A stretch of DNA of 20,000 bases, taken from Vermamoeba vermiformis (taxonomy: Eukaryota). A model generated the notes under the pieces. That model had not been told where the DNA came from and did not search any database. It saw nothing but the letters and a program-made list of their open reading frames with translations. A program made the position numbers and the translations under genes. The DNA is taken from the NCBI GenBank assembly GCA_045837725.1, contig JBEWZL010000103.1:49265-69264 (forward strand). Reading direction: 5' to 3'. Below, in pieces: positions 1 to 20,000 of this stretch (its first letter is position 1; each line of letters opens with the position of its first letter).

Positions 1-773
1 AACAAGGAACGAATATGTGGCTACTTGAATGATAACAGCCAATCTAATAGCATAATCATGTTAATAAAGTATAATTATAACGAGAAAATTAATTAAAGTT
101 AAATTTGAAAGTAATTTTATCGAGTTTAATTCTTTGTTGTTAAATCCGGACTTAAAATTGTGATCCACGCCGAAAATAATCGAAAAAATTATCAATTAAG
201 GTTTAATTAATCATATTAAACTCAATTTTCGCAATTTGCACGTGGAATTCGTTATTTGCGATAAAATGAAATCAATGGTCTTAATTAGCCGTTACATACC
301 CTTGCAATAATATTTCTGCCAGTGGAGACCATGGCAAAAATAGCCAGAAAATACTGCGCATAATGCCCCATACGAAATTGTAGGCTAGAAATCCGAATTG
401 ATAGTGAAATCTGTTGTGTCTGTAGATTTGAAAAAATTAATAAACCGAATTAAAACAATATATGGCATCATATTGTTAATTAAGTAATCTTTATGTATAA
501 GAATTAACGTAAGGAATAATTATTAAGTCTTTTTGCGTGAAATTTACTCGATAGATGAATCCGAAGAATAATTAAACAGCGTTCTTTCGTGAAAATTGCA
601 ATTTGAATATTATGTAAATATTGAATATACACGATAAATAATTCAATTTCGCGTCCAGAAATGATTTCTTACCTATTAATGAAAATACGCGTGATTTGAA
701 ATCCGGAGACCAAGGTCAGCAGAACATAAAGGAGAGCCAAATAGAACGAATATGAATCATAATAAAACTGCAT
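1..773 (-). CDS. GPR137/TM7SF1 (THH1/TOM1-like) multi-pass membrane protein, 5' part; continues off the left edge
   Basis: Exons 773-673, 419-300 and 43-<1 have canonical GT..AG introns and splice to MQFYYDSYSFYLALLYVLLTLVSGFQITRIFINRHNRFHYQFGFLAYNFVWGIMRSIFWLFLPWSPLAEILLQGLAVIIQVATYSFLV. This resembles GPR137 (Q-L-W-L..Y-R-H-K-R-L-S-Y-Q..FL....W..LR) and the TOM1-type 'STY.LLV' segment. Not present in the ORF track. Confidence 0.75.
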
Positions 774-1474
774 GATGGAGTCTGAATCGAACTAATACCA
801 GTTGAGCAAAGGTTTTTTTGGGTCAGATCGGCGTCGTGTCGTTTTGGTAATTAAAACTCCATTTAATCGCACGACGAATAGGTTCAATATGCGTAGTTGT
901 CCTCTAGTGTGTTTGTTAATATATACAAAATAATAATAAAGCGTGGTGCCTCCTTTTCGGCTCAAATTTTAATTGAATTTCCCTCGTTGAAAATAAAATT
1001 TATTCTTAGCCTCGCGCAAACGAACTAACACAATTAGAAAGTACTATTTCCTTATTGTTAGACTATAATTATTGCAGGTAGAGAAGATGAAAGCTCCATC
1101 TGAAAACGGTCCATTAGAGATAAGTCATCGATTGCGACTAAAGCGATATCCAACATTTGGATCTTACAGTATACAAAAACTTCCTATCATTAATATTTAG
1201 ATTAAGGTAAGCTAAATTTTTCAATTAATTAATAAATCTAAAAAACAACGGCTATTTATTTAAATTTTAACGACGTAAATTAAGCTGGGATACATAGCTT
1301 TAATTAGTTCTCTTTTGATAATAATCTACTTTGTCGCAGGGGTTGCAATGAAATGACTAGATCTGGTTTAAATCCGTTGAAATTATGTCTCCATCGTTAG
1401 AACTTTCGAGGACGTTCTCCATTACTCAAAAATTCAGGATAATCGCAGGAGAAAGAACGAATTGAATCGAGTAT

Positions 1475-2989
1475 CTATTTATTTACGGTGACTACAACCG
1501 CTTTAGACCCGTTTTCTTCAAATTGCCTTACTGCCTCGCCGATCCGATCCAAATTAAACGATGTGAAAACAGGTCCTTGGATCGATTGATGCGCTGCCAT
1601 ATTGAGTACCTCGTTGAGTATATGAAGCACTCGGCCTTGTTGACTGCCGCTCATTACTAACGAGTGCGCATTTAAGAATGATACGGAGTTATTCTTCAGC
1701 AACAATTTTTCAGTCTCTGGAGGGTCCAACTAGCAAAAAAATATTAAAATAAGCATAATAACATACTCTTACTTATTTAGAACATTTAGAGATGAAAAGT
1801 AGGAAATGTATGGATGCGATCCCAAAATTTGACTTACTTGTAAGGCTGTCGAAGTAATATAATGACCATTAATAGCCAAGCACTTGATTAAATCCGATTT
1901 TAGGCTGCTAGAATCGCCATATCGTCCATTTTCAATAATTCCGTCGACCCCTAAATTGGCCGTTTCTTCCATCACCTTCGGCACCAAATGTTCAACACTA
2001 AGATCGATTAATCTTGCAATTTTGCAAGGAGTAGATCTTAAGAATGCTGCTTCTTGACTGTCTTTCACTACTGCTATAACTTTTGCTCCAAAAACATGTG
2101 CGATCTGGATCGCGGTTACCCCGTTCGGCTTGATCGCGAAATTTCGATTAGTAATTGTCAAAATGAACCTGCAAATAGTGTTTACGTACTGAGGCGGCAT
2201 TGACTACTAGAATAGTGTCACCTTGGGTTATTTTAAGTTTGTAATGTAGTGCCGTCAAGGCGTGAAGTCCCGAGGACAAAAGTGCTACTGATTGTTCGTG
2301 ACTGAGCACCGGTGGCTTTTTAACTGGCCAAATATATCATATATTAATACGCTATAATGATTTATAAATAAAATAATAATAAAAATAGCAGCTCAAGTTC
2401 GAAATTATTAAGATTAAGTACTTGAAAATCGATCTCGATCCGCATTGAACAACACGTACCAAAGTAATAAGGCTCGATGGAAATATACTCTGACAATCCT
2501 CCGCCAATATCGGCCGGAATAATTCCTGCGAAGCAAGGTCAGTCACAAGATTAATTCAGGGTGTAGTATTGTTCTTACCCGAAACTTCTTCGCCGACTTT
2601 AAATTCCTCTGAAACTTGGCTGCCTATTTGTTCAATAACTCCGCTAATATCTGTTCCTGCTGCGATTGGTAAAGGCACTGAAAAAAAACAAAAAAGAATG
2701 AGATCGCTATACGTGAGGATAGATTTGATAATTTACCTTTGTAAAATCCATTTTTAATTTTTATTTCGTTATTGGTGATTGCTGATGCATAAATTTTGAT
2801 TCGTATTTGATTTGGCAGCAGATTAGGTATAGGAACCTGTCAAAAATTACAATTAATTCCATAGGCATAGGGTATATTATAATCCGTAATATAATACGTA
2901 TTCGTGGCATTCCAAATTTTACAGCGCATTCAGAATCTTACCGAGATAATTTCGAAATTTTTTTCTTGTGTTACTTGCACTGACTTCAT
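1475..2989 (-). CDS. CRYZL1: Quinone oxidoreductase-like protein 1 (zeta-crystallin-like, MDR superfamily), about 330 aa
   Basis: Exons 2989-2942, 2836-2737, 2677-2579, 2525-2460, 2323-2190, 2128-1838 and 1729-1475 keep frame (993 nt). Motifs ALTALHY, AIQIAH..GAKVI, EETANLGVD, LQLDPP and SQQGRVLHIL match human CRYZL1 (AYTALHY, AIQLAH..GAKVI, EETGGLGVD, LQLDPPD, VQQGKYLCIL). Confidence 0.85.
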
Positions 2990-3188
2990 TATACTCGTAA
3001 GAATAGCAGATATTATAACGTTACAATGTAGTATTGCACAAATGAACTTTTTTTTGTGGTTGTCAGCGACAATAGTGTAAAAAATTGCTTTTCGTTTGTA
3101 CAACCTTCTAGAAACCACAATAGCATGTTAATATAGTTACAATAGTGTATATATTTTATCTATTCCTTGTATAATCACAAAGCAAATC
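2990..3188. promoter_or_regulatory. Short bidirectional promoter between CRYZL1 and the WD40 gene
   Basis: 199 bp separate the divergent ATGs at 2989 (-) and 3189 (+). ACAATAG occurs three times (3069, 3117, 3139), twice as ACAATAGTGTA. Confidence 0.55.
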
Positions 3189-5791
3189 ATGCAACGAGAT
3201 TCGAGGCAATCTGACCCGAATTACTTGCAACTGCTTGGTAGTCGAGAAATTCAGCCAAAGAGCGACAATTCATTCAAGAAGCAATTAAATAACGAACATA
3301 TTAAGCACCTTGCAATCGAAAAAGTATTTCAAACGGATACGCATCGAGGGTGCATTTTTGGAATAAAATTTTCTCCCGACGGAAAGTATTTAGCCGCTGC
3401 TACTAGTAAGTATTAACTAAAATATATTTCATATTTTTGTATTTTCATATTTAAAGAATTATTCTCTAATTGTCTATTTCGAAATAAAGCGGATTCGGTC
3501 GAGATTTGGGATCACGCCATAGGCAAAAAGACATTGGTATTGCTAGATCATAAAGAGATCGTGACGTCAATAGTATGGATGAAGCACGATCCTCAGTGCT
3601 TTTACACCGCATCTCTTGACAAAACCATAAAATTCTACCGGGACTTTACACCAGTTGCCACATTGACCGATCATGCAGGTATGATAGCCCATATAAATAA
3701 TATACATATTATCATGTACACATATACTTTTAATCGGAATTCTGAATTAGTAAAGCGAGATCTAAATCTTTACTAATTTACATCCGCTTACCTTTAACGT
3801 AAAATTATAAAAATTATAATATTTCTCGTGCCAAACACGTGCTTATATTTGTATAGATTGGATTCGATGTCTTGCAGCAAATCCGTCAGACTCAACAGTC
3901 ATTTCTGGATGTGTTTCATCGCGCATTTATGGATGGGACACGGAGACTAACAAATCGAAATTCAAGATTATGAATGCACATTTTTCGGCAGTAAGTATCA
4001 AAATATATAGTTGTGGTAGCAAATAGAGAGCCCTTGAATACCTCAAAGCGGATACGATCTTTATTTTGACTAGAATTCTTTCGACAGGCACCCTAATCCT
4101 ATAACTAATCGTATTCTTGCTAATTTTTGATATTCTAGAAATACACAGACCTCAATACAATCAATAGTTTAAATTACTCAACGAATAACGATGCCATTTT
4201 TATCTCGGGTGCTCGCGATGGATCCGTTCGCTTCTGGGACAGGTACGCAACGTCTTATATTTATCTATCGTATGATTTTACATATTTACTGCGTTTGTTG
4301 ATCCTACACGAGATATTCATAGTTCGTGTACTGGCAATTATTTTGCGAAGAAATTCTTCGGAGAATAATTTGTGGAACGAATTTACGTGCTGGTAGTCTA
4401 ATTTTGAGTCTTTATATAGTCGAGCGTTATATGGCGATCAGCCAGTATTCGAATTAGCTGCTCATGAAGCCAAACTCAACAACTGCATGTTTTCTCAAAA
4501 TGATTTATACGTAAGCTTTACTCAATTTAATCGATAATTAATTCCGAGAAATAGCTAATTAATATATTATTAGTTGCTTACCGCAGGAAGGGATAGTAAA
4601 TGTCGATTATGGGACCTGAGGATGTTTACTTCAAATACCTCGCTAAATTCAGTCAGGTACGTTTTAGTTAATAACAACATCCGGCTTACATTAATTAAAT
4701 TCATATAATTAGTGCTAAGGCTGCGATGGAATATACTGGACATAGCTGCGCTGGATACAATGTTGGCGGAGCATTTTTTAATTTTGATAAGAATATTGTT
4801 AGTGGTACGTACAGGCATTTGTTCGAAAAAATACAAATATTAAATATAAATTCGTTGTTAGGATCGGAAGATAAGAAGATTTATATTTACGATACTCAGA
4901 GCGGAGAATTAGTTAAAGAATTGGAGAACCCGCATTTTACTCAAACAGTTATACATTGCGTGCAACCTGTAAATAGCACCGAATTATCATTAGTTAGTGC
5001 CTCGATAGACAACGTAAGTTCTAGTCTCTTCTATAATTTCTCTCGAATTTTTTTGGATCCGAATCCGTTTGTAACGAGTTCTATTTTTAGAACAGGATCT
5101 CGTTTTGGAGTCCCGTAAAAGACAAAGAAAAGAGCATTCCGCTGTATTATTCAAAAGAAAACAAGAAACCAGGAGTCCTCAACGGTCCTAATAATAACAA
5201 CAATAATAACAACAGCGGAGGTGGATCTGCCAACGGCCAAGCTGATTCTGATGAGGAAGATGAAGCTGTGTTCCAAGAATATGCACGAAATGAACGACCG
5301 TTATTAGAGGGATTTATGCGAATCAACGGCGATCAAATATTGCGCGTGTTTCATCGGTACAATTTTACGCTGTCGAGTAACTTGGACTGGGCCAGATTAT
5401 TCGAGGCTGTGCGAAGAGATCCTTACCCTGAAGCCGTGGATTTAGTACGTTGATATCCTATATTAATACGATATGCATAGTACTTTACTGGATGCGATAC
5501 TGAAGCACATCCAAAAAATCAAATCAATTTTTGAATGTGAAGCACCTAATAATACGTTATGCTTACTAGTATTAATGAAATTTCCTTATTTAGATAACGA
5601 AATTAGCCCACGAGTTTGCGCAATCTTTCACCCGCATAAATGAAAACGCCGGAACAAATACAAACGCCATGGATGGTGAATTCAGTGGCGAAGAATATGT
5701 TGAAGACGGTGATTATGAGGGTGAAGAGGACGAAGATAGTGATGACGAAGAGGTCGATCTGGAACAACAACCTGGATGCCGGCAGAGTTGA
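3189..5791 (+). CDS. WD40-repeat protein, DCAF/DWD-like (DCAF8/WDTC1-like architecture), with acidic tail and C-terminal CaaX (CRQS)
   Basis: Multi-exon gene. WD repeats include HRGCIFGIKFSPDG, HKEIVTSIVW..TASLDKTIKFY, SGARDGSVRFWDSR, TAGRDSKCRLWDLR and YTGH..IVSGSEDKKIYIYD, with two WDxR motifs. The last exon (5594-5791) encodes ...EEDEDSDDEEVDLEQQPGCRQS*. Confidence 0.85.
5190..5213 (+). repeat. (AAT/AAC)8 poly-Asn coding microsatellite in the WD40 gene
   Basis: aat aat aac aac aat aat aac aac is in frame. A shorter poly-Asn run lies in the TLP gene near 10200-10214. Confidence 0.8.
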
Positions 5792-6177
5792 TGTATCTGC
5801 AACGAACAAAACAACATGTAAAATAGCAAGTAAGTAAATACTCAATTTTGCGGGCCGAAAGGTAATTAATTAATTTAAGGTATCGAATATTGATAAATTT
5901 TGCGGTCACAAAAACGTGACCCGCTCAGAAAAAACTCGTTTTTAATAATTTTAGCGCCCAAATTAATGAAGCAAGCATAATTATAATATTATAAATATAT
6001 TATGCATAAAATATGTATACGCTGCATTCGGAAACAACTTCGGATTTACAAATCCAGCAGGTTGGATCTAAATGTGAACCGAGATATTTTAACTACGGGA
6101 CCCAGTCCCAAAATTTGTTTAAATTCACGTAGCGATCCTTTGAAGAATGTCTTTTATTTAGCTTTGTTTATCGCAAG

Positions 6178-8012
6178 ATGCAACAACTCGTAACATTGGT
6201 TCTTTGCTTCTTTGTGGCTTTTTCAACAGCCGCGCCAAAGGAGATCCGTCCAACGGATGCAGACTGGAGATCAGTACTCTTAAACCTTCAAGCAGGCGAT
6301 GTCGTAACTGTTCATGAAGGCACGTACACGCTTGAAGGAAAGTTCGCGGCTACTTGGACTGGAACTGAAACGAATCCGATCGTCGTTCAAGCAGCTTCAG
6401 GTGAAGGACGTCCAGTGTTCAAACAAACAACTCAAGAAAATATTTGGAACCTCAACGGTGCTTATTTTGCGGTGAAGGGCATTGAATTTACAGGCGGAGG
6501 TCGTGGAGTCCGTTTGGGCGAAACTTCAGGTAAGTTTTGAATCAGAATCAAAAATAATCTGTATTATTAGGAAAATAATTTTATTAATTATCTAATGAAT
6601 TATGGCAGATACTTCGCACGTTGTGTTCGACAGCATTTACATCCACGATATTGGTGCCAACGCTTTCAGCGCCAACGACGGCGGTAGAACCTACGAGAAC
6701 ATTACTTTGAGATACAGCGAGTTCAGTGGCACAAGTACGTAAAAAGCAACAAGAATTAATCGTGATTCGCCCTCGAGCGGAGTTTGGATGGAGAACTTTG
6801 ACTGACTAATGAAATTTCAGAGCTTAGCGGTGAATGCGTCTATATGGGCTGTTCAGCCGATGGTTGCAGAACGTTCAATTCTATTGTTGAGTTCAACTAC
6901 TGCCACGATACAACGACTGATGGCTCAGGCTCAGGCGCATCCGGCTTCCAAATCAAGACCGGATCTCACAACAACATCGTCCGCCATAACGTCTGCAAGA
7001 ATATTCCTGGTGTTTGTGTGCTTCTCTACGACGACTATGATCGCGGAGTCAATCTCATTGAAGGCAACGTTGCTTTGGGAACTCAAAGCGACAACGGCAT
7101 TCAAGTGACTGCTGGTGCTATTGTTAGAAATAATCTTGTTATTGGTTGGGGCCCTAGTAAGCATAATTCAATTCTTTTTTCTTGATCAGTTTTCTTGGAT
7201 GCACATCCAAGTTTCTGATTTTGTTTTTGATCGTTTCTAATCCCCTTAAATAGAGGCCGCTGGAATTTACATCTCTGTCAACTCAGTTACGACTAATCCT
7301 CGTAACATCGTTATGATCCATAACACGGTCTATAGCACCAACAGCGCGGCCAGATGCTTGAATGTTGAAAGCAGTACGACCAACTCCGTGATCTCAAACA
7401 ACGTTTTCTATTGCCCTGGTACCGCTGCGATTAACGGAGGCCCATTCAACAGTAAGTTGTAGTACTCACATCTTTCCGATGAAATTTCGAAGAACTGATC
7501 CAATTTCGAAGGTGTTACCGTTACAAATAACGGTTACTTGGGATCTGTGCCTACCATCCCCAGCTCAAACTTCTTATTATCCTCAACTGTTGCTCAAGTC
7601 TTTGCTAATGCAGCCAACAACAACCTTTATCCTGCTGTCGCATCCGCACTTATTAAAGCTGGTGACGCATCTCACTCGACTGAAACAGATTTCAACGGCT
7701 TGCCTCGTAACAACCCTCCCACTGTCGGTGCATACGTAAGTATATCACTCTTATCTGAAGAATACTAAGACTAACTCAATGTAGGAATTCACGATGGATA
7801 CCAACCCTGGCTGGCAAGTCCAAGGAGGCTTCAAACAACTCGCCAATGGTGCTGCGCCACTCTCCGATACTATTACTCCTTCTGCTACGCCATCAGGCTC
7901 ATCTAACGGTCCTTCAGCTTCTAACAGCCCTAGCGCGCGCACTTCTGGCGCTACAACTTTCGGTTCGTTATTGTTATCCTATCTTATTGTTATTTTGGTA
8001 ATCTCATGCTAA
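6178..8012 (+). CDS. Secreted right-handed parallel beta-helix (pectin-lyase-like) protein, probably GPI-anchored
   Basis: Signal peptide MQQLVTLVLCFFVAFSTA, then LQAGDVVTVHEGTY and GTETNPIVVQAASGE.RP. Asn-ladder repeats (FNYCHDT, NNIVRHNV, NLIEGNV, IVRNNLV, IHNTV, ISNNVF) follow, then DFNGLPR..PTVGAYEF, a Ser/Pro/Thr linker and a hydrophobic tail SGATTFGSLLLSYLIVILVISC*. Six exons with canonical donors. Confidence 0.85.
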
Positions 8013-8321
8013 TGCCAATATATTAGGTCTTGGTTCATTGGCTGTAGTTGCCCTCCTGGCATTCTGCTAATTCGATCAAATAAACCTTGTCACGTGTTAC
8101 TCTTTTGTTGACCGGTGGTTGCTTTGTTGTTATTTTAATAGTAGTTATTAATAAACTGGAATTGTACGCTACCTTAACAAAGAGAGACTTGAATATCAAA
8201 AGCCCTTGTTGCGCCAAACCTTAGTACCAAAAAAGGATCGCTAAATTTATTTCATTTATTTTTTCTCGCCAACCAAAAGCAACTAATGTTAATACGTTTC
8301 TATATTAGTAACGCATAGGCC

Positions 8322-10758
8322 ATGAGTTCTAAGTAAGTTTCAGACGTAAACAAGCTCTGGAGGCTGACAGAATTATTAATTCAGATCGAATGGAAGTCCG
8401 AAAGGAGCGGACAATGTCATCCGCCAAATGGAGCAAAAAATGAAGGAATATGAATCCGAATTTAAATTCATTTTAGGTACGTCAGAGAAATTGATCTGGA
8501 TCCGAGAAATCTTGACATAGATATTTTAGAAAAATTATTCATCGCATGATTATGATACTATATCCATATATAAACGTTATAGAGCGGTTTTTTGACGTCT
8601 ATAAATTATTTTGAATTTAGATTTTAATTTTCTATTTTCAGATCCAAAACCTTTCATCGCCAGATTGGATGGCAACCGATTCTCGAACTTTATGAAAGGC
8701 TTTCGTAAACCCAACGACTATAGAGGTACCAATAAACGCTTATTAACATCTTTATTTGCTTCTAACGCTAGTTTTCAGTGGATACCGCAATGATTTTGAC
8801 TGCTCAAGACGCCATCATTAGATTTCATTGCGTTTCAGCTTATGTTCAAACCGACGAGATATCTTTAGTAAGCCTTACGTACCATAATGATTCAATTTGG
8901 CTAACCACCAATTTTCTCGATCAGATCTTTCAGAAAAATGAAAACAATAAAGAGCGAGTTTTGCGCTTAGTCTCGATGATATCGGGCTATTGCAGCGTTA
9001 GGTAAGTCATATCGAGAGTTATTTAAGATTCTGGATTAAAGTCCTTTTTTCCAAAAATAGGTTCAACTTCCATTTAGCGAGGCAACAATTCGACAGCGCA
9101 ACTGAAAAAGACGTAAGATCATTTCATATAATATATAACGCTTATATGGTATATATATAATCTAATCATGTTAATAGCTCATCGAAAAAGTCAACAGCAA
9201 CGTCGCTTTTTTTGACTGCCGGATCTTCACTTTGCCGACCGAACTTGACGTTACAGTAAGTCTAACGATATAATAATATGCCACAATAGCTCATACTTGA
9301 CGCTAGCAAAACATTTTCTTGCGAGCTGCTTATGCCCGAAGAAACAGCAAGTCAGTTCTTGGTCGCGCAGTGCTCGGTCATCAAGCCATTCAAAATTTGC
9401 CCTCGGACCTTGTAAGTTTCTGCGACAACTTTAAAAACGGCAAAAACATTGAAATTTCCTTTTTTGGATGATTTTTAATTACGGAAGCTACTCAAAATAG
9501 AACGAGTGGATTTTTTTTTGAACTTTTCGGAATCCAAACCGAACTTGTTTTATTGACGCATATAATTAGATTGCAAAAAGGATCCGAGAAGAAGAAGATG
9601 TTAATTGGGCTGATTTTGCACCGTTCTTCAAGTACGGCGTGGTCCTCAAACGACAGAAAAAAGCGAACAACACGTGCGTGATTAGCTCCGGTCAATTTCT
9701 GCTGCTCAGCTCACAACTGTGCGGACAACGCGTGATGGACTTTGACAACAGAACGGACTACACGGAACAAGAAGTTGTCGCGACAGTTATGGGCCACGAC
9801 AGCAGCGATGTGCCTGTGGGCATGAGTCGATTGTTCACGACGATCAGCGACTTTGTGGCCTTGACTCAGAGTATTGAAGAGGTAAGCGTACTCACTCAAC
9901 TCTGTATGACACGTGTCAATTTGACGTCCTTAAGACATTTCTTCGTGGTACTTGTGAATGAAAGAAATTAACGGCCTTGCGGTCCACAGCAAATTTGTTT
10001 TCAGCGTTGCTGTCTGGCAGAAAATACACGTATAGTACTAACGTCCTTGGTTTAGAAAGTTGAATCCAAGTACGGCCATCACTTCAAAGAGATAGAGCCA
10101 GAGCCTTACGAAGCCAAGTTAAATCGCATCGATGAGTTCTTTGAAGGCATGGAACTCGAGCTCAAGAAAGATGTCAACATGAATTCCCCGCCACCAAAGA
10201 ACAATAATAACAATTCGAAGAATTCTTTAAGCCCTGTTGCGTTAAATTTTAATAGACCAGTGCCGATGCAATTAGAAAATACGCAAATGATCGTCGAAGA
10301 GAATAGTTTGAACGTTCTTGAATTGTGGCACGAAACTCCGAACGTCGTTCAAATCGCTCAAAATGAAATCTCCGAAGGTAATAGTCCGAAACAAGTCATC
10401 GATAAATGGATCAGTTCGATTGGCCAATCTTCTTCGCAAATAAGTAAGGAAATTTTATAGCATATCTTATGACATAAGTTATTAATAACTTTATTAGGGA
10501 TTGATACGGCAAGGTGGAACAATGGCGAAACAACTACGTTCATTACGAAGGTAAACGAAAAGAAATTTGATGTTGATAAGTATTTGCCTAATTAGGAAAT
10601 TTTCATAGGTCATTTTGCCAATTCGGCTGGACCCGTGTCTTGGCGTTAGTGGTGGTCTTGGGGAAAGTACGACGAGTGCCGATGAGTCTTTGCAGCTTGC
10701 GTATAAAGACGCTGTGGATCTGCTCCTAGAGCAAAATCTCATTCAAATAGTCCAGTAA
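8322..10758 (+). CDS. Thg1-like protein (TLP; tRNA-His guanylyltransferase family 3'-5' polymerase) with long C-terminal extension, 496 aa
   Basis: Twelve exons (8322-8332, 8385-8476, 8642-8725, 8779-8867, 8925-9001, 9061-9112, 9178-9255, 9307-9411, 9570-9881, 10056-10443, 10498-10550, 10609-10758; 1491 nt) give one open frame. Family motifs: MKEYE, ARLDGNRFS, FRKPND, AYVQTDEISL, FFDCR, ARRNS and NWADFAPFFKYG. Confidence 0.9.
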
Positions 10759-10946
10759 TAGTAGCTGGTCAACTATTGTACCTAGAAGTGTATTATAAGC
10801 CCTTGTACATTGTAAATTTTTGAATTTTTATTAAACAGACGAAATTTGTTGCTGGTCTAGCTTCATTAAAATGGAATTGGAATACAAGAAAAAATAATAG
10901 AGTTAGTATTTAATATAATGGTACATTCGTGGTACAAAGTTAGTTA

Positions 10947-12729
10947 TTATCCTTCGTTTGCCTCATGCTGCAACAATACACGGATCGAGTTTGAGAGTTC
11001 GTTCTCAAAATCGACATGAGCGCCTTTATACACGTCTTTGATTATGCCTTGCTTATTTAAGACGTATATCGTTGGATAAGAACGAACGTAGCACTTTGTA
11101 GCGAATTTTTTGGATCCGATCAGATTCGGATAATTCAATTTCATATTGTTTAGGACTATGATTGCATCGCTTTGCTTAGCATCTGTATTTACGCCATATA
11201 CTACCAATTTATCTTGCTGAATCTCGGTTTGAAACTGATTGACGATGGCTTTCATGCTCGGCATCATTTTTATGCAGTAAGAGCAATCTCGATGCCAAAA
11301 ATCTAGTATAACGACTTTACCTATAATTGTATTAATATAAATAATATTTGAATGCGGTATTAAAGTTAAAGGCTTACCAAGCAGGTCTGCTGAATTTACG
11401 ATTTTTTCTTTATCTTCAAAGCAGTGTAATTGCCATGGCGTTAATTCCATACCTTTCGTTTCTATTATTTCCGCGAAATCCCATTTCATATGATCAATAT
11501 TATCTTCGTGCATTTGAGTAAATCCGTCGAGAATTTCTTTGGTCAGATCCAAATCCAACTTCTTTTTTGTTGAAACTAATATATCTTTGGCCTTATCGAT
11601 CAAAGTCTGTACAATAGTGCTTATTTTATCCAATTTGTTGCAAAACACTTCGTATTCTAATGTTGCATCCAGACAAAGTTGAAATTCTTTCTCGATCGCT
11701 AAACAAGTTTGTTCATCAATCGTTGTTATATCGATAAGCTTGGTTAATGACTCTTTAGTAGATGGTACTGGATATCCTTCGCTAATTTGGCTTGATATTT
11801 CGACGGGCAAGCATTTCTTCAAGTCGAATCTGATCTTTTGCGAACAAGTTCGTAAGTGGATCCGATCTATTGGGCCTTCAAACTACAGATATATTAGAAT
11901 ATGTTTCATATATGCTATTTATCGGATTCTTACCCTCGATTCAAGCAATAAAATGTCTTGATCCGAACTTTTGAAAGTGTACACGAATTCTTTTTCCAAA
12001 AGAGTGTTTGTAACTTTCCATTCCGTTCTGTATATAATATGCCCTTATTAATACATCTTTATAGTCCTTAGAAGTCGCTTATTAATGATGCACTTACTCT
12101 AAAGTCGGATTCGTAGCCAAGGCTGAAAAAATTTCTTGTGGATCGAAGTCCGTACCCATTTTAGTGTTGTAAACTACTGCTCCATCATCTTTTAAGTAGA
12201 AATATCCGATCTTTTGTCGCGGCTTGGTTTGTTCAATCAACTGGCCATTAATTATTGAGAAAATTCGATTGATCCTGCATAGAACAATGAAAAATTAATA
12301 TTTGAATACATAGTATAATAGTATTATTTAAATATACATGTTCAATTATGCGCTGCTATAATGAATTGGTCAAGCTTGATTACCTTCTAAACCAAATTTT
12401 GACTCGATCAGTCTCCTTTTGCGTGATCCAAAACGAAATATCCGCGGTCCAAGCTGAGCTTTTATTGTTCTTATAATTAAGTCGGCCTAGGAACCAAATA
12501 AAAGTTAGTTTGCGTGTAAGGAGTTTCGCAATTTTCAATAAATAGATTCATTTGCTTTAACGCTTTCATAGCTATTTTTCATATAGCACAATGTAAATAA
12601 TAAAAGTAAAGATTATATTGTTGTGCGCAGCGTAATTTATAAGCGCTAAAGGTTTTTGAAAGTACCTTCTTCACGGTAGATCAATACAGTGCCAGGCTTC
12701 AGCGTGTATTTTACGTTTGATGTATTCAT
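10947..12729 (-). CDS. TlpA/ResA-like thioredoxin-fold (redoxin) protein with an uncharacterised N-terminal region of about 290 aa; 438 aa in total
   Basis: Exons 12729-12666, 12486-12384, 12274-12098, 12027-11934, 11882-11378 and 11320-10947 keep frame (1317 nt). The C-terminal domain has GKVVILDFWHRDCSYC (CxxC at 11285-11274), VYGVNTD and the cis-Pro loop VRSYPTIYVLNKQG. Confidence 0.85.
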
Positions 12730-13147
12730 ATTGCTAGTGATAATAAAATGGGCGCATAAAGTCGCTAGAAACACTGTTCCGGAGTTGTCTACATTAATTT
12801 TCAGTGAAATTACTGCACATCTCCGGCTTAGATATTATCTACGGCAACAAATCAGCCAATTATAACAAATTATATTAAAATTCATTAATTTATACCTGAT
12901 GTCGATAGTAAAAAGACCGTTGGATCGGCAGATCAAAAAAGTGCGCGAAAAGTTGTCAACAAGTGCTGGCTTTTTCTGAATCGATTTGGAACCTGTAAAC
13001 AATTTTATGATACATGTGCACTATTTGTCTCATTTCTATTGTATTGTTTAAATAATTAGGACACTGCAATTTTATTCGTCCGCAGATCTTTTCAGCCAAC
13101 ACCACAACGGTCCATTATTATTACCCTGCGTAGTACCAGCATAAATA
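12730..13147. promoter_or_regulatory. Divergent intergenic/promoter region between the TlpA-like gene and Nup93
   Basis: 418 bp separate the head-to-head ATGs at 12729 (-) and 13148 (+). No credible ORF lies between them. Confidence 0.45.
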
Positions 13148-16100
13148 ATGTCCAAAAAAGTCAATTTTAATAAGCTATTGGAACAATCCAAGCAGCTCAC
13201 GACTCAGTTCCAAGATCAAGGATTCCTCATCCAACGAAATATTGAACAGATCGATGAAGCTTCGAGGAATTTAGTTCAAAAAGTCAGCCAAGAAGAGAAA
13301 AAATCACACCCCAAAGCGTAAGTCCCCATTATGCTCGAAAAATTTAAATGTTGAAGATCGCGCGCATATTTTTTTCTGGTCTGTCTCCCTAATAATTCTT
13401 AATAAACAAATGTTTAATTTATGCTAATAATATCTAAATAATTATAGTAATTTTATTGAGGCTGAAGGATCAGATGAAAAAAAATATCAGCGTTACTAAC
13501 ATTATTTTATTACAGACAAATACTATTGGCCCGCCAAGGCTTTGATACTGAAAAATTAACTCAGAATTTGAGTTCTATCGATTTAAAAACAACTTTTGAA
13601 CCATTGGAATCGATCTCAGAGACCGATCTCGAAAGTTATTTGAAGCATGAACACGAATTGATTGTATTGAGCGCAATTGAAGAAGCTAAGAAAGAGGTAA
13701 TATTAATTATAACAAAAATATAATTATTGAATTTTTTCATTATTTTTAAAATTATTTTTTCGATCGGATCTCGATCTCCGTTACATGTCATTAGCGGCCA
13801 ACTAACACTCGTATAATTTGTGTATATAGACTATTGAACAATATAACTCGAATTTTATCTCACGTATGGAAGACGAATGGGAAGAGAAAAAGCGCGAAAT
13901 TATCGAAATGTTAACGCAGACTGGTCCTGCTTGGGAAGGCTTGCAAAAAACAAAAGAGAAGCCCAAAGGTATATAATATAGCGTATTATACTCTATAGTA
14001 CTATTACTTTCAATATAACTATGGTGCAAATTGATCTTTCGTCTCAATAATTTTTTTCTATCGTGCTGTAGTCGATAATTTTATCAATTTTATTAACGGA
14101 CTTTAATTTAGTAAATTTCCAAACCTCAATGGACATGAAAATGTTGCACTACGCCAAGGTTATTTGCGACTTGAACAACTTCAGACTGCAAAAGAAACCT
14201 TTCGGCCTTGCTACTCGATTGCTAGATGTCGCTAAAAATTTTGAAGATAAGAATATGGTGCGTATAATATACTACTCTCAATTGACTTAACGATTACAAT
14301 TTTGGATCTTGAGATCTTACAAACGCAGTCAATTTCTTTTAACTTTAATTGCAATTTCTGATTTGCTCGGTTTATTACGGATATTTTTTTATCAATTTTA
14401 TTAATTTGTTCGTTTTTTAGCAACGCAAGTTGGAGTTGATTGACTGTTTTGATCTGCTGCGAAAAATGATCGGCGAAGGAGGTGTTTTGCCTGACGGCAC
14501 TATTACGTAAGTATCACTTACCATAAAAGGAAATCATTACAACAAAAATCGAACTTTTAACCGGCATATCGATGCGTGAAAAAAGTTTGCAAAAATTCAT
14601 TTATTGACCATATTTGGCAATACAGACGATCGCCGAGCCGCAACGAGCGAGATTTCGAGCAAGACTTAAAAGTTAATCCGAGTGAAGTGAAAAGATATTT
14701 CTTGAAAGGCGCACGTGACTTTTTGGAAGAGCAGTACAACAACATCATTCAGACCATGACCAAGAACAATCTGCAAAAGGCACAGCTCGGAGGTCGTCCG
14801 ACAACGATTGCGTTCGTCAAGGGCTACTTGAACATATTGTTTAATATTCCTACACAGCCCTTCCCTGATGAATACGAGGTACTTGATCCCACATCCAAAA
14901 TTTTTTCACGGACATTTTTTTGAACAAATTGATCCCCGATATTAATAATATATGTTATAATAATACGTATATTACCGCTTATACTTTAACATTTAAGTAA
15001 TACCATTGCAAATATTTTTTGACCGTTCGCCTAACATTTATTTCCTAATTTAGAAATCACCTGACGGTTATCCCATGTGGGCAGTGATCTACTACTGCAT
15101 TCGATGCGGAGATTTGAACGCAGCTATTCAATACGCCGCGTCAGTACCAGTGCTCGCGAACTTTGTGACGTACATGAAATCGTACACGGACAATCGCGAC
15201 AGAAAATTGCCCGATCAGATTGCAGTGCAAATATTGCAAGAATACAGACAGTTGAGAAACGATCAAGATCCGTACAAATCGATCGTGTTCAATTTGCTCG
15301 GTCGTTGTGATGCCACCAAGTCGTACAACGCTATTAGACGATGGACGACTCAAGATTTTATGTGGTTCAAGGTACGTAATATAAGGAAAAAAGCATAAAA
15401 TAAGGACCCTTGCCATATAATATTTTTTTATCAAAGCCCAAATACCAAAATTATATTGCAAAACTTTCACGCGTCGCAAATATTTTTCCACCAAATTTGT
15501 ATTTTCTTCGTTCAGTGAACAAATTTTTTTCCGCTTCTTCTGAGCACTATGAAATTTATTCCTAAACAACGGTTGTATTTATATCGTCTAGAAATGTGCT
15601 AATCAATCCTCCTATTCACAGTTGAATATGATCACTTCAGTCGAAGAAGTAGCCCCCGCAGTCTCAGTGCTGTCACTGCCGCGCCTTCAATCGTTGTTGC
15701 GCGAGTACGGCCCTGCTCACTTCAACAAGGACGGACAACATCCGCTGTTGTACTTCCAGATCTTGTTGTTGACGCAGCAATTTGAAGTCGTAAGTACAAA
15801 AGACACTTGCCTTAAAAGGAAATAGGACCAGAATCTTTTCCGAACCCAAAAAATATTGATCTGACCGTTGAAATTTATTTTGGTTTCCAAATAAGGAAAT
15901 CTTGATACTTGATGGAGTAGTGCTAATTTGATGCTATTTTTAGGCCATTCAATACCTCGAAAGCACCGGTCAATTCTTCGTTGAAAATCTTCATTTCGCG
16001 CATTGCCTCTATTACTACGGAATTTTGCGACAGCCGCCAACAGTTGCATCGCCTTGTAAGTGAACATCGATAGAATTGCCAAATAAGGAAATTATGTCCT

Positions 16101-17500
16101 AACTTCCGTCATAGTGTTCGGTGAAAACAACAGATTGCCGTACTGCAATTTCATCAAGTTGTTGACGCAGTACGTGAAGAGTTTTATGGTCACTGATTCA
16201 CTTGCCGCACTGCACTATTTGTTCCTTATTCAAGACGAGGCAATCAGGTAAGTATTATGATTTACCAAAAATGGAAATTTCCTCTTTAGGACTTAAACTA
16301 TCCTGAGCTCAAAATTAACTTTTTTTCGTAGAAATCATGCTATTAAAGATCTCGTATTGACTACGGGAGATTTCGATACTTTGTTGGGCCGTACTCAGCC
16401 AGATGGATCTCGCGCTGAAGGTGATTTGGAGAAGTTTGTCAGCCGTGAACAATGGCAACATATTGTCGAATTGGCTGCAAATGACAGTGAAAACAACGGC
16501 AAATACGAAGAAGCGATTAAACTCTATGACTTGTCGCAGGTTCGTACAGACTGCATTTCCTTTTTTGGAAATTTTATAGCACGTGCTTTAACGTACCTGC
16601 CGGCTACTACCATTAATCCCTACATTCGGTCCTAATATCAATTATTATACAGCACTACGATAAGGTGATGTTGCTCATGAACAAGTGTTTGGGTCGCGTG
16701 TTGGTCTCCAGCGATGATTTGAGCAATTTGGGCAACACCACAGCTCTCGAACGCAGCAAATTGATCGAGCTTTCAAATGTCCTCGTCGAGAAGTACAAAC
16801 GTGAATTGGTATGTATATAATATGACTATCACTAAGACCGAAAATATTGGTACAAGATCCGGATCTGATCCGAAAAATTTTTTTCACAGGCGCGCCCAGA
16901 AATGATGAACAAGATTGACGAGCATAATATGATTACTTTTAAGCAACTCAAGGCTTTGTTAGCTTTCTTCGATTATTACAACAATGGAAGATACTACGAG
17001 GCCAGTGAGGTACGTACAACAAAATTTTATTTCCTAATTTAGTAAATTTGCTAATTTTAATATTTTCATGCCATAGTTGATCAAGTCATTGAATATTATT
17101 CCTTTCAATACGAAAGAATTGGAAGATAAGGTCAATAACTTTAAGACATTGAGCGAGTCCATCAGACGAAACTTTGCAGAAATTTTGCTCGCAACGATGA
17201 CTTGCCTATTTAAGATTTATACGAACGTCAAAGCTGAAGCCGCTGTTGATCCTAGCCGCGTTCAGGTAACAAAATATACCTTACTAAACATTCCTGAATA
17301 ATCACTCCAGTTAATTTTTATTAAGACTGCCAGTCTTGAAACTATGATATGGTTATATATTAATTTTAATGCTTTTATAGTTCTTGGAACGATTGAAAAC
17401 TGAAGCACGTGCGTTGATCATGTTTTCGGGCATGATCCAGTTCAGAATGCCCGGCGATACGCACTCAAAGTTGTTGCGCATGGAAGTTTATATGAATTAA
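13148..17500 (+). CDS. NUP93: Nucleoporin Nup93/Nic96
   Basis: Multi-exon gene. N-terminus FNKLLEQSKQL..IQRNIEQI..AQILLARQGFD..TTFEPLESISETDLESYLKHEHE; internal GARDFLEEQY, AQLGGRP, WAVIYYCIRCGD, DPYKSIVFNLLG, TTQDFMWFKL and YFQILLLTQQFE; C-terminus ALIMFSGMIQFRMPGDTHSKLLRMEVYMN*. All are characteristic of Nup93. Confidence 0.95.
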
Positions 17501-17702
17501 GATTATTGCTTATCTGATAATCAGCAAGCTAATAAAATAAATGTTTTTTTAACTTTTGAAACAGTTTCAACAACATCCGCAAGGAATACTAGTTTTTTTT
17601 CTACCAACGAAGACTTTAATAACGGAGCTACCAACAACAAGCAGCCATAGTAAATTTGTGATTTATTATTAACATTTAAGCTACAGTATGGATACGACTA
17701 AC

Positions 17703-19405
17703 TTACAAATTTGCAGTAGCTACCAAAGATCCGCCGTCAACTGGGATGACAATACCAGTAACGTAAGCAGAAGCCTATATTACCATTCATTAATAAAAAT
17801 AATACATATATAAGTTAAGATCAAGCACGTACCTTGGAACATAAATACAAAGTCACACCTGCAATGTCATTCGGATGGCCGTAACGCTTGAAGACTGTTG
17901 AATCTTTGTATCGCTCGCCAGTCATTTCAATAATACCCTAAGTTATATAATACATTAGTTCCTACCCCTCTAATAATTATTTCATTTAAATCAACTTTTC
18001 CGAAAAAAAAAATTGGAGCGGATCCGAAATTTAGTTCTCAGATCTGAGAAAGAAAATTTGAGAAGTAGACTTACCTTTGACATTTTTGTGGGGAACATGC
18101 CCGGGGCAATAGCATTGACAGCAATATTATCGTTTCCTAAATGTCTGGCCAAAATTCTGGTGACTTGATTGACCGCTGATTTGCTCGCGGCGTACGCAAT
18201 GACCCACGCTTCAGTCACGCCCAATCCAGCCACTGAACTCGTGTTGATCACGCGGGCGGGGTCTTCTGGCGTACCTGCTGCCTTGAGCAGTGCGTGGCAC
18301 TCACGTGTCAAGAAGAAAATGGCCTAAATGTGACACCTGTCAGTTGGATCCATCACGTAAAAAATTCCCTCTTAGATTAGAGCTCCAATAATTAGATCGA
18401 TATGATTAATTATGATAAATTAATGGCGCTAATAAAAATACTGTATCGTTTTTAATAATTTTGTGCTTAATTCAAGATCCACATCCGGAACTAAATCCGG
18501 ATTCCAGTTCCAATCACGTAATATTGATATTTAATTATTAAATAGGTTTATATAATAATTACCTTAACGTTAATAGCGTGGATTTTGTCCCAAGCTTCAT
18601 TTGGATAAGAAAAGAAATCAGCTCCCCATGTAGCGCCTAAAAATTTCAGATCAGATAAACGATCGAGAATATATTACCATATATAATATTAACATAACAT
18701 ACCTGCATTGTTAATTAAGAAATCAAGCTTGTTTTCGTGTTTTTTTAAGTCTTCGGCAAGTTTCTTGCATCCTTCTTCGGTCGACACATCCGCTGGCAAT
18801 GCCTTAGCTTGACCAGGGACTATAATATATTGTTTAATTAGTATATTTGAATGTATTTTGATATTCTGATATAGCAAATTATTCATTGTTATTGATATTT
18901 ACCGATCTTGTCCAAAGTTTTTACAGCGGATTCGCATTCACTGGCTTTACGAGAGCTAATGTACACTTTAGCTCCATTAGTTACGAGTGCTTCGGCCATC
19001 TATATAATAATAACATTAGTAAGTAAGCACCGGATCTTGAGGCAACAAAATTTTGGATCTTGGGTAAAATAAAAAATACCAAAATTACAAATGCGAGATT
19101 ATATTGTTCAAAATAAATAGTAATATTATTTCTATATAATACAGTCCTTATTGTTAATTTCTGATTGCAGCCCAAAAATTTCCGTAATTGAAATAAAAAC
19201 AATTTGACCGTTAAATATTTACAAGGCACAACAATACTAATAGCGAACACTAATGAACATGTATATATTAATATATTTAATAAGTTTGTACGATGGTGCG
19301 CAGCGTAACTTCAGTTTGAAATCTTACCGCCAATCCCAAGCCACGACTTCCACCAGTAATCAAAGCGACTTTGCCTTTAACTGAGAACAAACTTTGAACG
19401 TCCAT
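17703..19405 (-). CDS. Classical short-chain dehydrogenase/reductase (RhlG-like)
   Basis: Exons 19405-19328, 18999-18903, 18819-18703, 18636-18563, 18323-18075, 17937-17833 and 17774-17703. Motifs LFSVKGKVALITGGSRGLG, YISSRK, LINNAG, DPARVINTSSVAG, catalytic YAASK, VNAIAPG and IPVDGG; ends TANL*. Confidence 0.92.
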
Positions 19406-19553
19406 TGTAAGGTATGTAATATAATTAGCGACTTATGGTCAAATCCAACAAACACAAACAAAATAGATTTTTTTATTTTACAAATTTATGTGGGCAGATA
19501 TTTTTACATCATTCTTGTTTTTAATTATTGTATATTATTTTTGGCTTAATCAG

Positions 19554-19874
19554 CTATTTGTTTGGCTTCTGCTGTTTATCTCTCACTTTCCAAATCTCGA
19601 TCAATTCTTCCATGGGCGGGTGTCGCCATCTACATTTATCTCCGAATCGACAATATCCATATGTAACTAATGGATTGCAATTAGATGGGATAATAACCTT
19701 GACTGGATTTGGCGGTGACGGTGGGAATTCGCATTCTAAAACTAATTCCTTCAGCGGTTCTTCTTCTTTAATTAGGGTGTTAGTAAATTGGGTGCGTTGA
19801 GGGGTGAGTGAGTTCATCGCGATTTGGTTTGAAGATTTAGAATTCTGAACTTTATGACAGGCAAGTGCCATCAT
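19554..19874 (-). CDS. Small intronless single CCCH zinc-finger protein (106 aa)
   Basis: C-x8-C-x5-C-x3-H finger CNPLVTYGYCRFGDKCRWRH, preceded by a Pro-rich segment. A paralogous C-terminus lies immediately upstream. Confidence 0.7.
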   Translation of the reverse strand: MMALACHKVQNSKSSNQIAMNSLTPQRTQFTNTLIKEEEPLKELVLECEFPPSPPNPVKVIIPSNCNPLVTYGYCRFGDKCRWRHPPMEELIEIWKVRDKQQKPNK

Positions 19875-19958
19875 TTACAAATTTTCGATTTTGTACAAAA
19901 TTTATGCGGATTTTACATCTTTGTTGTTTTAAAGTGTTGTATATTATTTATTGCTTAA

Positions 19959-20000
19959 TCAGCTATTTTCCACGATGTTTGGCTTCTGCTGTGCATCTTT
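19959..20000 (-). CDS. 3' end of a tandem paralogue of the CCCH gene (runs off the right edge)
   Basis: Minus-strand frame KDAQQKPNIVENS* aligns with RDKQQKPNK* of the 19554-19874 gene, and the 3' flanks are homologous. Confidence 0.6.
   Translation of the reverse strand, partial: KDAQQKPNIVENS

What the first reader, a model, noticed from the sequence alone, without database searches (positions are those of the whole stretch)
8322..10758. Thg1-like 3'-5' polymerase fused to a C-terminal dsRBD-like domain: candidate new RNA 5'-repair/editing enzyme
Seen in sequence: the TLP core ends near NWADFAPFFKYG, but the spliced frame continues for about 270 aa through a linker and an Asn/Pro low-complexity spacer. 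It ends in about 85 aa (10380-10758): NSPKQVIDKWISSIGQSSSQIRIDTARWNNGETTTFITKVILPIRLDPCLGVSGGLGESTTSADESLQLAYKDAVDLLLEQNLI. This follows the alpha-beta-beta-beta-alpha dsRBD pattern (NPK..L.E / F...V.I / G.G.SKK.AEQ.AA..AL..L), although the KK helix-2 motif is replaced by TT. The N-terminus (MSSKSNGSPKGAD) does not look like a mitochondrial presequence. Established: Thg1/TLPs are about 250-300 aa, usually single-domain reverse polymerases. Amoebozoan TLPs edit mitochondrial tRNA 5' ends, and the cytosolic Dictyostelium TLP4 can repair other ncRNAs in vitro. Inference: this may be a cytosolic TLP whose extra domain recruits structured non-tRNA substrates or a protein partner. I do not know of a described TLP-dsRBD fusion.
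Basis: partly seen in the sequence, partly recalled or inferred. Interest (0 to 1): 0.8.

Follow-up and report, generated by a model that had tools for sequence, protein, structure and literature searches.

The report
Reverse RNA polymerase with unknown tail
A eukaryotic gene really does join a Thg1-like "backwards" RNA polymerase to a long conserved tail, but the tail end shows no measurable likeness to a double-stranded-RNA-binding domain and its fold and role remain unknown.

Summary
Window 8322-10758 (+) is one 12-exon gene with 11 GT-AG introns, encoding 496 aa. Three lines confirm the join of the polymerase core to the tail. Relatives have 491-aa ORFs on 1550-1753-nt contigs, too short to hold the introns. 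RNA reads from a 90-95% relative show the splice joints, including exon 9 to exon 10. A third, more distant orthologue (L113) keeps all 11 intron positions and both neighbouring genes.

Residues 18-229 are a Thg1-like protein (TLP) core with the catalytic carboxylates intact. The tail has four parts: an acidic segment (230-300), a charged linker (301-345), a variable low-complexity spacer (346-369) and an acidic 127-aa end module (370-496). The end module is under strong purifying selection (pN 0.17, pS 0.74).

The dsRBD reading is not supported:
- Pfam gave no dsrm hit.
- A profile of 31 dsRBDs scored negative.
- hhalign gave P 0.11-0.16, which shuffled controls reach.
- Both AlphaFold models of the module were low-confidence.

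The tail has no relatives outside a narrow clade among 1.84 billion representatives. I read it as a new variant of a known enzyme family, with the tail's function open.

The parts
8322..10758 (+). Whole gene: 12 exons, 11 GT-AG introns, 496 codons plus TAA
   Evidence: Gene model. End-to-end match to the orthologous transcript ORF P0001. Splice joints in RNA reads of a relative. All intron positions conserved in L113.
8322..9668 (+). TLP catalytic core, aa 1-229 (exons 1-8 and the first third of exon 9)
   Evidence: PF04446 scored 93.3 bits against a cut-off of 29.2 on orthologue P0001, residues 21-155. PDB 4kgk BtTLP matched at E 5.7e-13 over 21-225. An HMM of 79 bacterial TLPs scored 132.5 bits on the window model, residues 18-229. 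Foldseek matched 4kgm at E 9e-14, TM 0.72-0.75. dN/dS against L113 is 0.023.
8662..8673 (+). RLDG motif (R42, D44): first metal-binding aspartate
   Evidence: Aligned to BtTLP R28/D30 (roles from passages of PMC3701042). Invariant in 79 of 79 bacterial TLPs and kept here.
8847..8864 (+). QTDEIS motif (D88, E89): second and third carboxylates. The otherwise invariant Ser is Thr here.
   Evidence: Aligned to BtTLP D75/E76. D, E, I and Q are invariant in 79 of 79 bacterial TLPs and kept here; S is replaced by T87.
9669..9881 (+). aa 230-300: conserved acidic segment after the core (pI 4.2), no known family
   Evidence: Residues 226-265 are 100% and 266-345 are 86% identical to P0001. dN/dS is 0.135 against L113. 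Charge. AlphaFold pLDDT is below 50 from residue 239.
10056..10190 (+). aa 301-345: conserved charged linker (KVESKYGHHF...NRIDEFFEGMELELKKD)
   Evidence: dN/dS is 0.065. The weak, non-significant likeness to the bacterial TLP C-tail scored 1.8-2.7 bits, and 41 of 500 shuffles reached the P0001 score of 1.8 bits.
10191..10262 (+). aa 346-369: Asn/Pro/Ser low-complexity spacer, variable in length
   Evidence: The block 346-405, which holds this spacer, is 57% identical to P0001 and has indels. dN/dS is 0.42, and exon 10 is 388 nt here against 355 nt in L113.
10263..10755 (+). aa 370-496: conserved acidic C-terminal module, split by introns 10 (10444-10497) and 11 (10551-10608).
   Evidence: pN is 0.168 against pS 0.744, and 85 of 127 residues are identical to L113. 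pI is 4.3-4.7 and net charge -7 to -10 in three orthologues. No family, PDB or atlas match. The only relatives are in a narrow clade.

Best explanation
This is one expressed, selectively maintained gene of a eukaryote with short, fungus-like introns. It encodes a Thg1-like protein (TLP), a templated 3'-5' nucleotidyltransferase of the kind that rebuilds RNA 5' ends, followed by a lineage-specific tail of about 265 aa.

Shown here:
- the 12-exon structure;
- that core and tail lie on one mRNA in relatives;
- the TLP fold, with residues matching BtTLP E12, R28, D30, K43, D75, E76 and R131 kept, and K99 replaced by Arg;
- purifying selection on the end module;
- the tail's restriction to a narrow clade.

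Inferred:
- The enzyme is active and adds Watson-Crick nucleotides to 5'-truncated, structured RNA, as characterised TLPs do.
- It acts outside mitochondria. The N-terminal lead is short, conserved and carries an acidic residue, which does not suggest a presequence.
- The acidic 127-aa end module is tethered by a flexible low-complexity spacer. It does not clamp dsRNA. It works as an adaptor or regulatory module, binding either a protein partner or the basic (pI 9.5) RNA-binding core itself, and so controls which substrates reach the active site.

The module's fold is undetermined.
For: Gene and join:
- Gene model with 11 GT-AG introns.
- Four 491-aa ORFs on 1550-1753-nt contigs that align end to end with the model.
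- RNA reads of a relative spanning introns 1, 2, 3, 6, 7, 8 and 9.
- The L113 orthologue with 11 of 11 intron positions kept and synteny on both sides.

TLP identity:
- PF04446 at 93.3 bits, with no Thg1C family reported at E<=10.
- 4kgk at E 5.7e-13, against human Thg1 at 9.9e-5.
- Bacterial TLP HMM at 132.5 bits.
- 20 of the 24 columns invariant in 79 bacterial TLPs are kept.
- Foldseek gave 32 matches at E<=0.001; the 20 of them that are listed are all Thg1 or TLP chains.
- Residue roles come from passages of PMC3701042.

Tail under selection:
- C-module pN 0.168 against pS 0.744.
- dN/dS 0.135 for 230-300 and 0.065 for 301-345.
- Spacer relaxed at 0.42.

Tail is lineage-specific:
- The exhaustive phmmer search over 1.84 billion representatives gave 7 hits.
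- Six are exon fragments of close relatives (53-92% identity).
- One is a repeat-driven bacterial surface protein.

Charge: core pI 9.5 and net +9 or +10; C-module pI 4.3-4.7 and net -7 to -10, in all three orthologues.
Against: - No activity, localisation or binding was tested.
- Three of the 24 invariant TLP columns are changed (S to T87, K to R106, D to Y170), and a fourth, an Arg in the bacterial C-tail, has no aligned counterpart.
- The last 60 positions of the bacterial TLP profile are not matched. Substrate handling, or even activity, could therefore differ.
- The adaptor or regulator role of the module rests only on charge, tethering and conservation.
- AlphaFold could not model the module (mean pLDDT 42; mostly below 50). 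A divergent RNA-binding fold is therefore not excluded.
- The window's own strain has no RNA evidence. All transcript evidence comes from relatives 74-97% identical at the protein level.
- No genome is held. I could not check for a canonical Thg1, other TLPs, or mismatched mitochondrial tRNA acceptor stems.
Confidence: 0.55

Rival explanations
1. One reading: the last ~85 aa are a degenerate dsRBD fold (alpha-beta-beta-beta-alpha) that brings structured RNA, either non-tRNA substrates or the tRNA body, to the TLP active site.
For: Two AlphaFold runs predict, in order, helix 406-416, strand 425-433, strand 436-444, a Gly-rich loop and helix 466-490 in P0001 numbering. That is 4 of the 5 dsRBD elements in the right order. 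hhalign's best register puts GGLGES...A..A..LL on the G.G.SKK.AE..AA..AL of the dsRBD profile. There is a precedent of a tRNA enzyme with a dsRBD: human Dus2 (PMC4627097, search listing and abstract only).
Against: - No Pfam dsrm hit.
- -0.8 to -2.0 bits against an HMM of 31 dsRBDs with filters off.
- hhalign probability 0.4-0.5% and P 0.11-0.16; 5 of 30 column shuffles reach the score.
- Neither AlphaFold run predicts a third strand.
- The position of the basic KK motif reads TTSADE, AISADE or TTSEEE in the three orthologues.
- pI is 4.6-5.2, against a median of 8.2 for the 31 dsRBDs.
- The conserved module is 127 aa, not 85.
- Foldseek on the low-confidence model listed 0 dsRBDs among the 47 rows shown, down to rank 50. 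This has little weight.
Confidence: 0.18
2. It is the 3'-5' polymerase of mitochondrial tRNA 5'-editing, as DdiTLP3 is in Dictyostelium. The activity is also known from chytrid fungi. On this reading the tail docks it to the editing nuclease or to mitochondrial RNA-processing machinery.
For: TLPs carry out this step in Dictyostelium, and mitochondrial tRNA 5' editing occurs in some early-diverging fungi (passages of PMC4284800; PMC5041481). The intron style here looks fungal.
Against: The lead ahead of the core is only about 15 aa and holds an Asp. It is nearly identical in three orthologues (MSSKSNGSPKGADN / MSSTSNGSPKGSDN), unlike typical presequences (general knowledge, recalled). The organism and its mitogenome are unknown to me, so editing could not be checked.
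Confidence: 0.17
3. The core has drifted into a non-catalytic or altered-function RNA-binding protein. The conserved tail carries the real function and the TLP fold serves only as an RNA 5'-end or tRNA docking module.
For: The otherwise invariant Asp of the R..DA.[KR]NS motif is Tyr in all three orthologues. The invariant Lys that contacts the incoming NTP (BtTLP K99) is Arg. The conserved bacterial C-tail is missing. Only 32 of 68 columns conserved at 85% or more are kept.
Against: All three carboxylates are kept, as are the residues matching BtTLP E12, R28, K43 and R131. K to R keeps the charge. The core is under very strong purifying selection (dN/dS 0.023).
Confidence: 0.1

Closest known systems
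Bacterial Thg1-like proteins, e.g. Bacillus thuringiensis TLP (PDB 4KGK/4KGM)
   Same: Best sequence and fold match: E 5.7e-13 over residues 21-225, and Foldseek E 9e-14 with TM 0.72-0.75. The metal-binding D/D/E and the NTP-contacting Arg and Lys residues are kept. There is no Thg1C or HINNLYN-type region (the motif name is recalled).
   Different: Identity is only 20-31%. This protein lacks the conserved last ~60 residues of bacterial TLPs. It has D to Y170, K to R106 and S to T87. It carries about 265 extra residues, including a conserved 127-aa acidic module with no counterpart.
Dictyostelium discoideum TLPs, especially cytosolic DdiTLP4 (PMC5041481, abstract and passages read)
   Same: A eukaryotic nuclear-encoded TLP. 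It is probably non-mitochondrial, and DdiTLP4 shows that TLPs can act on non-tRNA RNAs such as 5S rRNA in vitro.
   Different: No sequence comparison with Dictyostelium TLPs was possible here, because none was returned by my searches. No extra C-terminal module is mentioned for them in the passages I read.
dsRBD-carrying tRNA and RNA enzymes (RNase III; human Dus2 with an extended dsRBD, PMC4627097, listing and abstract only)
   Same: The architecture is an RNA enzyme followed by a small C-terminal alpha/beta module. The order of predicted helices and strands is compatible.
   Different: There is no measurable sequence or profile similarity to dsRBDs. The module is acidic rather than neutral or basic and lacks the basic motif at the start of the last helix.
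Phage TLP fused to an acyl carrier protein domain
   Same: Another case where a TLP core carries an added C-terminal domain of unexplained role.
   Different: It is a phage protein, the added domain belongs to a known family, and it is unrelated to this tail. I did not check that note.

Membership tests
Thg1/TLP superfamily (Pfam PF04446) | Profile match above the curated cut-off | tested here: met
   P0001, the orthologue that is 97% identical in the core, scored 93.3 bits against a cut-off of 29.2 over residues 21-155. The window's single exons gave 25.4 and 13.8 bits, below the cut-off because they are short. The bacterial TLP HMM scored 132.5 bits on the spliced window model.
Thg1/TLP superfamily | Three conserved carboxylates (BtTLP D30, D75, E76) for two-metal catalysis | tested here: met
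   D44, D88 and E89 are aligned and conserved. Their roles come from PMC3701042 passages.
Thg1/TLP superfamily | Palm-like Thg1 fold | tested here: met
   The AlphaFold core 10-238 has pLDDT around 90. Foldseek gave 32 matches at E<=0.001; the 20 of them that are listed are all Thg1 or TLP chains, best 4kgm_C at 9.3e-14.
TLP clade (as opposed to bona fide eukaryotic Thg1) | Closer to bacterial and archaeal TLPs than to Thg1, with no Thg1-specific C-terminal region | tested here: met
   4kgk (TLP) matched at E 5.7e-13, against human and yeast-type Thg1 at 9e-5. Only PF04446 was reported at E<=10, not the Thg1 C-terminal family. The nearest database proteins are 26-31% identical and resemble Planctomycetota and Myxococcota TLPs.
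TLP clade | Templated 3'-5' nucleotide addition or 5'-end repair activity | not testable with these tools
   Needs an enzyme assay.
TLP clade | Full set of invariant residues of bacterial TLPs | tested here: inconclusive
   20 of 24 invariant columns are kept. S to T87, K to R106 and D to Y170 are changed, and one Arg of the C-tail is unaligned.
dsRBD (Pfam PF00035, dsrm) | Sequence or profile similarity to the family | tested here: not met
   No dsrm hit at E<=10 or at E<=1 on the exons. -0.8 to -2.0 bits against an HMM of 31 dsRBDs. hhalign P 0.11-0.16, a score reached by 5 of 30 shuffles.
dsRBD | alpha1-beta1-beta2-beta3-alpha2 fold | tested here: inconclusive
   AlphaFold gave helix-strand-strand-loop-helix, but with mean pLDDT 42 and mostly below 50 in the full-length run. 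No third strand was predicted. Foldseek on that model found nothing at E<=0.001 and no dsRBD among the 47 rows shown, down to rank 50.
dsRBD | Basic RNA-contacting motif at the N-terminus of helix 2 (KKxAK-like; motif recalled, and seen as SKK.AE in the 31 collected domains) | tested here: not met
   The aligned position reads STTSADES, SAISADES or STTSEEES in the three orthologues. Segment pI is 4.6-5.2, against a median of 8.2 for the dsRBDs.

The most novel reading that the evidence does not exclude
The conserved acidic 127-aa C-terminal module is a previously unseen domain that retargets or gates a 3'-5' RNA polymerase. It might work as a tethered nucleic-acid mimic that occupies the basic tRNA-binding surface until a partner or substrate displaces it. 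Alternatively, it might be an adaptor that delivers the enzyme to a non-tRNA RNA or an RNA-processing complex. Either way, it would give a handle on the unknown cellular roles of eukaryotic TLPs.
Probability: 0.25. Interest if true: 0.7.

Novelty: new variant of a known kind. Interest (0 to 1): 0.45.

Why it matters
What TLPs do in cells is still largely open. The review PMC6471195 and the Dictyostelium study PMC5041481 (passages read) say that biological substrates are unidentified for most TLPs, and that the essential role of the cytosolic DdiTLP4 is unknown.

A eukaryotic TLP that has kept an extra module under strong purifying selection offers a concrete experimental handle. Finding what the module binds may show what the enzyme acts on. 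It also shows that the TLP core can take on add-on domains in eukaryotes, as this scan has noted for phages.

The value is limited for three reasons. The tail occurs only in a narrow clade, its fold could not be predicted, and nothing functional was tested.

Tried and rejected
- RNA in the window's own strain. No RNA holder was listed. The three same-label runs turned out to be a 90-95% relative, and no read was laid on 10234-11000.
- ESM Atlas on the C-module: no usable hit.
- Word-based homologue searches. The tail as region 226-491 found only P0001. Whole P0001 in the 270-860 aa band found only five distant TLPs of 271-303 aa carrying PF04446 alone. That search depends on shared words with this protein, so it is not a survey of TLP architectures.
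- P0014. This 1534-aa bacterial repeat protein (DUF11 and related families) matched residues 195-253 of the typed tail query (P0001 226-491), i.e. P0001 420-478, in 8 stretches at 29% identity. I reject it as inflated by its repeats.
- Possible homology of 301-345 to the bacterial TLP C-tail. MAFFT placed it there, and the motif NRIDEFFEG resembles NRveVlFEG. It scored 1.8-2.7 bits and 41 of 500 shuffles reached the P0001 score of 1.8 bits, so it is not significant.
- AlphaFold of the C-module with a 6-row alignment: pLDDT 42, not usable. Foldseek on it gave only weak ubiquitin-like rows at E>=0.09, which I treat as meaningless.
- Complex prediction (core against C-module): not folded by the tool, so no verdict.
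- A first full-length alignment (A3) was misaligned and discarded. A1 had a misplaced exon-11 row and was replaced by A2.
- Whole-genome questions (a second Thg1 gene, mitochondrial tRNAs) could not be asked because no genome is held.
- Paper searches found no TLP-dsRBD fusion.
- A homologue search with the core alone was not run. This leaves open which eukaryotic TLPs are closest.
Full report
**What is in the sequence**

The window is eukaryotic DNA (31-44% G+C in 1-kb windows) with short GT-AG introns. No genome is held for it.

From 8322 to 10758 on the + strand I reconstructed a 12-exon gene. Its exons are 8322-8332, 8385-8476, 8642-8725, 8779-8867, 8925-9001, 9061-9112, 9178-9255, 9307-9411, 9570-9881, 10056-10443, 10498-10550 and 10609-10758. 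The 11 introns are 51-174 nt long and the product is 496 aa.

**Is core plus tail one gene?**

Yes, on four independent grounds.

- *Transcript ORFs in relatives.* A search with exon 9 found P0001, a 491-aa JGI protein named tRNA(His) 5'-end guanylyltransferase. Its 90% cluster has 8 members. Four are 491-aa ORFs on contigs of only 1550-1753 nt, and one is a 440-aa form. Three are 123-aa ORFs on contigs of up to 459 kb; these are read-throughs of genomic exon 9 with the same acceptor and donor. A 1476-nt ORF on a contig of about 1.6 kb leaves no room for the ~950 nt of introns, so these contigs are spliced transcripts.
- *Alignment.* My model aligns with P0001 from Met1 to the last residue.
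- *RNA reads.* Three runs carry the same species label. No read was 99% or more identical to the window and most were 90-95%, so they come from a diverged relative. They show joints or loose ends that fit introns 1, 2, 3, 6, 7, 8 and 9. Eight reads in X3 carry the end of exon 9 directly onto position 10056. Nothing was laid beyond 10233 at the 90% threshold.
- *A third orthologue.* The metagenome contig L113 holds a more distant orthologue of 484 aa (390 of 496 aligned positions identical). All 11 intron positions are conserved and 10 of 12 exon lengths are identical. The same upstream gene and the same convergent downstream thioredoxin-like gene flank it. The downstream gene here ends at about 10950 on the minus strand, so exons 10-12 cannot belong to it.

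**The enzyme part**

- *Pfam.* It reports only PF04446 (Thg1): 93.3 bits on P0001, and sub-threshold on the window's short exons.
- *Sequence matches.* The best solved relative is the Bacillus thuringiensis Thg1-like protein 4kgk, at E 5.7e-13 over residues 21-225. Human Thg1 is far weaker, at 9.9e-5. The nearest database proteins outside the clade are 26-31% identical. Their relatives are bacterial TLPs of Planctomycetota, Myxococcota and others: 312 relatives, of which 80 loci were kept.
- *Profile.* An HMM of 79 of these TLPs scores 132.5 bits on the window protein. It covers residues 18-229 and HMM positions 3-210 of 270.
- *Invariant residues.* Of 24 columns invariant in all 79, 20 are kept. 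The changes are S to T87, K to R106 and D to Y170, and one Arg of the bacterial C-tail has no aligned counterpart.
- *Residue roles.* I mapped these on BtTLP using the alignment and passages of PMC3701042. The two metal-binding aspartates and the third carboxylate (D30, D75, E76) are D44, D88 and E89 here. E12, R28, K43 and R131 are E27, R42, K57 and R150. K99, which contacts the alpha-phosphate of the incoming NTP from the neighbouring subunit, is Arg106.
- *Fold.* AlphaFold with a 52-row alignment models residues 10-238 at a pLDDT of about 90. Foldseek gave 32 matches at E<=0.001; the 20 of them that are listed are all Thg1 or TLP chains.

So this is a TLP with an apparently competent active site, but without the conserved C-terminal ~60 residues of its bacterial relatives.

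**The tail**

After residue 229 there are four parts.

| Residues | Description | dN/dS vs L113 |
|---|---|---|
| 230-300 | Acidic segment, pI 4.2 | 0.135 |
| 301-345 | Charged linker | 0.065 |
| 346-369 | Asn/Pro/Ser spacer, varies in length between species | 0.42 |
| 370-496 | 127-aa end module | about 0.05 (pN 0.168, pS 0.744) |

- *Selection.* In the end module 85 of 127 residues are identical to L113. Synonymous sites are saturated, so the ratio of about 0.05 is approximate, but the contrast is clear. The core itself is at 0.023.
- *Charge.* It is acidic in all three orthologues (pI 4.3-4.7, net -7 to -10), while the core is basic (pI 9.5, net +9 or +10).

**Is the end a dsRBD?**

I tested this in every way the tools allowed, and no test supports it.

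- *Family and structure databases.* Pfam gave no dsrm match at E<=10 (exons at E<=1). The PDB sequence search matched the tail only once, to a fumarase at E 0.21, a chance-level score.
- *Exhaustive search.* phmmer with residues 226-491 of P0001 against 1.84 billion representatives returned 7 proteins. Six are exon fragments of close relatives. One is a bacterial repeat protein whose score comes from 8 repeats. No dsRBD protein appeared.
- *Custom dsRBD profile.* I collected 31 bona fide dsRBDs from E. coli RNase III and from 28 bacterial genomes. With all filters off, their HMM scores -0.8 to -2.0 bits on the C-terminal pieces.
- *Profile-profile comparison.* hhalign gives probability 0.4-0.5%, P 0.11-0.16 and a score of about 11. 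Five of 30 column-shuffled controls reach that score. The resemblance is therefore real as a pattern but not above chance.
- *Basic motif and charge.* The position of the basic motif is TTSADE, AISADE or TTSEEE. The segment's pI of 4.6-5.2 lies at the acidic edge of the 31 dsRBDs, which have a median of 8.2, with 1 of 31 below 5.2.
- *Structure prediction.* Both AlphaFold runs gave helix, strand, strand, long loop, helix, which is compatible with a dsRBD lacking a predicted third strand. Confidence was too low to use: mean pLDDT 42, and 63-70 only for residues 400-430 in the full-length run.
- *Other searches.* Foldseek on the poor model found nothing at E<=0.001, and the ESM Atlas gave nothing.

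The fold is therefore open. I put a dsRBD-like fold at roughly one in five.

**How it most likely works**

*Shown.* It is an expressed, conserved fusion of a TLP core to a lineage-specific tail.

*From family knowledge.* All TLPs characterised so far except DdiTLP2 add Watson-Crick nucleotides 3'-5' to 5'-truncated RNAs (abstracts and passages of PMC6471195, PMC5041481 and PMC12632743).

*Inferred.*
- The enzyme is active.
- It is probably not mitochondrial. The lead before the core is only about 15 aa, contains Asp, and is nearly identical in three orthologues.
- The acidic end module, held on a flexible spacer, acts as an adaptor or gate rather than as a dsRNA clamp.

The rivals are a degenerate dsRBD that recruits RNA, a mitochondrial tRNA 5'-editing polymerase, and a drifted non-catalytic docking protein. 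Each is listed with the result that would refute it.

**Comparison and novelty**

[quoted passage not shown] Every defining feature I could test was met. The exceptions are four deviations at otherwise invariant positions: three substitutions and one Arg of the missing bacterial C-tail.

The tail belongs to no family I could detect and occurs only in a narrow clade, with at least four distinguishable lineages at 53-92% identity. Automatic annotation already names the orthologue a tRNA(His) guanylyltransferase, so the gene itself is not new.

I found no paper describing a TLP with such a tail or with a dsRBD (full-text library only, supplements closed). Earlier notes of this scan report phage TLPs fused to an acyl carrier protein (not checked by me), so add-on domains on TLP cores are not unique.

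My verdict is a new variant of a known kind, of moderate interest.

**Limits**

- All transcript evidence comes from relatives.
- The organism is unknown to me, and its other Thg1-family genes and its mitochondrial tRNAs could not be examined.
- The complex prediction was not run by the tool.
- One planned homologue search with the core alone was not carried out, so the nearest eukaryotic TLPs remain unidentified.

Noticed in passing
window 9307-9411 (exon 8; codon 170): The Asp of the R..DA.[KR]NS motif is invariant in 79 of 79 bacterial TLPs. It is Tyr (LRAAYARRNS) in the window, P0001 and L113. The passages I read do not describe the role of this Asp.
   Followed up: partly
window 10056-10190: The motif NRIDEFFEGMEL resembles the NRveVlFEGaeP motif near the end of bacterial TLPs. 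MAFFT aligned the bacterial tails here, which would make 230-300 an insertion. The HMM score is not significant (1.8-2.7 bits; 41 of 500 shuffles reach the P0001 score of 1.8 bits).
   Followed up: yes
window 8100-11000 (RNA runs X1-X3): RNA-seq runs filed under the same species label match this locus at only 90-99% identity, mostly 90-95%. The label therefore seems to cover clearly diverged lineages.
   Followed up: no
window 10950-11882 (-): A convergent single-exon ORF of 311 aa has a C-terminal thioredoxin-like/AhpC-TSA domain (CSYC motif) and an N-terminal ~180 aa with no family hit. It is conserved downstream of the orthologue in L113 (80% aa identity in the best segment).
   Followed up: partly
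window ~6170-8070 (+): The upstream gene appears to encode a secreted protein. It has a signal-peptide-like start, weak Chondroitinase B and right-handed beta-helix hits below Pfam cut-offs, and a Ser/Thr/Pro-rich region ending in a hydrophobic tail that may be a GPI-anchor signal.
   Followed up: no
window 14561-16635 (+): Several exons of a Nup93/Nic96 nucleoporin gene (PF04097, up to 100 bits).
   Followed up: no
window 3132-5453 (+): A multi-exon WD40-repeat gene whose product includes a run of about 10 Asn followed by an acidic stretch.
   Followed up: no
P0014 (database protein, not in the window): A 1534-aa bacterial surface-type repeat protein (DUF11, DUF7619) scored E 9.7e-13 against the tail, purely through 8 repeats of a T/G-rich beta-hairpin-like motif. 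It is an example of repeat-inflated phmmer significance.
   Followed up: partly
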